Of a stretch of DNA of 43,803 nt, positions 1 through 43,803 are shown in pieces (positions within the stretch are counted from its first letter, which is position 1; the number at the start of each line of letters is the position of its first letter). The DNA is taken from the NCBI GenBank assembly GCA_018167155.1, contig GCA_018167155.1_4332.1; one strand, given 5' to 3'. The notes under the pieces are model-generated. The model did not search any database, was not told the origin of the DNA, and worked only from the letters and a program-made list of their open reading frames with translations. A program made the translations under genes and the position numbers. The DNA is from a phage.

Positions 1-30
1 AAAAAAAATCCCGGCTGGGTCAGGGCCGGG
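1..30 (-). terminator. Rho-independent terminator ending the leftward lysis operon
   Basis: Minus-strand transcript forms a CCCGGC...GCCGGG stem (about 10-30) followed by a run of 8 U (plus-strand A1-A8), 67 nt downstream of the lysozyme stop. Confidence 0.7.
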
Positions 31-96
31 ATAAAACTGGAGAGCAGAGGGATGGAACAGGAGGTGATTTAAGTATCGTCGGATTAGTCTTGGGTG

Positions 97-585
97 TCAA
101 CCTTTCACCGCGCGCCCGATAGCCTCTGCCTCTTGCCACGGTTTACCGTCAAACAGCGCCAGGCGACCGGCGGTACGGCGACGCAGGCCGAGGAGCGGTT
201 TGCCGTTCTGGTTGATGAACAGCGCCAGCTTAGCCCGCAGCGTCGCGATATCCCCGGAACGCAGCGCCTTACCCGTGCCAGTAGTAGCGGCAATCACACC
301 AGCACCCGCGTTATAGACCAGGTCGCACACAGCATCGAAATGTGCCTGTGTCAGTGAATGGTGTGCTGCCGCATCAACCGCGGCAACGGCCTTAGCCATA
401 TCGCGATTCAGTAACAGGAGGCCTTGCCCGGGAGTGATTGTCTTACCTGGTGTTACGTCTGGGCCATAGTGTCCGTAACCAATAGTCAGGTACTTCTCGT
501 TTGGTGTAGCACGATACGCAGTTCCGCGGAACCCCTCAAACGCGGCGGTAAAATGCAACCCGTTATCTGAAATGTTTCGAGACAC
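97..585 (-). CDS. Endolysin, glycoside hydrolase family 24 (T4-type lysozyme)
   Basis: ORF track 97..636 contains the motif FEGFRGTAYR...YLTIGYGHYG typical of phage lysozymes with catalytic Glu. Track start is TTG at 636; a GTG at about 585 preceded by GGAGGA is the more likely start. Confidence 0.85.
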   Translation of the reverse strand: MSRNISDNGLHFTAAFEGFRGTAYRATPNEKYLTIGYGHYGPDVTPGKTITPGQGLLLLNRDMAKAVAAVDAAAHHSLTQAHFDAVCDLVYNAGAGVIAATTGTGKALRSGDIATLRAKLALFINQNGKPLLGLRRRTAGRLALFDGKPWQEAEAIGRAVKG

Positions 586-835
586 GCTTATGTCCTCCGT
601 ATGACAGCCACGCCTGACGAATCTGACGCAGCGCAACTAATGTGATTAATGTCTCAGGCAGCGTCGGCGACATGCTGCCCTGTAACAGGTGGATACATCC
701 GGCGGCGCAGACGATAGCAGTCAGGATATAGAGCACCCGACCAAATAGCCCGTCGTCTACGCTGGGATGGTATACGTTAAACAGCGATGTGCCCCCGATT
801 GCCAGCATACCACCGAACCAGAATAACTCATTCAT
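563..835 (-). CDS. Holin-like small membrane protein
   Basis: ORF track 563..874; ATG start at 835 (MNELFWFGGMLAIGG...). About 90 aa, two hydrophobic helices and a charged C-terminus, directly upstream of and overlapping the lysozyme gene. Confidence 0.65.
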   Translation of the reverse strand: MNELFWFGGMLAIGGTSLFNVYHPSVDDGLFGRVLYILTAIVCAAGCIHLLQGSMSPTLPETLITLVALRQIRQAWLSYGGHKRVSKHFR

Positions 836-1136
836 CCGGGCCTCCTCGACGTGCGATGTATTCTCCGGCGACAATACCGGAGAGACGGGAATAGATAGGC
901 ATCCAGAGAATAGCGATTATGAAGCCCAGGCCTGCGATTTCACGGTCGCCCGTGATACCGAACCATTGAGCCGCGAGAGGTGCGCCAAATACGGCGCAAG
1001 TGAAGCCAGTTGCAATAAAGCAGAAGCCGTCTATGGGGCCAGAAATAACGGACTTATGTTGTCGTAGTCCGATTACCCCACCGGCTAGTGCGGCAGTGAG
1101 AAGCCAGCCTGTCACTGTTTCAGTAAATTTATCCAA
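828..1136 (-). CDS. Holin or antiholin-like membrane protein
   Basis: 102 aa with multiple hydrophobic segments, TTG start preceded by GGAGGA, overlaps the next holin gene by 8 nt. Confidence 0.55.
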   Translation of the reverse strand: MDKFTETVTGWLLTAALAGGVIGLRQHKSVISGPIDGFCFIATGFTCAVFGAPLAAQWFGITGDREIAGLGFIIAILWMPIYSRLSGIVAGEYIARRGGPDE

Positions 1137-1211
1137 GATGAATCCTCCAGGTGCGTATTAAGTATGCAGTAACTGGAGGATACCACGGGTAGGAATTATC
1201 TTAATAACGGT

Positions 1212-1505
1212 TTATTTGTGTCTCCAGATGTATTGTCGTCTCTGCGGTTTCGTCGGAATATCTTCATAACCCAGCGATTTCCAGTAATTAAATAGCCGAT
1301 TAGCAATAGCCGCGCGCTCCTGTGTCTTAAACTCACCGAGATTCACGGCCTTCCCGTTCTGGAATCCACAGGCGCGGACAGCTTTGCGTCTGGCCTGAAT
1401 CTCGGGGTACATCGCGTTACGGCGGCGCTTGTATATCTGTGTTTTAGCTCTCGGTGACAGCGGCGCAAGGCCGCTTCGTTTCAGGATGTCAGTTGCGAGG
1501 CTCAT
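1212..1505 (-). CDS. Hypothetical basic protein
   Basis: ORF track 1212..1529; internal ATG at 1505 overlaps the upstream stop as ATGA (translational coupling). Confidence 0.5.
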   Translation of the reverse strand: MSLATDILKRSGLAPLSPRAKTQIYKRRRNAMYPEIQARRKAVRACGFQNGKAVNLGEFKTQERAAIANRLFNYWKSLGYEDIPTKPQRRQYIWRHK

Positions 1506-1882
1506 GCTATGGCCCCACATTTCGAGCATGTCTGGAAGTCGTCCACATCATGCATAACCCACTCATGCTTGCATTCCTGCGCGTCTTCTTTACGACATCC
1601 GGATTGCCCCATAGCGTCTCCAACCCCTTCCACATGTGTAACGGACCCACAGTTCGCGCACTCGACGTAATCCGGGAACTGGTCTTTGTATTTCTGTAAC
1701 TCGGCTTCCGCTTTTTCGGCACGTGTCAAAAAGCTGAAAGCGTCATTGAGTATCTGCACACGCCGCGCCACGAGTTCCTTGAACTTACGCTCAAGTTCCT
1801 CGTAGTCTTCGTATCTTACGTATTCGCCGTCAGCATCCGCTACACAAAAACCGTTGTTAGAGTATCTCTGAACCATAATCAT
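1502..1882 (-). CDS. Cys-rich hypothetical protein, paralog A (coiled-coil N-term, QSGCRKEDxQECxHxW motif)
   Basis: 126 aa ORF; shares the motif QSGCRKED(A/T)QEC(K/E)H(E/S)W and a C-terminal CxxCG with the protein at 2079..2585. Confidence 0.55.
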   Translation of the reverse strand: MIMVQRYSNNGFCVADADGEYVRYEDYEELERKFKELVARRVQILNDAFSFLTRAEKAEAELQKYKDQFPDYVECANCGSVTHVEGVGDAMGQSGCRKEDAQECKHEWVMHDVDDFQTCSKCGAIA

Positions 1883-2082
1883 TTCTCCTGTTTACCAAGT
1901 CGCTTAGGTGAGCAGATAGTGCGTACCTCTGAATCGATGGGCTTGTCGCCCTGAAACAGGAAGTGCGCGTTCTCTGCGGCGCGTGCCGCTGACTGGCACG
2001 CCTCCATCGAGTAAAACGTTTCTGACGCCGCTAGTTGCATCTGGCCTGCGGATAGTACCCAGATAAAAAGGATGCTGGTCAT
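1879..2082 (-). CDS. Hypothetical small protein with hydrophobic N-terminus
   Basis: 67 aa ORF tiled between the two paralogs with 4-nt overlaps on both sides. Confidence 0.45.
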   Translation of the reverse strand: MTSILFIWVLSAGQMQLAASETFYSMEACQSAARAAENAHFLFQGDKPIDSEVRTICSPKRLGKQEK

Positions 2083-2585
2083 TCAACTCTCCCGCACGCA
2101 CGACACACAACATAATCCTCGTCAGACAACACCCAATCGTGCTCGCATTCCTGAGTATCGTTTTTCGGTTTATATTCCTTGTCGTCCCACTCACGTTTAC
2201 AACATTTAGAGCAAAGCTCACTACCAGGAACGTTGTTCGGATTGCCTTCGCTGAGAAACAACCCAGGCATAATAATCCAAGAGTGCTCGCATTCCTGAGT
2301 ATCTTCCTTACGGCAACCGGATTGCTCAGGCCCGTGCCCACCTACTACGTAGCTCTCCCCTTTAGGTAAAGGACCGCCCCGCCCTGTTACGCGGCCAAAG
2401 TCTTCATTCATCAACTTTATTGTCTCCTGCAACTCAGCCACCAGTGCCGAAGCATCACGTAACTGGTTCTTAAGTGACAGCACCTCATGGGCCAGGTCTT
2501 CGCACTGTTGCTTGTATGGGTTGTTACTTACCTGCTGCCGTAGCTGGTCAATCAGGTATTCGAATACTTCGTTTTTGTTACTCAT
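2079..2585 (-). CDS. Cys-rich hypothetical protein, paralog B (two copies of the QEC-H-W module)
   Basis: 168 aa; N-terminal coiled coil, then SGCRKEDTQECEHSW and DTQECEHDW repeats and a C-terminal CRACG. First gene after the leftward promoter at about 2616-2644. Confidence 0.55.
   Translation of the reverse strand: MSNKNEVFEYLIDQLRQQVSNNPYKQQCEDLAHEVLSLKNQLRDASALVAELQETIKLMNEDFGRVTGRGGPLPKGESYVVGGHGPEQSGCRKEDTQECEHSWIIMPGLFLSEGNPNNVPGSELCSKCCKREWDDKEYKPKNDTQECEHDWVLSDEDYVVCRACGRVE
2148..2303. repeat. Two exact 21-bp direct repeats (GTGCTCGCATTCCTGAGTATC) inside paralog B
   Basis: Copies at 2148-2168 and 2283-2303; a related copy sits near 1561-1580 in paralog A. Confidence 0.7.
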
Positions 2586-2615
2586 CTCTGTCTTTCCTCT
2601 CGTTTGTGTAAATGA

Positions 2616-2644
2616 ATAGTAGCCTATTATATCTTAGTGTGCAA
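2616..2644 (-). promoter_or_regulatory. Sigma70-like promoter (minus-strand TTGCAC-N17-TACTAT) with embedded AATAG-N4-CTATT palindrome
   Basis: Plus-strand gtgcaa at 2639-2644 and atagta at 2616-2621 with 17-nt spacing; palindrome AATAGTAGCCTATT at 2615-2628; 30 nt upstream of the start at 2585. Confidence 0.6.
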
Positions 2645-2791
2645 GTAAATTTTATTGGTGTTTGTATTGTTGCATCTCCTGCAATAGTCGCTTTGATTGT
2701 TGCGTTTGGTGAAATAGAACAAAAATGATACGCTGCTGGGTAGCAGCGTAAGTCACTCAGTAAAATCCCAAACTATTGTTACAATATAACA

Positions 2792-2977
2792 TCACACTTC
2801 TGGTGGCTCTGGTAACGGCATCCAGTGTGTGATATCACCATGATATAAACTCTTTGCGGGCCCCCAGTAGCCATCTGAATTAACACGCATAACCTCACAG
2901 CCAACAAAACCATCAGTTACAAGAACGTATTCATAAGGCTCTGGCATCCGCTGACTACACTTAACCCACTCACTCAT
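2792..2977 (-). CDS. DUF551-family phage protein
   Basis: 61 aa with W...RMPE...THWMPLPEPP, the signature I recognise for DUF551; SD GAGGTGA upstream. Confidence 0.6.
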   Translation of the reverse strand: MSEWVKCSQRMPEPYEYVLVTDGFVGCEVMRVNSDGYWGPAKSLYHGDITHWMPLPEPPEV

Positions 2978-2980
2978 AAA

Positions 2981-3124
2981 TCACCTCGTATTCATCGCAT
3001 ACTGCACACCAGCTTTCCACGCCCGCCACGCGAGACGCGTCTTAACGTTCAGGTACTCTTTCTTTGAACCCTTGTTAACAGGCAGACCCTCGACGACGGC
3101 CCACCGTTCGAATGCTTCTCTCAT
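2981..3124 (-). CDS. Hypothetical small protein (about 47 aa; hand-called, below track cutoff)
   Basis: ATG overlaps the upstream stop as ATGA and its stop lies 3 nt before the DUF551 start; reads MREAFERWAVVEGLPVNKGSKKEYLNVKTRLAWRAWKAGVQYAMNTR. Confidence 0.35.
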   Translation of the reverse strand: MREAFERWAVVEGLPVNKGSKKEYLNVKTRLAWRAWKAGVQYAMNTR

Positions 3125-3396
3125 ATGCGCGTCTCCTTCTTATCATTTACATGCACCCAAAACTCACCACCAGCCCAACACCACAGAAGCCACTCAGTTC
3201 GGCGCACCCAGCCATAGTCCTTTCTTGCGCTAATCGGATAAACGTCTTTGCAAAAATAATACCCTGTACTAAGAAACTCAGGGTCGCGCGTCGCGGTGCG
3301 CCACATGTTGTAAAACTGTTCAAGTCCGGCGCCACGGCGCAATACCTGTATTTTATGCAGGGAACTGGAAACATAATTAAGTTCGTTATTATTCAC
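3121..3396 (-). CDS. Hypothetical protein
   Basis: ORF track 3121..3432; a GTG at about 3396 preceded by AGGGAGG is the likelier start. Confidence 0.45.
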   Translation of the reverse strand: MNNNELNYVSSSLHKIQVLRRGAGLEQFYNMWRTATRDPEFLSTGYYFCKDVYPISARKDYGWVRRTEWLLWCWAGGEFWVHVNDKKETRI

Positions 3397-3628
3397 GGCA
3401 ACCTCCCTCAGAGTCGTCGGCACTCGCATCATGATTCGATGCCGTTGTGTGTACCTTCGCCTCGGCTTTAGTTACTGGCACTTTGTAATGTCCTACCTTA
3501 ATCCACCAGCCATCGTTACAGGAGTCCAGCATATCAAAAACATCACCAACATTTACGCCTATGCTTTCCAGAGTATCGTTAGCTGTTTCGTAGGTAACGG
3601 TGTTATCTGTAATTATGATTTGCATCAC
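3389..3628 (-). CDS. Hypothetical protein
   Basis: 79 aa ORF, co-directional and tightly packed with its neighbours. Confidence 0.5.
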   Translation of the reverse strand: MMQIIITDNTVTYETANDTLESIGVNVGDVFDMLDSCNDGWWIKVGHYKVPVTKAEAKVHTTASNHDASADDSEGGCRE

Positions 3629-3822
3629 TTCACCCCTTTGAATTTAAAATTGTTGCCGATGAGTTCTAAATCGGATGGCTTGCGATACGCTATCCATGAA
3701 CCTGTAACAGTTTTAACAGGCAAGAATCCTTTAAATTCAGATTCAATATTAATAGGCTTGCTGACAACCTGAACTAAAAGCCCTGTACCTATATCCCTGG
3801 CCAACTGACCCTTCTTAAACAT
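3625..3822 (-). CDS. Hypothetical protein (first gene of the leftward operon)
   Basis: ORF track 3625..3831; ATG at 3822 preceded by GAGGAGTGAGGG; promoter immediately upstream. Confidence 0.5.
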   Translation of the reverse strand: MFKKGQLARDIGTGLLVQVVSKPINIESEFKGFLPVKTVTGSWIAYRKPSDLELIGNNFKFKGVK

Positions 3823-3856
3823 AACCCTCACTCCTCTGTCTCGTTCCGATAAGTGA

Positions 3857-3885
3857 ATAGTATCCTATTATGTTGGGGTGTGCAA
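3857..3885 (-). promoter_or_regulatory. Sigma70-like promoter (TTGCAC-N17-TACTAT) with AATAG-N4-CTATT palindrome
   Basis: Plus-strand gtgcaa 3880-3885 and atagta 3857-3862; palindrome AATAGTATCCTATT at 3856-3869. Confidence 0.6.
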
Positions 3886-4266
3886 GAGATTCATTGAAAA
3901 TGGTTACGTTGCCGTTGTGGATTCTTTATGGGAGGTTGTGCCTTTATTCTTATTACTTGGTAACTAAAGGGCAGGCCTTAAGCCTGCCCAATAATCGTTA
4001 CATTTTTACGGTCGCGAATCTATGGCACATTAAGAAAATCAGATACTTAAGAGATATGCTGCCGATGTGAATAGAGCTTGCCCAGGGCAACCGGAGATAC
4101 TTAGGAAGGAAAGTTACGACAATTCTTATGTTCAGTAAGCCTGTGTTTAACCCTTTGCTTGACGCACGGGTTAAACATTCTTACAAGGTGAACAAGAATC
4201 AAAGTAACTAAGATATAGAAGCACCTTAAACGAAGATTTTCATAATGTCAATAGGTGCGATTATGT

Positions 4267-4295
4267 TTGATTTCCCATTATTCGCAATGTATACT
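4267..4295 (+). promoter_or_regulatory. Sigma70-like promoter TTGATT-N17-TATACT for the rightward replication operon
   Basis: Hexamers at 4267-4272 and 4290-4295, about 30 nt upstream of the SD and ATG at 4328; lacks the AATAG palindrome. Confidence 0.5.
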
Positions 4296-4327
4296 TGGTT
4301 TCGTTAACTGATAGTGAGGGTTTGAGA

Positions 4328-4498
4328 ATGACTCAGAATGAGGTAGCTGAGCGTATCGGGGTTACTCGTCGCACGCTTAATAACTGGTTAAAGAGTGGGA
4401 AGTTCCCGGATTGTTGTATTCGCATTATGGGTCGCCGGCAGCCAGGTACGTTCGACCCGGAGAAAGTGGAAGCGTGGATTAAGGAGAATGTGAAATGA
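4328..4498 (+). CDS. AlpA/excisionase-like HTH DNA-binding protein
   Basis: ORF track 4295..4498; ATG at 4328 after GAGGG; motif VAERIGVTRRTLNNWLKSGKFP...VEAWI resembles AlpA-family HTH regulators. Confidence 0.5.
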   Translation: MTQNEVAERIGVTRRTLNNWLKSGKFPDCCIRIMGRRQPGTFDPEKVEAWIKENVK

Positions 4499-4728
4499 CC
4501 GAGTTCCAGTCACGTGTATTTACGGCAGTCGTTTCATTAACCCGTAAAAAAGGGTCGTGCAGCGTTATGGACTTGCGCCGTAGTTATTTTAAGTACTATA
4601 GTTCAGCCATTATTGAAGGGTCGTTACGTGTACTGGTTAAATCCGGTGTCGTGAAAAATGTTGGCGGGAAATATAGTGCCGTTGCCGAAGTTCGCGGAAT
4701 GACCGCTACTTTAGAAGACCTGGAATAA
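4495..4728 (+). CDS. Hypothetical protein
   Basis: 77 aa, ATGA-coupled to the upstream gene. Confidence 0.5.
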   Translation: MTEFQSRVFTAVVSLTRKKGSCSVMDLRRSYFKYYSSAIIEGSLRVLVKSGVVKNVGGKYSAVAEVRGMTATLEDLE

Positions 4729-4787
4729 AAGAAAGCCCCGACGCGGTGAACGCCGAGGCCAAATTACTTGCTGAAGGAATATACAAC

Positions 4788-7028
4788 ATGTCCGATGTAA
4801 TTTTATCCTACTCTTGGTCCCGTCGCAACGCGCGGGCAGAGAAAAAGGATATAAACGTCAGAACCACCCACACGGCAACACTGGACGACCTGAAAGAGTT
4901 AATCCGGCCGCTTGATGCTGTTCGTGGTGGGATTAACCCGAAGACCGCGCCCGGTTATATCACCGCCGCGTGCGACTCGACGCACAGCACCGTAAAAGAC
5001 CCGGAAACAGGGGACTTTAAGCAGGCGCGTAAAGGCTTCTTTTATCGCTGTGATGCGTCTGTAAGCAAATCGTCGCTGGCGTACCTGGACTTTGACAGCG
5101 CAACGCCGGAAGAGTACCAGGAAGCTGTGCGCCTGGTTAAGCGCAGCCGCCAGGCCATGTGCCTCTACACCACGGCATCACATACCGACGAATCGCCGCG
5201 CTTTCGCGTCGTTATGCCGCTGGCCCGTCCGGTCGAAGGTGGTAACATCATCCGTGTTCGCCACGGATTGCTGGAGCACTTCTTCAAAGGCATGGGCGCG
5301 GATCGCAGCGGGTTCACTCTTTCGCAGCCGATGTACCTGCCGCCGGTTGGCTCTACCGTTATCTGGTCGCGCCGCAACGACCTGATTGACCCGGACGAAT
5401 TACTGGAAGGCATCCCGGATTACGAGGTGAGCAGCGCATCTGACTACCAGATACCGGAAGAACTGCGCACTGCATTTACCAACGCATTCGAGGCATTAGC
5501 GTTTGAGTACGGCGGCATCATGACACCCCGCGGCCTTAAGATGCCGGCCACACCAGAACACGCCGAAAACTACAGCGACCCGACGCCGCGCCATGACGAC
5601 TTCCTGCTGTGCTTCCCGCGCGAGGGATATGAAGCGCCGAATGTAACAATGATTCACGACACCGACATTACGGCAACCGAAGGCATGTCACCGAAAGAGG
5701 TGTGGAAATACGCGTGCGATGCGACCGGGCTGCCGTTCGGTGAAGTGGCTGAGGCGATAGGATGGGGCGCACGTGAATCTGCCTCATGCAGCCTTGACGA
5801 CCTGGAAGACGACGAGGACTCAGAGGATGGCGAGCTACCGGAACCAGTAAAGGCTGATTTCATCGTCGAAGGGTACATGCCGTCGGATTGTATCTGGGAT
5901 ATCGTCGGGGAATCTGGCACGTACAAATCGTTCTATACGCTGGGGATGATGTACCTTAGCGCCGCCGGATACCGGTTTGCCGGGGCTGATACCCAGCGTT
6001 GCCACCATTTCTATATCGACGGTGAGGGTGGCGCGGCCACACGTACACGTATTGATGCACTCGCGGCTAAATATGGCGAGGAAGGTAAAGATTACGTACA
6101 TGTCATCGACATGGGCGAAGTTGGAAAACTGAAAAGCCTGATTAAGCTAATGCGCGAAACTGCTGGCGACGAGCCAATTGGGATGGTTGCCTTTGACACA
6201 CTCAACCAGACGCTGGCGCTGACGATTGATAAGTTCGACGAGAATAGTTCATCAACGGCAATCGGCATGGGTAAAGTTATAGCCATCCTGAAAGAAGTTC
6301 GCGACGCGACTAGAGCCGCAGTAGGCGTTGTTCACCACACACCGAAGGGTGGAAAGAAAGCCCGTGGCAGCGGGGCATTGTACGCGGGCGTCGACGTGGA
6401 ACTGACAATCGAACGCGCTACTAACCAACAAATAAACGTATACCACTCAAAATTTAAGCACGGTCCTCAACAGAAAACGGTTGGTATGGTTCTGGAGTCT
6501 GTACAGTTCCGTGAAGCTCCGCCTCCAAAAGAGTACCGCGCGGTTGAGTTCCTCGGTAGCACGGAGGAATACGGCACAATCGTAAACCTCGACCTGCCTG
6601 AGCCGCACAAAGCGCTTGTTCTGATGCCGTGGGGTTTCGAGCCGTTCAAGACCGACGAGGAGAAAGAGCGGGAAGAAGGGCTGACAAAGGAAGGTAAAGA
6701 AAACGTAAAGAATGCCGTAAAACGTGGGAAGGATGAAGGGTGTAAGGAATCAATACTCGCTGCGCTGGAAGACCTGCAGCAGTCCGACGACACTGGACGC
6801 GGTTTCACCCAACGGCAGATAGTAGCGAACTCTGGCGACCACGCCATCACCAACCACCATCTTGAGAAGATGCTGAAAGACGGTGAGTTGATGCTTGGGT
6901 GTGATATTGACGGTGAAGTTATTCCCGGTACATACCGGATACCGGAAAAGATGGGTGACAGATTAAGACCGAAGACAATATACGAACCTAATGAAATGCT
7001 GATAGTTACAGAAGAGGATTTAGAGTAG
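4788..7028 (+). CDS. Primase-helicase-like replication protein (N-terminal AEP primase-polymerase motifs, C-terminal RecA-like P-loop ATPase)
   Basis: ORF track 4746..7028 (GTG); ATG at 4788 after AAGGA. N-terminal LDFDSA (DxD) and ASHTDESPRFRVVMPL (sxH) are AEP primase motifs; C-terminal Walker A GESGTYKS and HHTPKGG suggest a RepA/DnaB-like ATPase. Confidence 0.6.
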   Translation: MSDVILSYSWSRRNARAEKKDINVRTTHTATLDDLKELIRPLDAVRGGINPKTAPGYITAACDSTHSTVKDPETGDFKQARKGFFYRCDASVSKSSLAYLDFDSATPEEYQEAVRLVKRSRQAMCLYTTASHTDESPRFRVVMPLARPVEGGNIIRVRHGLLEHFFKGMGADRSGFTLSQPMYLPPVGSTVIWSRRNDLIDPDELLEGIPDYEVSSASDYQIPEELRTAFTNAFEALAFEYGGIMTPRGLKMPATPEHAENYSDPTPRHDDFLLCFPREGYEAPNVTMIHDTDITATEGMSPKEVWKYACDATGLPFGEVAEAIGWGARESASCSLDDLEDDEDSEDGELPEPVKADFIVEGYMPSDCIWDIVGESGTYKSFYTLGMMYLSAAGYRFAGADTQRCHHFYIDGEGGAATRTRIDALAAKYGEEGKDYVHVIDMGEVGKLKSLIKLMRETAGDEPIGMVAFDTLNQTLALTIDKFDENSSSTAIGMGKVIAILKEVRDATRAAVGVVHHTPKGGKKARGSGALYAGVDVELTIERATNQQINVYHSKFKHGPQQKTVGMVLESVQFREAPPPKEYRAVEFLGSTEEYGTIVNLDLPEPHKALVLMPWGFEPFKTDEEKEREEGLTKEGKENVKNAVKRGKDEGCKESILAALEDLQQSDDTGRGFTQRQIVANSGDHAITNHHLEKMLKDGELMLGCDIDGEVIPGTYRIPEKMGDRLRPKTIYEPNEMLIVTEEDLE

Positions 7029-7029
7029 G

Positions 7030-7056
7030 TAAAAAGAAAGGGGCGTTAAGCCCCTT
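7030..7056. terminator. Hairpin terminator between convergent genes
   Basis: AGGGGC-GTTAA-GCCCCT stem-loop; on the minus strand it is followed by TTTCTTTTT (terminates the XRE gene). Confidence 0.5.
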
Positions 7057-7261
7057 CACCGAACGCCAGCCACTTGGCGTCTACTTCCAGCACTTCCGCC
7101 AGTTTAAACAGCGTTGCCGGGCGGACGTCCTGAGTTACACCGAGCGCAAGTTGGTTAATTGCGCCCTGGGAAACACCAGCCAGGACAGCCAAACGGCGCT
7201 GGGAGATGCCGAGTTCTTTACGGCGTTGTTCTACACGGATGCCTAGTTCAGATGGTTGCAT
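7046..7261 (-). CDS. XRE-family (Cro/CI-type) helix-turn-helix transcriptional regulator
   Basis: 71 aa; LGISQRRLAVLAGVSQGAINQLALG is a classic HTH_3 motif. The only leftward gene inside the rightward operon; SD AAGGAG upstream of the ATG. Confidence 0.75.
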   Translation of the reverse strand: MQPSELGIRVEQRRKELGISQRRLAVLAGVSQGAINQLALGVTQDVRPATLFKLAEVLEVDAKWLAFGEGA

Positions 7262-7281
7262 GTCAATTACTCCTTAGTTAG

Positions 7282-7354
7282 TTGATATGTGAATAGTACC
7301 ATATTAATTATTTTATAAAAGCACATTGACATGTGAATAGTTCGCTATTATAGT
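7282..7354. promoter_or_regulatory. Divergent control region with two copies of the AATAG-N4-CTATT operator-like palindrome
   Basis: Copy 1 AATAGTACCATATT at 7292-7305; copy 2 AATAGTTCGCTATT at 7336-7349 inside TTGACA(7326-7331)-N17-TATAGT(7349-7354), which drives the + gene at 7386. A minus-strand TACTAT over copy 1 may serve the XRE gene. Confidence 0.55.
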
Positions 7355-7385
7355 TAGTCCATACCAAACGAGAGGAGAGAAACAG

Positions 7386-7643
7386 ATGCAGTTAATTGAC
7401 TTGCTGCTTAGAGAGCTGCCTAAGTATGGTGGTTGGCCTGCAGGTGCTACGGAATGTATCAGGTTTGTAGATGAAGCGACGATTGACTTCTACGACTCTA
7501 ACGGGGATTGGCCGTACGATTGTGCAGAGATATACGGTGGGATAGCATCCTGTCTGGTGCGTGATCCATCTAGACCGCTTGAAAGTGAAGTAGTTTACTA
7601 CGAAGACTATAAAAATGCGTTAAATAAACAGGAGAACAGATAA
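7386..7643 (+). CDS. Hypothetical protein
   Basis: 85 aa, ATG after GAGAGGAGAGAAACAG. Confidence 0.55.
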   Translation: MQLIDLLLRELPKYGGWPAGATECIRFVDEATIDFYDSNGDWPYDCAEIYGGIASCLVRDPSRPLESEVVYYEDYKNALNKQENR

Positions 7644-8140
7644 TGTTAGAGAAATTCTTAGTATTACTGGAACGTTTCGTAGTTGCACATGAACTGATTG
7701 CCGCGAACAGTGCGAAACAAGTTGTCGTTGCCGAAGTAGGTGGGTTAACCGCAGAGACTAAAGCAGACGTAGTTCGTGCCGTTGTAAAAGCTGAAGCAAC
7801 AAAAGAAATCCCGGTCGAAGGTGAAGATGTAGTTGACACCAAACCGGCAGAAGAAGAGAAGCCAAAACGCAAGCCGCGTAAAGCTAAAGTAGAGGAACCG
7901 ACGCCAGGGCCGCAAGAAGAGAAAGAAGAGGTCGATTATAAGTCTCTGCGCGACCAGATTCAGGCTATCGACGATGCGATTAACGAAGGCCCGAGCGATG
8001 CTGCGTGTGATGATTCTGATGAACTGCTGGAAGAGTTTACCGGTAAGAAGATGAAGATTGCCGCGATTAAAGATGAAGACCTGGCCGAGTACCTTGAACG
8101 TCTGACAGCAATCAAGAACAAGTATTTCGAAGAAGAATAA
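7643..8140 (+). CDS. Hypothetical acidic, Lys/Glu-rich protein
   Basis: 165 aa, start overlaps the upstream stop (TAATG). Confidence 0.55.
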   Translation: MLEKFLVLLERFVVAHELIAANSAKQVVVAEVGGLTAETKADVVRAVVKAEATKEIPVEGEDVVDTKPAEEEKPKRKPRKAKVEEPTPGPQEEKEEVDYKSLRDQIQAIDDAINEGPSDAACDDSDELLEEFTGKKMKIAAIKDEDLAEYLERLTAIKNKYFEEE

Positions 8141-8145
8141 CTATC

Positions 8146-8166
8146 CGGCGGCCTTCGGGCCGCTTT
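8146..8166 (+). terminator. Putative hairpin terminator or attenuator
   Basis: GCGGCC-TTCG-GGCCGC stem followed by TTT, just after the 7643..8140 stop. Confidence 0.35.
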
Positions 8167-8183
8167 AACTGAGGGTCGGAATT

Positions 8184-8498
8184 ATGAACTACGAAAATTT
8201 AACAGACATAGAAATTAATGCGCGTGTCAGCCGCGCACTATACGGAGATGTTTCGCGACGACATCAGATGCAATTAGCTTCTGGAGTAGTTGATTATTGT
8301 AATCGAATAGAGGACGCATGGCCTATTATTGAAGAAAACAACATCAGCCTGATTTTAGATAACCCGACAATGCCGTGTGCAACGTCAAACGCTCGGGATT
8401 TATTTAACGACGACGATACAGAAGTGGGTGTTGCCTATGGCAAGCCACTCCGCGCGGCCATGATAGTCTTTCTGGAAATGCAGGAGAAGGCACAATGA
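8184..8498 (+). CDS. DUF2591 (NinX-like) phage protein
   Basis: N-terminal MNYENLTDIEINARV and C-terminal PLRAAMIVFLEMQ resemble NinX/DUF2591 proteins as I recall them. Confidence 0.45.
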   Translation: MNYENLTDIEINARVSRALYGDVSRRHQMQLASGVVDYCNRIEDAWPIIEENNISLILDNPTMPCATSNARDLFNDDDTEVGVAYGKPLRAAMIVFLEMQEKAQ

Positions 8499-8767
8499 TT
8501 TACCAACTCTACCGCGCCGTTGACAGGCGGGATACCACAGAGGCGTTGTGGCTATTGCGTGCACCGTCAGGTGCGCACCTGATGGAAGAGATGGCGTACT
8601 TAGGCAAAGTACCACGGCCTAAAGATATAGGCCGTCACGTGTCTCAGATTAAGCGCACGACTTTCGCCAAGCCTGACTTTTATGTCTTCGAGTCGATGTA
8701 TGGGTGGGCTATGCACTGCGAACATAAGACACGGCATTTAATTGACCAGTGGGAGAACAGGGCATGA
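8495..8767 (+). CDS. Hypothetical protein
   Basis: 90 aa, ATGA-coupled. Confidence 0.5.
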   Translation: MIYQLYRAVDRRDTTEALWLLRAPSGAHLMEEMAYLGKVPRPKDIGRHVSQIKRTTFAKPDFYVFESMYGWAMHCEHKTRHLIDQWENRA

Positions 8768-10014
8768 TTTTAAAAGAACGCGGTGGCAATAACGATGTGC
8801 ACGCATTACTGTCGCCGTCTGGGGCTAAAAAGTGGCTGGCGTGCAGTGCATCACTGGCCTGTGAAAAAGATATTCCTAACACGTCAGGTAAAGCCGCGGT
8901 ATTAGGCACAGCCATGCATACAATAGCCGAGGTCCATTTAAATCAGTACATCAAAGGCACTGCACTGCCGTTAGAGCGTGAAGTTGGTGCTTATGTACTG
9001 GACGAGGGCAAAGGCCAGATTAAGGCGCTAATCAGTCCGATGAAAGGTGCGGTACTGATTACGGCGGACATGATTGAGCAGGTGCGCAAGTACACCGACT
9101 ACTGCAAAGCGATTATCGATGTGGCGACTTACGCCAAACTCGAGATGCGTGTCAATCTTACTGAGGTGTTGCATCCGGGGTATGAAGGCGTTGAGACGTT
9201 CGGAACTGCTGACCTTGTTGCCGTCCAGGAACTGGCTAACACCGACGAGCACATGCTTATCATCGGCGACCTGAAAACTGGACGGCATCGTGTCGAAGCG
9301 AAAGAAAACAAGCAGCTTATGCTTTACGCGCTAGGTGTTTATCGCAGACTCAAGAGACGTTATAGCATAACAACCGTTCGTCTGGTCATCTTCCAGCCGT
9401 ACGCGGGCGGTGCGTCGGAGTGGGACATCTCGGTTGAAGGCCTGGAACTGTTCGCTAAGTTCGCGCAGAAACGAGCACTGTTAGCGCTTGATGCTTATTC
9501 CCGAGGTAAGAAGAACCTGAAAGCGTCGGACTTCCGGCCGTCTGTCGACGGTTGTCAGTGGTGTCGGTTCTCGGAACAGTGCGCCGCGCGAACAAAAACC
9601 GTTAACGCGGTATTGGCGGAAGAACTGGAAGACGACTTTGCACTGGAACTTACGCCAGAGCAACTTGTAGCTGAGTATGAGAAGTTGCCGTTGTTGCGCC
9701 AGCACATAGACAAGGTTGAGAAAGCGATGGCTGCTGCGTTGCATTCCGGTAAAAAAGTACCGGGGTACAAGCTGGTAGAAGGTCGTCCTGGTAATCGTGC
9801 GTGGAAAGACGCCGATGCGATTGAAGTGTCGCACGGAGACATTCTCAAAAAAGAGGTATTGATGTCCCCTACGGAGGCGGCAAAAGTTCTTTCGGCAGAT
9901 GAGATGGCAGCGCTTGAGCCATTTATCACACGTAAGCCGGGTGCACCATGTGTCGCAACGGCGGACGACAAACGTCCTGAGTGGAATCAGGTAACAGAGG
10001 AGGATTTGGAATGA
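8764..10014 (+). CDS. PD-(D/E)XK nuclease, Cas4/RecB-like (DUF2800 family)
   Basis: ORF track 8749..10014; ATG at 8764. HALLSPSGA N-term, GDLKTGRHRVEAKENKQLMLYALG (D...EAK...QxxxY nuclease motif) and C-terminal CQWCRFSEQC Cys cluster. Confidence 0.6.
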   Translation: MILKERGGNNDVHALLSPSGAKKWLACSASLACEKDIPNTSGKAAVLGTAMHTIAEVHLNQYIKGTALPLEREVGAYVLDEGKGQIKALISPMKGAVLITADMIEQVRKYTDYCKAIIDVATYAKLEMRVNLTEVLHPGYEGVETFGTADLVAVQELANTDEHMLIIGDLKTGRHRVEAKENKQLMLYALGVYRRLKRRYSITTVRLVIFQPYAGGASEWDISVEGLELFAKFAQKRALLALDAYSRGKKNLKASDFRPSVDGCQWCRFSEQCAARTKTVNAVLAEELEDDFALELTPEQLVAEYEKLPLLRQHIDKVEKAMAAALHSGKKVPGYKLVEGRPGNRAWKDADAIEVSHGDILKKEVLMSPTEAAKVLSADEMAALEPFITRKPGAPCVATADDKRPEWNQVTEEDLE

Positions 10015-10166
10015 GCACGATTCAAGAACTGCATAAAAGCTATCTACAACAACACCGAAACGGAGCAAAGCTAGGCCGGAGCAAAGCCGTATACCGTGTA
10101 TTCAGTATGGTAATTAGAGACGAGTCGGCGAAAATTATCCGTATGACAAAAGAAACGTTTAAATAA
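10011..10166 (+). CDS. Hypothetical small protein
   Basis: ORF track 9981..10166; ATG at 10011 overlaps the nuclease stop as ATGA. Confidence 0.4.
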   Translation: MSTIQELHKSYLQQHRNGAKLGRSKAVYRVFSMVIRDESAKIIRMTKETFK

Positions 10167-10170
10167 AGTG

Positions 10171-10199
10171 TTGACACCTGAATAGCGAACTATTATAGT
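10171..10199 (+). promoter_or_regulatory. Sigma70-like promoter TTGACA-N17-TATAGT with AATAG-N4-CTATT palindrome in the spacer
   Basis: TTGACA 10171-10176, TATAGT 10194-10199, palindrome AATAGCGAACTATT at 10181-10194. Confidence 0.6.
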
Positions 10200-10254
10200 T
10201 CTAATCACTGGCCGGGCCGTTCCCGGAGTAAACTGAAAACTGAGGAATCGAAAA

Positions 10255-10881
10255 ATGGGAATTAAGCTTAATCTGCGTAAAGTAAACACTGCATGGGTCA
10301 ATGTATTCGAACGCGAAAAAGACCGTGAAAATGATGATGGCTCAATTACTAAAGGCCAGTACAGCGCGACTATTATCCTGCCGTCTGATCATGCTCAAAT
10401 CGACGCACTATACGACACCGTTTACGCTGTAGTTGAAGAGGCGTTAGGTGCAGCCGCTGCCGAGAAGTGGATGAAGTCCAACTACGGTGAAGGTAAGCAC
10501 ATGGATAAATGCGCGATTAAAGACATCGCCGAGCGCGACAATCCGTTTGAAGACTTCCCGGAAGGCTTCTACTTCAAAGCGAAGGCACAGAAACAGCCAC
10601 TGATTGTAACCTCTAAAAAAGGTGAGACTCAGGTAGAGCAGGACTTCAATGTAGACGGCGAACAGATTGAAGGCGAACAGGTTTACAGCGGCTGCGTCGC
10701 TAACGTAAGCGTAGAAATCTGGTTTAGCCAGAAATACAAAGTACTCGGCGTTAACCTGCTGGCGATTAAATACGTCGGCGAAGGTAAAGCATTCGGCGGT
10801 TCTAAAGTCGCCGCAAGCGTCGACGACCTGGAAGATGACGAAGAAGACGAAGCACCGCGCCGCGAACGTCGCCGCCGTTAA
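10255..10881 (+). CDS. Putative ssDNA-binding protein (DUF2815-like) with acidic C-terminal tail
   Basis: 208 aa; context (after DUF2800 nuclease, before polA) and the C-terminal DDLEDDEEDE tail match phage SSB-like DUF2815 proteins. Confidence 0.45.
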   Translation: MGIKLNLRKVNTAWVNVFEREKDRENDDGSITKGQYSATIILPSDHAQIDALYDTVYAVVEEALGAAAAEKWMKSNYGEGKHMDKCAIKDIAERDNPFEDFPEGFYFKAKAQKQPLIVTSKKGETQVEQDFNVDGEQIEGEQVYSGCVANVSVEIWFSQKYKVLGVNLLAIKYVGEGKAFGGSKVAASVDDLEDDEEDEAPRRERRRR

Positions 10882-10898
10882 TATCTGAATCAATTTAA

Positions 10899-10925
10899 CT
10901 AAGGCCCTTCATTGGGCCTTTTTAC
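10899..10925 (+). terminator. Rho-independent terminator
   Basis: AAGGCCC-TTCATT-GGGCCTT stem-loop followed by TTTTTA. Confidence 0.55.
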
Positions 10926-10935
10926 CGGAGTCAGA

Positions 10936-11409
10936 ATGGAACATATAAAAGATTTTCTTAGTTATAACCGAGAAACCGGAATATTCACATGGATACAACC
11001 TACGTACAGACGAGGAAAACCCGGAGACATCGCAGGATGCATCAATAGTAGCGGATACTGGCGAATACCTTATATGGGTAGATATTACATGGCCCACAGG
11101 CTTGCTTGGTTTTTCGAGTACGGTGAATGGCCCGAGGGGCCTCTTGACCACATAAACCGTGACAGGTTAGACAATAGGATTTCTAACCTAAGGAAAGCAA
11201 CCACCGCAGATAATGTGCGAAACGCTAAAAATAAGGGAGCGAGAACGGGAGTTAAGGGAGTAGTTAAAAACGGCAACCGATTTTATGGGCGGGTACATTT
11301 TAACTACAAAAGTTATAACGCGGGCAGCTACGGAACTCTTGAAGAAGCAGAAAGCGCTGTAAAGAAATTAAGAGAAAAACTGCATAAGGAATTTTATTGC
11401 CATGACTAG
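10936..11409 (+). CDS. HNH homing endonuclease with AP2-like DNA-binding domain (paralog 1)
   Basis: ORF track 10912..11409; ATG at 10936. HINRDRLDNRISNLR is an HNH motif; GVKGV...GNRFYGRV...EEA is AP2-like. Confidence 0.7.
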   Translation: MEHIKDFLSYNRETGIFTWIQPTYRRGKPGDIAGCINSSGYWRIPYMGRYYMAHRLAWFFEYGEWPEGPLDHINRDRLDNRISNLRKATTADNVRNAKNKGARTGVKGVVKNGNRFYGRVHFNYKSYNAGSYGTLEEAESAVKKLREKLHKEFYCHD

Positions 11410-13600
11410 TTTATTATACCTGGATACCGAGACATTCTCCGAAGCAGACTTAAAGAAAGTCGGGTCGTATGCGTATGCGGAGCACCCAACGACAGAGGTT
11501 ATAATTTGTACGTATGCCGTTGACGACGGTCCTGTAGAAGTATGGGATTGCACTTCCGAACCAGTAATGCCAATAAGCCTACGCGTGGCGCTCCGTAATG
11601 TTATGCGTGGGCGTATGAAAATCGTGGGCCATAACTTTTTAATGTTCGACCGCCTAATCATGAAACATTGCTGGGGCTTTGATATTCCGGTAAGCAACAC
11701 CATCGATACTATGATTTGGGCGTTTCGTCACGCGCTGCCGGGATCACTTGATGCGTTGTGCGAAGTGCTTGGCGTGTCCGCCGACAATGCGAAAGATAAA
11801 CGCGGCAAGGCGCTGATTCAGCGTTTCTCTAAACCGACACCGAAGAACTACAAAATCCGCCGTTACACCGCCGAAACACACCCGGATGAGTGGGCGCTGT
11901 TCATCAAGTACGCCGTTAGTGACATCACTGCGATGCGTGAAGTCTTCCATAAGCTGCCACGTTGGGGTAACTCCGAGTTCGAAGACCGGGTACTGGAACT
12001 GGACCAGTTAATCAATGACCGTGGGTTTAAGGTCGACGTTGCACTGGCGGAAGCTGCGATTGAAGCAGTGGAGAAGCACAAGGCACAGTTACAGGAAGAA
12101 GCCCAACGAAAATACGGCGGCTCACTTACTGGTAAGGACTTTCTGCCGATTCTGCGTGAACTTGCGCCGGCGCACCGAATCCACAACGCACAGAAGTCGA
12201 CGCTGAATGACCTGTTGGCGGATGATGATTTACCGGACGATGCTCGAACGATTATCGAAATGCGCCTGGGGGCCGCGTCCACTGCGTCAACGAAATATAA
12301 CCCATTGCTGCTGGGCCGCTCGTCTGACGACCGCCGCCGTGGTTGCTTACAGTACGGTGGGGCGAAACGTACTCTGCGGTGGGCGGGTAAAGGCTTCCAG
12401 CCGCAGAACCTGGCGCGCGGGTACTATCACGATGATGAACTGGATAAAGGCATTTCAGCGTTACTTAAAGGCCGCGCGCATCGCCGTTTCGATGTCGCTA
12501 AGCTAACAGCATCAACGGTGCGAAGCTGCATCATACCGGAAGCTGGACATAAGTTTGTCGTTGCCGATTACTCTAACGTCGAAGGCCGTGGGCTTGCGTG
12601 GCTGGCGGGCGAAGAAACCGCGCTTGATACGTTCCGCGCCGGACTGGATATTTATTGCGTAACCGCAGGTAAGATGTTTGGCATGGACCCAGATGATATT
12701 AAGAAAAACTTTAAGGAAATCAGACAGATAGGTAAGGCTTGCGAGCTTGGCCTCGGCTATGAAGGCGGCGTCGGAGCGTTCGTTACGTTTGCTAAAAACT
12801 TAGGTCTTGACCTTATTGAGATGGCAAAAACAATGGACGGTACTTTCCCTGATCATATATGGGCGGCTACCGCACGTGGTTATGAATGGGCGCGTATCCA
12901 GGAAGCAAAGCGACCACCGCATCCTGGTGAAAAGGACGACCGACCATCGTATATTCTGGACAAGAAAGTGTGGCGCACATGCGACGCAATCAAGCGTATG
13001 TGGCGTGAGTCACACCCTGAAACAGTAGCGTTCTGGCGCGACCTTAAAGACGGAATTTTAGCCGCTGTGCGTAATCCTGGTCGTGAATTTTGGGCGGGAG
13101 CACACTTGCGCAGGAATGGCGAGCGCGCTATCCGAATATGGAGAACAGTAGAATTTGATTCATCCGGTAGGAAGGTTCCTGGTTGGTGGTTGTGCGTGGA
13201 GTTGCCGTCGGGCCGTATCCTTTCGTATCCGGGAATCGGAGTTAGCGTGACAAAGGAAACAGACGAAGACGGACGGGTAAACACGAATGTGCGAATCAAG
13301 TACCAAGGTGAAAACCAGTTAACCCGCCAATGGACTACCCTGTACACCCACGGCGGTAAAGCCTGTGAAAACATTGTTCAGGCGCTGTGCCGTGATTTAC
13401 TCGCATATGCGATGGTTAATGTTGAGGGTGGCGGGTATCCCATCGTGCTTTCGGTACACGATGAACTGGTATGTGAAACTCCGGATACGCCCGAGTACAC
13501 GGTGGCTGAACTGGAAAAATTAATGTGCGCGTTGCCTGAGTGGGCGGAGGGGTTCCCTCTTGTAGCGGAAGGTGCGGAGATGAAGCGCTATGCTAAGTAA
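11402..13600 (+). CDS. DNA polymerase, family A, with N-terminal 3'-5' exonuclease domain
   Basis: 732 aa; LYLDTETF (exo I), DYSNVEGRGLAWLAGE (motif A), RQIGKACELGLGYEGG (motif B), VLSVHDELV (motif C). Confidence 0.85.
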   Translation: MTSLLYLDTETFSEADLKKVGSYAYAEHPTTEVIICTYAVDDGPVEVWDCTSEPVMPISLRVALRNVMRGRMKIVGHNFLMFDRLIMKHCWGFDIPVSNTIDTMIWAFRHALPGSLDALCEVLGVSADNAKDKRGKALIQRFSKPTPKNYKIRRYTAETHPDEWALFIKYAVSDITAMREVFHKLPRWGNSEFEDRVLELDQLINDRGFKVDVALAEAAIEAVEKHKAQLQEEAQRKYGGSLTGKDFLPILRELAPAHRIHNAQKSTLNDLLADDDLPDDARTIIEMRLGAASTASTKYNPLLLGRSSDDRRRGCLQYGGAKRTLRWAGKGFQPQNLARGYYHDDELDKGISALLKGRAHRRFDVAKLTASTVRSCIIPEAGHKFVVADYSNVEGRGLAWLAGEETALDTFRAGLDIYCVTAGKMFGMDPDDIKKNFKEIRQIGKACELGLGYEGGVGAFVTFAKNLGLDLIEMAKTMDGTFPDHIWAATARGYEWARIQEAKRPPHPGEKDDRPSYILDKKVWRTCDAIKRMWRESHPETVAFWRDLKDGILAAVRNPGREFWAGAHLRRNGERAIRIWRTVEFDSSGRKVPGWWLCVELPSGRILSYPGIGVSVTKETDEDGRVNTNVRIKYQGENQLTRQWTTLYTHGGKACENIVQALCRDLLAYAMVNVEGGGYPIVLSVHDELVCETPDTPEYTVAELEKLMCALPEWAEGFPLVAEGAEMKRYAK

Positions 13601-13721
13601 ACTGATTATCGCGGGGCTGGCAGGATTTGCCGCCGGTGTCTACTGTCACGAGGGGCAATACGGCATGACTGTCGCCGTATTAGGCATGTTCATCGCAATT
13701 TATCTGTGGGTGCTGGAATGA
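13590..13721 (+). CDS. Hypothetical small membrane protein (hand-called, 43 aa)
   Basis: Reads MLSKLIIAGLAGFAAGVYCHEGQYGMTVAVLGMFIAIYLWVLE; its stop overlaps the next ATG. Confidence 0.3.
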   Translation: MLSKLIIAGLAGFAAGVYCHEGQYGMTVAVLGMFIAIYLWVLE

Positions 13722-13807
13722 AAATTTACTGGTTATACGAAGAAGACTGTCGAATCTGCCCGCGTTGCGGGATTGAGCATACAAAACGAGAGGGGTGCGT
13801 ATTATGA
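13718..13807 (+). CDS. Hypothetical mini-protein with CxxCxxC motif (hand-called, 29 aa)
   Basis: Reads MKIYWLYEEDCRICPRCGIEHTKREGCVL; ATGA overlaps at both ends. Confidence 0.25.
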   Translation: MKIYWLYEEDCRICPRCGIEHTKREGCVL

Positions 13808-13998
13808 GCAACAAACCATTTAGTAAGAAACTAGCCGCGTTAGTGGATATGCCAGAATGGGAATTTATCATGGTAATGGGAGATGGGTTCTTTAGTGACG
13901 TTTGTGCAGGATGTACGCACAAAGGTGTTTACTACTCAGAACACGACATCTACCAAGCGTACTTCCTGCGTAACCCGGATGCGGAGCCGTTGTTATGA
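13804..13998 (+). CDS. Hypothetical protein
   Basis: ORF track 13795..13998; ATG at 13804. Confidence 0.45.
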   Translation: MSNKPFSKKLAALVDMPEWEFIMVMGDGFFSDVCAGCTHKGVYYSEHDIYQAYFLRNPDAEPLL

Positions 13999-14492
13999 AA
14001 GCACCAAGTGACGATATAAAAGATTTTCTGTCATACGACCCGGATACCGGGATATTTAAATGGGTCAAGCACAGATGCCAGACCGCGAAACCTGGAGATG
14101 TTGTTACCTACAAGGACCGTAAAGGGTACATATTGTTAGGATGGAATAGGGTGTATTACCGCGCACACAGGCTGGCGTGGTGGTGGGTATACGGAGAGAT
14201 GCCAACTAAGCAAATAGACCATATTAACGGCATACGGGACGATAACCGGATTTGTAACCTACGGCTTGCGGATGAATTTCAACAGAACCATAACCGCAAG
14301 ACCCCAGTTACGAACACCAGCGGCGTGAAAGGGGTTAACTGTAGTAAGCCTCATAATGCTTGGTGTGCTCGAGTTGCTTTTAAAGGTACACGCTATCAGA
14401 TTGGGTATTTCCAGAACCTAAATGAAGCAGAGGAATCGCTGAGAGAATTTAGGGCAAAACTGCACGGAGAGTTTTGCAACCATGGCGACTAA
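13995..14492 (+). CDS. HNH homing endonuclease with AP2-like domain (paralog 2)
   Basis: 165 aa; shares DIKDFLSYD...TGIF.W, AHRLAWW..YGE.P, DHINGIRDDNRICNLR and GVKGV...EEA with the paralog at 10936. Confidence 0.7.
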   Translation: MKAPSDDIKDFLSYDPDTGIFKWVKHRCQTAKPGDVVTYKDRKGYILLGWNRVYYRAHRLAWWWVYGEMPTKQIDHINGIRDDNRICNLRLADEFQQNHNRKTPVTNTSGVKGVNCSKPHNAWCARVAFKGTRYQIGYFQNLNEAEESLREFRAKLHGEFCNHGD

Positions 14493-14796
14493 AGAGGGCC
14501 GCGTACAGAAATACGCAAAAGAGCGATTCGAGGCCATTGGTGGCCTCGTTCGTAAACTTTCCTACGAAAACAGACGCGCAGCGATGGATTTGTTAGTGGT
14601 CCTGCCCGGCGGCATCATCTGGTTCGTCGAGATTAAGAAAGACGAAAACACGAAGCCAGACCCGCACCAGCTACGGGAACATGAGAGATTCCGGAAACGT
14701 GGTGCGAATGTTTTTGTCGTTGGTTCGTTTAAACAGGTTGACACCCTAATAGCGAACTATTATAGTCAGCCCTACACCAACAATATAAGGAATTGA
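14482..14796 (+). CDS. VRR-NUC domain nuclease
   Basis: 104 aa; DLLVVLPGGIIWFVEIKK...QLREHERFRKRGANVFVV matches the VRR-NUC PD-(D/E)XK pattern. Confidence 0.6.
   Translation: MATKEGRVQKYAKERFEAIGGLVRKLSYENRRAAMDLLVVLPGGIIWFVEIKKDENTKPDPHQLREHERFRKRGANVFVVGSFKQVDTLIANYYSQPYTNNIRN
14738..14766 (+). promoter_or_regulatory. Sigma70-like promoter TTGACA-N17-TATAGT with AATAG-N4-CTATT palindrome, inside the 3' end of the VRR-NUC gene
   Basis: TTGACA 14738-14743, TATAGT 14761-14766, palindrome AATAGCGAACTATT at about 14748-14761. Confidence 0.55.
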
Positions 14797-14799
14797 GAA

Positions 14800-14991
14800 A
14801 TGAAACACGAATATGACCGCAAACCAGCACGTGACATTGTACCAGGTGACATGATTTTCAACGTTAAAACACGTCGGCCTGTTGCCGTAGATACGGTGTA
14901 CGTAGAGTCGAATGGTAAACTGGTTATTGAAGACGTAACTGGCAACGTTACGGCGTTCGGGCGTAAAGAGTTAGTTCTGGTGCTGAAATGA
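14800..14991 (+). CDS. Hypothetical protein
   Basis: 63 aa ORF with SD AAGGAATTGAG. Confidence 0.5.
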   Translation: MKHEYDRKPARDIVPGDMIFNVKTRRPVAVDTVYVESNGKLVIEDVTGNVTAFGRKELVLVLK

Positions 14992-15671
14992 TTGTCTGGT
15001 CATTGTTTGACGGTTCGGGCCTTATGGCCCAACCGTGGGCGGAAGCGGGCCATACTTGCTATTGTTTCAACTACGACGGTGCCGACCACGGCGACTACGC
15101 ACGACTGGGTGCAAAAGTTGAACACGACAATATCCACTATATAAACGCGTGGATTGATAATAAGTTCGACTTCGAGGTTGCGCCGGATATTATTTTCGCG
15201 TTCCCTCCGTGCACAGATTTAGCCGTTAGCGGTGCGGCGCATTTTGAAACGAAGCGGAAGAAGAATCCAACGTTCCAAGTAGAGGCCGTGATTACATGCA
15301 AAGTGGCGGCGCGTCTGGCTAAAAAGTACAACGTACCTTATATGATTGAGAACCCGGTTAGTGTTCTTTCGTCTTTATGGCGTAAGCCGGATTATGTATT
15401 CAACCCGTATGAATACGGTGGTTATTTACCCGAAGACGACACGCATCCAATGTTCCCTGAATACATAAAACCACGGGACGCGTACCCTAAAAAGACATGT
15501 CTTTGGACGGGTAATGGTTTCGTAATGCCAGTTAAGTCATGTGTTGCTTCCAGAGACGGGTACTCTGACCAACACAATAAATTAGGCGGTAAATCGGTGA
15601 GGACAAAAACAATACGCAGCCTTACCCCGCGCGGTTTCGCAAAAGCAGTTTATGAGGCCAATCATGTCTAA
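14988..15671 (+). CDS. DNA (cytosine-5)-methyltransferase-like protein, short form
   Basis: LFDGSG (motif I-like), FAFPPCTDLAVSGAA (PC motif IV) and MIENPVSV (ENV motif VI). Confidence 0.55.
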   Translation: MIVWSLFDGSGLMAQPWAEAGHTCYCFNYDGADHGDYARLGAKVEHDNIHYINAWIDNKFDFEVAPDIIFAFPPCTDLAVSGAAHFETKRKKNPTFQVEAVITCKVAARLAKKYNVPYMIENPVSVLSSLWRKPDYVFNPYEYGGYLPEDDTHPMFPEYIKPRDAYPKKTCLWTGNGFVMPVKSCVASRDGYSDQHNKLGGKSVRTKTIRSLTPRGFAKAVYEANHV

Positions 15672-17088
15672 GTTTCAAAGGCGCGAATACCAGAAAATAA
15701 TGACGTCGTTTATGCTACAGCACCCACGTTGCAATATCTGGTGCGGTATGGGCGGCGGCAAGACCTCGTCGACAATGTGGGTGCTCAACCGACTGTTTCG
15801 CAACGGGCAGCTTACGGACGACGACAGGGTATTAATCCTCGCCCCGCTGCGCGTTGCGTCCGGCACATGGCCCGCAGAACAAGAGAAATGGCGATTCCCA
15901 TGCCTGAGTGTCGTCGATGCAACGGGTTCAGAGAAGCGCCGCATCGCGGCACTGGAGTCGGATGCTAACGTGGTGTGCACGAACTACGAAGTTATCGAAT
16001 GGCTGATTGACTACTACGGCAAAGACGACTGGCCTTTTACGGTTATTGTTGCCGATGAAAGCACGAAACTTAAATCATTCCGCAGCCGTTCAGGTGGTAG
16101 CAAGAGAGCGAAGGCGCTTAGTAAAGTGGCGTTCGGTAAGGTTAAGCGTTTCATCAACCTTACTGGCACCCCGTCGCCGAACGGCCTCAAGGACTTGTGG
16201 GGGCAGAACTGGTTTATCGACGCTGGCGAGCGCCTCGGGTCTTCATACACGGCATTCACCGACCGATGGTTTAACTCGGTACAGAAAGGCAAATCGGCTA
16301 TGGCGCGTGAGTATCATGCGCGCCCGGGTGCGGATACTGAGATTCATCAGAAGATGAAAGACATCAGTCTCACGATTGACGCTGCCGAGTGGTTTGGGTG
16401 TGAAGCACCGATTATTGTACCGGTTGAAATCGACCTGCCGAAGAAAGCACGTCAGGCGTACATCGATATGGAGGAAAAGTTATTCGCGGAACTGGAGAGC
16501 GGGGAAGTTGAAGCGGCTAACGCCGCGGCGAAGACCTCAAAATGCTTGCAGATTGCATCTGGTGCCGTATATGTGACGGGTGAAGACGGGGAAGCAACGA
16601 AAGACTGGGAGAAAGTGCACGACACGAAACTGGATGCGCTCGAGTCAATTGTTGAGGAGCTACAAGGTGCGCCGTTGCTTGTGGCTTATCAGTTTAAGCA
16701 TGAACTGGAGCGCATCCTTAAGCGATTCCCGCAGGCGCAGGCGTTCGCCAAAGGTGCGAAGGGTAATAAGCAGATGGAAGCGTGGAACCGTGGCGAAATC
16801 GAAATCTTATGCGTGCACCCGGCGTCAGCCGGGCATGGTTTGAATTTACAGGACGGCGGGCATCATCTGGCGTTTATTTCGCAAGGCTGGAATCTTGAAC
16901 ACTATTTGCAGGTTGTCGAGCGAATAGGCCCGGTCCGCCAGAAACAGGCAGGACACGAGCGGCCGGTGTTCCTGTACCACATCGTTGCTAAAGACACGCT
17001 GGACGAGGTTGTTGCCGCGCGTACAGACGAGAAGAAATCGGTCCAGGAAGAATTGCTTAATTATATGAAGAGAAGAGGTAAGAAATGA
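15664..17088 (+). CDS. SNF2-family helicase
   Basis: ORF track 15652..17088; ATG at 15664. Walker A CGMGGGKT, VIVADESTKLK, LTGTPSPNGLKDLW and C-terminal GHGLNLQDGGHHLAF helicase motifs. Confidence 0.75.
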   Translation: MSKFQRREYQKIMTSFMLQHPRCNIWCGMGGGKTSSTMWVLNRLFRNGQLTDDDRVLILAPLRVASGTWPAEQEKWRFPCLSVVDATGSEKRRIAALESDANVVCTNYEVIEWLIDYYGKDDWPFTVIVADESTKLKSFRSRSGGSKRAKALSKVAFGKVKRFINLTGTPSPNGLKDLWGQNWFIDAGERLGSSYTAFTDRWFNSVQKGKSAMAREYHARPGADTEIHQKMKDISLTIDAAEWFGCEAPIIVPVEIDLPKKARQAYIDMEEKLFAELESGEVEAANAAAKTSKCLQIASGAVYVTGEDGEATKDWEKVHDTKLDALESIVEELQGAPLLVAYQFKHELERILKRFPQAQAFAKGAKGNKQMEAWNRGEIEILCVHPASAGHGLNLQDGGHHLAFISQGWNLEHYLQVVERIGPVRQKQAGHERPVFLYHIVAKDTLDEVVAARTDEKKSVQEELLNYMKRRGKK

Positions 17089-17223
17089 ACATCATAGCCC
17101 CGATTCCCGCATTGCAAAAACGTATCAAGGAACTCGAAGAGGAGGTTCTACGACTACGACAACAGAGGGATGCCGCTAATGCACAACTGGCGTTTGTACT
17201 GGAGAAGCTATCAGAAGAGTAGA
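17086..17223 (+). CDS. Hypothetical small coiled-coil protein (hand-called, 45 aa)
   Basis: ATGA-coupled to the helicase stop; reads MNIIAPIPALQKRIKELEEEVLRLRQQRDAANAQLAFVLEKLSEE. Confidence 0.3.
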
Positions 17224-17253
17224 GAAAAGGCCCCGTTTGGGGCCTTAGTTTTA
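17224..17253. terminator. Bidirectional terminator between convergent operons
   Basis: AAAAGGCCCC-GTTT-GGGGCCTT followed by TAGTTTTA; flanked by T/A runs in both orientations. Confidence 0.65.
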
Positions 17254-20205
17254 TTTATCTTCTAGTGCTGCCAGCCTCTTCTCGAACTCGCGCATCTTCT
17301 TACGCTGATAGGCAATCTCGATGAAGAACATCTGGTCCGCCCTAACCCCCCATCTGCCGCCGGGAGGGGATACTTGTACAGTCTGGCCATCTTCATCAAT
17401 ATCATACGCAGCTTCAATTGAGTCGTAGCACAAGAAAGCATATTTACAATCGGTAGAATCTTTCTCCATAAGCCCATGGTTGACCAATATGTCTCGCACA
17501 TCTTGGGCTATCACACCGAAGTGTATCCTTGCAGTGTCACCCTTGATTGCTAGGCTTTCAAGCCACTTAAAAGATATTACATGTATATCCTCCCATGCGG
17601 TAAGGAGTTGTCCCTCAATTTCCTCTTTGTTCGTCTTAAGTGTACCATCAGACGTGTTTATCGTACCGGTGGCCGCGTACACCGTAGTCCACCTATTACC
17701 TGCCGAACCTAAAGACACTTGCGAGTCTAAGTAAGGAAGAAAATTGTTGTATGAGTAGAAGCCTCCTGACGCATACATAATAGCCCTGTTAGGCGTTGCA
17801 TGGTTTGCCCCGTACAGTTGCAGCAACGCACCATCGGAACTGGATGCACCATCACCACCGCTAACTATCAGTCTTTGACCCGATGGGGTTTTAGTGGGGA
17901 CTGTTTTTGAAATCAGCCCGTAATCACCATCAAACCGTGCGCGCACGGCAGACTGTTGTGTACCATCGTATTCCAGCCCCGTTACATGCAGGGAGTACAC
18001 GCTTACATCATTGTCAAACGTTAAAGGTGCTTCTACATGGCGTACACCATCTACCCCCATGGCGACAGGTATTGTACGGTTAGGAGTTGCTCCGTATTTG
18101 AAATCACGTGATACGTACGGGTGGTCTTCAATCTTTATCCGGTAGCTATATAAGTCAGCCGGATGCCCATCATGTTTGTACCATAACTTCGCACTGTTAT
18201 CCCCTATGCTCCAGGGAGAGAAGAAGTCTTCCCCACCAAAGATATAGTACAACCAGCCATCTTTAACACAGACCGAGCCGGCGCCGACAGCAGAGTTAAC
18301 GATATGACCCTGGTATATTTGGTCGGTAATATTAAACCACTGAACATCATCTAAAGATGAAGGCCAGGACGACACATTAACTTTGCACATAAAGGTCCTC
18401 GGATACGAACCTTCATAGCGGCTGTCCTGCTCGCCACCTTCCCACTCACCAAAGGCACGTTCTGTACCAAAGATGTAGAGATAGTCACCTACTTTAGCGA
18501 ACGGAAGATTGGAGCGATGTACATTGTTCGGAAATCGCAAGTAGCTCCAGTTTTGCCCAGAATCGGTGCTCATCGCCAGTGTAGAGCCAGGGGAAGTAGG
18601 TAATGTGCCGCGTGTGGTAAGGTATAACACACCACCATAACTTTTCACGCACGGCTCAGAAGCGTTATCAGCGTATGCCTGAGCGACAGTGCGACGAACG
18701 AATACGCCAGGATTGTCATACACGTTACTAAAATACAAGACACCGAGACGCCTAGGGGACACATCGCCGTTGTGATAGCCGACAGCGATAGTGTAGTTAA
18801 CATCATCTATAACCGCAAAACTATGTGTCTCCGTGACACACAAATCAGCGTTAGTGGAGTATGCTACCCCAGGCAATTCAGTAATTTCCCACGGGCTGTC
18901 CCAGAATCGCGTTGCGAAGTTCCAGGTAACACCCGCATTGTTTATGGTGGAACTCGCCGGGGTTGAGAGCGTAACAGTGAACGTATTTCGGTTAATTATA
19001 GACGAAACCGTCATATTACCCGATACGCCAGTTGCCGATGTATTAGAGAAGTTAACCGCATCTCCTGCTTTTAGGCCATGATTTTCTATGACAATGGTAG
19101 CAGTAGTGGAGCCAGAACTAATAGTTATTCCGCCGGTTGGGTGTCTAAAATACGGCATTGGGCGTGACCAAAGTTCTGCCTTCTTCATCCGCGTATTAGA
19201 TAAGTAGCGGGTTTCTATAACTGCATATAATCGGTTGCCGCATGTACCCATGCTCATGCAGTGGTAGTTAACTCTGTCCGTAGAAACACTAGCATTATAG
19301 TCAGCATGGATTGGAGTCAACCACTCAGGCATTGACCAAGTCTGCCCGTCGTCTCCAGAGCGAACCCAAGCTACATGTAAGTTTTGAACACCATGTCGTT
19401 CGCCCGCCATAAACGGGGCGTAAATAACATGGTCGTAGACGAAAGTTTTATCCTGCGTCCATGCGTTGTAGAACGGGGTATCCGTCACCTTAGTTAGTGA
19501 GCCGTTAAAGAAGCCATCAGCTACATAAGTAAGCGGTTGCCCGGCTACGCGCTCGTAAACGAATGCAGCATTCTTAAATTTACTAATGTCAGGTAATTGG
19601 GAAACTTTATAAGTCAAACCCCTGCCGTCTATAATCCAATTGTTGGGGGAAGCTGCTAATACATTAAAAATAGATTGAGTATCATCAGTTACGCCGTCGC
19701 CCACGGCGCCCCATGCGCGCGGGTCGTATTCGTCCTTCCATCGCGCCACATGTAAATCTGGGTACAGAATTGCACCGTTTACATCAGATATTTGCTGCCG
19801 CAGTATGACCGACCCGACAGGCTGCCACGCCCCATCTGCCACGCCACCGGTGGACTGCGGAGAAGATGACGCTGGGATAATTTTTGGTAGAGCACCCAAC
19901 CAATAGTACCAATCCCCGTCACCGCCAGAGGACGACGACCACAAAACTGCGGTGTTTCGGTCGTTAGCGGATAGTGTACCGCCTGACGTGAAATCAAAAT
20001 CTGCCAGTTTAAAACCAGCATCACGCAACACGGCAGGTAACGTCTTCTGGGTCTGTCCAGTAACCTGATTTGTCGCGTAATCAATATCGGCACCACCGGC
20101 GACACCGCCGGATTTGCCAGTGATAACCTCGGCCTCGAAAATCTGATGTTTCTTGGCGGTTTGTAAATCCGCCAGGCTTAAAACGTCACCGCATCCGCTT
20201 GACAT
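17251..20205 (-). CDS. Tailspike / tail fibre with Asp-box glycosidase-like domain and C-terminal intramolecular chaperone (peptidase S74-like) domain
   Basis: 984 aa; Asp-boxes SGDDGQTW and STDSGQNW; C-terminal roughly 130 aa resemble the auto-cleaving chaperone domain of endosialidases and L-shaped tail fibres; SD AAGAGGA. Confidence 0.7.
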   Translation of the reverse strand: MSSGCGDVLSLADLQTAKKHQIFEAEVITGKSGGVAGGADIDYATNQVTGQTQKTLPAVLRDAGFKLADFDFTSGGTLSANDRNTAVLWSSSSGGDGDWYYWLGALPKIIPASSSPQSTGGVADGAWQPVGSVILRQQISDVNGAILYPDLHVARWKDEYDPRAWGAVGDGVTDDTQSIFNVLAASPNNWIIDGRGLTYKVSQLPDISKFKNAAFVYERVAGQPLTYVADGFFNGSLTKVTDTPFYNAWTQDKTFVYDHVIYAPFMAGERHGVQNLHVAWVRSGDDGQTWSMPEWLTPIHADYNASVSTDRVNYHCMSMGTCGNRLYAVIETRYLSNTRMKKAELWSRPMPYFRHPTGGITISSGSTTATIVIENHGLKAGDAVNFSNTSATGVSGNMTVSSIINRNTFTVTLSTPASSTINNAGVTWNFATRFWDSPWEITELPGVAYSTNADLCVTETHSFAVIDDVNYTIAVGYHNGDVSPRRLGVLYFSNVYDNPGVFVRRTVAQAYADNASEPCVKSYGGVLYLTTRGTLPTSPGSTLAMSTDSGQNWSYLRFPNNVHRSNLPFAKVGDYLYIFGTERAFGEWEGGEQDSRYEGSYPRTFMCKVNVSSWPSSLDDVQWFNITDQIYQGHIVNSAVGAGSVCVKDGWLYYIFGGEDFFSPWSIGDNSAKLWYKHDGHPADLYSYRIKIEDHPYVSRDFKYGATPNRTIPVAMGVDGVRHVEAPLTFDNDVSVYSLHVTGLEYDGTQQSAVRARFDGDYGLISKTVPTKTPSGQRLIVSGGDGASSSDGALLQLYGANHATPNRAIMYASGGFYSYNNFLPYLDSQVSLGSAGNRWTTVYAATGTINTSDGTLKTNKEEIEGQLLTAWEDIHVISFKWLESLAIKGDTARIHFGVIAQDVRDILVNHGLMEKDSTDCKYAFLCYDSIEAAYDIDEDGQTVQVSPPGGRWGVRADQMFFIEIAYQRKKMREFEKRLAALEDK

Positions 20206-20217
20206 ATAGAGTCCTCT

Positions 20218-22773
20218 TTAATTAAAACCATTGCTGAATCCGTCGGAGAAACCGCTGCCGTATGGCGCGACGCCGTCGTATTTATAGAATCCGTCGTCAT
20301 AGTTGTAGCCAGTAATCTTGACCGTGCGGTCGTCGCCAGGGTCGATTGAAGAAACAACTATCTTCTGAGCATTATGCCTTGCTTCGTTGCCGAATGAAAA
20401 CTCAGTTTTTAGCGCACTATTCCCCGTGTAGATTGCCTCCTCCGGCGCGGAGAGCATAATCACTTCGCGGTCGTGGCTTCCTTTGATAACAGAGATACTC
20501 TGCACAGAGCCGTCGCGCTTCTTAAGAATGATGGAGTGGTCGTCCCCGGGAGTAAACGTAACAGGCTGTGACAGCGTCAGCGTAAGCCCGTTAACGTCAA
20601 CAACATAACCATCTTGCGGGGCGATGCGGGAGCCTTTAACTACGCTGATTACACCGCCGGGTGTAGCGAGAGCGCCTTCTTCTGTAGCTTCGAACTCTAC
20701 GACAACTTTACTTAACGCATTGCGCTGATAGCGACGCCGCGCCAGCCAGTACGCCTGCTGATAGTTACGCACGCCTTTCGATTCGTACTCCTCCGTGTTT
20801 GCGCCGAGTTCTTCCGGGATATAAATAGTTTCCTGTACGTTAGTATCCGGGTCAATGTACGAGAACGACAGGCTATCGTAGGTCGTAGAATCATTAAACG
20901 TGCGGGTCCATTTCTCTGTACCAGTAGTTTTGCTGCGGTGAGTGAACACCATCTCGGGCCCTGCAACCGGGCGGTCGAAGCGCAACATAATATCCGCGCC
21001 TTTACGGTACGCGGTACAGAACACGGCTTCGGCTATAGTCTGAACGATGTCCTGCATCGTGGTGTCGTAATCGTCGAACGTGTAGCAGAACTGACCTGCT
21101 AATTCGCTGCCAAAATAGGACTCAATTTCTTCTTGCACGGCAAGCAACTTATCCATGTTTGCCGTTGTCAGTTCCAGATTACCCACCACCGGGTCGCGAG
21201 CCAGTCTGATTAGCGACTGCACCGCTTGAGTATTTGGGGTCATTACTGTATCGAATACCCCATTGCCTAAGTATTTGTAGCACATCTCTGTCGCGATCAT
21301 GCGCAGTTCCGGGTTGTCGATACTGGCTGCACGCGGTGTCTGTTTACGGGCACAATGTACGGTAGTTCGGTTGCCGTAGTGCGGGGTTGTGTCCAGAGAC
21401 TGCCCGTACAGGTTAATGAAGGTTATCTCGTCGCTTACCGTTCCGTCGTAGTCCTTGTCGAAATTCGTTACACGGCGCATACGGGCGCGGAAACGCGATG
21501 CAGTAGGCAACTGCCCGTAGATAGACGTACCGACGTAATCCGTGCTATTACCAGTAATCGTAGCACGTACCGTGTAAATGTCGCTCAACGGGTTACGCTG
21601 AGAGTCAATCATCTGGTACTGGAGTTCTACCGTTACGCTGGTGCGATTATAGCCGCCGTCATATTTGTAGAGGCCGTTTTGCCCTGCAACGTTAGCAAGC
21701 ACACGGTCAACTTCCCCGCGCACCATGTAATACCAGTCGGTCAGGGATACGTCATAGGTGTTGCTCGGGCCGATAAACGTATCTGAACGCTCTGTTAGCG
21801 TGTACGTCTGCCCGCTAGTCAACGCGGCCCAGTTAGACGCCCCGTTTACGGCTAATCTTACTTCGAAGTCGTCAACGTATAAAACCTCAAACGAGCCGTT
21901 CAGGTTAGTGACATCAGTAACGTCAAAGTTGCTCAACACCGCGACATCACCGACGCTAAGAAACTCAGAAAAAGCAGAGTCGCCGGACGGGTCATAAATG
22001 TAGCCGGTGTTTGAAATACGTTTGGCTGTGCCGTCGGCGCTTGGGTTAGCCCCGATGTCGTTTGGCGCTTTCAGTACAATACCGTCAACGTCGTCGTTGG
22101 AGTATGTCACATAGAGTTTCTGGTCAATGACGTCGCCGATTTGTAGTTGCGGCGATGCGGTGTTGTTCGGTGACGTGTACGGTGCATATACAGCAACAGA
22201 GGAACCGGTGATGTCGCTTATCAGGGTATCGCCTTCCGTGACGCCATCAGACTCGATATGCAGATGCCCGCGCCCGGCATCATAGTACGAATACTCCAGC
22301 AAAGCACCCGTGGAGTTGAACGCCTTATACGTCTGCATCAGGTCGTTAGGGATTGTCTGCACAGTCCCGCAGATGTCATAAGAGCGCTCATAGGGGCGCG
22401 GCTTGTTGGAGCGGTCTGTGAGACTGTTATTAGGCGATGTTGTCTGGTTGTTAGTCGCCGTGTAGTTGGCGTTGGTGGCCGTGTTCAGACCGAACAACTT
22501 GGCAATTGGCTTAAGGATAAAACCGAACACCTTACTAACTGCACCGAGCGCCCCGCTACCGGCGCCCTCAATAATGTGGTACACGGCGTCTTCGTCTTTG
22601 AGTGCGTCGAAGTCGTCGGTGACATCAGTATCATCGCCAATCTCGCCCAGGTAGACGCGCACCGGCACGCCGTCCGGGATACGGTTAACGACAAACTCCA
22701 TCGGCATCCCGACGTGTTTTGTACGGTCGAAAGCTCCATCAGCGTTTCGCGTGTAGTGCAGGATTATCGCCAA
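20218..22773 (-). CDS. Central tail / host-specificity protein (gpJ-like)
   Basis: 851 aa, last large gene of the tail module before the tailspike; call is by size and synteny. Confidence 0.5.
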   Translation of the reverse strand: MAIILHYTRNADGAFDRTKHVGMPMEFVVNRIPDGVPVRVYLGEIGDDTDVTDDFDALKDEDAVYHIIEGAGSGALGAVSKVFGFILKPIAKLFGLNTATNANYTATNNQTTSPNNSLTDRSNKPRPYERSYDICGTVQTIPNDLMQTYKAFNSTGALLEYSYYDAGRGHLHIESDGVTEGDTLISDITGSSVAVYAPYTSPNNTASPQLQIGDVIDQKLYVTYSNDDVDGIVLKAPNDIGANPSADGTAKRISNTGYIYDPSGDSAFSEFLSVGDVAVLSNFDVTDVTNLNGSFEVLYVDDFEVRLAVNGASNWAALTSGQTYTLTERSDTFIGPSNTYDVSLTDWYYMVRGEVDRVLANVAGQNGLYKYDGGYNRTSVTVELQYQMIDSQRNPLSDIYTVRATITGNSTDYVGTSIYGQLPTASRFRARMRRVTNFDKDYDGTVSDEITFINLYGQSLDTTPHYGNRTTVHCARKQTPRAASIDNPELRMIATEMCYKYLGNGVFDTVMTPNTQAVQSLIRLARDPVVGNLELTTANMDKLLAVQEEIESYFGSELAGQFCYTFDDYDTTMQDIVQTIAEAVFCTAYRKGADIMLRFDRPVAGPEMVFTHRSKTTGTEKWTRTFNDSTTYDSLSFSYIDPDTNVQETIYIPEELGANTEEYESKGVRNYQQAYWLARRRYQRNALSKVVVEFEATEEGALATPGGVISVVKGSRIAPQDGYVVDVNGLTLTLSQPVTFTPGDDHSIILKKRDGSVQSISVIKGSHDREVIMLSAPEEAIYTGNSALKTEFSFGNEARHNAQKIVVSSIDPGDDRTVKITGYNYDDGFYKYDGVAPYGSGFSDGFSNGFN

Positions 22774-23129
22774 AATTCAATCTCCGTGTACGTGTCTCTG
22801 AGGTCCGCCAGCCTGTCAAGCCGTACCTGACGTGAGGCAAGCTCGCAATGGCTGACCATCCCGTCGAAGTAAACTCCTGCGTGCCACACGATACGACCCC
22901 CACGGCGATACCCCATAAGCACCGCACAGAAGTTTTCAGGCTTATCAATTTTCGTAAGCCCTTTTGTGTTGCGGTGGCCTTCGTCAAACGCTTCGTTAAT
23001 TGCCGTCGGGCTTGTAACGTCGAACGCCGGAGTATCTAGCCCGGCATCCGCGCGGACAATGCGCACGTGATGCCAGCAATTGCGCTTGCGAAAGTCGTAA
23101 GGTATGCCCGTGTAGTCGTTAATATTCAT
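22764..23129 (-). CDS. Minor tail protein (gpK-like, possible Cys/His peptidase fold)
   Basis: 121 aa between the distal tail genes and the J-like gene; Cys (RNCWHH) and His (WHAGVY) spacing reminiscent of NlpC/P60. Weak. Confidence 0.35.
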   Translation of the reverse strand: MNINDYTGIPYDFRKRNCWHHVRIVRADAGLDTPAFDVTSPTAINEAFDEGHRNTKGLTKIDKPENFCAVLMGYRRGGRIVWHAGVYFDGMVSHCELASRQVRLDRLADLRDTYTEIEFWR

Positions 23130-23641
23130 GTGGTCAACAGGCCGCGTAATAACGGTATCTCTTTAGGTGTCATCAGTATACCAGTGCTTCGTTGGTTCAG
23201 CATAGGCGTACCAACATCCGCAGAAAACTCGCCTTTCTCCTGGTTGATGGCCTGTAACTCGTACACGACGGGGCCGTCAGCCGGGTAAGACAGGTCGGTG
23301 CTGACGTAACGGCGGAATACGAACTTCGGCAACTCAGTATTGCTCATCGGGATTTTATCCATCTCATCGTCCAGTTGATTGAGGATATCCGGTAGAGTAA
23401 ACGTTGTCGTCTGGTCCATATCACTATTGTTAGCGGCCCCCGACGCCTCCATCGGGGTTGGCTCAAACGTGATAGTTTCGCCTGTCTCCAGTGTTGCCGT
23501 AAGTTCCTGTAGCCCGCGCACGAGATAGTACGTCTTTGATAGCAGCGGGTGGCTGATTTGCAACGTGATGTAGTCCATCTCGCCGTCCGGGTTAGACGCC
23601 AGCTTACGGCGATAGGCTGCTTCTACTGATTCCTGGCTCAT
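23126..23641 (-). CDS. Minor tail protein (gpL-like by position)
   Basis: ORF track 23126..23656; ATGA coupling on both sides. Confidence 0.4.
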   Translation of the reverse strand: MSQESVEAAYRRKLASNPDGEMDYITLQISHPLLSKTYYLVRGLQELTATLETGETITFEPTPMEASGAANNSDMDQTTTFTLPDILNQLDDEMDKIPMSNTELPKFVFRRYVSTDLSYPADGPVVYELQAINQEKGEFSADVGTPMLNQRSTGILMTPKEIPLLRGLLTT

Positions 23642-24138
23642 TGCATCGGGTCCCAAATTCGTGGAAACGTTGATTGTGCAGTTCCGTAGGCTTTAAGGAA
23701 ACACCCCAGCCCGTCACCATAGCAACCGTACAAATCCGGCAGATTGTTAATCAGGCACTGGTTCTCAAGATCCTGGAACGGCGATTTCTCAGCGGTTGCC
23801 GTGAAAGTAATTGTCCAGTTAATCCCGTCTTCGGTGGACTCAGCGATGGTTGACGTGATTGTTACCTGGTAATCCTCGATACCCATGCCGAAGTCATGTG
23901 CCATCCAGAAACTTGACGCACCGCCATCGACTTTCTCAAGGAACGACAGAAACGCCTGCCGCCCTAGCGCCGATGTAATCAGGGTTACGCTTATCGGGAA
24001 CACGTCGTAATACGTGTCGCGCCCCTGACGTACACCTCCGCCAGCTAAATCGACGCTCCAGACGTTGTTACGTCTGGTCATTGAGTAGCCTTTTGACACC
24101 ACCGGCTTAAGGCTACGTGGGAAATATAAGTCGCTCAT
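23638..24138 (-). CDS. Minor / distal tail protein (gpM-like by position)
   Basis: 166 aa, immediately downstream of the tape measure gene. Confidence 0.45.
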   Translation of the reverse strand: MSDLYFPRSLKPVVSKGYSMTRRNNVWSVDLAGGGVRQGRDTYYDVFPISVTLITSALGRQAFLSFLEKVDGGASSFWMAHDFGMGIEDYQVTITSTIAESTEDGINWTITFTATAEKSPFQDLENQCLINNLPDLYGCYGDGLGCFLKAYGTAQSTFPRIWDPMQ

Positions 24139-24183
24139 TATTTGAACCTCGATAGATTGGATATTAACCTAACACCCATATTA

Positions 24184-26456
24184 TCACTTAAAGCCTGGTG
24201 CGTTTCTTGTAGCCTTCCTAGCTTTCGATATTTTGCTGTTACTATTCTGCAGCGAAGCAGCAACTTGTTCCTCTATGATGATACGCAAACGGCCTTCTTC
24301 GTCCTGTTCAACGCTGGTGTTGCCAATTTGTGCGCTGGTGTTATTTATAATGCTGATATTGGCCGGCCCGGTACCGCCGCCGTTCTGCCCCATAATTTCC
24401 TTCATCTGCTGTGCTGTGCGTACACGAGACGCGCCAGCTGGCATGATAACTTCTGGTTTACCACGTTCGGCGATAGTAGAAGCCTGCCCCGCAGATAACT
24501 GACCGCCTTGTTCACGGGCGGACCTGATAGCGGAAATCTGCGCCATACCAGCCCCAACGGCAGCAGCAGCGGCTACAGGTGCCAGGAACGGACCAACAAC
24601 AGGGATAGCGGCCGTTGACTTATACGCTTCAATAGCTGCGGTGTACGTGGCGATAGTGGCCTGTACGATAGCGAATGCCTTATACGCGCCAGAAGCCTCG
24701 CCCAACGCGGACCCGATATTTGAGGCCATGTTACCAAAGGCCGTTGCCGTTGCCTCAGCACGCTTGGTGGCGTATTGCTCGTTGATGGCGTTAAGTGCCG
24801 CTTGATACTGTTCCTCTTTAATCAGACCCTGCTCGCGGTACTTATCAGCTACCGCCAGTTTCTGCTGTTCCTGGATATCGAGAAGCTCAAGCTCCGTGGC
24901 ATTCTGGCCCATAATTTGAGCCATGAAGTCGTCGCCTTTCTGCTGCTTTTCCTGGGCTTCTTTCTGACGTTTATCCAGTTCATCTTGCCGTTTTTGCCCT
25001 GCTTCAAGGACAATAGCCGTTTTTGCTTGCTCGTATTCTTTCAGAGACAACGCGCCCTGGCTGTAAAACTCTTTTGCTTTAGCCAGTTTCTGCTGTTCCT
25101 GGGCGTCAATAGCCTTTAACTCGTCGTTGTTCTGACGGGCCAAAGTGTCGAGGTAATCTTGCGCCTGATTGCGCAATTGCTCCGCCTTCTTAGCGGCGGC
25201 TTTTGCCGCTTTATCGTCGGCGTTTCCGGTGCCGCCAGTTCCGCCCTTTTTATTAACAAGGCTGGCTAAGTCAATTTCTTGCTTCTTGCGCTCGTCATAC
25301 TGCTTGCGCTGTTCCTCAATTTCTTTCTTACGCTGCTTAGACCTGTCGGTAATGGCCTGGGATTCCGCCGCTGCGCGTTTTATGCTGGCGGCGTATGCGG
25401 CGTCAGCCTCTGCGGTCAGGTTTTTAAATGTGAGCGCTGCCGTTTTGCTCGGGTCAAACACATCAGCAAGGGTCTGACCTAACGCTACAGCGTAATCGTC
25501 AATGCGCTGGAACCACGCAATAACCTCGTGGAACGTCTGCTGAATGTCAGGCAACCACTCACGGATAGCATCAGGTATAGCCCCCAGCGAGTCTGACATA
25601 TCAACGGATTTGTCCTCGGTGTCGTATGCCAGGTCATTCAGGGCATCAGAAATAAACTTGAACGATTCATTGAACAGTGTCACCCAATCCTGGAGCGTGG
25701 CTGCTATCTCATTAGACGCTATGGCGTCGGTGAGTGCCGCGATAGCATCTTCCGCTCTCGCGGCTTGCTCACCTACGGCGTCACCAAAACCGGATTGCGC
25801 TACCGCAAGAACAAGACCATCGAAGGAGTCGGCGAGGCTCGACAACTGGCCATCTAAGGTCTTCGAACGCGTCTCCATAGCTCCGGCGAAATCAGTGTTG
25901 CCGATGTTTAGCAGGTATTTCTGAATCTCTTCGGAGTTCTTCTTAACGGTAGTCGTTACGCCGCGGAACGTGAACGAAACGGTATCTGCCTGTTGGGAAG
26001 ACTTAATGCCGAACTCTTTCAGCCGCTCAAACTCAAAGGTACTGGCGTCAGCCACAGCCTCAATCATCTGATTAAGGTCTTTACCCATAGCCGCCGCGGT
26101 GTTGCCGTAGGAGATTAACGCCTCTTTGCTGGGATTCAGGCCGAGGGCTACAAGTTTAGTGAAACCCTCTACCGCCTGATTGAGGCCATACGGGGTTTCT
26201 TTTGCGAACTGTTGCAGGACGCTGAAAGCCTTAGCCGCGTTCTCGGCGCTTCCGGTCATTGTGATGAGGCCGGAATTCAGCTTATCGAAGTTGCGCTGAG
26301 AGTCCACCAGCGCACTGAACACCTGTTTGGCGGTTTCCAGACTGACAATGGCAGCCGCGGCAGCACCTGCGGCTTTGGTAAGCCCGTTCAGTTGTGATGT
26401 GGTTTTATCGACGCCGGTCGAAGATACTCGTACTATCAAGCTAGCGGTATCAGCCA
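24184..26456 (-). CDS. Tail tape measure protein
   Basis: ORF track 24184..26472; about 757 aa, Ala/Gln/Glu-rich helical low-complexity sequence, follows the G/T chaperone pair. Confidence 0.85.
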
Positions 26457-26782
26457 TGATTTCTACCTTCAAAGATTGCTTCTAAGCCCATGATAATGTC
26501 TATCTCGAACAGGCTAAGCTGTTTTTGCGTAACATCGAGATAGGCTTTCAGGTCTTGCCACGTAACGGATTCTCTTGCAAACAATACTACAGCGTCCTCG
26601 CGCACGTGTCGCGTAAACTTAATGTCGCAATACGTCTCAAAGGTGGATATAAAAAGGGGCGGGCATTCTGGCCCACCCCGTCGCGCTGCACGTTTTTTCT
26701 TATCGATTACACCCATCGCGATAAGCGCCTGTTCGTGCCCGTCAGCTATAGAATCAAACTCTCTGATTTTATGCTTATCCAC
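26450..26782 (-). CDS. Tail assembly chaperone, gpT-like frameshift extension
   Basis: 110 aa ORF in the -1 frame relative to the upstream G-like gene; that frame stays open upstream across the G stop. Confidence 0.5.
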   Translation of the reverse strand: MDKHKIREFDSIADGHEQALIAMGVIDKKKRAARRGGPECPPLFISTFETYCDIKFTRHVREDAVVLFARESVTWQDLKAYLDVTQKQLSLFEIDIIMGLEAIFEGRNHG

Positions 26783-26814
26783 AAACTCGTAGGTGGCGAA
26801 CCTGTACAGCGCGT

Positions 26815-27231
26815 CTACTTTTCCTGTAATGCTTTGCGCTCAGCGTTATGGAACGCAGCTACCTGTGTGCCTAATGCCTTGAACTGGTCGAGCAACTTGT
26901 TAAACGCTTCCTTAGAGAAGGGCTCATCAAAGCTCCAGCCGTTTACAACTTCTGCTGCAAGTTGCCGGTTGAGGTCTTCCGCCAGTTCGTTAACCGCCAG
27001 GTTATATTCAGTATAGTCGCCGGTTTCTTTGGCGGCTTTTTCCAGTTCTTCAAAACGCGCCAGTCCGCGACGGTACGCGATAATGAAAGCACGCCCCGCT
27101 TTAACGGCGACATCCGCATCCGGGCTTACAACATTAAGCCATTCCCCCGAGTCTTCACCATTCGGCAGGAGAATCGGCATCTTCTTGCCTACCAGCGCTT
27201 TCTCTTCGAAATAAAAATCAGAAAGTTTCAT
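26815..27231 (-). CDS. Tail assembly chaperone (gpG-like)
   Basis: 138 aa acidic protein just upstream of the tape measure gene; candidate slippery site GGAAAAG before its stop. Confidence 0.6.
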   Translation of the reverse strand: MKLSDFYFEEKALVGKKMPILLPNGEDSGEWLNVVSPDADVAVKAGRAFIIAYRRGLARFEELEKAAKETGDYTEYNLAVNELAEDLNRQLAAEVVNGWSFDEPFSKEAFNKLLDQFKALGTQVAAFHNAERKALQEK

Positions 27232-27338
27232 TCTTTAATCCTTTGGTTAAGAGGTTACAGGTTAAGGAAAATGCGCCAGACGGGAACCACCCGCTTTTCG
27301 TGTGCGACACTAGGCGCAAAATTATTCTATCACATTAC

Positions 27339-27367
27339 TTGCACACCCCAATATAATAGGGTACTAT
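27339..27367 (+). promoter_or_regulatory. Sigma70-like promoter TTGCAC-N17-TACTAT with AATAG-N4-CTATT palindrome
   Basis: TTGCAC 27339-27344, TACTAT 27362-27367, palindrome AATAGGGTACTATT at about 27355-27368. Confidence 0.6.
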
Positions 27368-27396
27368 TCACTTACACCAACAATGAGGGGTTTAAA

Positions 27397-27588
27397 ATGT
27401 CAAGTTTACCAGTTTCCTTAATCCTGTTTGCACTTCTCGCCTATTTCGCACCTTTCCTGGTTGCATATTTCCGTAACCATAAAGCGAAGTTGGCGATATT
27501 CATGGCCAACCTGTTTCTCTGTTGGGTTCTGCTGCCGTGGGTATTTATTTTAATCTGGGCGTGCAACTCGAATGTTAACGAGAAGTGA
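27397..27588 (+). CDS. Superinfection immunity (Imm-like) small membrane protein
   Basis: 63 aa; YFAPFLVAYFRNHKAKLAIFMANLFLCWVLLPWVFILIWA matches the Imm_superinfect pattern as I recall it. Track ORF 26962..27588 is a longer frame; the ATG at 27397 follows SD GAGGGG. Confidence 0.55.
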   Translation: MSSLPVSLILFALLAYFAPFLVAYFRNHKAKLAIFMANLFLCWVLLPWVFILIWACNSNVNEK

Positions 27589-27626
27589 GCTAGTATAGGA
27601 CAAATCCTAAACACGAGGAAGTAAGC

Positions 27627-28757
27627 ATGGCCCGTAAGAAAATAACCGACGAACAGTTACAGGAAGAATTGAACGCCGGAATGAAGAATATCGATATAGC
27701 CCGTAAATACGGCATCTCAGACCGCGTTATTCGTATCCGTAAAGCGAAGCTGGCAAAGAAAGGCGTAGGCCACGGCCGCGACGTCAGCCACCTTGTACCG
27801 GACGGCTACAAGATTAAAGGCACGTCGTCACTGGTGGACGAGTTCGGCAACACTAAGCTGCAATGGGTTAAAACCGACACTGACGCCGAACGTCAGGTCG
27901 AGTTGATGAAAGCCGTAATCGAAGGCATGAAGTCAGAGATTACGCCGGTTGCGCCTGTTAAAGCTGCACGCGTCAAACGCGACGATAAACTACTCAATCT
28001 TTACACTGTATCTGATTTCCATCTCGGTATGCTGGCCTGGGCCGACGAGAGCGGCGACGACTGGGATATGAAAATCGCGGAAGACCTGTTCTCTCGTTGG
28101 TTCGACGCGGCGTTTCAGAAAGCGCCAGATGCAGGAACAGGGGTTATTAACCTGCTGGGCGACTTCGCGCACTTCGATAGTCTGGATGCCGTTACCCCCG
28201 AGTCGCGTCATGTGTTGGACGCAGACACTCGCTACCAGAAACTGGTGCGCTACATGATTCGTATGGTGCGCCGTGTTGTTGATATGGCGCTGGTTAAGCA
28301 TAAAAATGTCCGCTTGCTCATCGTGCAAGGGAACCACGACGAGAGCGGAATGATTTGGTTGGCTGAGATGTTTAGCACTCTGTACGACAACGAGCCGCGT
28401 GTGTTCGTCGATACGTCGCCGGATGTGTACAAGATGGTGCAACACGGCAAAACGACATTGTTCTTTACCCACGGACATAAAGCGCGCTTCGACGCTATCG
28501 AACCGGTTATGATTGCCAAGTTCCGCAAAGCGTTTGGTGAGAGCGTTTACAGCTACGCCCACGTAGGACACCTACACCATCAGAAGATTGTAGAAAGCCG
28601 TAATATGATTGTTGAGCAACACCGCACCTTAGCGGCTAAAGACGCCTACGCCTCCCGCGGCGGATGGATGTCAAGCCGCAGTGCAAACGTAATTACTTAT
28701 AGCGCCGAATATGGCGAGGTTGCACGTTTAACTATTTCACCGGAGATGCTGGGATGA
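27627..28757 (+). CDS. Calcineurin-like metallophosphoesterase with N-terminal HTH-like domain
   Basis: 376 aa; ordered motifs SDFHLG (DxH), GDFAHFD (GD), QGNHDE (GNH[DE]), THGH, GHLHH (GHxH); N-terminal KNIDIARKYGISDRVIRIRK looks like an HTH. Confidence 0.65.
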   Translation: MARKKITDEQLQEELNAGMKNIDIARKYGISDRVIRIRKAKLAKKGVGHGRDVSHLVPDGYKIKGTSSLVDEFGNTKLQWVKTDTDAERQVELMKAVIEGMKSEITPVAPVKAARVKRDDKLLNLYTVSDFHLGMLAWADESGDDWDMKIAEDLFSRWFDAAFQKAPDAGTGVINLLGDFAHFDSLDAVTPESRHVLDADTRYQKLVRYMIRMVRRVVDMALVKHKNVRLLIVQGNHDESGMIWLAEMFSTLYDNEPRVFVDTSPDVYKMVQHGKTTLFFTHGHKARFDAIEPVMIAKFRKAFGESVYSYAHVGHLHHQKIVESRNMIVEQHRTLAAKDAYASRGGWMSSRSANVITYSAEYGEVARLTISPEMLG

Positions 28758-28984
28758 CTTCAAAATACAACCGAACAATGACAAACACTCACGGCAGCAC
28801 TATGACCGTAGACGTTTACGATGTTCTCCGTGCATTCGACATCCGTGACCCCGCACTACAGCACGCATTGAAGAAACTATTGTGTATGGGTCTTCGCGGG
28901 CACAAGGACACCGGAACCGACTTAGCGGAAGCAATTGAAAGTCTGGAGAAGTTACGAGAGTACCGTAGTAATATAGATGAGTAA
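28754..28984 (+). CDS. Hypothetical protein
   Basis: 76 aa, ATGA-coupled to the phosphoesterase gene. Confidence 0.45.
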   Translation: MTSKYNRTMTNTHGSTMTVDVYDVLRAFDIRDPALQHALKKLLCMGLRGHKDTGTDLAEAIESLEKLREYRSNIDE

Positions 28985-28991
28985 GAATGTA

Positions 28992-29150
28992 ATGAAAACA
29001 ATATACGTAATCCGCGTATATGACGAAGAATGGGATGAGTGGGTTGGTATTTATGCTGTTGGTAGTAAGGAAGAGGCCTCGAAAGAAATGACAGAACGTA
29101 GTAACCGAGGTCAGTTAACTAACTTCTATGAAATGCCATTCAAAAGTGAG
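28992..29150 (+). CDS. Hypothetical small protein (hand-called, 52 aa)
   Basis: Reads MKTIYVIRVYDEEWDEWVGIYAVGSKEEASKEMTERSNRGQLTNFYEMPFKSE; ends 5 nt before the terminator. Confidence 0.3.
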
Positions 29151-29154
29151 TGAG

Positions 29155-29183
29155 AAAAGGCCCCGTTAGGGGCCTTAGTTTTA
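29155..29183. terminator. Bidirectional terminator (strong on minus strand after the tail tube gene)
   Basis: AAAAGGCCCC-GTTA-GGGGCCTT-AGTTTTA, a near-identical copy of the element at 17224. Confidence 0.7.
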
Positions 29184-30353
29184 GGCGTAACTAATACGCT
29201 GGATGACAATAGATGACTGGTACTGGTTGCCTGTGGACTGCCCTTCTATACTTTGAGTAATTGATTCCGGACCAGATATTTCTGGTGTAACAGCCGTAAG
29301 TTCGGCGCGTTTCAAACTGAAAGACATAGCCCCGTTTACCCCAGCCAGAATAGAGTTAATCTCTACCTGCTGTTCGTTGATAAACTTCTGAATCATAGCC
29401 ATATCGTACAGCTTACCGGAGATGGAGAAGGTGTTAGCTGCGCGGCTACGTTCCACAAACGCAACGTTAGAGTTGCCGAGTTCGAACTGTGCGGACGCGC
29501 TGTTGTCGTTGGTGATGGTAAGGCTATCGCAACGCAACGGGGTAGAACCGTCGAACACAGAAACGTCGACCGAGGAGAACGGCTCATCACCAAACGTAAC
29601 GGAAGAGAAGTCAGAACCAGACGGCGCCGCGGTGAGAATCTCCTGGCTGCGACCGATGAACGGGAAGCTGCCCGTTACCATCGCGTTAACGGCCTGCTCA
29701 ACGGTAAAACCAGAAACTTCCACGCCTTTGGTTAACGTGTACGCGTCAGTCCCGCCGCACTGGCCTTTGTACCAGGTGAGGATAGAGAACGTCTTACACG
29801 CGTTACCAGTTTCCAGTTTGTCGCCGGTCTTAGCCGCAGTAGTGGCAGTCTCTGTGGTGAGGGTGTGCTGAATGCCCGCACCGGTAACTACCAGTGCCTC
29901 TACCGAGGTAACGATAAACGGTTTTGCGTTGTCGCCCGTCAAGTCGGTAAACGCAATCAGGTCACCCACTTCAACGCCGTCAGTAATGAAGCTGCCATCA
30001 GCACGAGTGAACGTCTTGCCCGCCGGTGCGACGGTAATCGATAGACTGGACAGGGAAACACCGGATTGCCACGTAGAGCCTAAAGCACCCGCCAGCCAGT
30101 CGTCCTGGCTTTTCGAGCTAAGCTCGATCGCGTATTCACCGCTAACCTGTTTGTTACCGGTGCGGATGGATGTAGTCTCACGGCTGCCGTCCAGTTCGTT
30201 GGATGTCAGCGTGTCTCGGGTAATAGCAGGAACGCCACCTGTGTTACGCAACGGCGACCATACCGGGTTAGTCGGTGTTACGCCCGGGGTGACTTCCGCC
30301 ACATAGAATTGCGCGGTAGTCGCGCCCTTAAAAGGAGTTGTAGCCATATTCAC
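29181..30353 (-). CDS. Major tail (tube) protein
   Basis: 390 aa Thr/Ser/Gly-rich protein upstream of the chaperone and tape measure genes, followed by a strong terminator. Confidence 0.65.
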   Translation of the reverse strand: MNMATTPFKGATTAQFYVAEVTPGVTPTNPVWSPLRNTGGVPAITRDTLTSNELDGSRETTSIRTGNKQVSGEYAIELSSKSQDDWLAGALGSTWQSGVSLSSLSITVAPAGKTFTRADGSFITDGVEVGDLIAFTDLTGDNAKPFIVTSVEALVVTGAGIQHTLTTETATTAAKTGDKLETGNACKTFSILTWYKGQCGGTDAYTLTKGVEVSGFTVEQAVNAMVTGSFPFIGRSQEILTAAPSGSDFSSVTFGDEPFSSVDVSVFDGSTPLRCDSLTITNDNSASAQFELGNSNVAFVERSRAANTFSISGKLYDMAMIQKFINEQQVEINSILAGVNGAMSFSLKRAELTAVTPEISGPESITQSIEGQSTGNQYQSSIVIQRISYA

Positions 30354-30763
30354 AGCCTCTTGGTGAATGCAATAAAGTTAATTGACAATGGTCTTTTGGC
30401 CCATCCGTTTTCTACAATCAGCGGCCCCAGGCTAACCGATTGAACCTCGGCGCAGATGTCGTTACGTGAAAATGACTTACCTGCTTTAAACGCCGTGTTA
30501 AGTAAGTCTGCCATTTTATTGATTGGCGCGCTACCTTTCACCGATGCGTAGTTAATATCCACCTGATAGACGCCAGAGCGTTGTTCCGTGAAGAATAAGT
30601 CAGCCTGCTCGGTATCCGCCAGCAACATGTAACTTGCCAGATACGGCGTATCTGTTGACGTCGGCGCGTCGATGTTTTCAAGCGCTACCTTGATGCCGTT
30701 GGTTGTTCCGAAGGATACCAGCGGCACGTCAAACGCTTTTGTTAAGTCCTCAAAGTAGCCCAT
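30350..30763 (-). CDS. Tail terminator / tail completion protein (by position)
   Basis: 137 aa immediately upstream of the tail tube gene, ATGA-coupled. Confidence 0.4.
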   Translation of the reverse strand: MGYFEDLTKAFDVPLVSFGTTNGIKVALENIDAPTSTDTPYLASYMLLADTEQADLFFTEQRSGVYQVDINYASVKGSAPINKMADLLNTAFKAGKSFSRNDICAEVQSVSLGPLIVENGWAKRPLSINFIAFTKRL

Positions 30764-31158
30764 TATTTCACCTTGTTGGCTTCTTCGTTAATTAGTTGCT
30801 GGAAGCGGGACACGTTAGTCCTGACCATCCCGGCGGGGGCCTGTTGTGACCAACCGTACTCCAGCCGTTGCGCATACGGCAGGTTATTAGTCAGCGTGAA
30901 CTCGCGCCAGTCGGTGTCTTTCAGTACGAAACTTGTAGCGTTTCCGATAGCTATGTTTCCCGATTTATCGGTGGCGTCTGTAGTTCCGGAGGAAGGGGCG
31001 CTGCCAGACGCCATCCAGTTCATACGAAAGCGACCCGTATCTACCGGACTCGCCTTTATAATAGCGGAAAACAGCTTGATAGACACCTGACGCATCACCT
31101 TCTCAGGGTTCTTCTTCGCCTTTTCCACGAACTTAGAGACATCAAGCGCAAAACTCAT
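30763..31158 (-). CDS. HK97 gp10-like neck / tail completion protein
   Basis: 131 aa; PVDTGRFRMNWMAS resembles the DTGxLRxSW core of the HK97 gp10 family. Confidence 0.5.
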   Translation of the reverse strand: MSFALDVSKFVEKAKKNPEKVMRQVSIKLFSAIIKASPVDTGRFRMNWMASGSAPSSGTTDATDKSGNIAIGNATSFVLKDTDWREFTLTNNLPYAQRLEYGWSQQAPAGMVRTNVSRFQQLINEEANKVK

Positions 31159-31514
31159 TTTCTCACCTGAATAAAGTAGGCCACGACATCATCGTTAACC
31201 ATCTTCTTCTCAATGGCTACGACAGACCATTGCTCGCCACCGTATTGTACCTTGTCTTCCATCTTAGGAACGACGCTGCAATCGGCTTTAACAATCATGT
31301 CCCCCGCCTGAATCGTCGTACCGTTCACCAGTCCAGCGTTTACCGGAACCGGAACAGCCTTCAACGGCAACACTTCATCCGCAGACCAGACGTACTCCCC
31401 CAGAACTTCATCCCACACTTTCGAGCCAGCGCGAACCAGAGATACCGTGCTACCGAATTTGGTTAACAGGCGCGTACCTACGCCTTGCATACGTTTACTG
31501 AAAGCGGTGCTCAT
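31155..31514 (-). CDS. Head closure / head-tail joining protein (by position)
   Basis: ORF track 31155..31568; internal ATG at 31514 abuts the upstream stop. Confidence 0.4.
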   Translation of the reverse strand: MSTAFSKRMQGVGTRLLTKFGSTVSLVRAGSKVWDEVLGEYVWSADEVLPLKAVPVPVNAGLVNGTTIQAGDMIVKADCSVVPKMEDKVQYGGEQWSVVAIEKKMVNDDVVAYFIQVRK

Positions 31515-32128
31515 CAGGCGGCCTCCAGTCTCGAGATAACCAGTAGCGCAGATGGCGCGGTACCCCATGAGGTTACAGTAGCTGCTTGTGGGTATACTCC
31601 GCCGAAGTCACTCCCGGCGCTGTCCCGCATAATCTGAACGGCAAAAGTCTGGCCTGCGGTCGTGTTAATAACAACGCGAGACTCAATCGGGATTGTCATG
31701 TCGGCGCTGACTAGTTTTGTAGCTGCGGGAGAGCCGTACTGGGCACCGTTCAGGAGAATGCGTGATAGCAGGATAGAGGTCCCGCTGGCCCCTGTGCGGC
31801 CCGCCTGTAACTTGACGCGAACGGCATAGCTACCCGCTGTGTTGAACGTAACCAGCCCCGCGGCATTAATCATCACGGGGTCAGATGCGCTTCCCTGAGC
31901 AGAGCCGAACGATACCTGCAACGCCGTGTCCACTGCGGTAGGCGCTTGTGCCACGGTTGCCGCGGCACGGAGAACCTCAACCTCTTTCACCCCAGGAGTG
32001 GCGTAAATAGGTGAGTCCGCCATCTGAGTCATTACCTCGCGTAGCTTCGCGGGTGTAATAGCTCCGGTGGTGTTATCTGGGAGATTCGCACCGATAAGAG
32101 TAAACATCTCTGTTTTAGTCTTCGCCAT
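31514..32128 (-). CDS. Virion structural protein, hypothetical
   Basis: 204 aa Ala/Thr/Gly-rich protein in the neck region. Confidence 0.45.
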   Translation of the reverse strand: MAKTKTEMFTLIGANLPDNTTGAITPAKLREVMTQMADSPIYATPGVKEVEVLRAAATVAQAPTAVDTALQVSFGSAQGSASDPVMINAAGLVTFNTAGSYAVRVKLQAGRTGASGTSILLSRILLNGAQYGSPAATKLVSADMTIPIESRVVINTTAGQTFAVQIMRDSAGSDFGGVYPQAATVTSWGTAPSALLVISRLEAA

Positions 32129-32130
32129 TT

Positions 32131-32643
32131 TTAACCCCGGTACACGTTAAATGAGAAGCCATTATTAAGACCACCACACAATAAAGGGCGCAAAGCGTCG
32201 TCCGCAGCGGTAATCGCGGTTGTAGAGCCACTGTTGCCGTTATTGAAGTAGGTAACTGTTACCGCACTCTCGACACGCTCAGTCTGCACGGAACGACCGT
32301 CTGTGTTGGCCCGCACCTCAGTACCCGCACCATACGTAACGGCGGCGGTTACCTGCGCAAGAATTACCTGCTTCGGAATGACATTGTTCGCTACAGGGAA
32401 CCCATTTAATGTAACTCCGGTGCGCGGATACGCAAGAGACTGTTCGGCGGTTACACGACGACCGCACATCTGCGGTTCCGCAAGCCCAACATAAGTAGCA
32501 CCGTTGCGCAGGGCCACCTCTGCGGCTGTATCGTCTGCGGGTAGCTCCAGACCATAATTAGCCGCTAACGCGCGGGCGTCAGCCAGACTAATGTAGCTGT
32601 CAGCATTAAGTACGATTTCGCCCGTTTCCACGATTAGCGGCAT
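32131..32643 (-). CDS. Head-tail adaptor-like structural protein, hypothetical
   Basis: 170 aa; assignment by position only. Confidence 0.4.
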   Translation of the reverse strand: MPLIVETGEIVLNADSYISLADARALAANYGLELPADDTAAEVALRNGATYVGLAEPQMCGRRVTAEQSLAYPRTGVTLNGFPVANNVIPKQVILAQVTAAVTYGAGTEVRANTDGRSVQTERVESAVTVTYFNNGNSGSTTAITAADDALRPLLCGGLNNGFSFNVYRG

Positions 32644-32649
32644 AAATTA

Positions 32650-32826
32650 TTCCTCTGACTTACGGCGACGACGCTTAGTACCACCGCCGTTGTTGTGCGC
32701 TTCTTCGTTCTCCGGTTGGGCCGCAACCAGTTCATCCGCTTCTACCACACCGCGAACAGGCATTACCTGACCGTCAACAATATCGACGTGGGTGTACTTT
32801 TCGCGGATTACATAATTATCTGCCAT
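32650..32826 (-). CDS. Hypothetical small protein (hand-called, about 58 aa)
   Basis: ATG after AAGGAAAGG; reads MADNYVIREKYTHVDIVDGQVMPVRGVVEADELVAAQPENEEAHNNGGGTKRRRRKSEE. Confidence 0.3.
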
Positions 32827-32862
32827 GACCTTTCCTTATTACGGCCCCGAAGGGCCGTTGCA

Positions 32863-33213
32863 TTAAGACACAGTTGCTACGGTGCTGCTGGAGATAATAT
32901 TACCATACACATCGTGAACAACCACTTTATACGTGCCTGAATCTGCGGTAGTAGTGGACGCTTTAGCATAGGTAGCTGCGGTAGCTCCGTCGATAGCGTT
33001 GTTGTTCTTGTACCACTGGTAAGTGTACGGAGCCAGACCGCCAGTAACAACTACGGTCAGGGTCATAGTCTGCCCGGCTGTAACTGCTGTGGTAGCGTTC
33101 AGCGCGGTAGAAAAAGACGCTGGAGAGATGTTTGCCATGTCGATTTCAACCTGACCATCAGCAGGAGAATCGTCAGAAACTCCGGTAATACGACGTTTGA
33201 TTACATCAACCAT
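32863..33213 (-). CDS. Ig-like domain protein (possible head decoration)
   Basis: 116 aa; TMTLTVVVTGGLAPYTYQWYKNNNAI...SGTYKVVV is a bacterial Ig-like signature. Confidence 0.5.
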   Translation of the reverse strand: MVDVIKRRITGVSDDSPADGQVEIDMANISPASFSTALNATTAVTAGQTMTLTVVVTGGLAPYTYQWYKNNNAIDGATAATYAKASTTTADSGTYKVVVHDVYGNIISSSTVATVS

Positions 33214-33225
33214 TTTTAAGCTCCT

Positions 33226-33525
33226 TTAGCTTACAGTTCCTGCGTTTTTAAGCGCAGTCAACAGATCTGCTACGGTAGTGCGCAGCGCGATAACATCAGT
33301 TAGAAGTTTGTCGTACTCCGCTACAAGCGCATCGAACTCCGCCTTAGTCGGGTCCGTCGCGGCCTGAACTCCAGCAGCGGCGGTAATGGCGGCGGGTGCA
33401 GCCACAGTAGCTGACTTTTTAACGCCACCAACTACGCTGGTAGTGGCGGGAGTGACGGGGATATCAAAGTCGCCGAAATTGACATTCTGAAGGCTGCGCG
33501 GCAAGCCTTTTCCGGTCTTAGCCAT
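33226..33525 (-). CDS. Hypothetical structural protein
   Basis: 99 aa Ala/Thr-rich protein between the capsid and Ig-like genes. Confidence 0.45.
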   Translation of the reverse strand: MAKTGKGLPRSLQNVNFGDFDIPVTPATTSVVGGVKKSATVAAPAAITAAAGVQAATDPTKAEFDALVAEYDKLLTDVIALRTTVADLLTALKNAGTVS

Positions 33526-33584
33526 AATTTACCTCTTAGTAAATGAAAAGAGGGACCGAAGTCCCTCTCGATTATATCTTAACC

Positions 33585-34634
33585 TTAAGCACCGACACCA
33601 GTTACCAGGAAGGCAATCGGTACATGCTTACGGTCAACAACACGGTTCCAGTTAGAGGCGTTCGCCAGGTCCTGCCAGGAAGCGGAACGCGCAACAGTCT
33701 CGGTGCCGTTACCGGTGATTACCGCGCTGGTGAAGCTGTAACCAAACGGATGCAGCAACCAGGTCTTACGTGACCACAGGGTTTCAACACCACCACCGTT
33801 ACCACGAGACGCTTCATACTCATAGTGCAGCGGTTTGACCGGATTGCCTTCACCGTAACCGATAGCGCCGTTACCGAAGATGATAGAGATGAACTTGCGG
33901 CTACCACCGGAGCCAACTACGGTCATGCTGTCGTCGACAATAACGCGGTAGCCCTGGTAGGTGGCGAACAGGGTGTCGTTGTCGGCGTCTTTGATGAAGT
34001 CGATAAGCTGCTGCTTACGCGCCTGCGCATAAACGAAGCTGTGCATCGCGATAGCACCCAGCACTTCACCACCGTTATCCATCAGAGCATCACCCATAGT
34101 CTGGGTAGCGTCGATGAACGCGCCAGCGTCGAAGCCCAGAGTAGCGGACACGTCGATAACCATGTCATTCTGCTCGTGGTAAGCATCAGTAGCGGCTACG
34201 TTGTCATTGTACAGGCCGAGCGCGGTAGCAATCAGACGGCGCTGTGCCTGACGCTGCCAGAAGTTATCAAGACGGGACGCTACGGATTGCAGCGGGTTCT
34301 GGCTGGTGAGTTCAACAGTCAGGTCAGCCTGGCCAAAACCTTCGTTCAGGTACGCAACGCGGGCCATCATCTCACCAGTCTGCACATTACGCGGGGTGGC
34401 TATGTCCTGATACACATCGTTCGAGTAATTAGGCTCGATGGATGTGTCAATCGCTTTCCAGAAAGGAATGTTGGCGACGTTGGACGAGCCGCGAGCAATC
34501 TCTGCGGCGTACGGAGTCGGGGTCAGAATACCGGACTGGAAGAACGCGGTTTTTTCTACCGGGTCCTCGGTCATGTAAGACGCCAGGACCGGGATGTTGC
34601 CAGTTACGATATCGCCGATAGTGGTAATTGCCAT
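33585..34634 (-). CDS. Major capsid protein
   Basis: 349 aa directly downstream of the scaffold gene; SD GAGGAAATAATA; size and position fit an HK97-fold capsid protein. Confidence 0.75.
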   Translation of the reverse strand: MAITTIGDIVTGNIPVLASYMTEDPVEKTAFFQSGILTPTPYAAEIARGSSNVANIPFWKAIDTSIEPNYSNDVYQDIATPRNVQTGEMMARVAYLNEGFGQADLTVELTSQNPLQSVASRLDNFWQRQAQRRLIATALGLYNDNVAATDAYHEQNDMVIDVSATLGFDAGAFIDATQTMGDALMDNGGEVLGAIAMHSFVYAQARKQQLIDFIKDADNDTLFATYQGYRVIVDDSMTVVGSGGSRKFISIIFGNGAIGYGEGNPVKPLHYEYEASRGNGGGVETLWSRKTWLLHPFGYSFTSAVITGNGTETVARSASWQDLANASNWNRVVDRKHVPIAFLVTGVGA

Positions 34635-34636
34635 TA

Positions 34637-35338
34637 TTATTTCCTCAGGGCTTTAAGTTGCCGTTCAAATTCGGCAGGGTTCGATTTATACAGAGCTAAA
34701 CGCTCCGCTTCACTCATGTCTTTAAACGCTGGTGCGGCCCCGCCGCATTTGCCACCGGAAGCCCCGCCGCCGGAAGCTGCATTTGCTTTAATCAAATGCG
34801 AAAACGCTTTGTGTTCACGCAGGTATTTGCGGAACTGTTCCGGGTCAGTCGTGATTACGTTACCGTCTGCGCCAACAAACTTAGTAACCACATCATCACC
34901 TTCGAACTCAGTCTTAACGAACGGTGCAAGAATGTCCACTGCTTCCGGGGTGATAAAGTCGCCCGCGAAAGAGCCTAACACCGCTTTACGTTCGCTGCCG
35001 AGGATGCGCTCAGCCATTTTGGTGATGCGGCCATCTTTCTCGGCTAACACCGGGTCATACTGGCTACGAATCGTCTTTTCGAACTCGTCCATTTTACCAG
35101 CGGCTTTTAACGCCTCCTGGTGTGCACGTTGCCGTTCTTCTTCGGCCTCTTTTGCTTTGCGAGCGGCTTCTTTCTTCTCCGCCAGCAATGCTTCCTGATT
35201 GGCCTTAAGACCGGCAACTTCTTTCTCAATCAGCGCCTGAACTTCTTCAGCGGTGAACATTTTCGGAGCGTCACCGCCACCGGCTTTATCTTCTGCCCCA
35301 GCTTCTTCCTGGAACGGATAACGTAAAAAACGATTCAT
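34637..35338 (-). CDS. Capsid scaffolding protein
   Basis: ORF track 34637..35392; ATG at 35338. Highly charged coiled-coil sequence (EALLAEKKEAARKAKEAEEERQRAHQEALKAAG) immediately upstream of the capsid gene. Confidence 0.65.
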   Translation of the reverse strand: MNRFLRYPFQEEAGAEDKAGGGDAPKMFTAEEVQALIEKEVAGLKANQEALLAEKKEAARKAKEAEEERQRAHQEALKAAGKMDEFEKTIRSQYDPVLAEKDGRITKMAERILGSERKAVLGSFAGDFITPEAVDILAPFVKTEFEGDDVVTKFVGADGNVITTDPEQFRKYLREHKAFSHLIKANAASGGGASGGKCGGAAPAFKDMSEAERLALYKSNPAEFERQLKALRK

Positions 35339-35420
35339 AGTCAGTATGTCCCCTGGACGTTGGAACCCGGGCCACCCGGATTTACATGTCAAGAATAAAT
35401 TATTCCAACATGCAAGGCAA

Positions 35421-35684
35421 CTATTCCAGAATATTCCTCACGTAATCCTGCAACATGAACACTTTCAGTCTCAGTTGCCGTACGCATTCGGCATTCTGAA
35501 CGTCGATAGCCAAATCCTCGTCAGCGTCGTTACTTGGCGGCGCCAGTTTGCACGGCGGCTGCATCATCGTCGTATCCGGGGATGGAATTGGCGTTGGCGA
35601 CGGCGCGGGACTTGAGCTGCACGCGCTCAGGGTCAAAAGTGCACACGCTGCGACCAGGCGTTTTAATGTACTTAACGACTTCAC
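35421..35684 (-). CDS. o-spanin (Rz1-like outer-membrane lipoprotein), overlapped with the i-spanin gene
   Basis: 87 aa in a different frame; signal peptide with lipobox LTLSAC, then Pro-rich SSSPAPSPTPIPSP. Starts inside the Rz-like gene and extends past its stop. Confidence 0.65.
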   Translation of the reverse strand: MKSLSTLKRLVAACALLTLSACSSSPAPSPTPIPSPDTTMMQPPCKLAPPSNDADEDLAIDVQNAECVRQLRLKVFMLQDYVRNILE

Positions 35685-35916
35685 GGGTAATCACCTCTGA
35701 TTTCGTCTTGCCTTCGTTGTCAGCGGCTGCGGCCTTCGATTCATCCTGCTGCTGCCGTTGTGTTTTCTTCGCTAACTCAGCCTGTGCTTTCTGCTGTTGC
35801 TGCGAAACGAGATTCTCCCGGCCTTCGCCCCAGCCGATGCGGTATTGATAGTAGCCGTGTGCGTATAACAGGATGATGAAACATGCTCCCGCTACGACAG
35901 TTGCTTTAAGATTCAT
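35530..35916 (-). CDS. i-spanin (Rz-like)
   Basis: 128 aa; N-terminal transmembrane segment TVVAGACFIILLYAHGYY, then Gln/Ala/Lys/Glu-rich coiled coil; perfect SD AAGGAG 5 nt upstream. Confidence 0.65.
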   Translation of the reverse strand: MNLKATVVAGACFIILLYAHGYYQYRIGWGEGRENLVSQQQQKAQAELAKKTQRQQQDESKAAAADNEGKTKSEVITREVVKYIKTPGRSVCTFDPERVQLKSRAVANANSIPGYDDDAAAVQTGAAK

Positions 35917-36140
35917 GTTTCTCCTTTCTAGATAAGTAAAGCCCCGCCTTAAAGCGGGGCGCTAGTCCTTATCATTTAAACATAGAAACGGCGTAATCTC
36001 AGTAAACCAGTTACTTTTTACACAAGCAATAGAGTATGGCCCTTCCGAACGCGTCAGCGTAACTACACTCAGGACTTACGTCCCGCTCCGTTACCTGCCC
36101 GCGCCGCGGTCGCTTGTTCATACTTCACAAGCTCAGGTGG

Positions 36141-36184
36141 AGCTTAGCACATTTTCAGTTAAAAGTCAACTATTCGAATAGTTT
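36141..36184 (-). promoter_or_regulatory. Candidate leftward promoter (TTGACT-N17-TAAGCT) abutting a 16-bp perfect palindrome AACTATTCGAATAGTT
   Basis: Minus-strand -35 from plus agtcaa 36164-36169 and -10 from plus agctta 36141-36146; palindrome at 36168-36183. Confidence 0.35.
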
Positions 36185-36235
36185 ATTCCAACATTTACAA
36201 TTGAGCGGAATAACTGGAATAGGTAAATAAATAGT

Positions 36236-36264
36236 TTGCAGACACCAGTATAATAGGGTACTAT
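36236..36264 (+). promoter_or_regulatory. Sigma70-like promoter TTGCAG-N17-TACTAT with AATAG-N4-CTATT palindrome
   Basis: TTGCAG 36236-36241, TACTAT 36259-36264, palindrome AATAGGGTACTATT. Confidence 0.6.
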
Positions 36265-36298
36265 TCAGTTATCGAAGCGAGAGATAAGGGGCTTAAAG

Positions 36299-36535
36299 AT
36301 GAAAGAATTAATTATCGCGGTATTGACGACACTGGCAGTTTCGCTGGCAGTTTCGCTGGCAGTTTCACTGGTAATTGCTGCTGGTGTACGTAGCCTAGAT
36401 AAACACGAGTGTGAGAACTACGGAGATGTCACAGGCAGAGAGGTAATGTATAGTTACACAACTTGTTATGTGAAAACTGATAGAGGTTTTATCCCTCGTG
36501 GAGAACTTAATTTTAGAGCAGCGACACATGAATAA
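36299..36535 (+). CDS. Small membrane-anchored protein with tandem AVSL repeats
   Basis: 78 aa; N-terminal hydrophobic LIIAVLTTLAVSLAVSLAVSLVIAAGV encoded by three tandem 12-bp repeats, then a 50-aa Cys-containing domain; own promoter and terminator. Confidence 0.6.
   Translation: MKELIIAVLTTLAVSLAVSLAVSLVIAAGVRSLDKHECENYGDVTGREVMYSYTTCYVKTDRGFIPRGELNFRAATHE
36334..36369 (+). repeat. Three tandem 12-bp repeats (GGCAGTTTCGCT-like) inside the CDS
   Basis: Directly visible: ctggcagtttcgctggcagtttcgctggcagtttcactgg. Confidence 0.7.
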
Positions 36536-36538
36536 AAC

Positions 36539-36564
36539 TAAGGCCCCATAACGGGGCCTTTTAT
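36539..36564. terminator. Terminator hairpin between convergent genes
   Basis: AGGCCCC-ATAAC-GGGGCCT followed by TTTTAT; identical stem to the element at 38641. Confidence 0.65.
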
Positions 36565-37025
36565 CATTCTGGCTTAGTAACCTTCGCCGCCTTGCTTACC
36601 GCCTCAACTCCATCGGCATCGGTAACTTTAACGAAGTATTCGCCAACGGCATTAACCGTCAGGGACAGGGCCTCTTCCGGGGCGTTTACCACTTCCTTAC
36701 CGTCTTTGTACCAGGTCAGCGCGTATGGCGCTTTTCCAGCCTTAACCTCGACAGTGATAGTCGCGCTGCCGTCTACCAGTTCAGCGTCCTGGGGTTGTAC
36801 GGAGAAATACACATCACCTGCGTCCGCCAGATACGGAATCTCGTAAAACATGCCCGCCGCCGGTAGCGCAATACCGGTCTTGTCTGCAAACGGCATATCG
36901 TCTACCGGTGTACCGAGTACACTTTCGTCTTCAATAAACACCACGTTCTCGCCGGAGCCAGACACGCGGGCATACTGGACTACACGACGCGACGGCACAT
37001 CTGTTACTTTGAAAAAGCCCATCAT
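36564..37025 (-). CDS. Hypothetical structural protein with C-terminal Ig-like domain
   Basis: 153 aa; TITVEVKAGKAPYALTWYKDGKEV is Ig-like. Confidence 0.5.
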   Translation of the reverse strand: MMGFFKVTDVPSRRVVQYARVSGSGENVVFIEDESVLGTPVDDMPFADKTGIALPAAGMFYEIPYLADAGDVYFSVQPQDAELVDGSATITVEVKAGKAPYALTWYKDGKEVVNAPEEALSLTVNAVGEYFVKVTDADGVEAVSKAAKVTKPE

Positions 37026-38070
37026 TATTCCCCTTTCAGATAATCAGCAACACGTTTATCGAGTTCCGCCATCTGCTTAAGTGTGAGCGGATTCCCGAAA
37101 CAATCTACAGATATTACGCGAAACTCTTCTGGCGATATACCGCTGTTGCGGAAAATCTTACCTCGCACCGGGCCGAGGGCTTCATCCACGAACCACGCCG
37201 GTTGTTGTTTCAGGAACTCGTAGTAAGTGGTGTCTGCGCTTACCTGAGTACCTCCGTCCGCACCCTTAGCCGCACGTTTTGCACCTTTATCGAGGAAGTC
37301 GAACTCTGAACTGATTACAGGCGCAGTGGTCGTTCTGCAGTTAGGATGGAAAGGTGGCCTCGGCCCTTTGCCGATTTCGTATTCCTGCCCGTCCAGGCTA
37401 CGGCATATTGTTGATGTACGACTGTCGAGTGTGGCGACGATTTCGTATTTCTCGATGATGTCGTCGTTCTGGCGGTACGTCTCGTTGCGTGCTTCGTTGG
37501 ACACGTGAGACAGCGCAGTACGTATTACCGTAGCGGCGTTACGTTCAGAGATGTCAGCCAGTCCACCAGCGCCTACGACATTCTTAACAATCTGCCGTGT
37601 TGTTTGGCCTTGTACAAAGCCCATCTTAACGCCGGTTACCAGGCGAGCGACTTCGGTTTCACCCCAGCCAGACATCAACTTAGTGAAATCAACCGGCTTG
37701 TCGCTTAGCGATAGCGGTTGAAACTCGGCGGCGGCCCACACCTGTTCGGCGGTAGGCGTAACAAATTCCGCATTAACGTTGGTGGTAAGTGTCTTTACGT
37801 TCCACTCTGCTTCATATGCCGCCAGTTCCTTAAGGTCTTCTGTCAGCTTTGTCTGCCAGTCACCAGTAAGCCCTGTCAGTGCTTCTTCAAGGTCACGTAA
37901 CAGTTTATTCAGTCGCGCTGTGCTGCGACCGTCGTCGCCGAACAACAGCACCTGTCGTTTGATTTCGTCCCGCATTTCCCGGATGAACGGTGTGAGGTCT
38001 TTCACTTCGCCGGATGCGGTGCGTTGCAGCCATATCTGGTGGCTAATTAGGGATGTAAGTAAGCTCATAT
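37025..38070 (-). CDS. Head morphogenesis protein (Mu gpF / SPP1 gp7 family)
   Basis: ORF track 37025..38125; ATG at 38070 after AGGAGGG. C-terminal ICRSLDGQEYEIGKGPRPPFHPNCRTT matches the Mu F HPNCRC signature. Confidence 0.7.
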
Positions 38071-38112
38071 GCCCTCCTGTAGTATCGACAGTGTAACGTA
38101 TAAAAATAATAT

Positions 38113-38141
38113 TTGCAGACACCAATATAATAGGGTACTAT
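38113..38141 (+). promoter_or_regulatory. Sigma70-like promoter TTGCAG-N17-TACTAT with AATAG-N4-CTATT palindrome
   Basis: TTGCAG 38113-38118, TACTAT 38136-38141; the promoter-to-SD sequence is nearly identical to the 36236 promoter. Confidence 0.6.
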
Positions 38142-38167
38142 TCAGTTAACTTAAACAGGAGATGAAA

Positions 38168-38329
38168 ATGGTTACTTTGATTACTTGGGAACACGAAAAT
38201 AGTCAACCTGAAACGCGTGAATTCGAAACTGTAGCGGCTTGCTACCGCCTGGCGTCAGGCGGATTCTATAAATCACAGATTGTAAATGAGTTTGGAGTGG
38301 TGGATTATGAGTTTACGAAACAATCTTAA
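38168..38329 (+). CDS. Hypothetical small protein (hand-called, about 53 aa)
   Basis: ATG 6 nt after AGGAG; reads MVTLITWEHENSQPETREFETVAACYRLASGGFYKSQIVNEFGVVDYEFTKQS. Confidence 0.35.
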   Translation: MVTLITWEHENSQPETREFETVAACYRLASGGFYKSQIVNEFGVVDYEFTKQS

Positions 38330-38651
38330 GAACCACTTGAAGGTCTACGGGCCTTATGGCTTGCATTCATGGAACGGTGGGTATGACGTAAACGATGACC
38401 TGCCGATACGTAAAATAGCACGCGCGGCGCGACGCAATGTAAAGCCGGGTGACGTGCTAGTCATACGAGATAATAATGTCATTGTTGAGGTTGAGAAAGT
38501 TCATGGCATGTTTCTCACAGTAATACCTGTTGATGTTGCTTTGCGTGACGCAAGGCCCTACCGAGAAGCTGGGGGTGGTAAAACTGGTAAATACACATAC
38601 GGCAGGATTGAGATACATAAAACACATCTTGATAAAGTTAAGGCCCCATAA
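38307..38651 (+). CDS. Hypothetical protein
   Basis: ORF track 38286..38651; internal ATG at 38307 after GGAGTGGTGG; 114 aa basic protein. Confidence 0.5.
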   Translation: MSLRNNLKNHLKVYGPYGLHSWNGGYDVNDDLPIRKIARAARRNVKPGDVLVIRDNNVIVEVEKVHGMFLTVIPVDVALRDARPYREAGGGKTGKYTYGRIEIHKTHLDKVKAP

Positions 38652-38664
38652 CGGGGCCTTTTTC
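38641..38664. terminator. Rho-independent terminator between the plus cassette and the portal gene
   Basis: AGGCCCC-ATAAC-GGGGCCT followed by TTTTTCTTT. Confidence 0.7.
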
Positions 38665-38665
38665 T

Positions 38666-40138
38666 TTACTGCGGTTGTTGTTGAGCCGACTGCGGAATCT
38701 CTCCTGATACCTGAGTAACCGCACCCAACGGCAGCGGCGCGTCCTCGATAGCGTTCTGAATATCCTCGTCTGTCCAGTCGATTACACCCGCTTTACGCAA
38801 CGCAGCATAATAAGCAGTAGCGGGTAGCAGGCCGGCGTTAATATCCGCCATCCACTGCGCTCGTTCGGGCGCGGTCATCGGTTGCAGGAAGAACTCCATG
38901 TTAAGTTTAAACTCAATCTCTGTGCCTTCACGCAACCCTAACATCGCGGCTACCCAGCGCAACGCATCGGTGTACGCCATGCTTACGTTACGCGCAATTG
39001 TCGCCATAACAGACGTGTCGGCGCCGCGTTGCAGGCGGGCCGATTCGGCGGTGATTTGCTGCGTCGGGGTGATAAGCTGTGCGCCAATCTGAATGGCCTG
39101 ATTCTCCTTATCCAGCATGTTCTGCTTGGCGAGGTTGTTCTCTCCAGCCTGAACCAGAAACGCGTTGCCGCCGTAACCGATGTTATGGCCTGAACGCGAC
39201 CCCATACGCACGCCGTGGGGGTTGGCTTCTTTCCACTGTTCCATGCTCATGTTCTCGCCAGGGGCGATGAACAGAGTGGGCTGGCCTACAACGAAGCTGG
39301 ATTCCTCATTGTCTGCGCTGTTGCGGAAATGTCCGATATTAAGCTCAGCCAACGGCAGCAAAGGTGCGTCGTCAATGGTTGCATCGTTGTTGCTCGCCCC
39401 AATGAACGTGAACGGGATTTTACCGCGCAACTGTTCGCCGAGTTCCGGGAATATCTCGATTACTTCGTCCTTAGCGCCACCTTCGGCATCGAAGCGGTAA
39501 ATGCGCTGGCGATAACGACCGTCAATCAGGTCAAGGACGCGGTATTGTTCGCCGAACTTTGTTTCGAACTCTGCACCAGGTTCTGAGTATTCCCATACCT
39601 CACGCAGCACGACCATTGTCACACGGTTAACTGAACCGACGCGGGTCAGTCGCCAGTTGATGATGTTCTCTGCGGTGTAGAATGCGATGACCGGGTTTAA
39701 TAATCCTGCGTTCTGTTCGGCTGCTGTTGCCGCTGCTGTCTCCGGCGCATCCACCAGCAAGCCCCCACGCCCCATTGAGTCAATCTCCATTAGCGTGTCC
39801 TGCGCGTGCTGCCACAGCCCGACACCGGAGCCATCAGCATTGCGCAACAGGTACTCCAGTTCAGGCGGGATAATCTGCTCAGGGTCTTTGTGCATCACTG
39901 ACCCCACCATCCCAGCCAGGGTACGTTTAGTGAAGTTGTAGCAAATAGCGCCGTTCTCGTATTCTTCCTGGCGCTGTGCAGCGTAGGTCTGGTCGGGTTC
40001 GTTCTTCCCGACATTTCGAAGATAGCGAATAAGGTCGCCTTCCAGCGCGTGTCGCACCTTCTGCCATTTATTGAAGTGATGCAGCCATTCCCGGTGTTTT
40101 GTCTTAACACCCTGATTCTGACCGTTCATAGTTAACAT
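38666..40138 (-). CDS. Portal protein
   Basis: 490 aa directly downstream of TerL; SD AAGAGGA; call rests on size and conserved TerS-TerL-portal-MuF synteny. Confidence 0.65.
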   Translation of the reverse strand: MLTMNGQNQGVKTKHREWLHHFNKWQKVRHALEGDLIRYLRNVGKNEPDQTYAAQRQEEYENGAICYNFTKRTLAGMVGSVMHKDPEQIIPPELEYLLRNADGSGVGLWQHAQDTLMEIDSMGRGGLLVDAPETAAATAAEQNAGLLNPVIAFYTAENIINWRLTRVGSVNRVTMVVLREVWEYSEPGAEFETKFGEQYRVLDLIDGRYRQRIYRFDAEGGAKDEVIEIFPELGEQLRGKIPFTFIGASNNDATIDDAPLLPLAELNIGHFRNSADNEESSFVVGQPTLFIAPGENMSMEQWKEANPHGVRMGSRSGHNIGYGGNAFLVQAGENNLAKQNMLDKENQAIQIGAQLITPTQQITAESARLQRGADTSVMATIARNVSMAYTDALRWVAAMLGLREGTEIEFKLNMEFFLQPMTAPERAQWMADINAGLLPATAYYAALRKAGVIDWTDEDIQNAIEDAPLPLGAVTQVSGEIPQSAQQQPQ

Positions 40139-40150
40139 TGAATAATCCTC

Positions 40151-41422
40151 TTAAAGTGCGAAAGTCACCGGGACGTTAATAACTGGTTTGCGAATCGGCA
40201 TTTCATATGCAATTGGGTATGTGGTTCCGTCATTCTGGTGGTCCACGCCGCCAGATTTATCCGGTTCGCCGTTCTTGTCGTAAGCCTGTTGCTCCAGGCA
40301 TCGCGCCGTAACTGGGCAAGCCTGTTCATTAATCATGACCATACCAGATTCAAGCGCCTTATTCATCGCCGATACGCGGTCTTTAACCGGCGGGTTTGTC
40401 GATTTAGCGCGTACTTCGAAACCGGCCTGCTGTAGCTGGGCGATGTCTGAGGTACTGGCGTTGTTGCTTTTACGGTTTTTGCCGCTGGCGTCCGGGTACA
40501 TAACGATATAGTGGCCCTTACTTTTCCAGCGTTCAGTTATAGCCCGCACTACATCCGGCGTATCGAACATATCAACCAACTCGGCAACAGCGTGCCACAC
40601 CTTCCCGCGTTGCACGTAAACTGTGCTCGCCATGTGACCTACGTTAAAGTCCTGCCCGATATACAGAGTCTCGCCAGGCTTGATTGTTTCGCGACTACTA
40701 TTTTTCCTGCGGTCGTAAGCGTAGTAGACCGTCCCAGCCGTGAGGTTCACGAACTCGCCGTTGATGTAGGCGTCGATCAACTGACCCGGGTATGTGTCGC
40801 GTAATGACTGCACATAATCTTCTGGCAGGAACGGGTTAGACAGGGTAGATGCCTGAATCATCTCGTAGCCTGGATTCTTTTTTACTACCCAGCGGTCATG
40901 TACGAAACGGAACCCTTCCGGCGTAGTGAACACGGAAACGGTATTAGCCGGTTTCGGCGTAATAGGTTTATACGTCCGCGGTAACTGGCGGTTACGGGCG
41001 ATTACTTTGTTCCACGCGTGCTCAGCGTGTTCCATGTTAAGGGTGTCCAATTCGTCGATTTTTGCACGAAACGATTCGTAGCCAACTATTCGTGCTGGAT
41101 TATCGAGTGTACGCAGGACAAAATCCCCGAATTGTCCTGAAGACGTATATATTATGTTGTCTGACTTGTTGTATTTGTACCGGATACCCCAGTCCGTCAG
41201 CTTCTCTTCCATACGAGGCGCAAGGATAAGACGTACCAGGTCGTAGGTAGGCTCGTACATGGCGATGATAGAATCGCTACCACCTTCCATACTGTCCAGT
41301 AGCGCGGAGTTGCACATAACCTCTGATTTCCCGGTGCCGAAGCCAGCTACGAACGCAGGGAACTTGCAATGCATACCGAGAAACGCGCCTTGCGGTTCTG
41401 TCGCCGTGATATTAACGTTCAC
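40151..41422 (-). CDS. Terminase large subunit
   Basis: 423 aa; Walker A FVAGFGTGKSE near the N-terminus, acidic nuclease-like C-terminal region; GTG start with AAGGTG SD. Confidence 0.8.
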   Translation of the reverse strand: MNVNITATEPQGAFLGMHCKFPAFVAGFGTGKSEVMCNSALLDSMEGGSDSIIAMYEPTYDLVRLILAPRMEEKLTDWGIRYKYNKSDNIIYTSSGQFGDFVLRTLDNPARIVGYESFRAKIDELDTLNMEHAEHAWNKVIARNRQLPRTYKPITPKPANTVSVFTTPEGFRFVHDRWVVKKNPGYEMIQASTLSNPFLPEDYVQSLRDTYPGQLIDAYINGEFVNLTAGTVYYAYDRRKNSSRETIKPGETLYIGQDFNVGHMASTVYVQRGKVWHAVAELVDMFDTPDVVRAITERWKSKGHYIVMYPDASGKNRKSNNASTSDIAQLQQAGFEVRAKSTNPPVKDRVSAMNKALESGMVMINEQACPVTARCLEQQAYDKNGEPDKSGGVDHQNDGTTYPIAYEMPIRKPVINVPVTFAL

Positions 41423-41921
41423 CGGGCACCACCTTAATCGTTACTTCACTGATTGGCTCGTCGCGTACTTCTTCGGCGGCAACTGTTTTATTCAGTCCCA
41501 GCTTCGCAGCAGCAAACGTAGCGGAGATGCCCGCAGCCCCTGTCTCGGTGAAGTATGCCTCTTCCAGCGCCTGTGCTGTTTCATAGGCTTCTGCAAATGC
41601 GGGGATCTCACGCAGCCACAGCTTAATAATCGGGATAGTGACGCCGATGTGTAAGGCAAAGCGGGCGAGTGATGGTGGTTTATCCTGAATCAGTGGGCGT
41701 TCGTCACCTTTGGACGTTGGCACAAGCTCCCACGACGTGCGGTCGAAGAACTCGATTAACGCGTCGCAATAGTCCGGGTCCCACAACGCGGCGGAATTAC
41801 GGGATGATTGGTAAAGGCTCTGTTTACCGCGCGGCCGTCTGCGGCGACGGTTTGCGCTAACAGCTTCTTCATGTGCAGCTTGCACCACCTCTGGCGATGG
41901 CTGCTTGAGTTTCAGCTTCAT
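41412..41921 (-). CDS. Terminase small subunit (putative)
   Basis: ORF track 41412..41960; ATG at 41921 after AAGGGGA; basic N-terminus, overlaps the TerL start by 11 nt. Confidence 0.5.
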   Translation of the reverse strand: MKLKLKQPSPEVVQAAHEEAVSANRRRRRPRGKQSLYQSSRNSAALWDPDYCDALIEFFDRTSWELVPTSKGDERPLIQDKPPSLARFALHIGVTIPIIKLWLREIPAFAEAYETAQALEEAYFTETGAAGISATFAAAKLGLNKTVAAEEVRDEPISEVTIKVVPGER

Positions 41922-42011
41922 AGAATCCCCTTGCATATGCGTCTGACCATCAGAGCGCATCAGACGCGCCCTGCGCGTCTAAAGGGATTATATAAGGGGA
42001 TTGGGCGGGAT

Positions 42012-42040
42012 GTACAGAAAAGCCCTCAGTAGAGGGCTTG
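42012..42040 (-). terminator. Rho-independent terminator ending the right-end early operon
   Basis: Minus-strand hairpin AAGCCCTC-TACT-GAGGGCTT followed by TTTTCT. Confidence 0.55.
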
Positions 42041-42140
42041 TGTCAGTTATATAGGCCGTGTCGTGGTGCTCTTTTGCCATCGCCGCCGTAATGGTCGTTA
42101 GCCACAGCGATAACCCAGGCGTTAGGGATCACCAACAGTC

Positions 42141-42377
42141 TCATTCCCCGCTCTCCCCTTTAGCAATGCGTTGTTCAGTTTTAGTGATACCCCGGCGCGT
42201 GAATAACACAGGGCTTGTCTTAACGTGCGTCATCAGACGGTTGTTATAAATTACGTGGCGCTCGCAGTTCACGTCTTTGCTGTACTTGGCAATCGTCATT
42301 TCGTTGAGGCCAGTTTGTCGGCATGTCTCCGCCATCGTGCCAAATTCTTTAATCAGGTTCGGAATGCTGGTAATCAT
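42141..42377 (-). CDS. Hypothetical protein (possible HTH)
   Basis: ORF track 42141..42401; internal ATG (MITSIPNLIKEFG...) is the likelier start. Confidence 0.45.
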   Translation of the reverse strand: MITSIPNLIKEFGTMAETCRQTGLNEMTIAKYSKDVNCERHVIYNNRLMTHVKTSPVLFTRRGITKTEQRIAKGESGE

Positions 42378-42546
42378 CCTAAGAAATTCCTCGTTGTCCA
42401 CATCGCATTCGGGTATTTGTTATCGCGATCCTGTACCACGGCAATCATGTTTCCGCGTTGCACCAGGCAGAAGTGCCGTTGTTGGTCGCCGTTGTACCTG
42501 CGCCAGATTGCTTCTTCGATTGCTGCGTTGATGTCACTGAACACAA

Positions 42547-42777
42547 TCAATCCTCCATACTTAGTAGAACGTATCCCGGCAGGTAAACCCCAACGTCCGC
42601 AACATGGATAACGCGGCGGTAAACGATACGTCCTGTGTATTCGCCGTTTTCATATTCTCTCAGGCACAGAGTGTCGTCTTCCTTGAAATCGCGGTCGTTT
42701 AATCGCAGTTCTGCCAGCTTGATTCCTGCCATAACAGGCTCAAAATGCTCAGGTAATATCTTTAGTTCGTGAAACAT
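42547..42777 (-). CDS. DUF3850 / ASCH-like (PUA-fold) phage protein
   Basis: 76 aa; MFHELKILPEHFEPVMAGIKLAELRLNDRDF...EYTGR matches the DUF3850 pattern as I recall it. Confidence 0.5.
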   Translation of the reverse strand: MFHELKILPEHFEPVMAGIKLAELRLNDRDFKEDDTLCLREYENGEYTGRIVYRRVIHVADVGVYLPGYVLLSMED

Positions 42778-42781
42778 ACCC

Positions 42782-42964
42782 TTACCCCACTATCTCATCG
42801 CCAAGCCACGCTGTTTCTCGTATATCATCAACCACACAAGCGGCGTGCTCACGGCTAATTGCAAAAATGTAGAAGCTGAACTTCTTCCCGTCGGCGTCGA
42901 TGTGGTTAACCGAGTAGGGTTTCCACAGGACGCCATCGATAACTACTGGTTCAGGCGCTTTCAT
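42782..42964 (-). CDS. Hypothetical protein
   Basis: 60 aa ORF tiled in the early block. Confidence 0.45.
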   Translation of the reverse strand: MKAPEPVVIDGVLWKPYSVNHIDADGKKFSFYIFAISREHAACVVDDIRETAWLGDEIVG

Positions 42965-43250
42965 CTTCTGGCCCGACTACATTGTCGTACAGCGGGATTA
43001 TTACGTCGGCCCCGTTCTTTAAGGCCTCGTTTGCAGTGGTGTAATAGGCCAGTGACGAACCACTCTCACCGACGAACAACCCCGCGTACACGTTCGGTTC
43101 TTGCGTCTTAATAGCCAGTAGCTCTTTAAACGCCTCCAGTTGAAACTCACCGTTAATTGACAGTTGCCCACCTAACGTCTGTTTCTCTGACTCAAGAACA
43201 TGAATACGGCGTTCGAGTGATGCGATTGTGATTTTAGGCATTGGTATCAC
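42951..43250 (-). CDS. Hypothetical protein
   Basis: 99 aa ORF tiled in the early block. Confidence 0.5.
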   Translation of the reverse strand: MIPMPKITIASLERRIHVLESEKQTLGGQLSINGEFQLEAFKELLAIKTQEPNVYAGLFVGESGSSLAYYTTANEALKNGADVIIPLYDNVVGPEDESA

Positions 43251-43419
43251 CTTTGTTCAGGTTAAAGCGGTTAATCAGTTCGCGGCGTGTCTCGTAAAGC
43301 GACTCAACCATTTGCTCCGCTACTGCGATTTTAGTATTAAGGACGTGCATCACGTGCCCGATGTCTACGCCGCCGTTAACAGCCTCTACCATCATCTTTT
43401 CGTATTCGCGGTCAGTCAT
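43234..43419 (-). CDS. Hypothetical protein
   Basis: 61 aa ORF. Confidence 0.45.
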   Translation of the reverse strand: MTDREYEKMMVEAVNGGVDIGHVMHVLNTKIAVAEQMVESLYETRRELINRFNLNKGDTNA

Positions 43420-43573
43420 TTTTACGCTCTCCCCACATGCGATTTAGATACTTATTCTTGTCCGGCCCCGGAAAACTGTTACGTTTCATCAATTCCTCGC
43501 GTGTCGGGAACGGGGTGTGGCTGACTTTACGGCCTACCCGTAATGGTTGGCTTACTTGACCTTGTTCGCTCAT
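43412..43573 (-). CDS. Hypothetical small protein (hand-called, about 53 aa)
   Basis: ATG after AGGAGA, ATGA-coupled to the gene upstream; reads MSEQGQVSQPLRVGRKVSHTPFPTREELMKRNSFPGPDKNKYLNRMWGERKND. Confidence 0.3.
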   Translation of the reverse strand: MSEQGQVSQPLRVGRKVSHTPFPTREELMKRNSFPGPDKNKYLNRMWGERKND

Positions 43574-43719
43574 TTCTTCTCTCCTGCATAAGCTGCTTTA
43601 AGTGCCTGCATCGCCGCGTTCCAGAACGCGTCCGCGGGAATGCTCCCACCAAGGTTGCTAACGGCAATGCGTGCCATCAGTTGCGCGTCTTCGAATGCTT
43701 CGATATCTGTGATTTTCAT
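43570..43719 (-). CDS. Hypothetical small protein (hand-called, 49 aa), first gene after the right-end promoter
   Basis: ATG after GGAG; reads MKITDIEAFEDAQLMARIAVSNLGGSIPADAFWNAAMQALKAAYAGEKK. Confidence 0.3.
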   Translation of the reverse strand: MKITDIEAFEDAQLMARIAVSNLGGSIPADAFWNAAMQALKAAYAGEKK

Positions 43720-43752
43720 CTTCTCTACTCCGTTCTCGTTGTCGATGGAGTA

Positions 43753-43781
43753 AATATAGTAGGGTCGCAGGTAATAGTCAA
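43753..43781 (-). promoter_or_regulatory. Sigma70-like leftward early promoter TTGACT-N17-TATATT with a degenerate AATAG/CTAGT palindrome over the -35
   Basis: Plus agtcaa 43776-43781 and aatata 43753-43758; about 30 nt upstream of the first early ORF. Confidence 0.5.
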
Positions 43782-43803
43782 CTAGTCATTGCAGAAAATA
43801 GAT

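What the first reader, a model, noticed from the sequence alone, without database searches (positions are those of the whole stretch)
1134..1180. Shine-Dalgarno sequence of the first lysis gene sequestered in an 8-bp hairpin
In the leftward transcript, UCCUCCAG (from 1173-1180) pairs with CUGGAGGA (1143-1150), which contains the GGAGGA ribosome-binding site 6 nt upstream of the TTG start at 1136. The 22-nt loop lies between. This could restrain holin translation and set lysis timing.
Basis: seen in the sequence. Interest (0 to 1): 0.45.

Follow-up and report, generated by a model that had tools for sequence, protein, structure and literature searches.

The report
Hairpin masking a phage holin ribosome site
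A conserved RNA hairpin in a Kagunavirus-type E. coli phage buries the ribosome-binding site of its first lysis gene, a known kind of brake on premature lysis (as in lambda S and T4 lysozyme), here possibly released by a promoter hidden inside the hairpin.

Summary
On the minus strand, AUCCUCCAG (1181-1173) pairs with CUGGAGGAU (1150-1142), which holds the GGAGGA Shine-Dalgarno (SD) site 6 nt before the TTG start (1136) of the first of two holin genes. The loop is 22 nt.

An 8-9 bp hairpin alone is not rare (about 19 and 4.6 expected by chance per window). This one, however, gives the most occluded ribosome-binding site of 76 crude gene calls (16.0 vs 6.8 +/- 3.2 kcal/mol). Its arms are essentially invariant in about 80 relatives, and a 67%-identity lineage keeps the arms with an unrelated loop. 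Formal covariation is not significant.

Homologous holin genes in Dhillonviruses and KW1E-like phages carry a terminator-like hairpin directly against their start codon. In all six siphovirus lineages a -10-like hexamer sits at the base of the 5' arm (here TGgTATCCT, 1185-1177).

Best reading: transcripts reading in from upstream are translationally silent for holin, and transcripts starting near 1170 lack the anti-SD arm (opening cost 5 vs 12-14 kcal/mol). That matches T4 gene e logic with a sigma-70-type promoter. The promoter is inferred, not shown.

Verdict: a new member of a known kind, of moderate interest.

The parts
1173..1181 (-). 5' arm of the hairpin, the anti-SD sequence 5'-AUCCUCCAG-3'
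   Evidence: Sequence; folds. It is invariant in about 80 relatives except A1174G (a G.U pair) in L039. L116 has C1175U and A1174G, both giving G.U pairs.
1151..1172 (-). 22-nt loop with a weak internal 3-bp helix. The predicted transcription start, about 1170, for the candidate embedded promoter lies here.
   Evidence: The loop is nearly invariant in Kagunaviruses. It is replaced by an unrelated 9-nt loop in L116 and shortened to 14 nt by stem extension in L029.
1142..1150 (-). 3' arm 5'-CUGGAGGAU-3', containing the Shine-Dalgarno GGAGGA (1148-1143)
   Evidence: SD:anti-SD duplex is -9.3 kcal/mol. The only variant is U1149C in L151. A GenBank curator annotates an RBS here.
1134..1136 (-). TTG start codon of the first holin gene
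   Evidence: TTG is conserved in all Kagunavirus-type sequences and in L116. The homologous starts in Dhillonviruses are ATG, with the same M-D-K N-terminus.
828..1136 (-). First holin (or antiholin) gene, 102 aa, three predicted transmembrane domains
   Evidence: phrog_2359 holin, E = 5e-29. No Pfam hit. Annotated 'antiholin/holin' in phage Schulenburg.
1177..1185 (-). Candidate extended -10 promoter element TGgTATCCT, overlapping the 5' arm (inferred, not shown)
   Evidence: T1185, G1184 and 1182-1177 are invariant, while the 'n' position 1183 is a common G/C polymorphism. The element is kept in L116. Analogous -10-like hexamers sit at the hairpin base in EP23, SO-1, L113, KW1E and P0039. 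Chance of a TGn -10-like element within 5 positions is 0.0046.
1137..1211 (-). 75-nt spacer between the upstream gene and the holin gene, under strong purifying selection
   Evidence: Mean pairwise identity is 95.0%, against 84.8% for the holin CDS and 65.6% for its third codon positions.
563..835 (-). Second holin gene, 90 aa; its ATG overlaps the end of the first holin gene
   Evidence: phrog_2508 holin, E = 2e-33; sequence.
97..585 (-). Endolysin, GTG start with its own GGAGGA SD
   Evidence: PF00959 Phage_lysozyme, E = 4e-26; sequence.
1212..1505 (-). Upstream gene of unknown function. Transcripts of this gene would read into the hairpin.
   Evidence: phrog_9632. No minus-strand terminator was called between 2729 and the hairpin.
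2614..2750 (-). Terminator (2750-2729), followed by promoter-like sequence (TATAAT 2631-2626) and a copy of the palindromic motif (2614-2629). This is the probable start of the transcription unit that reads into the lysis cassette.

Best explanation
The hairpin is a cis-acting translational insulator for the first lysis gene. Any mRNA that includes the 5' arm, meaning transcripts reading in from the four small upstream genes, folds AUCCUCCAG onto CUGGAGGAU. That buries the GGAGGA SD, so holin is essentially not translated from those messages. Productive holin mRNA most likely starts inside the element, from a weak sigma-70 extended -10 promoter (TGgTATCCT, 1185-1177) that overlaps the 5' arm. 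A transcript starting at about A1170 lacks the anti-SD arm and carries a 34-nt unstructured leader with a free SD. The TTG start further limits the translation rate. The lysis clock would then be fed by a small dedicated promoter and decoupled from upstream transcription. This is the logic shown for T4 gene e, but with a host-type promoter. What is shown: the pairing, its stability, its outlier status in this genome, its conservation, and parallel hairpin and -10 layouts in other genera. What is inferred: that the hairpin forms in vivo and represses translation, that the promoter is real, and that lysis timing depends on it.
For: Hairpin stability is -17.3 kcal/mol, z = -3.5. This RBS has the highest opening cost of 76 crude gene calls. 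The opening cost is 12.4-14.2 kcal/mol for transcripts that include the arm, and 5.1 for starts at 1172-1169, against a genome median of 6.3. The spacer is 95% conserved while third codon positions are 66% identical. Of seven observed substitutions touching the stem or its immediate extension, six preserve or extend pairing and one breaks it. L116, whose holin is 67% identical, keeps the arms, SD, TTG and TGgTATCCT with an unrelated loop. Six siphovirus lineages of this holin family all have a hairpin against the start codon, an occluded RBS (8.8-19.3 kcal/mol) and a -10-like hexamer at the base of the 5' arm. These are TGn-TATAGT in Dhillonviruses, and TTGACC-17-TACTAT and TTGACC-18-TAACAT in KW1E and P0039. 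The predicted +1 base is a purine in five of the six. Chance estimates are 0.0046 for a TGn -10-like element at the base, and about 0.07 x 0.012 for the KW1E-type promoter. The Kagunavirus and Dhillonvirus spacers are not demonstrably homologous, so the shared layout may have arisen independently. The T4 gene e precedent is described in PMC3014915.
Against: There is no transcription-start or expression data for any of these phages. TATCCT matches the -10 consensus at only 4 of 6 positions, and its conservation is confounded with its role as the anti-SD arm. The -35 region is poor and polymorphic (A/G at 1201). The promoter pattern was noticed first and tested afterwards, so the chance estimates are post hoc. 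Covariation within Kagunavirus-type sequences is not significant. In L116 the computed sequestration is weak in a long context, 7.3 vs 6.9 kcal/mol. A sigma-70 promoter would be active from the start of infection, so by itself it would not give 'late' timing. The near-invariant 22-nt loop in Kagunaviruses is not explained by this model alone.
Confidence: 0.45

Rival explanations
1. Constitutive throttle. Every holin mRNA contains the hairpin, and the SD is exposed only by rare breathing of the stem. Together with the TTG start, this sets a very low constant holin synthesis rate and so a long lysis time. No internal promoter is involved.
For: The hairpin, SD and TTG are all conserved. This is the simplest reading. 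Lambda shows that holin translation-initiation signals, including stem-loops, tune lysis time. Promoter-like sequence further upstream at about 2645-2615, with no terminator called in between, would supply transcripts.
Against: An opening cost of 12-16 kcal/mol over a consensus SD predicts near-complete silencing rather than tuning (inference from the established equilibrium model of de Smit and van Duin, cited from memory). This model does not explain why TG at 1185-1184 is invariant while 1183 varies. It also does not explain why unrelated spacers in other genera place a -10-like hexamer at the base of the hairpin. In Dhillonviruses and KW1E the equivalent hairpin is a canonical terminator, so read-through alone would give very little mRNA.
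Confidence: 0.27
2. The element is mainly transcriptional. It is a weakened intrinsic terminator or attenuator separating the upstream genes from the lysis cassette, or a relic of one. The overlap of its 3' arm with the SD would then be incidental or secondary.
For: Related holin genes have textbook terminators at this position: EP23 with a 12-bp stem and U-run, KW1E with an 8-bp stem and U8. L116 has a 12-bp stem, a 9-nt loop and UUUAUUUU. The window has 5 U in the 8 bases after GGAGGA.
Against: The 22-nt loop and interrupted U-tract make the window's hairpin a poor terminator, and the scan did not call it. The SD sits exactly inside the stem with canonical 6-nt spacing, so translational occlusion follows whatever the transcriptional effect. 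A terminator with no promoter downstream would leave the lysis genes almost unexpressed.
Confidence: 0.12
3. The hairpin is a repressed default state that a trans-acting factor or RNA processing opens late in infection. Candidates are cleavage in the A/U-rich loop followed by 3'-exonucleolytic removal of the 5' arm, or a phage or host RNA or protein that binds the loop.
For: The 22-nt loop is as conserved as the stem within Kagunaviruses, which simple pairing does not require. Three substitutions are seen in the L025 type and several in L029, but the loop is otherwise fixed.
Against: No candidate partner was identified. L116 has an unrelated 9-nt loop and L029 a 14-nt loop with several changes, so the loop sequence is not required across the clade. 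There is no Rfam match.
Confidence: 0.08
4. The hairpin is a chance inverted repeat or a DNA-level protein-binding palindrome with no RNA function.
For: About 19 perfect 8-bp hairpins are expected per window by chance. Formal covariation is absent.
Against: It ranks first of 76 RBSs for occlusion. The arms are conserved while the loop length changes from 22 to 14 to 9 nt, which a spacing-dependent DNA operator would not tolerate. Substitutions in the arms are pair-preserving transitions.
Confidence: 0.05

Closest known systems
Bacteriophage T4 gene e (lysozyme) translational control, also seen at soc, 49 and I-TevI (McPheeters et al. 1986; reviewed in PMC3014915)
   Same: It concerns a lysis gene whose SD or start codon is sequestered in a hairpin on transcripts reading in from upstream. 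A promoter lies in the DNA encoding the 5' strand of the structure, so its transcripts lack that strand and are translated. The window has the sequestered SD (shown in silico) and a candidate -10 in the 5' arm (inferred).
   Different: In T4 the internal promoters are gp55-dependent late promoters (TATAAATA) with mapped 5' ends, and the gene is the endolysin. Here the gene is a holin or antiholin. The candidate promoter is a host sigma-70 extended -10 type with no built-in late timing, and nothing has been mapped.
Lambda S gene upstream stem-loop (sdi) and dual-start motif
   Same: An upstream stem-loop controls ribosome access to the SD of a holin gene, and mutations in these signals change lysis time.
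   Different: The lambda structure partitions initiation between two starts, Met1 for antiholin S107 and Met3 for holin S105. The window has a single TTG start; the next in-frame start-type codon is a GTG at codon 8 with no SD. The stem here is much stronger, and the holin is unrelated to S (no Pfam hit; phrog_2359).
Terminator-like hairpins against the holin start codon in Dhillonviruses (EP23, SO-1) and KW1E-like phages
   Same: They share the same holin family (32-46% identity). The hairpin ends 6-12 nt before the start codon, the RBS is strongly occluded, and a -10-like hexamer sits at the base of the 5' arm.
   Different: Those hairpins have short loops and U6-U8 runs, making them canonical intrinsic terminators. 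They have only weak G-rich SD-like sequence (-3.9 to -5.7 kcal/mol) and ATG starts. The window has a consensus SD, a TTG start, a 22-nt loop and a poor U-tract. Spacer homology to the window is not demonstrable.
MS2 lysis gene L start occlusion (from memory, not checked here)
   Same: A phage lysis gene whose initiation region is closed by RNA secondary structure.
   Different: MS2 L is activated by translation termination at the overlapping coat gene. Here the upstream stop codon lies 75 or 59 nt before the start depending on haplotype, and is not close enough to melt the stem.

Membership tests
T4 gene e-type gating (RBS hairpin plus internal promoter) | The SD or start codon is sequestered in a stable hairpin on read-through transcripts | tested here: met
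   -17.3 kcal/mol, z = -3.5. Opening cost is 12.4-14.2 kcal/mol with the arm present. Rank 1 of 76. In silico only.
T4 gene e-type gating (RBS hairpin plus internal promoter) | A promoter lies within the 5' strand of the structure, so its transcripts lack that strand | tested here: inconclusive
   TGgTATCCT at 1185-1177 gives a predicted +1 at A1170. It is conserved, and parallel elements occur in five other lineages. No 5'-end data exist.
T4 gene e-type gating (RBS hairpin plus internal promoter) | The internal promoter is a phage late promoter (T4 TATAAATA, gp55-dependent) | tested here: not met
   There is no TATAAATA in the spacer. The candidate is a sigma-70 type.
T4 gene e-type gating (RBS hairpin plus internal promoter) | Upstream transcription reads into the gene | tested here: inconclusive
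   No minus-strand terminator was called between 2729 and the hairpin, and promoter-like sequence lies at about 2645-2615. No RNA data.
Lambda S sdi / dual-start holin regulation | Two in-frame start codons a few codons apart, giving holin and antiholin | tested here: not met
   There is a single TTG with an in-frame TAA 8 codons upstream. The next start-type codon is GTG at codon 8, without an SD.
Lambda S sdi / dual-start holin regulation | An upstream stem-loop includes the SD of the first start | tested here: met
   GGAGGA (1148-1143) lies wholly within the 3' arm.
Intrinsic (Rho-independent) terminator | A G+C-rich stem with a short loop (3-8 nt) | tested here: not met
   The loop is 22 nt, and the scan did not call it. 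The feature is met in EP23 and KW1E.
Intrinsic (Rho-independent) terminator | A U-run directly after the stem | tested here: inconclusive
   UUCAUCUU has 5 of 8 U but is interrupted. L116 has UUUAUUUU.
RNA thermometer | An SD hairpin that melts in the physiological range (30-42 C) | tested here: not met
   The same structure gives -20.0 kcal/mol at 30 C, -15.2 at 42 C and -14.1 at 45 C.
Any curated Rfam family | A match to a covariance model | tested here: not met
   No match with E <= 1 in 800-1600 on either strand.

The most novel reading that the evidence does not exclude
A compact 'insulated lysis promoter' module may be shared by several genera of E. coli siphophages (Kagunavirus, Dhillonvirus, KW1E-like). 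In this module a host-type promoter has its -10 element built into the base of a hairpin that lies directly against the holin start codon. Transcripts arriving from upstream are terminated and/or translationally masked. Only transcripts born inside the hairpin express holin. Because the Kagunavirus and Dhillonvirus spacers show no detectable homology, the design may have arisen more than once. The G+C-rich discriminator sequences (CCAGTT, CCCAGT, TCCCCG) could additionally couple lysis-gene transcription to host physiology.
Probability: 0.35. Interest if true: 0.55.

Novelty: new member of a known kind. Interest (0 to 1): 0.38.

Why it matters
Holin synthesis rate sets the time of lysis, which is a central fitness trait of a phage and a practical parameter for therapeutic phages. 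Kagunaviruses are common in phage-therapy collections. If the hairpin gates holin translation, single-base changes in 1142-1185 should retune lysis time and burst size. If the embedded promoter is real, T4's 'start inside the hairpin' trick is not specific to phages with their own late sigma factor. It would instead be a general and possibly convergent way to insulate lethal genes from read-through. It would also explain how homologous holin genes with a terminator directly against their ATG get expressed at all.

Tried and rejected
1. Covariation within Kagunavirus-type spacers. On 12 distinct sequences the score is 0.079 against 0.070 for shuffles, and 90 of 500 shuffles reach it. The stem is conserved but shows no covariation.

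2. Homology of the Kagunavirus and Dhillonvirus spacers. MAFFT lined up CGTGnTAT and the arms, but a local alignment is no better than shuffles (z = -0.1). I therefore dropped the claim of compensatory changes between those two genera. EP23 vs KW1E (z = 7.3) and window vs L116 (z = 8.3) are homologous pairs.

3. GATAAT (1200-1195) as the lysis promoter -10. It is broken to GATAAA in three haplotypes and to GATACC in L116. In haplotypes with the HslV gene inserted, its TAA is simply that gene's stop codon.

4. Translational coupling to the upstream ORF. The stop codon lies 75 or 59 nt before the start depending on haplotype, too far and not conserved.

5. RNA thermometer. The hairpin is still -15.2 kcal/mol at 42 C.

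6. A DNA operator palindrome. The arm spacing changes from 22 to 14 to 9 nt between lineages.

7. Known RNA families. No Rfam match.

8. A dual-start motif. None is present.

9. Pfam assignment of either holin. No hit.

10. Published transcription-start data for Kagunaviruses. Only in-silico promoter predictions were found.

Full report
**What the window is.** Megablast places the left end of the window in the Kagunavirus group of E. coli siphophages (K1G/K1H-like, Guernseyvirinae). There are 309 matching phage records, the best at about 90-92% identity. The left 1.1 kb, read on the minus strand, is a lysis cassette of three genes:
- a 102-aa membrane protein (1136-828; phrog_2359 'holin', E = 5e-29);
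- a 90-aa membrane protein (835-563; phrog_2508 'holin');
- a PF00959 lysozyme (585-97).

A curated Kagunavirus record, phage Schulenburg, annotates the first gene with the same TTG start and a GGAGG ribosome-binding site. It calls the product 'antiholin/holin' with three transmembrane domains.

**Checking the observation.**
- 5'-UCCUCCAG-3' (1180-1173) is the exact reverse complement of 5'-CUGGAGGA-3' (1150-1143).
- A1181:U1142 adds a ninth pair, and the loop is 22 nt.
- GGAGGA (1148-1143) is followed by six bases and then TTG (1136-1134).
- An in-frame TAA at 1160-1158 rules out a longer reading frame.

The 57-nt segment folds into this hairpin at -17.3 kcal/mol, against -8.9 +/- 2.4 for shuffles (z = -3.5, none of 200 as stable). 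The hairpin is also the centroid structure of a 116-nt context, although that longer segment as a whole is not unusually stable (z = -1.0).

**Is it more than chance?** As a bare inverted repeat, no. Dinucleotide shuffles of the window contain 19.0 +/- 4.9 perfect 8-bp and 4.6 +/- 2.5 perfect 9-bp hairpins with loops of 3-30 nt, against 36 and 8 observed. What is unusual is the position. I made 76 crude gene calls and computed, for each, the ensemble free-energy cost of opening positions -15 to +3. The holin gene ranks first at 16.0 kcal/mol, against a mean of 6.8, an sd of 3.2 and a median of 6.3. It also combines a consensus SD (-9.3 kcal/mol duplex with the 16S tail) with one of the few TTG starts.

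**Conservation within the group.** I compared 40 IMG/VR loci, 38 metagenome loci and two contigs of a more distant lineage. The metagenome loci were found with a pattern taken only from the holin N-terminal coding sequence, so the search was blind to the hairpin. Together they give 32 distinct spacers.
- The 75-nt spacer is 95.0% identical pairwise, while the adjacent holin CDS is 84.8% identical and its third codon positions only 65.6%. The spacer is therefore under strong purifying selection.
- The common polymorphisms all lie 5' of the stem (1209-1207, 1201, 1189, 1183).
- Changes touching the stem are few. A1174G in L039 gives G.U. U1149C in L151 gives A.C, the only disruption. U1172G in the L025 type turns a U.C mismatch into G-C and lengthens the stem. 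C1151A plus C1153U in the LSPA1-like L029 lengthen the stem to 13 bp.
- In the 67%-identity lineage L116, C1175U and A1174G both give G.U, and three further pairs are added.
- L116 is the most informative case. It keeps the SD arm, the 6-nt spacing, the TTG start and most of the 5' arm, but its loop is unrelated and only 9 nt long.

A formal pair count finds no significant covariation (score 0.079 vs 0.070; 90 of 500 shuffles reach it). The SD arm cannot vary freely, and changes on the other arm are wobble-preserving transitions. So the structure is conserved and tolerated changes respect it, but it is not proven by covariation.

**What lies at the same place in other genera.** The same holin family occurs at 32-46% identity in Dhillonviruses (EP23, SO-1), in KW1E-like phages and in some larger phages.
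- In EP23 and SO-1 the holin also begins M-D-K, but with ATG. It is preceded directly by a 12-bp hairpin, six U and then the ATG. The SD-like sequence is very weak (-3.9 kcal/mol).
- KW1E and its relative P0039 have an 8-9 bp hairpin followed by a run of seven or eight U shortly before the ATG.
- EP23 and KW1E spacers are significantly similar (z = 7.3) and differ by compensatory changes in the stem. KW1E and P0039 also differ by a compensatory G-C to A-U change.
- L116's element has UUUAUUUU after the stem, so it sits between a terminator and the window's hairpin.
- In all six siphovirus lineages the computed cost of opening the initiation region is high, 8.8-19.3 kcal/mol.
- In the myovirus-type lineages and in P0033/P0035 the terminator lies further upstream and the RBS is open, at 1-4 kcal/mol.

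MAFFT aligned the window and EP23 spacers through 'CGTGnTAT' and the arms. A local alignment, however, scores no better than shuffles (z = -0.1). I therefore do not claim homology between these two spacers. The resemblance is in layout.

**A -10 element at the base of the hairpin.** In each of the six lineages, a hexamer with the key -10 features (A at position 2, T at position 6, at least 4 of 6 matches) starts within a few bases of the first paired base of the 5' arm:
- TGg/cTATCCT in the window and L116;
- TGaTATAGT in EP23, SO-1 and L113;
- TTGACC-17-TACTAT in KW1E, also called by the independent scan, ending one base before the stem;
- TTGACC-18-TAACAT in P0039.

A start seven bases downstream would fall at the last bases of the 5' arm or in the loop. 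That base is a purine in five of the six lineages. In the window's own composition, a TGn -10-like element falls within five given positions with probability 0.0046. A plain -10-like hexamer does so with probability 0.072, and a 5-of-6 -35 at the right spacing with probability 0.012. These figures are post hoc, because I saw the pattern and then tested it.

Within Kagunaviruses, T1185, G1184 and 1182-1177 never vary, while the base between them (1183, the 'n' of TGn) is a common G/C polymorphism. The other candidate -10, GATAAT at 1200-1195, is not conserved.

For the window, transcripts that include the 5' arm pay 12.4-14.2 kcal/mol to open 1151-1134. Transcripts starting at 1172-1169 pay 5.1, below the genome median.

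**Most likely mechanism.** The hairpin most likely acts as a translational insulator. Messages reading in from the four small upstream genes would carry the anti-SD arm and would not yield holin. Those messages probably come from promoter-like sequence at about 2645-2615, which follows the terminator at 2750-2729, and no terminator was called in between. Messages starting at about 1170 from the embedded weak promoter would have a free consensus SD, moderated by the TTG start. This is the logic established for T4 gene e: early read-through transcripts are about 100-fold less productive, and late promoters lie in the DNA encoding the 5' strand of the structure (PMC3014915). A host-type promoter gives no intrinsic 'late' timing. 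The benefit would instead be decoupling the lysis clock from upstream transcription.

I give this composite model 0.45. Within it, the repression half is more secure than the promoter half.

**Rival explanations.**
- Constitutive throttle (0.27). This is simpler, but it predicts near-silence rather than tuning, and it leaves the -10 regularity unexplained.
- Mainly an attenuator or a terminator relic (0.12). This fits the relatives, but the window's 22-nt loop and interrupted U-tract make it a poor terminator.
- Trans-activation or RNA processing (0.08). The invariant loop in Kagunaviruses motivates this, but the unrelated loops of L116 and L029 weaken it.
- Chance or a DNA-binding site (0.05). 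The rank-1 occlusion and the variation in loop length argue against this.

**Comparison with known systems.** The element works like T4 gene e and like the upstream stem-loop of lambda S, which controls ribosome access to the GGGGG SD of Met1. It is a member of neither.
- There is no T4-type late promoter.
- There is no dual-start motif.
- The holin is unrelated to S.

It is not a canonical terminator or a thermometer, and it matches no Rfam family.

**Verdict.** The feature is real and conserved, and its general kind is already known: SD sequestration at a phage lysis gene. It is a new member of that kind. The embedded-promoter reading and its recurrence across genera form the most interesting part and can be tested directly by 5'-end mapping.

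Noticed in passing
window 2614-2629, 3855-3870, 7292-7306, 7335-7350, 10180-10195, 14747-14762, 27354-27369, 36160-36175, 36251-36266, 38128-38143, 43772-43787: A palindromic motif, TGAATAGTAnnCTATTATAT (core AATAG-N4-CTATT), recurs at intergenic sites: 31 matches at up to 2 mismatches against 9.3 +/- 3.5 expected. A paper on the Kagunavirus fBC-Eco01 listed the same motif as a 'phage RNA polymerase promoter' from a PHIRE prediction. It contains -10-like hexamers in both orientations, so it looks more like a sigma-70 promoter and/or operator motif for a phage regulator.
   Followed up: partly
L041 1175-1212 (EP23), L042 about 1166-1203 (SO-1), L044 1126-1188 (KW1E), L165 about 440-503: In Dhillonviruses and KW1E-like phages the holin ATG sits immediately after a canonical intrinsic terminator (stem plus U6-U8), with little or no SD. 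How these holin genes are expressed is unexplained unless transcription starts inside the terminator. KW1E has TTGACC-17-TACTAT ending one base before the stem.
   Followed up: partly
relatives L002, L003, L005, L006, L009, L014-L016, L019, L025, L034, L035 (upstream of position 1441); window-equivalent about 1198-1212: There is an insertion polymorphism. Many relatives carry an extra gene of roughly 160 aa, annotated as an HslV-family peptidase, directly upstream of the holin spacer. Its TAA stop lies inside the 'GATAAT' of the spacer, 59 nt before the holin start rather than 75 nt.
   Followed up: partly
L116 1-1100: The 67%-identity lineage lacks the second holin gene, so the holin is followed directly by the endolysin. 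It has a different 98-aa hydrophobic protein upstream and only a remnant (ATGAGTAACAAAAATGAAACCTGA) of the window's gene 2585-2079. It also has a tandem repeat, (GGTGTAACAGGT) x about 5, at 108-165.
   Followed up: no
window 1502-1882 and 2079-2585, minus strand: Two small upstream proteins (phrog_6094/29624) share a repeated Cys/His-rich motif, QSGCRKED[AT]QEC[KE]H[ES]W, followed by CxxC. The motif occurs twice in the 168-aa protein. They look like paralogous zinc-binding modules of unknown function lying just upstream of the lysis cassette.
   Followed up: no
window 1-30 and 97-1136: No spanin (Rz/Rz1-like) genes follow the endolysin. The cassette ends in a hairpin plus T8 at the window edge. 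The fBC-Eco01 paper places the spanin genes elsewhere in Kagunavirus genomes.
   Followed up: no
window 4144-4177, 11260-11307, 26500-26543, 30972-31013: These are the other perfect 9-bp (or longer) inverted repeats with loops of 14-30 nt found in the chance-control scan. They were not examined.
   Followed up: no

Follow-up and report, generated by a model that had tools for sequence, protein, structure and literature searches.

Introduction

Zinc ribbons are very small domains in which two knuckles, contributing two ligands each, are separated by a hairpin, with the second knuckle having the sequence CxxCG. In the Rad50-type zinc hook, an antiparallel coiled coil carries a CxxC motif at its apex, and the zinc is shared between two chains. 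Small zinc-ribbon arrays of lineage-variable copy number, referred to as Topo_C_ZnRpt, are found at the C-terminus of type IA topoisomerases (PMC9369019). These units are of the C4 type, are basic, bind ssDNA, and are attached to an enzyme core.

An additional protein of relevance here is gp5.9 from phage T7, a small and exceptionally acidic (~52 aa, pI ~4.0) dimeric coiled-coil inhibitor of RecBCD (PMC9836394). It also inhibits MukBEF (PMC7617805).

The sequence clusters phrog_6094 and phrog_29624 are uncharacterised, with no described fold, motif, or function. Hundreds of Salmonella and E. coli phages that are therapeutic candidates encode proteins of the type considered in this report, which are presently annotated as "hypothetical" or, spuriously, as "tolA-binding", "lactocepin", or "cell division protein". 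A search of the literature for zinc-binding or Cys-rich proteins of Kagunavirus, Jerseyvirus, and Guernseyvirinae yielded nothing relevant.

Presented here is a computational analysis of two neighboring genes, designated A and B, that encode members of these clusters. The DNA under investigation, hereafter the window, is a stretch of 43,803 nucleotides (contig GCA_018167155.1_4332.1) from a Kagunavirus-like Guernseyvirinae siphophage of E. coli/Salmonella, which shows 87-93% DNA identity to Kagunavirus and Jerseyvirus phages. The architecture of the two proteins, namely a helix followed by one (A) or two (B) Cys-His-Cys-Cys modules, is well supported. From it and the comparisons described below we infer metal binding, oligomerization, a protein-binding role, and a host-directed function.

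Results and Discussion

The A/B transcription unit

Both of the open reading frames reported in a first-pass annotation of the sequence are present on the minus strand (Table 1). They belong to a tightly coupled unit that runs from a predicted, conserved phage promoter through B, orf67, A, and orf97 to the holins and the endolysin. Indeed, orf67 has ATGA overlaps with both B and A, an arrangement in the sequence that suggests translational coupling. The start of gene A is most likely the second ATG at 1876 (MVQRY...), which would give a protein of 124 aa, because this is the start in all homologues and because of the Shine-Dalgarno spacing. An additional minus-strand reading frame in another register, 1904-2341 (145 aa), overlaps B and was taken as spurious. 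The lysis genes do lie downstream of A and B, as proposed, with the holins and the endolysin assigned on the basis of annotated homologues in UTEC10 and phiSD1.

A terminator-like hairpin closes the upstream small-gene unit and directly precedes the promoter of the B operon. The promoter, which had been proposed from the sequence, matches the sigma-70 consensus at 7 of 12 positions and is not among the sites listed by a consensus sigma-70 scan of the window, but it does coincide with a conserved phage motif. This quasi-palindromic motif, GAATAGTAgCCTATTAT (2614-2630, plus strand), overlaps the predicted promoter and is found in eight copies in the window versus 0.23 expected. Five of its sites have common flanks, and each of these precedes a gene of matching orientation. 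When 37 related viral loci were inspected, nearly all of them proved to have the motif ahead of their B homologue. In Kagunavirus fBC-Eco01, the same consensus has been described as a phage promoter on the basis of prediction (PMC9825357).

Table 1. Features of the A/B locus in window coordinates.
Feature	Position	Strand	Description
Lysis cassette	97..1136	-	Holin-like 828-1136 and 563-874; endolysin within 97-636
orf97, phrog_9632	1212..1505	-	Likely start ATG at 1505, overlapping stop of A (ATGA)
Gene A	1502..1882	-	126 aa; phrog_29624-type N-terminal part and one B-type module
A junction and module, aa 93-126	1505..1606	-	QSGCRKED, C104-x-H106-x-W108, hairpin VMHDVDDFQT, C119-x-x-C122-G
A half-module CANCGSVTH, aa 75-83	1634..1660	-	Lone CxxC knuckle and His at helix end
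orf67, phrog_3766	1879..2082	-	Small protein, hydrophobic N-terminus
Gene B	2079..2585	-	168 aa, phrog_6094; helix, linker, two C-H-C-C modules
B module 2, aa 143-168	2082..2159	-	C147-x-H149-x-W151, 9-residue hairpin VLSDEDYVV, C161-x-x-C164-G
21-bp exact repeat GTGCTCGCATTCCTGAGTATC, first copy	2139..2159	+	Encodes DTQECEH of B module 2
B module 1, aa 95-133	2187..2303	-	C99-x-H101-x-W103, 21-residue conserved insert IIMPGLFLSEGNPNNVPGSEL, C125-x-x-C128
21-bp exact repeat GTGCTCGCATTCCTGAGTATC, second copy	2283..2303	+	Encodes DTQECEH of B module 1
B junction motif EQSGCRKED, aa 87-95	2301..2327	-	Precedes first module; nearly invariant
B long helix, aa 2-67	2385..2582	-	Probable coiled coil; AF2 helices 2-20, 23-67, pLDDT ~80
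Predicted phage "class-2" promoter	2616..2644	-	-35 TTGCAC (2644..2639), 17-nt spacer, -10 TACTAT (2621..2616)
Intrinsic-terminator-like hairpin	2729..2750	-	9-bp stem, 5 GC pairs, T-rich tail

Architecture of A and B

Protein B matches phrog_6094 over its length with E=1.3e-49. A protein search retrieved 1336 homologues. Among phage records, 249 contain a homologue, and each of these is a Guernseyvirinae-type genome of 40-46 kb; the homologues themselves carry no informative annotation. The N-terminal part of A matches phrog_29624 (E=3.3e-24), and its module matches the C-terminal part of phrog_6094 (E=9.7e-9); judged by these sequence matches, A is a chimera of the two types. Among its 120 best homologues, 69 end at ...CANCGSVTHVEGVE and lack any module. 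The exact A sequence is absent from a collection of 5.8 billion proteins, with the best full-length match being 77% identical. The earlier statement that the proteins could not be assigned to a known family is thus correct for Pfam, NCBIfam, PADLOC, and the PDB, where no family matches, but the two uncharacterised PHROGs do contain them.

The AF2 models, which are of modest confidence, show a long helix accompanied by small β-hairpins, with pLDDT values of ~65-94 for the helical blocks of A and B and a low to moderate 53-79 for the module blocks (pTM 0.28 and 0.35). The helix of A extends from aa 24 to 68. That of B has a conserved SLKNQL...EL core at aa 29-58 (nt 2412-2501), and in an alignment of 51 sequences Val 35, Ser 37, Leu 38, Lys 39, Leu 42, Glu 51, and Leu 52 are invariant. 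The first-pass annotation had the two proteins sharing a coiled-coil N-terminus. A long helix is indeed predicted in both, but the helices belong to different PHROGs, and hhalign assigns a probability of 6% to the match between the B helix and the A family. Given that the helices are not homologous, the term "paralogous" holds for the C-terminal module only; the N-terminal halves are unrelated. In each protein, the helix would most likely form a parallel coiled-coil oligomer, a reading in line with numerous generic coiled-coil matches and with the specific alignment of the B helix to the parallel dimeric coil of T7 gp5.9. Next comes what appears to be a flexible linker that has the conserved EQSGCRKED junction at its end; this junction is found in B, in A, and in other N-terminal contexts.

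The half-module of A is family-invariant and constitutes the C-terminus of most A homologues. It resembles the second knuckle of a complete module, as judged by a third BLASTP HSP and by a recombinant in one of the related loci (L030). A helix ending in a lone, invariant CxxC (plus a histidine) recalls the Rad50/SbcC zinc hook, where a coiled coil carries a CxxC shared by two chains. By analogy, the CxxC half-site of the A family could be completed by a second chain.

Both proteins are acidic, with A having a pI of 4.7 and a net charge of -10 and B a pI of 4.8 and a net charge of -12 (pI 4.75 for the helix region). Inspection of the sequences by eye revealed no long hydrophobic stretch, which is consistent with a cytoplasmic location.

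A and B share their transcription unit with holins and an endolysin, and a conserved N-terminus, a coiled-coil stalk, and variable C-terminal heads may bring to mind receptor-binding fibers. A role in lysis, such as that of a regulator co-expressed with the holins, or in virion assembly, as fiber- or decoration-like proteins with variable C-terminal knobs, is nonetheless considered very improbable. Neither protein has a visible transmembrane segment, signal peptide, or lipobox, and the weak matches to the coiled coils of Rz-like spanins (E 8e-4 to 0.03) amount to generic noise among many such matches to the stalk helices. For these reasons, a spanin or lysis function was rejected as the main reading. 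Additionally, the genes are located outside of the structural module, and Cys/His metal sites of the intracellular type are unusual at exposed virion tips. The locus is also mosaic among related phages, and in some relatives unrelated small genes and an HslV-like peptidase fill the A/B slot.

The Cys-His-Cys-Cys module

Each module follows the plan C-x-H-x-W, 8-21 residues, C-x-x-C-G. The motif QSGCRKEDxQECxHxW, previously noted as common to both proteins, corresponds to QSGCRKEDAQECKHEW at aa 93-108 of A and to QSGCRKEDTQECEHSW at aa 88-103 of B. The module was also said to occur twice in B. Its DTQEC-H-W core and CxxC are in fact duplicated, the second core being DTQECEHDW at aa 143-151, whereas QSGCRKED is present only once. 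In a BLASTP comparison, A aligns to module 1 of B with E=1e-9 and to module 2 with E=2e-7, and the DNA encoding the A junction and module is 78% identical to B 2272-2325. In the alignment of the B family (n=51), Cys 99, His 101, Trp 103, Cys 125, Cys 128, Cys 147, His 149, Trp 151, Cys 161, and Cys 164 are all invariant, as are the Cys, His, Trp, Cys, and Cys positions in an alignment of modules (n=27).

The exact 21-bp repeat described for B is real, and its second copy was placed correctly; the first copy, however, had been put at 2148-2168, 9 nt from where the 21-mer is found. None of the shuffled sequences reached even one match to it. General DNA constraint or concerted evolution as the cause of the repeat was rejected: where residues were identical within 10 intragenic pairs of modules taken from other loci, the codons agreed in only 19 of 43 cases. 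In light of that value, the identity of all seven codons in the B repeat looks to be local, for example the result of a recent duplication or conversion.

A survey of module copy number across related phages, as had been suggested, gave values of 0 to 4. The C-x-H-x-W core is present one to four times in 119 of the 120 B homologues listed: 14 have one copy, 68 have two, 35 have three, and two have four, with a single protein having none. The hairpins between the knuckles fall into at least 23 sequence types at 60% identity, seven of which are common to the A and B families. Related loci further include units in which Trp is replaced by Phe, units of the C4 type, insertions of β-rich domains, and deletion fusions that lack modules altogether. 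The segments containing modules are acidic (net charge -4 to -7, pI 4.5-4.8), and the median pI is 4.5 for the A family and 5.3 for the B family. Note that the first-pass annotation had missed this variation in copy number and cassettes as well as the acidity of the proteins. Nor did it mention that the C-x-H-x-W...CxxCG unit is more widely distributed or that B has the gp5.9-like helix considered below.

Like the members of the zinc-ribbon group (PF08792, PF03604, DUF5817), the module has two knuckles with two ligands each, a predicted hairpin between them, and a second knuckle of the type CxxCG, and at 25-45 aa it is similarly small. It differs in having C-x-H in place of CxxC as its first knuckle, an invariant tryptophan following two residues further on. 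It differs also in occurring as tandem, apparently exchangeable cassettes on a predicted coiled-coil stalk.

Searches of Pfam, NCBIfam, and PADLOC with A, B, their neighbors, and distant module proteins returned only coiled-coil noise and sub-threshold zinc ribbons. Outside of the coiled coils, the weak Pfam matches were A2L_zn_ribbon, Zn_ribbon_RPAB4, DUF5817, and COX5B (E 0.02-0.1), and scores for A2L_zn_ribbon, Zn_ribbon_RPAB4, Zn_ribbon_3, and DUF5817 fell below the gathering thresholds (12.8-15.1 versus 22.9-31 bits). None of the PADLOC models matched B, and A matched only a Cas12f fragment (E=0.041). The family of Lar-like restriction alleviation proteins was likewise unmatched (PF14354, E=0.51; phrog_6422, E=0.1), the similarity being confined to the knuckle region. 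PDB sequence searches with whole A and B and with the module profile gave nothing significant; the profile picked up only the CxxCG knuckles of C2H2, GATA, and ribosomal zinc proteins. The top Foldseek hits, none of which was significant, included several zinc-ribbon proteins (E 3-9), namely Csl4 in the exosome core, the RNA polymerase I small subunit, NudC, and Trm112.

AF2 places short strands at the knuckles, namely 103-105, 123-125, 131-133, 151-153, and 159-161 in B (the last two in module 2, where the block pLDDT is ~79) and 108-111 and 116-119 in A. The two-ligand knuckles C-x-H and C-x-x-C are conserved family-wide, although C-x-H is atypical for zinc ribbons. With its invariant ligands, weak matches to zinc ribbons only, and predicted β-hairpins, the small metal-binding fold put forward earlier is well supported at the level of sequence. 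A would thus bear one and B two miniature zinc-ribbon-like modules, in each of which the C-x-H and C-x-x-C-G knuckles would jointly hold one metal ion, presumably zinc, with the 8-21 residues between them forming an exposed β-hairpin.

That the Cys/His pattern reflects something other than zinc, be it a rubredoxin-like iron site, disulfides, or a fortuitous conserved motif, is highly unlikely. The module profile does weakly match rubredoxin-type knuckles, and disulfides are possible in the secreted Firmicutes proteins that have related HxW...CxxCG repeats. Every module, however, has four invariant ligands with zinc-ribbon-like spacing, disulfides are disfavored by a cytoplasmic location, and invariance over hundreds of divergent copies excludes chance.

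The tandem zinc ribbons of topoisomerase I, which vary in copy number and bind nucleic acid (PMC9369019), and zinc-ribbon transcription factors raise the question of whether the phage modules do the same. Arrays binding ssDNA, RNA, or a DNA site might, for example, regulate the conserved promoter/operator motif, whose eight quasi-palindromic copies call for a dimeric regulator, and the invariant tryptophan beside the metal site could stack on bases. This possibility is thought to be rather unlikely. Unlike the Topo_C_ZnRpt units, the phage modules are C-H-C-C in type, acidic, and endowed with hypervariable hairpins, and they are appended to a helix only, with no enzyme domain or Pfam match. 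Both A and B and each of their module segments are acidic, and the scans gave no match to DNA-binding families. Furthermore, a conserved operator should have a conserved regulator, but the modules are hypervariable, differ in number, and are sometimes deleted.

The helix of B and T7 gp5.9

Residues 29-58 of B and 21-50 of T7 gp5.9 (PDB 8B1R, PF25708) are 47% identical over 30 columns, including SLKNQL and VAEL. When the alignment of the B helix was compared by hhalign to that of the gp5.9 family, the probability was 94%, as opposed to 2% for the A-family helix against gp5.9 and the 6% given above for the B helix against the A family. Conserved columns coincide, with Leu 38, Lys 39, Asn 40, and Leu 42 of B corresponding to Leu 30, Lys 31, Asn 32, and Leu 34 of gp5.9, and Glu 51 and Leu 52 to Glu 43 and Leu 44. 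Both proteins are acidic, helical, and from enterobacterial phages. B is threefold longer, however, is much less acidic in the aligned segment, and carries the predicted zinc modules. At 168 aa, and with a helix pI of 4.75, it lacks the hallmark of gp5.9, a standalone dimer of ~52 aa with a pI of ~4.0.

These similarities lead to a reading in which the B helix is a homologue of the parallel coiled coil of gp5.9 and B a DNA mimic of the gp5.9 type, blocking RecBCD (or another DNA-binding complex such as MukBEF or an SMC-like defence), with the modules adding affinity or a second specificity. To our knowledge, no RecBCD inhibitor is annotated in these linear-dsDNA phages, which we count in its favor. 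The gp5.9-like phrog_9014 is the commonest non-self PHROG match (13 of 27 members, best E 4.3e-5; E=0.01 for whole B), a PDB profile search places gp5.9 at E=0.004, and module-less forms of ~72 aa, near to gp5.9 in size, exist. In T7, gp5.9 acts as a dimeric coiled coil, small and acidic, that inhibits both RecBCD (PMC9836394) and MukBEF (PMC7617805).

We nevertheless regard the mimic as quite unlikely. The HMMER support is no better than that for generic coiled coils: Hook3 outscores gp5.9 in the PDB search, many Pfam coiled-coil families reach 1e-4, and PF25708 is neither one of the three families matching the window's fragment nor one of the 25 most-matched families listed. Of the acidic residues of gp5.9 that contact Arg/Lys of RecB/RecC (Glu 36, Asp 38/Glu 39, Glu 45, Asp 4, Asp 11, and Asp 15; Table 1 of PMC9836394, mapped via the hhalign register), only Glu 36 has an acidic equivalent in B, Asp 44. 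Asp 38/Glu 39 correspond to Ser 46/Ala 47 and Glu 45 to Gln 53, and there is no counterpart to the N-terminal contacts or to the N-terminal β-strand region. As counted from the sequences, the net charge of the aligned segment is approximately -3 versus -7 in gp5.9. Each 72-aa form is the product of an in-frame deletion that fuses the gene to orf67, not a clean standalone gene. If the link to gp5.9 is real, the only known coiled-coil DNA-mimic family would extend past the T7-like phages.

A proposed function for A and B

The explanation that best accommodates these observations, although tentative and with somewhat less than an even chance of being correct, is that A and B are coiled-coil stalks with zinc-stabilised, exchangeable protein-binding heads that serve as host-directed accessory proteins. 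The idea of exchangeable heads is based on the invariant scaffold, the hypervariable hairpin, and the duplication, deletion, and exchange of modules. In this proposal, A and B would be acidic proteins that act in the cytoplasm as accessory factors of a Guernseyvirinae phage. Their modules are duplicated, deleted, and swapped between the A and B gene families and among phages through recombination. Displayed multivalently on the stalk, the modules may bind proteins, most likely host factors involved in defence or DNA metabolism, and they would be neither enzymes nor sequence-specific DNA binders.

Against this proposal, co-transcription with the holins and endolysin is not what is usually pictured for an early anti-defence gene. 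In addition, hypervariability together with frequent truncation or deletion (as in loci L002 and L036) could mean that the modules are dispensable.

A more elaborate version of the favored reading, which we consider unlikely, would have the modules as combinatorial zinc-ribbon binder cassettes on dimeric coiled-coil stalks, with that of B derived from a DNA-mimic coil of the gp5.9 type. Duplication and swapping of cassettes between adjacent genes and phages would then redirect a multivalent inhibitor as the host's defence or DNA-repair proteins (RecBCD, SMC-like, or other) change. If true, the phages would encode a natural counterpart of a modular binder library.

Should the modules prove to be zinc-stabilised binding heads, they would represent a binder scaffold of only ~30 residues that is shuffled in nature and has a hypervariable hairpin. 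Their targets, once known, could bring to light proteins of a new class, devoted to host takeover or anti-defence, and could also explain differences in host range among near-identical Kagunavirus and Jerseyvirus phages.

Beyond these phages, the module profile matches 149 cluster representatives at E<=1e-3, among them small proteins of only 2-6 units and secreted or lipoprotein-like ones with up to ~16 HxW...CxxCG units; they belong to no curated family. In contrast to the phage modules, the repeats of the metagenomic and Firmicutes proteins lack a coiled-coil stalk and follow other N-terminal sequences. Those of Firmicutes are mostly His plus three Cys, with other spacing and an extracellular location. 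The relation of all these repeats to the phage modules may be one of homology or convergence. A tblastn search of isolate phages with two distant multi-module proteins (P0257 and P0288) gave no match, and the records in their clusters have no informative names. Small metagenomic proteins commonly contain the C-x-H-x-W...CxxCG unit, and since it is missing from Pfam and NCBIfam, its definition would annotate many orphan sequences.

Architecture of Genes A and B

Genes A and B appear to encode a C-H-C-C mini-module, a new variation on the zinc-ribbon theme with an invariant tryptophan. Judging from sequence, it is deployed as a tandem, copy-number-variable and cassette-swapping array on a coiled-coil stalk within a Guernseyvirinae accessory operon. 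The finding is genuine. A generic "Cys-rich hypothetical protein" would be of less interest, although nothing here is new as a category.

Both open reading frames proposed in the first-pass annotation are present (see the table). The Cys-rich motif they were said to share is likewise observed, with A containing QSGCRKEDAQECKHEW, and B containing QSGCRKEDTQECEHSW and, further on, DTQECEHDW. Each unit consists of a C-x-H-x-W knuckle, a putative hairpin, and a C-x-x-C-G knuckle. With BLASTP, the C-terminus of A aligns with the first and second units of B at E=1e-9 and E=2e-7, respectively. The N-terminal halves, described in the first pass as a shared coiled coil, give no alignment. The start of A is probably the second ATG at 1876, because all of its homologues begin with MVQRY and an AGGAG is spaced 8 nt from this codon and only 2 nt from the first ATG.

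The exact 21-bp repeat reported within B is real; the copy beginning at 2283 lies where it was placed, and the first copy is located 9 nt from the coordinate claimed. The repeat codes for DTQECEH in both units of B, and 7/7 codons agree. When ten intragenic module pairs of related loci were compared, the codon was identical at just 19/43 positions with identical residues, and thus the repeat is local to this B and is ruled out as a family-wide constraint. Residue 129 of B, beside the second knuckle of module 1, is an additional cysteine (CSKCCKREW) that is replaced by glycine (CSKCGKREW) in at least 90% of the family.

Coordinates of features in the window
Feature	Coordinates	Strand	Remarks
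Gene B	2079-2585	-	168 aa
Gene A	1502-1882	-	126 aa
orf67	1879-2082		phrog_3766
B helix core	2412-2501	-	aa 29-58
B residue 129	2199-2201	-	Cys
A-family lone knuckle	1634-1660	-	CxxC (+His)
Exact 21-bp repeat	2139-2159, 2283-2303		in B
ATGA overlap, B/orf67	2079-2082		
ATGA overlap, orf67/A			
ATGA overlap, A/orf97	1502-1505		
GAATAGTAnCCTATTAT copies	2614-2630, 3855-3871, 7291-7307, 7335-7351, 10180-10196	+	
GAATAGTAnCCTATTAT copies	27353-27369, 36250-36266, 38127-38143	-	
Terminator	2750..2729	-	ahead of class-2 promoter of B
Gene after class-2 site	2585		B
Gene after class-2 site	3831		68-aa gene
Gene after class-2 site	27627		SbcD/Mre11-like exonuclease, phrog_704, E=6e-166
Genes after class-2 sites	36299, 38162		small ORFs
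Island in structural module	27627-28984	+	exonuclease and 76-aa ORF

Fold and Family Membership

In keeping with the original statement that no known family could be assigned, neither A nor B matched a family in Pfam, NCBIfam, or PADLOC, and PDB sequence searches were empty. The only weak matches other than coiled coils were to zinc ribbons, at 12.8-15.1 bits and under the cut-offs, and a module profile searched against the PDB matched only isolated CxxCG knuckles. Structures were modeled with AlphaFold2 using family alignments. The B model (mean pLDDT 65, pTM 0.28) contains helices at residues 2-20 and 23-67 (pLDDT ~80), a disordered linker from 70 to 90, and short strands at every knuckle. 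The A model (mean pLDDT 69) is characterized by a helix at 24-68 (pLDDT >90) and hairpins at 72-83 and 108-119. On the basis of the zinc-ribbon matches and the modeled strands, the best description of each unit is that of a miniature zinc ribbon whose first knuckle, C-x-H, is unusual and whose metal site is putative.

A collection of 5.8 billion proteins yielded 1336 homologues of B at E<=1e-3, all from phage contigs of ~40-46 kb or fragments and none with an informative name. A tblastn search located B in the genomes of 249 isolate phages, and both size and name mark all of these as Guernseyvirinae-like. The copy-number survey suggested in the first pass revealed 0-4 C-x-H-x-W motifs per protein among the best 120 of the 1336 homologues: one copy in 14 proteins, two in 68, three in 35, four in 2, and none in 1. 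The proteins are between 118 and 276 aa long, since duplication or extension affects the helix as well. In a 51-sequence alignment, C99, H101, W103, C125, C128, C147, H149, W151, C161, and C164 are invariant, and the EQSGCRKED junction nearly so. The QSGC cysteine is probably not a ligand, since arginine replaces it in some A-family members.

The region between the knuckles is far more variable, with 8-21 residues falling into 23 sequence types at 60% identity (for example, VLSDEDYVV, EYYYPNGRR, RFVNGKAPAV, QFYGVGFPCM, NRYIVHPHRKI, VMHDVDDFQT, and the 21-residue IIMPGLFLSEGNPNNVPGSEL). Seven of these types are common to the A and B families. A itself is a chimera of a phrog_29624 N-terminal part and a phrog_6094-like module. 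No protein in the collection is identical to it, the best full-length match showing 77% identity; among its best 120 homologues, 69 terminate at ...CANCGSVTHVEGVE and 41 bear a module. In the A family (P0123-P0240), a lone invariant CxxC (+His) knuckle closes the helix and forms the C-terminal end of those 69 proteins. Purely speculatively, it might represent half of a metal site completed between two chains, as in a zinc hook.

Related loci display W-to-F variants, C4-type units, and an inserted β-rich domain (W-x-W-GG-x-CPVP...) for which there is no Pfam match. This domain, in fuller form W-x-W-x-GG-x-CPVP...V-x-I/V...DG...DI-x-x-YRVV, replaces modules or sits between them in the A/B-family proteins P0241, P0278, P0156, P0213, and P0223 and in loci L023, L032, L033, and L035. 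One locus, L030, is a B/A recombinant with its junction at the CxNCG knuckle. In L002 (phiSD1) and L036, in-frame deletions leave proteins of 72 and 115 aa without any module, in which the helix of B runs straight into the final ~20 residues of orf67. The B/orf67/A locus, as read from these variants, is clearly a recombination playground.

A 32-position module profile searched against 1.84 billion cluster representatives matched 149 proteins at E<=1e-3. Apart from family members, some of these, such as P0302 and P0307, carry other N-terminal contexts joined through the common GCRK-DTQ-C-H-W junction; P0302/P0307 occur in 39 other enterobacterial siphophage records. The small metagenomic proteins P0257, P0288, P0340, and P0254 consist solely of 2-6 units, and secreted Firmicutes proteins contain up to ~16 H-x-W...CxxCG repeats. 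Given these varied contexts, and with no curated family or informative name for any match outside the A/B families, the unit appears to be a widespread yet undescribed repeat. The Firmicutes-type set (P0247, P0249, P0268, P0273, P0385, and others) is secreted or lipoprotein-like, reaches 4488 aa, and displays a related tandem repeat, H-x-W-x-x-A-x-C-x-x-P-x-x-C-x-x-C-G, with only partial C1_1 matches and no curated family.

Comparison of the B Helix with T7 gp5.9

The T7 protein gp5.9 is a DNA mimic that acts on RecBCD and MukBEF. The invariant core of the B helix, SLKNQL...EL, resembles its coiled coil, with residues 26-56 of B aligning with residues 18-48 of gp5.9 (SLKNQL, VAEL). That the two helices are homologous is possible, if somewhat doubtful. 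A PDB profile search with the B helix returned gp5.9 at E=0.004, but the Hook3 coiled coil scored higher. The gp5.9-like phrog_9014 was the most frequently matched non-self PHROG (13/27 helix fragments, best E 4.3e-5), and hhalign against the gp5.9 family alignment gave 94% with coincident conserved columns, versus 2% and 6% for controls with the A-family helix. In Pfam, by contrast, solely generic coiled coils were found at similar E-values, the gp5.9 family (PF25708) not being among those listed, and the HMMER evidence is borderline. Were the homology true, it would support a parallel dimeric stalk. A gp5.9-like function for B seems unlikely. The stretch that aligns is much less acidic in B than in gp5.9, and just one of the acidic gp5.9 residues that contact RecBCD (PMC9836394) has an acidic counterpart.

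Charge and Proposed Role

Both proteins are acidic (A, pI 4.70, net charge -10; B, pI 4.80, net charge -12), as is every module-containing segment; the family median pI values are 4.5 and 5.3, respectively. Inspection by eye shows in neither of them a hydrophobic run of the length needed to span a membrane or act as a signal peptide. Homology does not allow a function to be assigned to either. Because the proteins are acidic and their modules hypervariable, they fit better as binders of protein than as sequence-specific DNA-binding regulators. A stalk that is conserved while its heads vary and can be exchanged is what would be expected of a protein whose host targets exert diversifying pressure. 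There is good support for the architecture and the mode of evolution, whereas zinc binding, dimerization, and a host-protein-binding role are inferred.

Genome Setting and Transcription

A nucleotide search with region 1200-2800 matched Kagunavirus and Jerseyvirus phages of E. coli and Salmonella in mosaic pieces of 87-93% identity (322 records, none spanning >=80% of the query). Annotated relatives, UTEC10 and phiSD1 among them, display the same layout: small hypothetical genes on one strand, then two holins and an endolysin, with a divergent replication module adjoining the array.

The promoter originally proposed for B (2644..2616), TTGCAC-N17-TACTAT, agrees only weakly with sigma-70 (7/12), and a consensus scan did not list it; its site, nonetheless, overlaps a 17-nt motif, GAATAGTAnCCTATTAT, of which the window holds 8 copies versus 0.23 expected. 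The same consensus was published for Kagunavirus fBC-Eco01 as a PHIRE-predicted "phage promoter" (PMC9825357). The motif is quasi-palindromic, with the inverted repeat AATAG-N4-CTATT, and its sites align into two classes with promoter contexts of opposite orientation. In class 1 it lies within strong TTGACA-N17-TATAGT promoters of plus-strand replication genes (7335, 10180). In class 2 it is followed by GTGTGCAAG, the opposite strand reading TTGCAC-N17-TACTAT, and all five such sites have a gene next in that orientation, belonging to small or accessory units. In nearly all of 37 viral loci examined, the motif precedes the B homologue with orientation kept. Its symmetry, copy number, and two opposite contexts suggest an operator that overlaps the -10 region and to which a dimeric regulator of the phage would bind.

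The ATGA stop/start overlaps suggest that B/orf67, orf67/A, and A/orf97 are translationally coupled. As first proposed, these genes lie upstream of the holins and endolysin, and a terminator scan found no minus-strand terminator between the array and the lysis genes. Given also the promoter and terminator upstream of B, the genes from B to the endolysin look like one unit. orf67 has a hydrophobic N-terminus and two cysteines, and its small product may be secreted or sit in a membrane.

In relatives, a gene for an HslV-family peptidase (phrog_1040) is positioned between the array and the holins (L001, 2062-2502; L002, 2065-2502); the window lacks it at the equivalent position, ~1137-1211. Elsewhere, a plus-strand island interrupts the minus-strand structural module. 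Predicted to be driven by a class-2 promoter, it encodes the 376-aa SbcD/Mre11-like "DNA repair exonuclease" and, behind this, contains a 76-aa ORF whose matches to ATPase-like PHROGs are confined to their C-terminal part.

Follow-up and report, generated by a model that had tools for sequence, protein, structure and literature searches.

Two conserved promoter-leader-hairpin cassettes in Guernseyvirinae phages as candidate leaders of the late gene blocks

The non-coding stretch at positions 3896-4266 of a 43,803-nt phage DNA (the window, meaning here the whole stretch of DNA that was analysed) is best described from its sequence as an internal leftward promoter, termed Pint, followed by a structured leader and a GC-rich hairpin, and as one of two highly conserved, unannotated cassettes of this build in the Guernseyvirinae. 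It may well be the structured non-coding leader of Pint, acting in cis as a leader/attenuator for the late gene blocks, and this reading is put forward tentatively as the best explanation of the data. An initial annotation, made from the letters of the DNA, had raised a replication origin, a packaging site or a regulatory RNA; the last of these options is supported here, the stretch being non-coding, structured and strongly conserved.

Results

The window is the complete or near-complete genome of a Kagunavirus-like siphophage (a coliphage) of the subfamily Guernseyvirinae. Positions 3400-4800 matched more than 360 phage records, identity being about 90-95% for Kagunaviruses of E. coli and about 77% for Jerseyviruses of Salmonella. 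The stretch of interest falls inside a 505-bp intergenic region (3823-4327) whose left neighbour is a small leftward gene and whose right neighbour encodes an HTH_17 DNA-binding protein, followed by the gene p77 and a replicative helicase-primase gene (Table 1). The genome also encodes T7-like replisome proteins, namely a gp2.5-like SSB and a family A polymerase. No origin, ncRNA or promoter map was found in the literature searched on these phages, and the one published Kagunavirus RNA-seq study that was found reported genes only.

Table 1. Coordinates of the two cassettes, of the promoters around them and of the genes referred to in the text.
Feature	Position	Strand	Remarks
PL, early-type leftward promoter	3885-3857	-	TTGCAC-17-TACTAT; conserved in all relatives
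Block GTTACGTTGCCGTTGTG(G)ATTC	3903-3927		Kept in every allele; just upstream of the PL -35
Module 1a	3928-4056	-	90-96% identical between Kagunavirus and Jerseyvirus
GC hairpin (3969-3989) with TTTAGTTAC tail	3960-3989	-	Intrinsic-terminator-like on the minus strand only
Domain II, predicted 64-nt hairpin	4014-4077	-	Most conserved sequence; first AGATACTTAAGA copy at 4041-4052
CU-rich linker (CUUUCCUUCCUAAGUAUCU on the RNA)	4094-4111	-	Conserved, unpaired; holds the second AGATACTTAGGA copy, 4095-4106
Domain I, long irregular hairpin, ~100 nt	4112-4209	-	Variable tip 4144-4177
Pint, internal leftward promoter motif, sigma-70 type	TTGACA 4251-4246, 17 bp, TAAGGT 4228-4223	-	
PR, rightward promoter	4267-4295	+	TTGATT-17-TATACT; serves the HTH and replication operon; back to back with Pint
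Cassette 2 promoter	TTGACT 36169-36164, 17 bp, TAAGCT 36146-36141	-	
Cassette 2 leader	35961-36140	-	5' hairpin, long GC-rich hairpin, conserved blocks CUCUAUUG and GUAAAAAGUAAC
Cassette 2 GC hairpin	35941-35960	-	GCCCCGC-TTTAAG-GCGGGGC; tail TTTACTTATC, 35931-35940 (UUUACUUAUC as RNA)
Small leftward gene (phrog_12538)	3625-3822	-	Left neighbour of the intergenic region
HTH_17 DNA-binding protein gene, 56 aa	4328-4498	+	Right neighbour of the intergenic region
p77, 77 aa (phrog_5169)		+	Between the HTH_17 and helicase-primase genes
Replicative helicase-primase gene	4746-7028	+	
Endolysin gene	100-636		Phage_lysozyme, E 5e-26
Terminase ORFs	41412-41960 and 40151-41422	-	~5.7 kb from 3896-4266 on the circular map

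The initial view that the stretch lacks a convincing ORF holds, since every long frame is broken in some relatives and is without a family match. A 66-aa ORF on the plus strand (3870-4070) contains stops in six relatives (L005, L006, L007, L008, L024 and L041), a 106-aa ORF annotated in phage Bas73 likewise contains stops in six, and a 30-aa minus-strand ORF is broken in two (L005 and L018); neither the 66-aa nor the 30-aa ORF has a Pfam or PHROG match, and the extents of ORFs in the stretch differ between genomes. In the second cassette of Bas73 a 36-aa ORF has been annotated whose start falls within a hairpin loop and which other alleles do not have. One very short frame of 9 codons, with the arrangement GGGAGG-tt-GTG, ends just before the GC hairpin; its Shine-Dalgarno spacing is 2 nt and its variation is solely non-synonymous. 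It is very improbable that the stretch contains unrecognised small protein genes, whether one or several, for example Bas73_0055 or a leader peptide of 9-11 codons before the hairpin: some records do annotate ORFs here and the 9-codon frame is suitably placed, but the interrupted frames, their varying extents, the missing family matches and the features of the 9-codon frame all speak against it. The ORFs called within the cassettes (e.g. Bas73_0055, Bas73_0007 and Jersey_08) are probably spurious annotations.

Comparison across relatives, which had been proposed as a check, bore out that this structured, non-coding DNA is strongly conserved. Positions 3923-4072 are 90-96% identical to four Jerseyviruses, whereas the tip region of the long hairpin (4123-4172) is 44% identical and the third codon positions of p77 and the helicase-primase gene are 40-50% identical (first and second positions, 65-80%). 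From these contrasts the region appears as a mosaic of near-invariant and free-running segments, a pattern such as selection on specific elements produces. Module 1a is replaced in other Kagunaviruses by modules 1b or 1c, which cannot be aligned with it, and phage Jersey lacks it. Three types are distinguished for the right part (4039-4327), namely the A type, which can be aligned with Jerseyviruses, the B type and one further type; the alleles of this part travel with alleles of the HTH_17 gene. Because the modules reassort freely (L009 carries 1b with the A type and L058 carries 1a with the B type), recent module exchange rather than selection could account for part of the extreme identity. 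A-type and B-type leaders show no detectable homology: they agree at 48% in an alignment, and a covariance model built on the B type did not detect the A-type leader.

A metagenome scan with a 15-mer, an anchor that is too short, yielded one true relative (L183) among 120 returned stretches, and a scan of viral contigs with the helicase-primase recovered close relatives only. Distant HTH matches (L050 and L051) lay in unrelated contexts and were set aside.

The stretch had been described as lying between a leftward and a rightward promoter. Both flanking promoters, PL and PR, are plausible, PL being one of five near-identical copies in the genome; the description is incomplete, however, in that the stretch contains a conserved leftward promoter of its own, Pint. 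The pattern TTGAC(A/T)-17 bp-TAAGNT is kept across allelic versions whose spacers and flanks cannot be aligned: Jerseyviruses have TTGACA and TAAGTT around a different spacer, and B-type phages have TTGACT and TAAGCT, with TGn ahead, around yet another. A third allele has TTGAAA-18-TATAAT at the same place. Conservation of hexamers and spacing over unrelated spacers is the signature of a working promoter, and the GenBank record of phage Jersey annotates a promoter at the equivalent place. The strict form of the pattern occurs exactly twice per genome in three Kagunavirus genomes (the window, Bas73 and RP180), always on the late-gene strand. Transcription from Pint is predicted to start near 4216. 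At about +2 to +7 from this predicted start there are -10-like hexamers (TATCTT in Kagunavirus, TAACTT in Jerseyvirus) that could correspond to the pause element of a lambda-type late leader, and others are GAGCTT in B-type leaders and a repeated TACGCT in cassette 2 of Jersey; an nAnnnT hexamer is expected by chance in so short an interval, and these hexamers are not beyond chance.

Three repeats had been pointed out in the stretch. The GC-rich hairpin is present as GGGCAGGC-CTTAA-GCCTGCCC at 3969-3989, although it had been placed 3 nt too far left and given a loop of 4 rather than 5 nt; a perfect stem of 8 bp with a loop of 3-8 nt was reached by 19 of 500 dinucleotide shuffles of the 371 bp. 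The palindrome TTGCCCAGGGCAA exists at 4078-4090 but is at chance level, with an equal stem in 146 of 500 shuffles; it is down to 3-4 bp in Jerseyviruses and forms a small 4-bp hairpin in the consensus. The third, ATTCTT (4177-4182) with AAGAAT (4194-4199), likewise exists but is a mere part of the long irregular hairpin of domain I, the tip of which, a perfect 10-bp inverted repeat (4144-4153/4168-4177; 3 of 500 shuffles), had been overlooked. Only the GC hairpin and this 10-bp inverted repeat are beyond chance. AAGAAT/ATTCTT occurs in five copies against 0.25 expected; the copies were considered as iterons and rejected, being arms of the long hairpin whose sequence is not conserved.

Read leftwards from Pint, the stretch would give an RNA with two large predicted hairpins, an unpaired linker and the GC hairpin (cassette 1; Table 1). 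The minus-strand RNA from 4225 to 3960 has a folding z of -5.8, against -3.6 for the plus strand of the whole interval. For domain I in four Kagunavirus alleles, z is -7.2, -4.8, -3.6 and -4.9 on the minus strand and -3.6, -0.8, -0.4 and -0.4 on the plus strand, which argues for a minus-strand RNA and against a DNA cruciform; in Jerseyviruses, domain I folds similarly on both strands. Helices of domain I are kept with compensatory changes, and in relatives the sequence of the tip is swapped for other hairpins.

The A-type minus-strand consensus, from 23 sequences, contains 50 pairs; 99.2% of cells pair, compared with 30-47% in slid controls. Covariation is seen at four pairs. Among them is the change from C:G to U:A in the GC hairpin, a compensatory change (C:G to T:A in the DNA) found in 5 sequences. 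There are 37 G-U cells against 7 A-C cells, a count made on a structure that was itself predicted on the minus strand. An attempt to assign the A-type strand from covariation alone failed, as the consensus energies of the two strands are equal (-36.2 vs -36.6), and for this reason the A-type strand is assigned from the promoter, the z-scores of single sequences and the tail of the hairpin. For the B type, covariation fixes the strand as minus: the minus-strand consensus reaches -18.2 kcal/mol with 4 covarying pairs, compared with -13.9 and 1 covarying pair for the plus strand, one minus-strand pair covaries through three Watson-Crick types, and 43 G-U cells stand against 1 A-C cell.

On the minus strand the GC hairpin has a stem of 8-9 bp (dG about -17 kcal/mol) followed by UUUAGUUAC; it is listed by a terminator scan and combines, on the strand that Pint would transcribe, the GC-rich stem-loop and U-rich tract of an intrinsic terminator. 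Its terminator d-score reaches +14 when the minus strand is read, compared with -33 for the plus strand. Its strength as a terminator is uncertain, because the U-tract is interrupted. Modules 1b and 1c have hairpins at the position of the GC hairpin; these and the hairpin of the Jersey-type module are without a U-tract and failed the terminator score on both strands. The modules share a GC hairpin but not a canonical terminator.

The same build recurs in a second cassette at 35941-36169 (Table 1), and counterparts of its blocks CUCUAUUG and GUAAAAAGUAAC are found in cassette 1. Its tail is followed by 4 nt, an AAGGAG Shine-Dalgarno sequence and the ATG, at 35916, of an Rz-like spanin gene (E 2.5e-56), which comes directly after the cassette; no second promoter lies between the cassette and the spanin gene. 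Positions 36027-36169 are 88% identical to the B-type allele found upstream of the HTH gene in other Kagunaviruses, and it is in these B-type alleles, homologous to the cassette 2 leader, that covariation is seen. The B-type covariance model matches cassette 2 of the window (E 6e-27) and an equivalent cassette before the spanin gene of phage Jersey (E 5.5e-7). Across 179 phage records, 65 Salmonella phages among them, the 259-bp cassette 2 shows 95-99% identity. Its leader is 98.1% identical to that of SETP13, compared with 0.74/0.82/0.56 by codon position in the adjoining spanin gene.

Both cassettes are directed along the strand of the lysis and morphogenesis genes. Leftward of cassette 1 there follow first PL and small genes, then a terminator-like site at 2750-2729 and a further copy of PL, beyond which lie holin-region genes and the endolysin gene; past the circular junction the series continues with terminase, portal, head morphogenesis and Hoc-like genes up to a bidirectional terminator (36540-36560). 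Leftward of cassette 2 are the spanin, scaffold, major capsid, connector and tail genes, with one opposite-strand module interposed. From this gene order, cassettes 1 and 2 head the two lysis/morphogenesis gene blocks.

The position of cassette 2 bears on an alternative reading of the RNA, a stand-alone trans-acting sRNA of about 250 nt, made by Pint, ended by the GC hairpin and acting on host or phage targets, for instance through its CU-rich stretch. A promoter, a 5'-terminal hairpin, a conserved single-stranded block and a terminator-like 3' hairpin make up the usual anatomy of a bacterial sRNA, and the genes downstream of cassette 1 could be served by PL without Pint. No Rfam family was matched, whether by the whole window at gathering score, by the region at E values up to 10 or by five other alleles; the weak matches were all to terminators of sRNAs on the minus strand, the best being Hrs12 at 21.6-27.8 bits (threshold 70), which covers the terminator hairpin only. 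As the spanin gene has no promoter apart from that of cassette 2, however, the RNA of cassette 2 must be a leader, and an sRNA is possible for cassette 1 only. Furthermore, the CU-rich stretch has no complementary target in the phage beyond chance, and modules 1b and 1c are without a terminator. No similar sequence was found in plasmids or E. coli genomes, which excludes a host or plasmid mimic and also counts against an sRNA, and no tRNA or tmRNA was found. Taken together, these points leave a trans-acting sRNA doubtful.

The replication origin suggested by the initial annotation is weakened by the same duplication. An origin here would consist of the inverted repeats, the AGATACTTA repeats and an AT-rich part bound or melted by the HTH protein, p77 and the helicase-primase. 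The stretch lies directly upstream of the genes for these three proteins, its right part travels with the HTH allele and with the small-protein allele, the replisome genes are T7-like, and 4178-4266 is 69% AT (49% genome-wide), the third most AT-rich 100-bp interval of the genome also lying here. It also sits at the minimum of the cumulative GC skew, a signal that is confounded because it coincides with a switch of gene orientation. The conserved direct repeat AGATACTTA(A/G)GA has two copies only, 54 bp apart; with up to 2 mismatches it has 5 matches genome-wide against 2.5 expected, and 11 of 100 shuffles reach 5, which is chance level. No tandem repeats were found in the region, and neither an iteron array of at least three copies nor a DnaA box was present. 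There are other AT-rich intergenic candidates, of which 7262-7385 (73% AT) is equally good. In three of the four Kagunavirus alleles, folding better than that of shuffles is confined to the minus strand, which also disfavours a cruciform. Moreover, B-type leaders are accompanied by either of two unrelated small proteins and by either of two types of helicase-primase, and the same architecture is duplicated before late genes, far from the replication genes.

In a variant of the origin reading, Pint may supply transcriptional activation or a primer. Transcription-activated or transcription-primed origins include the T7 primary origin, T4 oriF and oriG, and ColE1 RNA II, and these share with cassette 1 a promoter, an AT-rich start of a structured transcript and adjacent replication genes, with a T7-like replisome besides. 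Unlike these origins, the cassette is duplicated before late genes, and it has no iteron array and no DnaA boxes. An origin is, on balance, unlikely.

Protein binding to the DNA itself was weighed as a further explanation. In such an operator or enhancer for the divergent early promoters, the conserved blocks would be putative sites for proteins such as IHF and the HTH proteins of the phage, and the hairpins by-products of inverted sites. Short inverted and direct repeats are indeed conserved across alleles (TTGCCGT/ACGGCA, AGATACTTA and ATCAG-NN-ACTTA), an HTH gene is adjacent, and predicted loops are conserved as well as stems. TTGCCGT, in the block at 3903-3927, forms an inverted repeat with ACGGCA(A/C), a motif retained at the right-hand edge of each of modules 1a, 1b and 1c; a long-range helix between the two was considered and downgraded, ACGGCAAC being the most abundant 8-mer of the genome, a frequency that also weakens the case for an operator. 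An IHF-like candidate site, WATCAGNNNNTTR with one mismatch as judged by eye, is present at 4037-4049. An operator is distinctly unlikely, as it would leave unexplained the conserved promoter hexamers with variable spacers, the compensatory and G-U-type changes in stems and the hairpins that keep their position although their sequence has been replaced.

The other initial proposal, a packaging (pac) site, has nothing in its favour beyond the presence of a large structured non-coding region. In headful phages the pac site is normally found within the small terminase gene or close beside it; here the terminase ORFs (40151-41960, minus strand) are about 5.7 kb away, the stretch is neither in nor beside the small terminase gene, and the element is duplicated. 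A pac site is hardly credible on these grounds, still less so than a small protein gene.

Discussion

The features described above are compatible with a late-gene leader/attenuator. Since cassette 2 immediately precedes the spanin, scaffold and capsid genes with no promoter between, the leader RNA would act in cis. Host RNA polymerase would start at Pint near 4216 and transcribe leftwards, and the nascent leader RNA would fold at once into the ~100-nt irregular hairpin, the single-stranded CU-rich stretch and the second hairpin. The GC hairpin with its U-rich tail (3989-3960) would then stop or attenuate most transcripts at about 250 nt, just before PL, until something, perhaps an antitermination factor, permits the polymerase to read through into the late gene blocks. 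A caveat to the leader reading is that the hairpin of cassette 1 is separated from the lysis genes by an early promoter and several small genes.

The working logic would be that of the lambda late leader, in which the PR' promoter is followed by the 6S RNA and the tR' terminator, and the terminator is read through with the help of the Q antiterminator. As in lambda, a sigma-70 promoter with a good -35 is followed by a non-coding leader of about 200-250 nt that ends in a terminator-like hairpin, upstream of lysis and then head and tail genes, and the long late blocks contain very few promoters; on sequence evidence, then, promoter, leader and terminator are placed before the lysis and morphogenesis genes in the lambda manner. 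Unlike in lambda, there are two cassettes per genome, the leader is far more structured and far more conserved than its neighbours, an early promoter and small genes intervene in cassette 1, a U-tract is missing from some alleles, and no Q-family protein was found. The Pfam search behind this last statement comprised 25 translated sequences, namely 24 predicted proteins of about 75 and the spurious 66-aa ORF; none of the 24 proteins contained an antiterminator domain, of the Q family or otherwise. No Q-like protein is listed in the PHROG-based annotation of Bas73 either, although divergent Q folds could be missed in both.

Two promoters per genome are also a feature of AlpA antitermination in Pseudomonas aeruginosa, where an intrinsic terminator and lysis genes lie downstream of each target promoter and the binding element of the factor lies in the spacer between the -35 and -10 (PMC7969949, PMC9371919). 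The cassettes resemble this system in their number and in the hairpin and lysis genes downstream. In addition, the two spacers are alike within a lineage (TGAAAAT twice in Kagunavirus, TTATTTTTT twice in Jersey), a short resemblance. P. aeruginosa AlpA is, however, a larger protein with a 21Q-like fold and functional residues up to position 142 (PMC7969949, PMC9371919). The 56-aa HTH_17 protein was considered as an AlpA-type antiterminator and dropped on account of AlpA's larger size and 21Q-like fold; no relative of the HTH_17 protein was found in the PDB.

Read-through need not depend on a protein. The put RNAs of phage HK022, about 70 nt long with two stem-loops and present in two copies per genome, act in cis to make RNA polymerase resistant to terminators without any protein. 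The cassettes share with put a structured RNA that follows closely on a phage promoter and precedes terminators, and the two copies per genome; direct contact with host polymerase would also explain the near-identity between E. coli and Salmonella phages. The leader differs from put in its length (215-250 nt) and layout, and no sequence or Rfam similarity was found. By analogy, a protein-independent leader RNA that binds host RNA polymerase might control the late genes of the Guernseyvirinae through two cassettes per genome, a proposal that we regard as speculative and rather unlikely. Such a leader, of about 220-250 nt, would be put-like in principle and of a different build, and its near-invariance between phages of E. 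coli and Salmonella would follow from having to fit the host polymerase. If this were true, virulent siphoviruses without a Q-type protein would have, in this leader, a new class of RNA that acts in processive antitermination or attenuation.

Phages of the Guernseyvirinae (Kagunavirus and Jerseyvirus) rank with those most frequently isolated for therapy and food safety and serve as engineering chassis, and no description of how they time their late genes with host polymerase alone was found in the literature searched. At both loci the most conserved stretches are unannotated non-coding cassettes heading the lysis and structural gene blocks. If the cassettes are the late switch, they would provide a natural handle by which these phages could be controlled or reprogrammed, and they would constitute a new RNA family for Rfam.

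Promoter-leader cassettes and control regions

A single early-type promoter and leader (TTGCAC-17-TACTAT and variants) occurs five times in the window, and all five copies stand at the heads of small-gene modules. A second promoter-leader-hairpin cassette lies immediately 5′ of the Rz-like spanin gene; it retains 95-99% identity across 179 phage records from two genera and is for the most part unannotated. The gene for a 71-aa HTH_3 (Cro/CI-like) protein adjoins the 100-bp stretch with the highest AT content in the genome (73%), which bears the promoter-like motifs GTGAATAGT. Together the two (7049-7385) form a further divergent control region, which also serves as an alternative candidate for the origin.

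Features located in the window and in related phages
Feature	Location	Strand or note
Early-type promoter and leader	3857-3885	-
Early-type promoter and leader	2598-2645	-
Early-type promoter and leader	27338-27374	+
Early-type promoter and leader	36236-36282	+
Early-type promoter and leader	38104-38148	+
Second promoter-leader-hairpin cassette	35931-36169	-
HTH_3 gene	7049-7261	-
HNH_3 endonuclease ORFs	10912-11406; 13995-14489	either side of DNA polymerase gene
Terminator-like hairpin AAGGCCCCATAACGGGGCCTT	36540-36560; 38640-38660	bidirectional
Tandem repeat CTGGCAGTTTCG	36332-36371	within 78-aa ORF 36299-36535
Insertion 5′ of HTH gene	L008 1597-1737; L017 2364-2501	
Replaced 77-aa gene locus	L027 2668-2901; L035 2668-2958	B-type Kagunaviruses

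Repeats and word usage

The two copies of the terminator-like hairpin are identical, and each closes a small rightward module set among leftward late genes. The 12-bp tandem repeat (3.3 copies, 96% matches) codes for a repeated LAVS motif. Across the whole window GATC is strongly avoided, with 13 occurrences in 43.8 kb vs roughly 170 expected for that length; the same GATC-poor window also codes for a DNA methyltransferase. The commonest 8-mer, ACGGCAAC/GTTGCCGT, is present in 20 copies vs 2.35 in shuffles and in both orientations (for example at 2310, 3395, 3908 and 4872), an excess that may have a compositional cause.

Variation at the GC hairpin and the head of the replication module

The loop of the GC hairpin in the non-coding region upstream of the HTH gene (CTTAA, 3977-3981) is replaced by its exact reverse complement, TTAAG, in two related phages, L006 and L008. 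In a third, L058, conversion of GTGCCTTTATTC at ~1535-1550 has given GTGCCGTAGATTC, which repeats window 4015-4027 perfectly in inverted orientation. Both the loop inversion and the L058 conversion look like template-switch events at quasi-palindromes. In L027, L030 and L048, which carry module 1c, a version of the left part of this region that cannot be aligned with the others, a (GAGT)n microsatellite adjoins the GC hairpin at the equivalent of window ~3990-4030, its copy number varying by phage from 4 to 7.

Immediately 5′ of the HTH start codon, at the equivalent of window 4327/4328, two relatives carry an insertion of ~140 bp that holds a small ORF (MVTLTEEQLEKLL...). On the 3′ side of the HTH gene, unrelated proteins of 77 or 96 aa replace the 77-aa gene in Kagunaviruses with the B-type allele of the right part of the non-coding region, and several of these phages are also without the window-type helicase-primase. 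The replication module thus begins with a cassette that is prone to swapping.

What the first reader, a model, noticed from the sequence alone, without database searches (positions are those of the whole stretch)
4788..7028. Fusion of an AEP-type primase-polymerase domain with a RecA-like ATPase
N-terminal DxD and sxH motifs typical of archaeo-eukaryotic primases are fused to a P-loop ATPase with Walker A GESGTYKS. Together with the DUF2800 nuclease, DUF2815 SSB-like protein and family A polymerase, this gives a largely host-independent replication module.
Basis: partly seen in the sequence, partly recalled or inferred. Interest (0 to 1): 0.4.

Follow-up and report, generated by a model that had tools for sequence, protein, structure and literature searches.

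The report
Phage primase-helicase fusion (AEP plus RepA-like)
This gene encodes the replicative primase-helicase of a K1G-like E. coli phage: an archaeal/eukaryotic-type primase domain joined to a ring-helicase motor. It is a real but already annotated and ordinary kind of phage replication protein.

Summary
ORF 4788-7028 (+, 746 aa) is intact. The window is a Kagunavirus (Guernseyvirinae) genome, about 90% identical in DNA to phages K1G and K1H, where this gene is annotated "putative helicase-primase" (PHROG 3228, E 4e-298).

- **Neighbours.** The DUF2800 nuclease, Enc34-type SSB and PolA are confirmed.

AEP fused to a RepA-like helicase is a described phage arrangement (Kazlauskas 2016).

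Smaller new details:
- a zinc-ribbon-like element that has lost its cysteines;
- a Walker A with Tyr in place of the canonical Gly;
- a predicted C-terminal winged helix;
- domain-by-domain allele swapping within the genus;
- a shared C-terminal "EDLE" peptide on three early proteins, echoed in the SSB tail.

Interest is low.

The parts
4788..7028 (+). Complete primase-helicase gene (746 aa plus stop)
   Evidence: ORF list and translation. Full-length match to PHROG 3228 'replicative helicase-primase', E 4e-298. About 90% nt identity to annotated Kagunavirus genes.
4788..5432 (+). AEP (archaeo-eukaryotic primase) catalytic domain, aa 1-215; conserved core aa ~85-215
5088..5096 (+). AEP motif I, D101-F-D103 (metal-binding DxD)
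   Evidence: conserved in 99% and 98% of 121 homologues. Lies at the end of predicted strand 92-102.
5175..5183 (+). AEP motif II, A130-S131-H132 (sxH), inside the family signature YTTASHT..PRFR
   Evidence: H132 conserved in 87%, and R140 (nt 5205-5207) in 100%.
5301..5303 (+). AEP motif III aspartate, D172
   Evidence: Conserved in 83% of 121 homologues and invariant among closer relatives. Assignment to motif III is by order and spacing, which is an inference.
5520..5672 (+). Zinc-ribbon-like element (aa ~245-295) with the cysteine ligands lost; H258 and H290 retained
   Evidence: Alignment: the other Kagunavirus allele reads CPNEH...CQHTNNGAC and the remote homologue P0174 reads CPFEVEH...CLHAHC at the same columns. 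This protein reads ATPEH...MIHDTD. Three short strands are predicted here. Metal binding was not tested.
5787..5843 (+). Acidic inter-domain linker, aa 334-352 (CSLDDLEDDEDSEDGELPE)
   Evidence: pLDDT <50. The DDLEDD core is conserved across both N-terminal alleles and is shared with the SSB tail.
5844..6467 (+). RecA-fold, RepA/DnaB-like (SF4-type) ATPase domain, aa 353-560
5907..5930 (+). Deviant Walker A, G374-E-S-G-T-Y-K-S381 (Tyr379 replaces the canonical Gly before Lys)
   Evidence: Y or F at this position in this lineage. More distant AAA_25 relatives have canonical GxxGxGK[ST]. G377 and K380 are invariant.
6180..6197 (+). Walker B strand, G465-M-V-A-F-D470, followed by TLN
   Evidence: D470, T471, L472 and N473 are invariant among family members. 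E413, H517 and G527 are also invariant there; R526 is conserved in most members but replaced in P0123. Motif roles are assigned by analogy with RepA/DnaB, which is an inference.
6723..6965 (+). Predicted C-terminal winged-helix domain (aa ~646-726)
   Evidence: AF2 C-half model: three helices plus a beta hairpin at aa 655-717, pLDDT 77-85. At least three sequence alleles occur in the genus. No fold search was run on this domain alone, so the assignment is an inference.
7005..7025 (+). C-terminal acidic peptide V-T-E-E-D-L-E-COOH
   Evidence: conserved in Kagunavirus and Jerseyvirus homologues. The identical heptapeptide ends the DUF2800 nuclease.
4495..4728 (+). Upstream 77-aa protein of unknown function, ending ...TATLEDLE-COOH
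   Evidence: the EDLE end is conserved while the preceding residues vary. No Pfam hit. PHROG 5169 in a relative.
7046..7261 (-). HTH_3 (Cro/CI-type) regulator, divergent from the downstream replication operon
   Evidence: Pfam HTH_3, E 2.3e-12.
8749..10014 (+). DUF2800 / PD-(D/E)XK nuclease, ending ...QVTEEDLE-COOH
   Evidence: Pfam, E 2e-68. Tail.
10255..10881 (+). T7 gp2.5-type SSB (Enc34_ssDNA-bd, formerly DUF2815) with tail SVDDLEDDEEDEAPRRERRRR
   Evidence: Pfam, E 8e-16. Translation. Tail conservation.
11402..13600 (+). Family A DNA polymerase with a 3'-5' exonuclease region
   Evidence: Pfam DNA_pol_A, E 8e-18. DNA_pol_A_exo1, E 1e-4, which is just under its cut-off.
15652..17088 (+). 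SNF2-type (SF2) helicase, the second helicase of the module
   Evidence: Pfam SNF2-rel_dom, E 2.5e-12.

Best explanation
The gene encodes the phage's replicative primase-helicase. I propose the following mechanism.

- **Helicase.** The central RecA-fold ATPase (aa ~353-560) assembles into a ring, as RepA, DnaB and T7 gp4 do, and moves 5'->3' along the lagging-strand template to unwind the fork.
- **Primase.** The N-terminal AEP domain (aa 1-215) trails the ring and makes short primers on the emerging single strand. It uses two metal ions held by D101, D103 and D172, with H132, R140 and R87 helping to bind nucleotide. The phage family A polymerase then extends the primers.
- **Zinc-ribbon-like element (aa ~245-295).** It probably helps hold template or primer.
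- **C-terminal winged helix (aa ~646-726).** It probably binds DNA, possibly the origin.
- **Acidic linker and VTEEDLE tail.** They probably tether the protein to another replisome component, by analogy with the acidic tails of T7 gp4 and gp2.5.

Shown here: the intact ORF, both folds, motif conservation, family membership and gene context. Inferred: ring assembly, polarity, primer chemistry, and the roles of the zinc-ribbon-like element, the winged helix and the tail.
For: - **Family and annotation.** Full-length PHROG 3228 'replicative helicase-primase', E 4e-298. Relatives at ~90% nt identity are annotated helicase-primase or replicative helicase.
- **Catalytic motifs.** D101 99%, D103 98%, H132 87%, D172 83%, R140 100%, R87 99% of 121 homologues. 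These residues stay conserved in the second Kagunavirus allele, which is only ~20% identical overall; of these, R87, D101, D103, R140 and D172 are strictly invariant.
- **Partner domains.** Remote homologues pair this domain with PriCT_1/2, D5_N/DUF5906, VapE, DUF3987 and AAA_25.
- **Context.** The gene lies in an operon with a PD-(D/E)XK nuclease, a T7-type SSB and PolA.
- **Literature.** RepA-like helicases are often fused to AEP in phages, for example BFK20 gp43 (PMC4889955). AEP-ZnBD/PriCT-helicase-WH architectures are described in PMC5862659.
Against: - No biochemical data exist for this family.
- I could not inspect model coordinates, so clustering of D101, D103, H132 and D172 into one active site is not verified.
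- The Walker A lacks the canonical Gly before Lys (Y379), which could alter or weaken NTP binding.
- The C-half model is only moderately confident (pLDDT 65.5).
- No iteron array that would mark an origin was found near the gene.
Confidence: 0.85

Rival explanations
1. The AEP domain works as a true primase-polymerase. It would start DNA chains with dNTPs and extend them substantially, like NrS-1 or pRN1 ORF904 enzymes, acting as a replication initiator rather than as a classical short-RNA primase serving PolA.
For: The best structural matches are PrimPol-type enzymes: S-2L PrimPol, Prim-PolC, RepB' and CAPP. Many AEPs of mobile elements make DNA primers (PMC5862659). A C-terminal winged helix would fit an origin-binding initiator.
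Against: The phage encodes its own family A polymerase with a proofreading region, so long extension by the AEP is unnecessary. Nothing in the sequence distinguishes NTP from dNTP use. This is a variant of the main explanation, not an exclusive alternative.
Confidence: 0.25
2. The N-terminal domain is a catalytically dead AEP relic that serves only as a DNA-binding or scaffolding module. Priming would then come from host DnaG.
For: No curated model recognises the domain. Its zinc-ribbon-like element has lost the cysteines present in the other allele.
Against: All three catalytic motifs, plus R87 and R140, are the best conserved positions across 121 distant homologues, and they persist in a 20%-identical allele. 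Dead domains usually lose these positions first.
Confidence: 0.05
3. The P-loop domain is not a fork helicase. It would instead be a RecA/RadA/KaiC-like recombination or regulatory ATPase, or it would be inactive because of the deviant Walker A.
Against: The Pfam match is to AAA_25, the RepA-like family. RSF1010 RepA has the highest sequence identity among the top hits, at 19%. Fusion to a primase and position in a replication operon are the recognised signature of replicative helicases (PMC4889955). K380, E413, D470 and H517 are invariant. The other helicase in the window is SNF2-type, which is not a usual fork helicase.
Confidence: 0.07

Closest known systems
Helicase-primase of Kagunavirus/Jerseyvirus phages (PHROG 3228; e.g. 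Escherichia phages K1G and K1H 'putative helicase-primase')
   Same: Same gene. Full-length profile match at E 4e-298. About 90% nt identity. Same position upstream of the HTH regulator, DUF2800 nuclease, SSB and PolA.
   Different: Only allelic differences. This window carries one of two N-terminal primase alleles and one of at least three C-terminal alleles found in the genus.
AEP fused to RepA-like SF4 helicase in phages, exemplified by corynephage BFK20 gp43 (as cited in Kazlauskas et al. 2016, PMC4889955)
   Same: Same overall architecture and predicted role: N-terminal AEP primase and C-terminal RepA-like ring helicase.
   Different: Homology to gp43 itself was not tested here. This protein adds a cysteine-less zinc-ribbon-like element, a winged helix and an acidic EDLE tail.
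T7 gp4 primase-helicase
   Different: The primase domain is AEP (RRM-like fold), not DnaG/Toprim, so the catalytic domains are not homologous. The tail ends in DLE rather than an aromatic residue. A winged-helix domain is added.
Cyanophage S-2L PrimPol AEP domain (PDB 6zp9)
   Different: Only 13-14% sequence identity. No sequence-level link was detected.
PrimPol-PV1 supergroup architectures (PrimQH and All3500 families; Kazlauskas et al. 2018, PMC5862659)
   Same: The order AEP, then PriCT or Zn-binding domain, then RepA/DnaB/VirE/DUF3987 helicase, then winged helix is the one seen here. RepB', a member of that supergroup, is a top-5 structural hit.
   Different: The defining motif IV arginine after motif III is not evident. 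The conserved residues there are Q180, Y183 and P185. Membership is untested at profile level.
RSF1010 RepA hexameric helicase (PDB 1g8y) / Pfam AAA_25
   Different: RepA is a stand-alone helicase with a canonical P-loop. Here the Gly before the P-loop Lys is Tyr, and the domain is embedded in a four-domain protein.

Membership tests
AEP (archaeo-eukaryotic primase) superfamily | AEP catalytic fold (RRM-like core) | tested here: met
AEP (archaeo-eukaryotic primase) superfamily | Motif I: hhhDhD/E at the end of a beta-strand | tested here: met
   L-A-Y-L-D101-F-D103 at the end of strand 92-102. Conserved in 99% and 98% of 121 homologues.
AEP (archaeo-eukaryotic primase) superfamily | Motif II: sxH | tested here: met
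   A130-S131-H132. H conserved in 87%. Nearly invariant in closer sets.
AEP (archaeo-eukaryotic primase) superfamily | Motif III: hD acidic residue completing the metal site | tested here: inconclusive
   D172 is conserved (83%, invariant in closer sets) and lies in the right order.
AEP (archaeo-eukaryotic primase) superfamily | Template-dependent de novo primer synthesis | not testable with these tools
   Needs a biochemical assay.
Pfam Prim-Pol (PF09250) and other curated AEP models | Sequence match above the curated threshold | tested here: not met
   No Pfam or NCBIfam hit to aa 1-345, even at E<=10. Of 64 remote homologues, one touches BT4734-like_N, at E 3e-4.
RepA-like SF4 helicase (Pfam AAA_25) | Profile match above the gathering score | tested here: met
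   63.5 bits against a cut-off of 27, E 2.7e-17, aa 351-522.
RepA-like SF4 helicase (Pfam AAA_25) | RecA-fold core resembling ring helicases | tested here: met
RepA-like SF4 helicase (Pfam AAA_25) | Canonical Walker A GxxxxGK[ST] | tested here: not met
   The sequence is GESGTYKS. Tyr379 replaces the Gly before Lys, and Y or F is conserved in the lineage. Lys380 and Ser381 are present.
RepA-like SF4 helicase (Pfam AAA_25) | Walker B Asp, catalytic Glu, sensor His, Arg finger | tested here: met
   D470, E413 and H517 are invariant. R526 is conserved in most members. Roles are assigned by analogy.
RepA-like SF4 helicase (Pfam AAA_25) | Hexameric ring and 5'->3' unwinding | not testable with these tools
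   Needs biochemistry or cryo-EM.
Pfam DnaB_C (PF03796) | Profile match | tested here: not met
   No hit at E<=1 for this protein.
PHROG 3228 replicative helicase-primase | Full-length profile match | tested here: met
   E 4e-298. Residues 1-746 match profile positions 1-766 of 766.
PrimPol-PV1 supergroup (Kazlauskas 2018) | Motif IV 'Rh' arginine downstream of motif III | tested here: inconclusive
   The conserved positions after D172 are Q180, Y183 and P185, with no conserved Arg. The invariant arginines R87 and R140 lie elsewhere. No profile comparison with that supergroup was possible.

The most novel reading that the evidence does not exclude
The C-terminal peptide [TS]-x-[ED]-[ED]-D-L-E-COOH may be a common docking tag that assembles the replisome of this phage group around one receptor. 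The tag is carried by three otherwise unrelated early proteins: the 77-aa protein, the primase-helicase and the DUF2800 nuclease. It is echoed as DDLEDDE in the SSB tail and in the primase-helicase linker. The receptor would most plausibly be the family A polymerase or the SSB's DNA-binding cleft. This would extend the T7 acidic-tail principle from two proteins to a small network that includes a nuclease.
Probability: 0.35. Interest if true: 0.45.

Novelty: already known. Interest (0 to 1): 0.22.

Why it matters
As stated, the finding confirms a textbook-style phage replication module: AEP primase fused to a RepA-like helicase, alongside a T7-type SSB, a PD-(D/E)XK nuclease and PolA. The gene has been annotated in K1G-like phages since their first genome records (GenBank GU196277/GU196278), so it opens no new question.

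Its practical value is twofold:
- The N-terminal domain belongs to a sizeable AEP family (127 representative clusters) that has no Pfam or NCBIfam model and no solved structure. Automated annotation therefore often labels these genes only 'AAA family ATPase'.
- Natural domain swaps within one genus, plus the shared EDLE tail, offer ready-made material for studying how primase, helicase, nuclease, SSB and polymerase are coupled in a small replisome.

Tried and rejected
- **Word-indexed homologue search, N-terminal domain:** only 3 proteins, too few for a profile.
- **Word-indexed homologue search, 40-sequence core alignment:** only 4 proteins, too few for a profile.
- **PDB sequence searches:**
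  - The single sequence found nothing real.
  - The untrimmed alignment A2 hit VapE and the NrS-1 helicase only through partner domains of the homologues, not through the primase domain.
  - The trimmed core profile A3 gave only a spurious hit to a designed Kelch repeat.
- **Pfam and NCBIfam on N-terminal, middle and C-terminal pieces:** nothing apart from AAA_25, which scored on the whole protein. The cysteine-containing allele and remote homologues also showed no Zn-domain model.
- **afdb50 fold library:** not available.
- **C-terminal domain profile against PDB:** only a non-significant match (E ~0.3) of aa ~722-742 to the E. coli NusG linker and first KOW strand. I rejected it as evidence of mimicry.
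- **Search for iterons or an origin next to the gene:** only two-copy repeats, most likely tandem promoters or operators at 7282-7350.
- **Genomic context of more distant homologues P0041 and P0123:** contigs were too short or too different to test whether the tail motif reaches beyond Guernseyvirinae.
- **Longer GTG start at 4746:** rejected, because homologues and annotated relatives start at the ATG.
Full report
**What the window is.** The window is a near-complete genome of a K1G-like E. coli siphophage (Kagunavirus, Guernseyvirinae). Megablast of the target gene finds 97 phage records at 80-95% identity, nearly all Escherichia or Kagunavirus. The gene under those matches is annotated 'putative helicase-primase', 'replicative helicase-primase' or 'replicative DNA helicase'. 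The first 25 kb of the window aligns at ~91% to phages ULINTec2, K1G and K1H.

**The observation.** ORF 4788-7028 (+) is uninterrupted and encodes 746 aa.
- A longer GTG start at 4746 exists, but homologues and annotated relatives begin at the ATG.
- The neighbouring genes are as described: DUF2800/PDDEXK_1 at 8749-10014, Enc34_ssDNA-bd (formerly DUF2815) at 10255-10881, and DNA_pol_A at 11402-13600, flanked by two HNH genes.
- An HTH_3 regulator (7046-7261, minus strand) and an SNF2-type helicase (15652-17088) complete the module.

**Curated domain searches.** Pfam recognises only AAA_25 (aa 351-522, E 2.7e-17, 63.5 bits against a cut-off of 27). NCBIfam recognises nothing. PHROGs gives a full-length match to phrog_3228 'replicative helicase-primase' (E 4e-298), with weaker matches of aa 87-215 to primase and helicase phrogs. 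Pfam scans of the N-terminal, middle and C-terminal pieces at E<=10 found nothing, so the AEP claim had to be tested another way.

**Is the N-terminal domain an AEP? Remote homology.**
- An exhaustive phmmer search with aa 1-345 against 1.84 billion representatives found 127 proteins at E<=1e-3. Most share aa ~85-215.
- In a 121-sequence alignment the best conserved positions are R87 (99%), D101 (99%), D103 (98%), Y127/T128/T129/S131, H132 (87%), R140 (100%), D172 (83%), Q180, Y183 and P185.
- This is the order and spacing of AEP motifs I (DxD), II (sxH) and III (hD), embedded in a family signature LDxD ... YTTxSHTxExPRxR ... D......Q..Y.P.
- A Pfam scan of 64 of these homologues shows that the unrecognised N-terminal domain is joined to DUF5906 (15 members), VapE-like (11), AAA_25 (10), PriCT_2 (6), DUF3987 (3), D5_N (3), PriCT_1 and Zn_Ribbon_Prim. 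These are the partner domains described for AEP primases of viruses and mobile elements (PMC5862659; PMC4889955).

**Is the N-terminal domain an AEP? Predicted structure.**
- An AlphaFold2 model of aa 1-345, built from a 29-sequence alignment, has mean pLDDT 81.4, with values of 90-97 across most of the catalytic core.
- Foldseek independently gives 6zp9 at E 8e-6, probability 1.0, followed by other AEPs.
- Sequence-only PDB searches found nothing real.
- I conclude the domain has the AEP fold with an intact catalytic signature. I could not check that the motif residues cluster in space, because model coordinates are not exposed.

**The ATPase.**
- A model of aa 346-746 is of moderate confidence (pLDDT 65.5 overall, 70-89 in the ATPase core).
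- K380, E413, D470-T-L-N and H517 are invariant among family members.
- Together with the AAA_25 match, this is a RepA/DnaB-like SF4-type motor.
- One departure: the P-loop reads GESGTYKS, with Tyr379 where the canonical Gly precedes Lys. Tyr or Phe is conserved there in this lineage, while more distant AAA_25 relatives have GxxGxGK[ST].

**Other parts of the protein.**
- **Zinc-ribbon-like element, aa ~245-295.** It forms three short strands. In the alignment, a second Kagunavirus allele has CPNEH...FVCQHTNNGAC here and the remote homologue P0174 has CPFEVEH...CLHAHC. This protein has ATPEH258...MIH290DTD293. This looks like a primase-type zinc ribbon that has lost its cysteines. The inference comes from the alignment only.
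- **Acidic linker, aa 334-352.** It is disordered.
- **Predicted winged helix, aa ~655-717.** It is predicted with pLDDT 77-85 as three helices plus a beta hairpin. A sequence profile of this region finds no solved relative.
- **Overall order.** AEP, Zn-binding element, RepA-type helicase, winged helix is the order reported for PrimQH and All3500-type proteins (PMC5862659).

**How it most likely works.** By analogy with RepA, DnaB and T7 gp4 (established knowledge of SF4 helicases), I propose the following.
- The ATPase forms a ring that translocates 5'->3' on the lagging-strand template.
- The N-terminal AEP domains prime the extruded strand for the phage family A polymerase.
- The SSB coats the single strand.
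- The winged helix may bind the origin or duplex DNA.

All of these steps are inferences. No origin-like iteron array was found beside the gene.

**Comparison with what is known.** Kazlauskas et al. [quoted passage not shown] The gene is therefore a member of a known, annotated family and a known architecture. It is functionally analogous to T7 gp4, but its primase domain is not homologous to the T7 one.

**Side observations.**

1. **Domain-wise mosaicism.**

| Homologue | N-terminal half | ATPase | C-terminal domain |
|---|---|---|---|
| P0043 | 20% | 98% | 82% |
| P0004 | 96% | 98% | 44% |

A third C-terminal allele also exists.

2. **A shared acidic tail.**
- Three proteins of the window end in the same peptide: the 77-aa ORF 4495-4728 (...TATLEDLE), the primase-helicase (...IVTEEDLE) and the DUF2800 nuclease (...QVTEEDLE).
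- The SSB tail (SVDDLEDDEE...) and the primase-helicase linker (SLDDLEDDED) share DDLEDD.
- In a six-frame scan these are the only occurrences of those patterns.
- The tails are conserved in the Kagunavirus and Jerseyvirus loci examined, even where the preceding residues differ.
- The two VTEEDLE tails use different codons at four of seven positions. This points to selection on the peptide rather than a recent DNA duplication.
- By analogy with the acidic tails of T7 gp4 and gp2.5, and with the acidic tail of the Enc34 SSB (PMC5686142), this may be a common docking motif. The receptor is unknown.

**Verdict.** The feature is already known and ordinary for this phage group. Its interest is low, apart from the minor structural departures and the shared tail motif.

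Noticed in passing
window 4705-4725, 7005-7025, 9991-10011; also 5796-5816 and 10822-10842: Three unrelated early proteins end in the same peptide: the 77-aa ORF (TATLEDLE*), the primase-helicase (IVTEEDLE*) and the DUF2800 nuclease (QVTEEDLE*). The SSB tail and the primase-helicase linker share DDLEDDE. The motif is conserved across the Guernseyvirinae loci examined. The two VTEEDLE tails use different codons. This may be a common docking motif, with an unknown receptor.
   Followed up: partly
window 4788-7028, compared with homologues P0004, P0043, P0059: Alleles are shuffled domain by domain within one phage genus. The ATPase core stays 96-98% identical, while the N-terminal primase half exists in two forms only ~20% identical. 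The C-terminal winged-helix region exists in at least three forms (44% identity or less). Breakpoints lie at the acidic linker and just before the winged helix.
   Followed up: partly
window 5520-5672 (aa 245-295): A zinc-ribbon-like element has lost its cysteines: ATPEH...MIHDTD here, against CPNEH...CQHTNNGAC in the other Kagunavirus allele and CPFEVEH...CLHAHC in a remote homologue. Whether it still binds a metal is unknown.
   Followed up: partly
window 5907-5930 (aa 374-381): The Walker A GESGTYKS has Tyr379 where the near-universal Gly precedes the P-loop Lys. Tyr or Phe is conserved at this position in the lineage. More distant AAA_25 relatives are canonical.
   Followed up: partly
window 6951-7013 (aa ~722-742): The C-terminal stretch GDRLRPKTIYEPNEMLIVTE resembles E. 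coli NusG residues ~117-137 ([20 protein letters not shown]), with 11 of 20 identical. The profile-vs-PDB E-value is only ~0.3, so this may be chance.
   Followed up: no
window 7282-7306 and 7326-7350: A 25-nt direct repeat (TTGAYATGTGAATAGT...) occurs in two copies 44 nt apart. It lies in the gap between the divergent HTH_3 regulator gene and the downstream replication genes. The copies look like tandem promoters or operator sites.
   Followed up: no
window 10840-10878: The T7-type SSB ends with a strongly basic run (APRRERRRR) after its acidic stretch. SSB tails are usually acidic to the very end. The basic run is conserved in relatives.
   Followed up: no
window 10912-11409 and 13995-14492: Two HNH_3 homing-type endonuclease genes bracket the family A polymerase gene. 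The first overlaps the polymerase start by 8 nt.
   Followed up: no
phage records OR061068 (CR01), OR061069 (M01), PQ474795: In some deposited relatives the primase-helicase is annotated as two 'replicative DNA helicase' CDSs. In CR01 the first is the 456-aa product P0001, and the match there is 16 nt longer. This suggests a frameshift or a sequencing error in those records.
   Followed up: no

Follow-up and report, generated by a model that had tools for sequence, protein, structure and literature searches.

A Cro-type repressor candidate and its putative genome-wide operator set in a Kagunavirus-type virulent phage

The stretch of DNA analyzed here, referred to as the window, comprises 43,803 nucleotides of phage origin (contig GCA_018167155.1_4332.1 of the NCBI GenBank assembly GCA_018167155.1). 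Region 6500-8200 matched 444 phage records at 80-95% identity, nearly all of them Guernseyvirinae of Escherichia or Salmonella. Since, in addition, the protein encoded at 7046-7261 is 94-100% identical in Kagunavirus genomes (about 51% in Jerseyvirus), the window is, judged from these matches, a Kagunavirus-type virulent siphovirus genome, i.e. that of an E. coli phage. Rfam and tRNA scans of the window gave no matches. Neither an integrase nor a cI-type repressor, a second regulator or partition genes are annotated in the relatives Schulenburg and ST20, in agreement with the first-pass annotation, according to which the phage otherwise lacks lysogeny genes.

As outlined in Table 1, a gene of 71 codons lies on the minus strand at this locus, and its product had been described as an XRE-type HTH regulator. 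The assignment was confirmed by a match to Pfam HTH_3 (PF01381) over residues 11-65 with 47.2 bits against a gathering cut-off of 23 (E = 2.3e-12); no domain beyond HTH_3 was found by the Pfam scan of the 71-aa protein. The best sequence match in the PDB was 434 Cro (E = 5.4e-7, query residues 6-68 versus residues 4-64 of 71). Structure prediction, which the first-pass annotation had proposed as a check, yielded a single-sequence AF2 model (pLDDT 84) with five helices (5-17, 21-28, 32-39, 48-57 and 62-66) in a lambda-repressor-like fold. Foldseek returned 434 Cro (2cro) as the best fold match with TM values of 0.73/0.79 and about 40% identity, the other top matches being 434 repressor, HipB, SinR and P22 C2. 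By its full-length homology and its single domain of ~70 aa the protein can thus be counted among the 434-type Cro proteins. Homologues are encoded in 563 phage records, where the gene is named "transcriptional repressor", "Cro", "DicA" or "HTH domain protein" (Schulenburg, ST20 and many other Guernseyvirinae records). The gene has a strong ribosome-binding site, AAGGAG, which is kept in all Kagunavirus and Jerseyvirus upstream regions examined.

The hairpin and U-run that had been proposed as the gene's own terminator were found as a minus-strand stem (7057..7037) followed by CTTTTT. With an 8-bp stem containing five GC pairs, a 5-nt loop and a CUUUUU tail the element has the make-up of a Rho-independent terminator; its RNA folds with -14.9 kcal/mol (z = -2.7, UCUUUUU tail), and the record of phage Schulenburg annotates a terminator at the same hairpin. 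On the plus strand no U-run follows the hairpin, so that it ends the leftward transcript and probably not the convergent helicase-primase transcript. Helicase-primase transcripts may read through window positions 7018-7075 (+) and run antisense to the XRE gene, which might add a further level of control by transcriptional interference.

From its own promoter region through its own terminator the XRE gene is monocistronic, with the helicase-primase gene converging on it and replication genes diverging from it. The first divergent gene (7386-7643) has no Pfam family, and its PHROGs matches are to families of unknown function only. The XRE gene had been regarded as the only leftward gene inside a rightward replication operon. 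It is indeed the sole leftward gene there, in agreement with the annotation of Schulenburg and ST20, but the block consists of at least four transcription units and not of a single operon. Its description as a lone antisense gene likewise applies to Kagunavirus and Jerseyvirus and not to Cornellvirus, TS6 and phiEap-2, where it is the first gene on the helicase-primase strand, upstream of and co-directional with helicase-primase (L006 11098-13749, L007 1205-4095 and L083 7245-9898). The helicase-primase module of Kagunavirus and Jerseyvirus has the inverted orientation and therefore converges on the XRE gene.

The control region upstream of the XRE gene contains a 25-nt direct repeat (7282-7306 and 7326-7350) whose copies are 84% identical and lie 44 bp apart from start to start. 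Each copy holds one palindrome, O1 and O2 in Table 1; two copies had been reported before, with a spacing of 45 bp, which has to be corrected to 44 bp. One of them was said to lie inside the divergent rightward promoter, and O2 does fill the 17-nt spacer of P_R, whose hexamers TTGACA (7326-7331) and TATAGT (7349-7354) match the sigma-70 consensus in 11 of 12 positions and which is followed 32 nt downstream by a ribosome-binding site and an ATG.

The second copy had been placed over a putative -10 element of the XRE gene itself, and this assignment could be substantiated. The single mismatch of O1 (G to T) makes a TG two bases upstream of TACTAT, i.e. an extended -10, and in Jerseyvirus the same TACTAT is preceded by TTGCAC or TTGCGT exactly 17 nt upstream. 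For these reasons TGGTACTAT at 7293-7301 (-), which O1 covers, is on sequence grounds the probable promoter of the XRE gene. The architecture seen in Jerseyvirus (TTGCAC-type -35, 17 nt, TACTAT) matches that of five further promoters of the window, designated class B below. The alternative leftward promoter TTCACA-16-TAAAAT is less likely, since its -35 is not conserved and reads TTCACT, TTCAGG, TTCATT or otherwise in the relatives. A leftward TATAAT beyond O2 (7347-7352) has no usable -35 upstream of it and is at best remotely conceivable as the XRE promoter. Both O1 and O2, two of eleven sites in total, are located within 125 bp of the XRE start codon, and the pairing recurs in Jerseyvirus; dyads of about 14 bp overlap the gene's own probable promoter as well as the divergent early promoter.

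Table 1. Features of the XRE locus and dyad sites of the window (positions in the window; class A, B and C promoters are defined in the text).
Feature	Position	Strand	Description
XRE/Cro-like HTH gene	7046..7261	-	71 aa, ATG start, stop codon included; from ORF and Pfam HTH_3
Ribosome-binding site of XRE gene	7270..7275	-	AAGGAG, 8 nt upstream of ATG; read from sequence
Intrinsic terminator of XRE gene	7027..7057	-	stop codon TAA in loop; terminator scan, RNA fold
Operator O1	7292..7305		AATAGTACCATATT, on gene strand AATATGGTACTATT; one mismatch to dyad
Operator O2	7336..7349		AATAGTTCGCTATT; perfect dyad
Probable XRE promoter	7293..7301	-	extended -10 TGGTACTAT inside O1; inference from relatives and class B architecture
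Alternative leftward promoter	7310..7337	-	TTCACA-16-TAAAAT; 10/12 consensus; promoter scan
Rightward promoter P_R	7326..7354	+	TTGACA-17-TATAGT, O2 in spacer; drives 7386 onwards
Operator, leftward class B promoter	2615..2628		unit ends with holin and endolysin in relatives; Schulenburg mapping
Operator, leftward class B promoter	3856..3869		small early-type genes 3831 down to 2792
Operator, class A promoter	10181..10194		in spacer of TTGACA-17-TATAGT; ssDNA-binding protein and DNA polymerase unit
Operator, class A promoter	14748..14761		in spacer of TTGACA-17-TATAGT; helicase unit
Operator, rightward class B promoter	27355..27368		imm-like and phosphoesterase cassette within tail gene block
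Operator, rightward class B promoter	36252..36265		small cassette within head gene block
Operator, rightward class B promoter	38129..38142		small cassette within head gene block
Weak operator, class C	36161..36174		one mismatch; overlaps -35 TTGACT of leftward promoter
Weak operator, class C	43773..43786		one mismatch; overlaps -35 of leftward TTGACT-17-TATATT

The O1 module (window 7282-7311) repeats the "-35 + operator" module of P_R with TTGATA instead of TTGACA and so contains a weak promoter-like site of rightward orientation, TTGATA-18-AATTAT. The repetition points to an origin of O1 from a duplicated P_R module.

The palindrome had been regarded as a genome-wide operator. Consistent with this, AATAG-N4-CTATT turned out to be the most over-represented palindrome of the window with eight perfect sites against about 0.04 expected. 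Allowing one mismatch at most, 12 matches were counted (0.96 expected), a number that none of 100 shuffled sequences reached. All nine strong sites are located 25-75 nt upstream of a ribosome-binding site with start codon, and the three promoters that match sigma-70 best in the whole window, namely those of class A below, each have the dyad in the spacer. According to the position of the dyad, three classes of promoters could be distinguished. In class A (7336, 10181 and 14748) TTGACA is followed after four nucleotides by the dyad, which overlaps TATAGT. Class B (2615 and 3856, leftward; 27355, 36252 and 38129, rightward) has the form TTGCAC/G-N10-dyad, and the right half of the dyad contains a TACTAT -10 located 17 nt from TTGCAC. 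In class C (36161 and 43773) a one-mismatch dyad lies over a TTGACT -35; the PWM scores of these two sites are borderline relative to shuffles, and both sites are conserved in Schulenburg, ST20 and Jerseyvirus. A PWM scan for further weak sites gave nothing convincing beyond these eleven. As mapped from Schulenburg, the units headed by dyad promoters include those of the exonuclease, of ssb and DNA polymerase, of the helicase and of small early genes, the unit ending with holin and endolysin, and two or three opposite-strand cassettes in the structural block; class C heads the spanin/capsid and the NinH-to-terminase units.

The dyad thus occurs in three registers relative to the promoter hexamers (spacer, -10/+1 and -35), which argues for a separate protein site and not for a part of the promoter. 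Could the palindrome nevertheless have arisen as a by-product when promoter cassettes were copied, and from half-sites that resemble a -10 (TATAAT / TACTAT), with no dedicated binder at all? In favour of such an origin, the sequence shared by the five class B promoters extends over ~36 bp and thus exceeds the needs of an operator, one half-site overlaps a TATAAT-like sequence, and O1 and O2 are parts of a 25-nt direct repeat. It leaves the three registers unaccounted for, as well as the invariant arms and free centres at orthologous sites; moreover, the class A dyad fills a spacer that is not read by sigma-70, and promoter function needs no dyad symmetry. A by-product therefore seems very improbable, and the dyads are in all probability genuine regulatory sites.

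Besides the operators, the promoter regions showed some further repeated elements. The class B cassette of ~36 bp, TTGCA(C/G)AC(A/C)CCAAyATAATAGGnTACTATTCAnTTA, is present in five copies (2600-2650, 3840-3890, 27339-27372, 36236-36270 and 38113-38147) whose likeness is far above the need of operator plus hexamers; three of the copies drive short cassettes that lie on the opposite strand within the tail and head gene blocks, and TTGCAC may serve as a poor -35 or be recognized by a further factor. AATAGTTGACT is found at 36161-36181 and 43773-43786, where the TTGACT -35 is overlapped by the one-mismatch dyad, and 36166-36181 form a perfect 16-bp everted palindrome, AACTATTCGAATAGTT. Furthermore, a class A promoter is directly followed, in the leader of an ssb/Gp2.5-like gene, by the element CACTGGCCGGGC(A/C)G at 10208-10232, which is kept in Kagunavirus, Jerseyvirus, Cornellvirus, TS6 and phiEap-2 with differing flanks; the hairpin predicted for 10208-10232 is no stabler than those of shuffled sequences (z = +0.8).

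Conservation was analyzed in 45 loci, 34 of Kagunavirus (from IMG/VR) and 11 of Jerseyvirus. The first-pass annotation had suggested to look for the same gene-operator pair in related genomes, and in all 45 loci gene and operators were kept together. The arms of O2 are perfect in all 34 Kagunavirus loci, its central four nucleotides occur in six forms, and its distance to the -35 varies by 1 nt. As far as the sequences tell, a dimer that reads two half-sites would be expected to leave such invariant arms around a free centre. O1 has the same sequence in 33 of the 34 loci, and the one exception retains the TG. In Kagunavirus O1 and O2 are 44 or 45 bp apart, compared to 55 bp in Jerseyvirus; this difference of approximately one helical turn may have a meaning of its own or may be no more than a consequence of the extra -35. 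The recognition helices of the two genera differ at four of seven positions (SQGAINQ in Kagunavirus, SQSLITH in Jerseyvirus) while the core dyad is the same, so that helix and operator show no strict covariation; a difference was seen only in the flanking base, which is T/A in 17 of 17 distinct Jerseyvirus sites and mostly G/A in Kagunavirus.

In the more distant Cornellvirus, TS6 and phiEap-2 the XRE orthologue is 38-43% identical. The perfect dyad occurs at chance level in these genomes, only a relaxed form, AWTA-N6-TAWT, is enriched (11 versus 2.3 expected) at equivalent promoter positions, and no clear site was found over the promoter of the XRE gene itself. A more specific motif for Cornellvirus, AWTAY-N4-CTAAT, which had been derived post hoc, was rejected, since it fails in TS6 and phiEap-2, where some sites read CTATT.

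As to the protein that binds the dyad, the XRE product had been named the prime candidate, and several lines of evidence support this putative role. It is a full-length homologue of 434 Cro, which as a dimer binds 14-bp dyads. In the complex of 434 repressor with its 14-bp operator, Gln28 contacts the initial adenine. Q32 of the XRE protein, which aligns with this residue at the start of the recognition helix, is invariant in five aligned orthologues from three genera, and the dyad of the window likewise comprises 14 bp with A as its first base. The co-conservation of gene and operators in the 34 Kagunavirus and 11 Jerseyvirus loci points in the same direction. As a control, two lambdoid genomes (L003 and L004) were inspected, whose 434-type Cro homologues have 434-like recognition helices. 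Their genes are flanked by ACAA-N6-TTGT and not by AATAG-N4-CTATT, and hence the operator type follows the protein type. Finally, the only other recognizable HTH protein of the phage is missing in the complete ST20 genome, as detailed below. Taken together, we consider it likely that the XRE protein binds the dyad sites and represses.

The other HTH gene, 4328-4498 (+), is small and located upstream of the helicase-primase gene. It is preceded by about 420 bp (window 3872-4294) without a convincing gene, between the leftward early promoter and the HTH_17 gene. This stretch contains a minus-strand terminator-like hairpin (3969-3989), a stem-loop with perfect 10-bp arms (4144-4177) and the repeated element AGATACTTA(A/G)GA at 4041 and 4095; it has no Rfam match and could be an origin or a regulatory RNA region. 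In ST20 (L084 6954-7539), L027 and L034 the slot of the HTH_17 gene is occupied by a 47-aa Cys-rich ORF and a 149-aa ORF instead.

The HTH_17 protein (excisionase/MerR-like; Pfam match with E = 2.1e-7) was considered as an alternative dyad binder. Between Kagunavirus and Jerseyvirus, both with the dyad, it is conserved to ~85%, and it is absent in Cornellvirus, where the perfect dyad is lacking; furthermore, it probably corresponds to K1B4_008, a reported early gene (PMC12645636). However, no homologue is present in the complete ST20 genome (the best tblastn match, E = 0.027, runs through a stop codon) or in the loci L027 and L034, all of which have the XRE gene and dyads at every position. 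ST20 in particular retains the XRE protein with 98.6% identity, and its dyads, six of them perfect and three near-perfect, occupy the same promoter positions and include O1 and O2. HTH_17 family members typically bind direct repeats, and the gene's own upstream region holds only a mis-spaced AATAG-GTG-CGATT. The HTH_17 protein was therefore rejected on the evidence of ST20, L027 and L034, and the probability left to it is negligible. A 77-aa ORF at 4495-4728 was likewise dismissed as a binder, since no homologue was found in Schulenburg, which has seven perfect dyads.

A more general alternative is that the dyad is the real operator of another protein, either a conserved host factor of Enterobacteriaceae or an unrecognized phage protein, and that the XRE protein has a narrower or different target. 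The XRE protein is a putative binder of the dyad, the core dyad stays the same for orthologues whose recognition helices differ at four of seven positions, and many small phage ORFs belong to no Pfam family; all this leaves some room for a different binder. Against it stand the two sites within the XRE gene's own control region in both genera and the 14-bp geometry, which matches the closest solved homologue of the XRE protein. Moreover, among the scanned or annotated proteins the XRE protein is the only recognized sequence-specific HTH protein of the dimer type that occurs in every genome examined, and to our knowledge no E. coli factor has an AATAG-N4-CTATT consensus. We hold a different binder to be unlikely, and the XRE protein is retained as the probable one.

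In comparison with known systems, 434 Cro is the closest counterpart. Both proteins comprise 71 aa with a single HTH_3 domain and are associated with 14-bp dyad operators; both genes diverge from a strong early promoter, and the operators lie on the gene's own and on the early promoter. The functional likeness, which extends to lambda and P22 Cro, would be the role of Cro in lytic growth. The differences are nevertheless considerable. Neither the locus nor the annotation of the relatives shows an immunity region with a divergent cI gene and a tripartite OR (the 434-type regions of L003 and L004 differ in this respect), and instead two sites 44-45 bp apart are found, one per promoter. The half-site is AATAG here and ACAA in 434, the recognition helix SQGAINQ here and KQQSIQL in 434, and in the XRE protein two residues are inserted into the loop that follows helix 3. 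The operators, at least nine in number, are distributed over the genome of a virulent phage, compared to OL and OR only in 434. Although the XRE gene thus falls outside the immunity-region definition of a lambdoid Cro (no cI, no tripartite OR), it is predicted to work like Cro.

Repressors with dispersed operators are known from P1 (C1), mycobacteriophage L5 (gp71 with its "stoperators") and phiC31 (c repressor with its CIR sites). These proteins, which maintain lysogeny in temperate phages, come from other protein families, with several asymmetric sites among their targets. The likeness consists in a single phage repressor with many copies of a short site at or near promoters, whereas here the protein is Cro-sized, the dyads lie inside promoter cores and a lysogeny module is missing. 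The controller (C) proteins of restriction-modification systems (C.AhdI, C.BclI and C.Esp1396I) share the small XRE fold and two dyad sites upstream of their own gene, through which they autoregulate as is predicted for the XRE protein. Their C-boxes, however, are adjacent and act as activator and then repressor site on one promoter, whereas the XRE sites belong to two divergent promoters; in addition, no restriction-modification genes flank the XRE gene and its sites are 44 bp apart. Nor does the gene resemble an XRE antitoxin of the HigA/HipB type, as no co-transcribed toxin gene lies beside it.

Based on these results we propose the following course of regulation. The XRE protein would be a Cro-type single-domain repressor, most likely acting as a dimer on the 14-bp dyad (G/T)AATAG-N4-CTATT(A/C), and would be made from its own extended -10 promoter, the leftward transcript being ended by the hairpin and U-run after the stop codon before it reaches the convergent helicase-primase gene. 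Perfect dyads such as O2 would be filled first, whereby spacer and -10 of P_R would be occluded and the unit from 7386 onwards shut, and the other class A and B promoters would be shut likewise by occlusion of spacer or -10. At a higher protein level the weaker O1 would be filled and the gene's own -10, TGGTACTAT, covered, resulting in negative autoregulation; the class C sites, which cover -35 hexamers, would become occupied last. We infer in this scheme the binding of the dyads by a dimer, the transcription start sites, repression as the direction of control and the order of occupancy. Because the dyad is present in seven more promoters and two weaker ones, the XRE protein may act as a one-component global governor of phage transcription.

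The arrangement had been called a classic autoregulated genetic switch, which is overstated: with one regulator and no cI partner negative feedback is expected and not bistability. Our best reading is a Cro-only, negatively autoregulated global repressor, in which a Cro-like feedback is extended genome-wide. A true decision circuit would imply that the whole genome of a supposedly strictly virulent phage can be silenced reversibly, in a carrier or pseudolysogeny-like state. The operators do sit on essentially all recognizable promoters, including that of the unit with lysis genes in relatives, and the regulator is predicted to be autoregulated. Yet neither a second regulator nor an integrase or partition genes are annotated in the relatives, the XRE protein has no C-terminal domain for oligomerization or cleavage, and no report of such a state was found for Guernseyvirinae in the literature searched, which renders a decision circuit decidedly improbable.

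Apart from a decision circuit, it is conceivable, if still rather unlikely, that one Cro-sized protein gates essentially every sigma-70-type promoter and so could allow a graded or reversible silencing of dormancy- or carrier-like character. In that event the replication units, the unit with lysis genes in relatives and the opposite-strand cassettes in the structural block would be gated, as well as the head and packaging units via the weaker -35 sites.

The gene has already been named repressor, Cro or DicA in GenBank; no description of operator, promoter architecture, regulon or protein function was found in the searchable literature. One RNA-seq study of a Kagunavirus sorted the genes into coarse classes, with 42 "middle" and four "early" genes (PMC12645636). 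By gene order, the XRE orthologue would be K1B4_004, next to the AAA helicase and among the 42 "middle" genes, a grouping that is uninformative in this respect, and the HTH_17 gene is probably K1B4_008, one of the four "early" genes (PMC12645636). In the BASEL study some Kagunavirus isolates (Bas74-76) plated only on E. coli K-12 cured of cryptic prophages (PMC11990801), which raises the question of whether prophage XRE repressors cross-react with the dyad operators.

Kagunavirus and Jerseyvirus (Guernseyvirinae) are among the phages most often isolated for biocontrol of E. coli and Salmonella and serve as engineering chassis. Genomes of this subfamily, which is widely used as a source of "strictly lytic" therapeutic phages, are routinely flagged for a "repressor". 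If the XRE protein is a Cro-type governor of the lytic cycle without cI or integrase partner, the label "repressor" does not imply a temperate lifestyle. The analysis furthermore provides a testable transcription map of about eleven promoters in three architectural classes, and the compact repressor and its operator set could serve as engineering parts to control the expression of phage genes or payloads. The locus would also show, in a clean natural case, how a virulent lineage has kept a regulatory circuit consisting of Cro only.

Follow-up and report, generated by a model that had tools for sequence, protein, structure and literature searches.

Promoter-embedded 14-bp dyads of a Kagunavirus genome as probable operators of a small 434 Cro-like protein

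Introduction

Cro of phage 434 binds 14-bp dyads in which the outer bases are fixed and the central bases are variable. In mycobacteriophage L5, with its stoperators, and in phage phiC31, with its conserved inverted repeats, one repressor acts at many sites throughout the genome and silences many transcription units; the L5 sites are asymmetric 13-mers that lie in transcribed regions and act as roadblocks, both phages are temperate, and their proteins are unrelated to the XRE protein described here. Phages of the type analysed here are regarded as strictly lytic.

Here, we analysed a 43,803-nt stretch of phage DNA (referred to as the window) in which the dyad AATAG-N4-CTATT recurs in promoters. 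As in the operators of 434 Cro and CI (ACAA-N6-TTGT), the outer bases of the 14-bp dyads in the window are fixed and the centre is free. In both systems, the sites overlap core promoters and include a divergent pair beside the regulator gene. The sites of the window differ from the 434 operators in their half-site sequence and in number and placement: 434 has three adjacent operators, whereas the window has two, 44 bp apart, in the divergent region and at least seven more at distant promoters. Moreover, and again unlike 434, the window lacks a CI partner, a Peptidase_S24 domain and an integrase, and belongs to a phage held to be strictly lytic. By contrast with L5, the sites are symmetric and lie inside core promoters. 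Thus, the system is of a known kind, i.e. a Cro/CI repressor-operator system, and what is unusual is its spread over the whole genome of a virulent phage and its three promoter registers.

The original prediction held that this operator is not recognisable from described phages. This was overstated, because the motif is already in GenBank for Escherichia phage fBC-Eco01 and because the 5-N4-5, 14-bp geometry is that of the 434/P22 Cro/CI family. In the report on fBC-Eco01 (OM272052), seven matches identified by PHIRE, with the consensus tgAATAGTa-ccTATTat-T, were called phage RNA polymerase promoters (PMC9825357). The corresponding GenBank features coincide with the dyads that we found in this genome (our locus L001), and the motif is the same as that in the window; the paper assigns it to a phage-encoded RNA polymerase, which neither genome encodes. 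The motif itself is therefore already published, under a label that is contradicted by gene content. The paper on phage Golestan also lists seven PHIRE promoters. Literature searches on promoters, repressors and PHIRE in Guernseyvirinae, Kagunavirus, Jerseyvirus and Jersey-like phages returned genome reports only and no functional study.

Results

The window is a complete Kagunavirus genome

Over the 6-kb replication segment used as query, the 43.8-kb window was ~90% identical to Kagunavirus Escherichia phages such as vB_VIPECOTPH05A, EM1 and fBC-Eco01. The ends of the window (1-31 and 43787-43803) meet in a terminator (cccggctgggtcagggccggg followed by a minus-strand T-run) directly before a promoter at 43781-43753, and this terminator-promoter region is contiguous in fBC-Eco01. 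Thus, we conclude that the window is a complete, circularly permuted genome of a Kagunavirus (Guernseyvirinae).

The large ORFs of the window encode an endosialidase tailspike, a tail protein, a tape measure protein, a primase and a DNA polymerase; an RNA polymerase gene is neither among these large ORFs nor in annotated relatives. The tailspike (984-aa ORF, 17251-20205, minus strand) is a full endosialidase with beta-propeller, beta-barrel, tail-spike and S74 chaperone domains, indicating that the phage targets the K1 polysialic acid capsule. The annotations of fBC-Eco01 and Salmonella phage Ent1 contain no integrase and no second Cro/CI protein.

The dyad is strongly non-random and largely non-coding

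The window contains eight exact copies of AATAG-N4-CTATT (starting at 2615, 3856, 7336, 10181, 14748, 27355, 36252 and 38129), compared with 0.02 expected from dinucleotide shuffles; with up to one mismatch, it contains 12 copies compared with 0.96 expected. When all 5-mer dyads with spacers of 0-10 were counted, AATAG-N4-CTATT ranked first in the window as well as in fBC-Eco01 and Ent1, and the second most frequent 5-mer dyad of the window was a terminator stem of the AAGGC-N10-GCCTT family. The pentamer AATAG/CTATT alone is not enriched (82 occurrences, ~74 expected); the signal therefore resides in the dyad arrangement only.

A crude ORF map leaves 8% of the genome uncovered, and six of the eight exact copies lie there; shuffled non-coding DNA alone gave a mean of 0.005 dyad copies. 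The copy at 27355 merely overlaps a spurious TTG-extended ORF, so that seven of the eight are non-coding; the remaining copy, at 14748, lies in the nuclease ORF 14482-14796, within its final 49 nt. Every exact copy is followed by a start codon 20-61 nt downstream. A one-mismatch dyad at 21114-21127 (AATAGGACTCAATT) lies inside the gene for an 851-aa tail protein and is exact in locus L018; about one such match is expected by chance, and this one is probably a coding-sequence coincidence. In total, we conclude that the dyad is real and strongly non-random.

Dyads occupy three registers in sigma-70-like promoters

The original prediction had placed the dyads in promoters of two registers, i.e. 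in the spacer and over the -10 hexamer. Its promoter coordinates are correct and both registers were found as described. The features are as follows.

7046..7261, minus strand: XRE gene, encoding a 71-aa 434-Cro-like HTH_3 protein (Pfam HTH_3, E=2.3e-12)
7292..7305, no strand assigned: one-mismatch dyad AATAGTACCATATT before the XRE gene, overlapping a TACTAT -10 hexamer that reads towards the XRE start at 7261
7326..7354, plus strand: class A promoter with dyad 7336-7349 in the spacer, predicted to drive the genes from 7386 on
10171..10199, plus strand: class A promoter of the SSB / HNH / DNA polymerase operon, dyad 10181-10194
14738..14766, plus strand: class A promoter before the gene at 14800 and the SNF2 helicase operon, dyad 14748-14761
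2616..2644, minus strand: class B promoter TTGCAC-N17-TACTAT, dyad 2615-2628, leftward small genes into lysis genes
3857..3885, minus strand: class B promoter of leftward early genes, dyad 3856-3869
27339..27367, plus strand: class B promoter of a cassette with an imm-like membrane protein and an exonuclease, dyad 27355-27368
36236..36264, plus strand: class B promoter (TTGCAG) of a cassette with a 78-aa membrane protein, dyad 36252-36265, terminator 36540-36560
38113..38141, plus strand: class B promoter (TTGCAG) of the cassette 38162-38651, dyad 38129-38142, terminator 38640-38660
36141..36174, minus strand: class C promoter TTGACT (36169-36164)-N17-TAAGCT (36146-36141), with the -35 hexamer inside the one-mismatch dyad 36161-36174
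43753..43786, minus strand: class C promoter TTGACT-N17-TATATT (43781-43753), with the -35 hexamer inside the one-mismatch dyad 43773-43786, heading the NinH-like and terminase genes

The three class A promoters, TTGACA-N17-TATAGT, are the best sigma-70 matches of the window (11 of 12 positions); all have a 17-bp spacer that contains the dyad, and they head the rightward replication operons. Class B promoters, TTGCA(C/G)-N17-TACTAT, frame the other five exact copies and the one-mismatch copy before the XRE gene, with the dyad over the -10 hexamer. They are weaker, TTGCAC matching three of six and TACTAT four of six consensus positions, and they were not called by the promoter scan, which counts against a model in which they are operator-controlled promoters. 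Two degenerate copies had also been predicted, at 36168-36183 and 43762-43781; such copies exist, but they are best placed at 36161-36174 and 43773-43786. They define a third register, class C, in which a minus-strand TTGACT -35 hexamer lies inside A(A/C)TAG-TTGA-CT(A/T)TT. The class C promoter at 43781-43753 matches sigma-70 at 10 of 12 positions, and the other class C site is conserved in fBC-Eco01 (position 6154 of L001). The 43773-43786 site is ACTAG-TTGA-CTATT in Kagunavirus and AATAG-TTGA-CTAGT in Jerseyvirus, with one mismatch each.

Judged by the positions of the hexamers, the dyad is centred near -18.5 in class A, -12.5 in class B and -33.5 in class C, and all three positions fall within the RNA polymerase footprint. 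A protein bound to the dyad would thus overlap the spacer, the -10 or the -35 hexamer, where RNA polymerase would be excluded.

Several observations concern the surroundings of these promoters. The everted 16-bp palindrome AACTATTCGAATAGTT at 36168-36183 is perfect, has its half-sites pointing outward and overlaps the class C dyad; the intergenic region 36160-36265 contains six AATAG/CTATT pentamers, the densest cluster of the genome. Identical bidirectional terminator hairpins (AAGGCCCCATAACGGGGCCTT) at 36540-36560 and 38640-38660 close two small plus-strand cassettes. The cassette at 27339 ends at the AAGGC-N10-GCCTT dyad at 29157, which belongs to the same stem family as these hairpins, and further members lie at 10901, 17227 and 33490. 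Because each cassette has its own promoter-operator and terminator, each appears to be a self-contained unit, antisense within the late genes. On the reverse strand, class B sites have -10-like hexamers (TATATT, TATACT or TATGTT) in the class A register, with poor -35 regions; they might act as divergent promoters from which late transcription of the minus strand resumes past each cassette. Class C ACTAGTTGACTATT (43773-43786 of the window; AATAGTTGACTAGT in Jerseyvirus, at 40891-40904 of Ent1, L002) bears what we take to be a resemblance to the core of the E. coli trp operator, ACTAGTTAACTAGT, which may be coincidence.

The fBC-Eco01 annotation raises the possibility that a polymerase reads the motif as a promoter element. 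This could be the promoter of a phage RNA polymerase or the site of a phage factor that redirects the host polymerase. The motif is the dominant repeated 20-mer found by PHIRE, seven copies of which are annotated as phage promoters in fBC-Eco01, and all Kagunavirus sites have an oriented TATAAT beside one half-site. However, the window and its annotated relatives have no RNA polymerase gene as described above, the central bases are free to vary, and the dyad takes three registers with respect to the sigma-70 hexamers and both orientations with respect to transcription, as an operator would and polymerase recognition would not. We therefore consider this explanation quite unlikely. A MerR-type spacer operator was also rejected, because it needs an overlong spacer of 19-20 bp and the class A spacers are all 17 bp; cruciforms, restriction sites and replication iterons were considered and put aside because of stem length and the dispersed, promoter-only placement.

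Half-sites are fixed and centres are free

For a comparison among relatives, we used 64 loci around SSB homologues and 80 loci around XRE homologues from IMG/VR as well as four full genomes. We counted 26 different central tetramers among 88 distinct Kagunavirus sites, a set defined by the ten half-site bases. In near-identical genomes, the centre of the dyad in the SSB promoter is TTAG, CGAA, TTGG, CAAG, CGAG, TAGA or TTAA, with the half-sites and both hexamers fixed. Because the left half-site in class A promoters stays constant in spacer DNA that is not read by sigma-70, another factor is needed to account for it.

The same comparison bears on whether the dyad has a function of its own at all. 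It could hitch-hike in a duplicated promoter cassette or arise from overlapping -10-like hexamers on both strands: the three cassette promoters are alike over ~35 bp, CTATTATAG is itself palindromic, and TATAAT/ATTATA-like hexamers are present on both strands at the sites. Three observations make this highly improbable, i.e. class A and class B promoters share nothing but the dyad, the left half-site is invariant in the spacer even as the adjacent central bases drift, and whole promoter sets switch dyad together between clades (see below).

Between the SSB promoter (10171-10199) and the SSB start at 10255, the leader carries a hairpin, CCGGG-CCGTT-CCCGG (10212-10226), that is conserved in all clades, with apparent compensatory changes to CTCGG/CCGAG in L052/L053 and to CCCGG/CCGGG in L063. 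The hairpin may serve as a translational operator or in processing of the SSB mRNA.

A 434 Cro homologue is encoded beside a divergent pair of dyads

The XRE protein consists of an HTH domain only (Pfam HTH_3, 47.2 bits, cutoff 23). Its best solved homologue is 434 Cro, which also has 71 aa (E=5e-7), and it also matches the 434 repressor and P22 C2. Over residues 6-68, its identity to the 434 Cro of phage Sf101 is ~41%; this match was not counted as independent support, because Sf101 has an ordinary 434 immunity region with ACAA operators and adds nothing beyond the PDB match.

The dyads 7292-7305 and 7336-7349 lie between the XRE gene on the minus strand and the rightward operon, so that divergent promoters adjoin the regulator gene. 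The mismatch in 7292-7305 is conserved in 32 Kagunavirus loci, and the site is a putative weak auto-operator. In a candidate second XRE promoter, TTCACA-N16-TAAAAT, the -35 hexamer abuts the rightward operator. The XRE gene is present and syntenic beside the rightward promoter in all relatives sampled, and the recognition helix GVSQGAINQ is constant in all loci with a Kaguna-type XRE gene except L025 (GVSQSAINQ).

A temperate lysogeny switch, made up of CI, Cro and integration, was rejected: no Peptidase_S24 domain, second repressor or integrase was found. The operator set would work like that of Cro and would not form a lysogeny module, as suggested by a 71-aa XRE protein with an HTH domain only and by the lack of an annotated integrase in fBC-Eco01 and Ent1.

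Dyad and XRE recognition helix change together between clades

Both the dyad in homologous promoters and the recognition helix of the XRE protein are clade-specific, and the dyad switches in concert at all of these promoters.

Kaguna: XRE helix SQGAINQ, dyad AATAG-N4-CTATT
Jersey: XRE helix SQSLITH, dyad AATAG-N4-CTATT
L057: XRE helix SQARISH, dyad TAATA-N6-TATTA
Cornell/SE1: XRE helix TQSAISH, dyad ATTAN-N4-NTAAT
L053/L058: XRE helix SQGYISH, dyad TTAGC-N2-GCTAA
L052 group: XRE helix SQGCFGH, dyad TATAG-N2-CTGTA

Except for the L052 type, the clade dyads are variants of (A/T)(A/T)TAG-N4-CTA(A/T)(A/T). Where the core is shared, the flank differs. Immediately 5' of AATAG, the SSB promoter has G in 30 of 30 loci with a Kaguna-type XRE gene and T in nine of nine with a Jersey-type gene, including three mosaics in which the SSB gene and promoter are otherwise Kaguna-like. 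In these three (L016, L022 and L028, about 9917-10624), the SSB gene is 99-100% identical to that of Kagunavirus and is accompanied by the Kagunavirus promoter, in which, near the dyad, only the flank base differs, T replacing G; the presence of Kaguna SSB modules in Jersey-type loci shows that the two genera have recently exchanged modules. Across whole genomes, 26 of 26 Jersey sites have T/T flanks, and the Kagunavirus flanks are mostly G/T.

These data also bear on a host transcription factor as the binder, with the phage borrowing the signal of a host regulon. The core motif is common to Kagunavirus, which infects E. coli, and Jerseyvirus, which infects Salmonella, and such close hosts share regulators. 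However, Jerseyvirus and Cornellvirus both infect Salmonella and their dyads differ in homologous promoters; in the recombinants, the flank base follows the resident XRE type; and we know of no E. coli regulator with the consensus AATAG-N4-CTATT. A host factor is thus very unlikely.

The clade co-variation is a correlation that is confounded by shared ancestry, and any clade-specific factor would give the same pattern. An alignment of XRE helices with dyads did not provide a residue-to-base code: Kaguna and Jersey share the AATAG core with helices that differ at four positions, and the Jersey helix, in 434 numbering, is closer to the Cornell helix, whose dyad differs.

The AlpA-like protein is an unlikely binder

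The original prediction had named two candidate binders, the XRE protein and an AlpA-like HTH_17 protein (4295/4328-4498) encoded by the first gene of the primase operon. The first fits the data, and the second does not. In favour of HTH_17 as the dyad-binding regulator, its gene is confined to Kagunavirus and Jerseyvirus, the very genera that carry AATAG-N4-CTATT, and its own candidate promoter, that of the primase operon (TTGATT-N17-TATACT, 4267-4295), lacks the dyad. By RNA-seq of the Kagunavirus vB_Eco_K1B4, which is at the gene level and coarse, the HTH_17 homologue was classed as early and the XRE homologue as middle. This time course assigns 42 of 57 genes to the middle class and DNA polymerase to the late class, and was judged too coarse to be used as support.

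By contrast, the Kagunavirus locus L023 lacks HTH_17 and keeps six exact dyads together with the XRE gene, and clades without HTH_17 still have clade-specific dyads in the same promoters. Moreover, the HTH_17 helix varies within Kagunavirus (RRTL, RQTI, TMTL) where the dyad is constant, and the Jersey HTH_17 helix is the same as that of the window, yet the flank base differs. We therefore regard HTH_17 as an unlikely regulator of the dyads.

In L023 (4445-5030, corresponding to 4295-4728 of the window), HTH_17 and its 77-aa neighbour are replaced by unrelated ORFs, encoding a 47-aa CxxC...CxxC protein and a 149-aa protein, before the same primase gene. A lone half-site, atgtgAATAG (4062-4075), lies ~200 bp upstream of the primase-operon promoter; its 5' flank is that of two sites near the XRE gene.

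Related operators flank CI-type repressors in temperate-type contigs

Two unrelated IMG/VR contigs of temperate type, L121 and L137, encode CI-type repressors (HTH_3 and Peptidase_S24) that are ~42% identical to the XRE protein, with the helix GVSQG(L/T)I(G/S)Q compared with GVSQGAINQ in the window. Each repressor gene is divergent from a small Cro-like gene, and the sites ATTAG-N4-CTAAT, AATAG-N4-CTAAT and ATTAG-N4-CTATT cluster on both sides of it, placed like OR and OL of lambdoid phages. The site layout in L138 is the same, and L127 and L139 have related sites beside shorter XRE homologues. The nearest named phage to the L121, L137 and L138 regions is Variovorax phage VarioGold (44%).

These immunity regions resemble the window in a near-identical helix (GVSQGTISQ and GVSQGAINQ) and in operator geometry and core. 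They differ from it in having a full-length CI with Peptidase_S24, a divergent Cro-like partner and operators confined to two clusters that flank the repressor gene. Altogether, genomic context suggests that this subfamily of XRE proteins is tied to the operator type A(A/T)TAG-N4-CTA(A/T)T.

A model for shut-off of early promoters by the XRE protein

The fixed half-sites, the variable centre, the concerted change of the dyad between clades and its overlap with the spacer, the -10 or the -35 hexamer support the original prediction of a dimeric DNA-binding protein that acts at most early and accessory promoters. We consider it likely, judging from sequence comparison, that the dyads are the operators at which the phage's 71-aa XRE protein, homologous to 434 Cro and to the N-terminal domain of CI, would shut these promoters off. 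In this model, we infer binding, dimer state, repression as opposed to another effect, timing and the promoter activity of these sequences. An XRE dimer would bind AATAG and CTATT half-sites 4 bp apart and, bound inside the core promoter, would exclude the host sigma-70 RNA polymerase. As it accumulates, the XRE protein would turn down together the leftward early genes, the three replication operons and the three plus-strand cassettes, one of which encodes the imm-like protein and the exonuclease and two of which encode sets of small proteins. The promoter of the XRE gene itself, having a one-mismatch site only, would be shut off last; this site and the TTCACA-N16-TAAAAT promoter, with its -35 hexamer against the rightward operator, would give delayed autoregulation.

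Two further observations fit the model less well. The imperfect class C copies sit on promoters that head packaging and head genes, which is hard to place in a simple early-to-late logic. Moreover, all Kagunavirus sites are asymmetric, TATAATAG-N4-CTATTCA(C/G), which a symmetric dimer does not explain.

Discussion

The Kagunavirus and Jerseyvirus are among the most often isolated candidates for phage therapy and biocontrol of E. coli and Salmonella, and an annotated Cro/CI repressor is sometimes taken as a warning sign of lysogeny. If the XRE protein is a global shut-off of early promoters in the lytic cycle, this worry would be answered and the family would have its first regulatory map. If true, the reading of the dyads as XRE operators would also correct the published annotation of phage RNA polymerase promoters.

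A wider proposal, which we regard as rather doubtful and advance only tentatively, is that an entire, strictly lytic subfamily retained no more than the DNA-binding half of an immunity repressor of lambdoid type. Operators for it would have been placed, in three registers, in all early and accessory promoters and perhaps in those for packaging, to form one global switch, and repressor and operators would then have co-diverged into at least six specificity groups among phages with common hosts. If so, there would be heteroimmunity-like classes among virulent phages, and an infected cell would silence incoming DNA only if it came from the group of the resident phage.

The XRE protein and its dyads would, moreover, provide a small and portable set of repressor and operators that comes in several natural specificities, and the model predicts that a plasmid-borne XRE gene would block only phages of the matching operator group.
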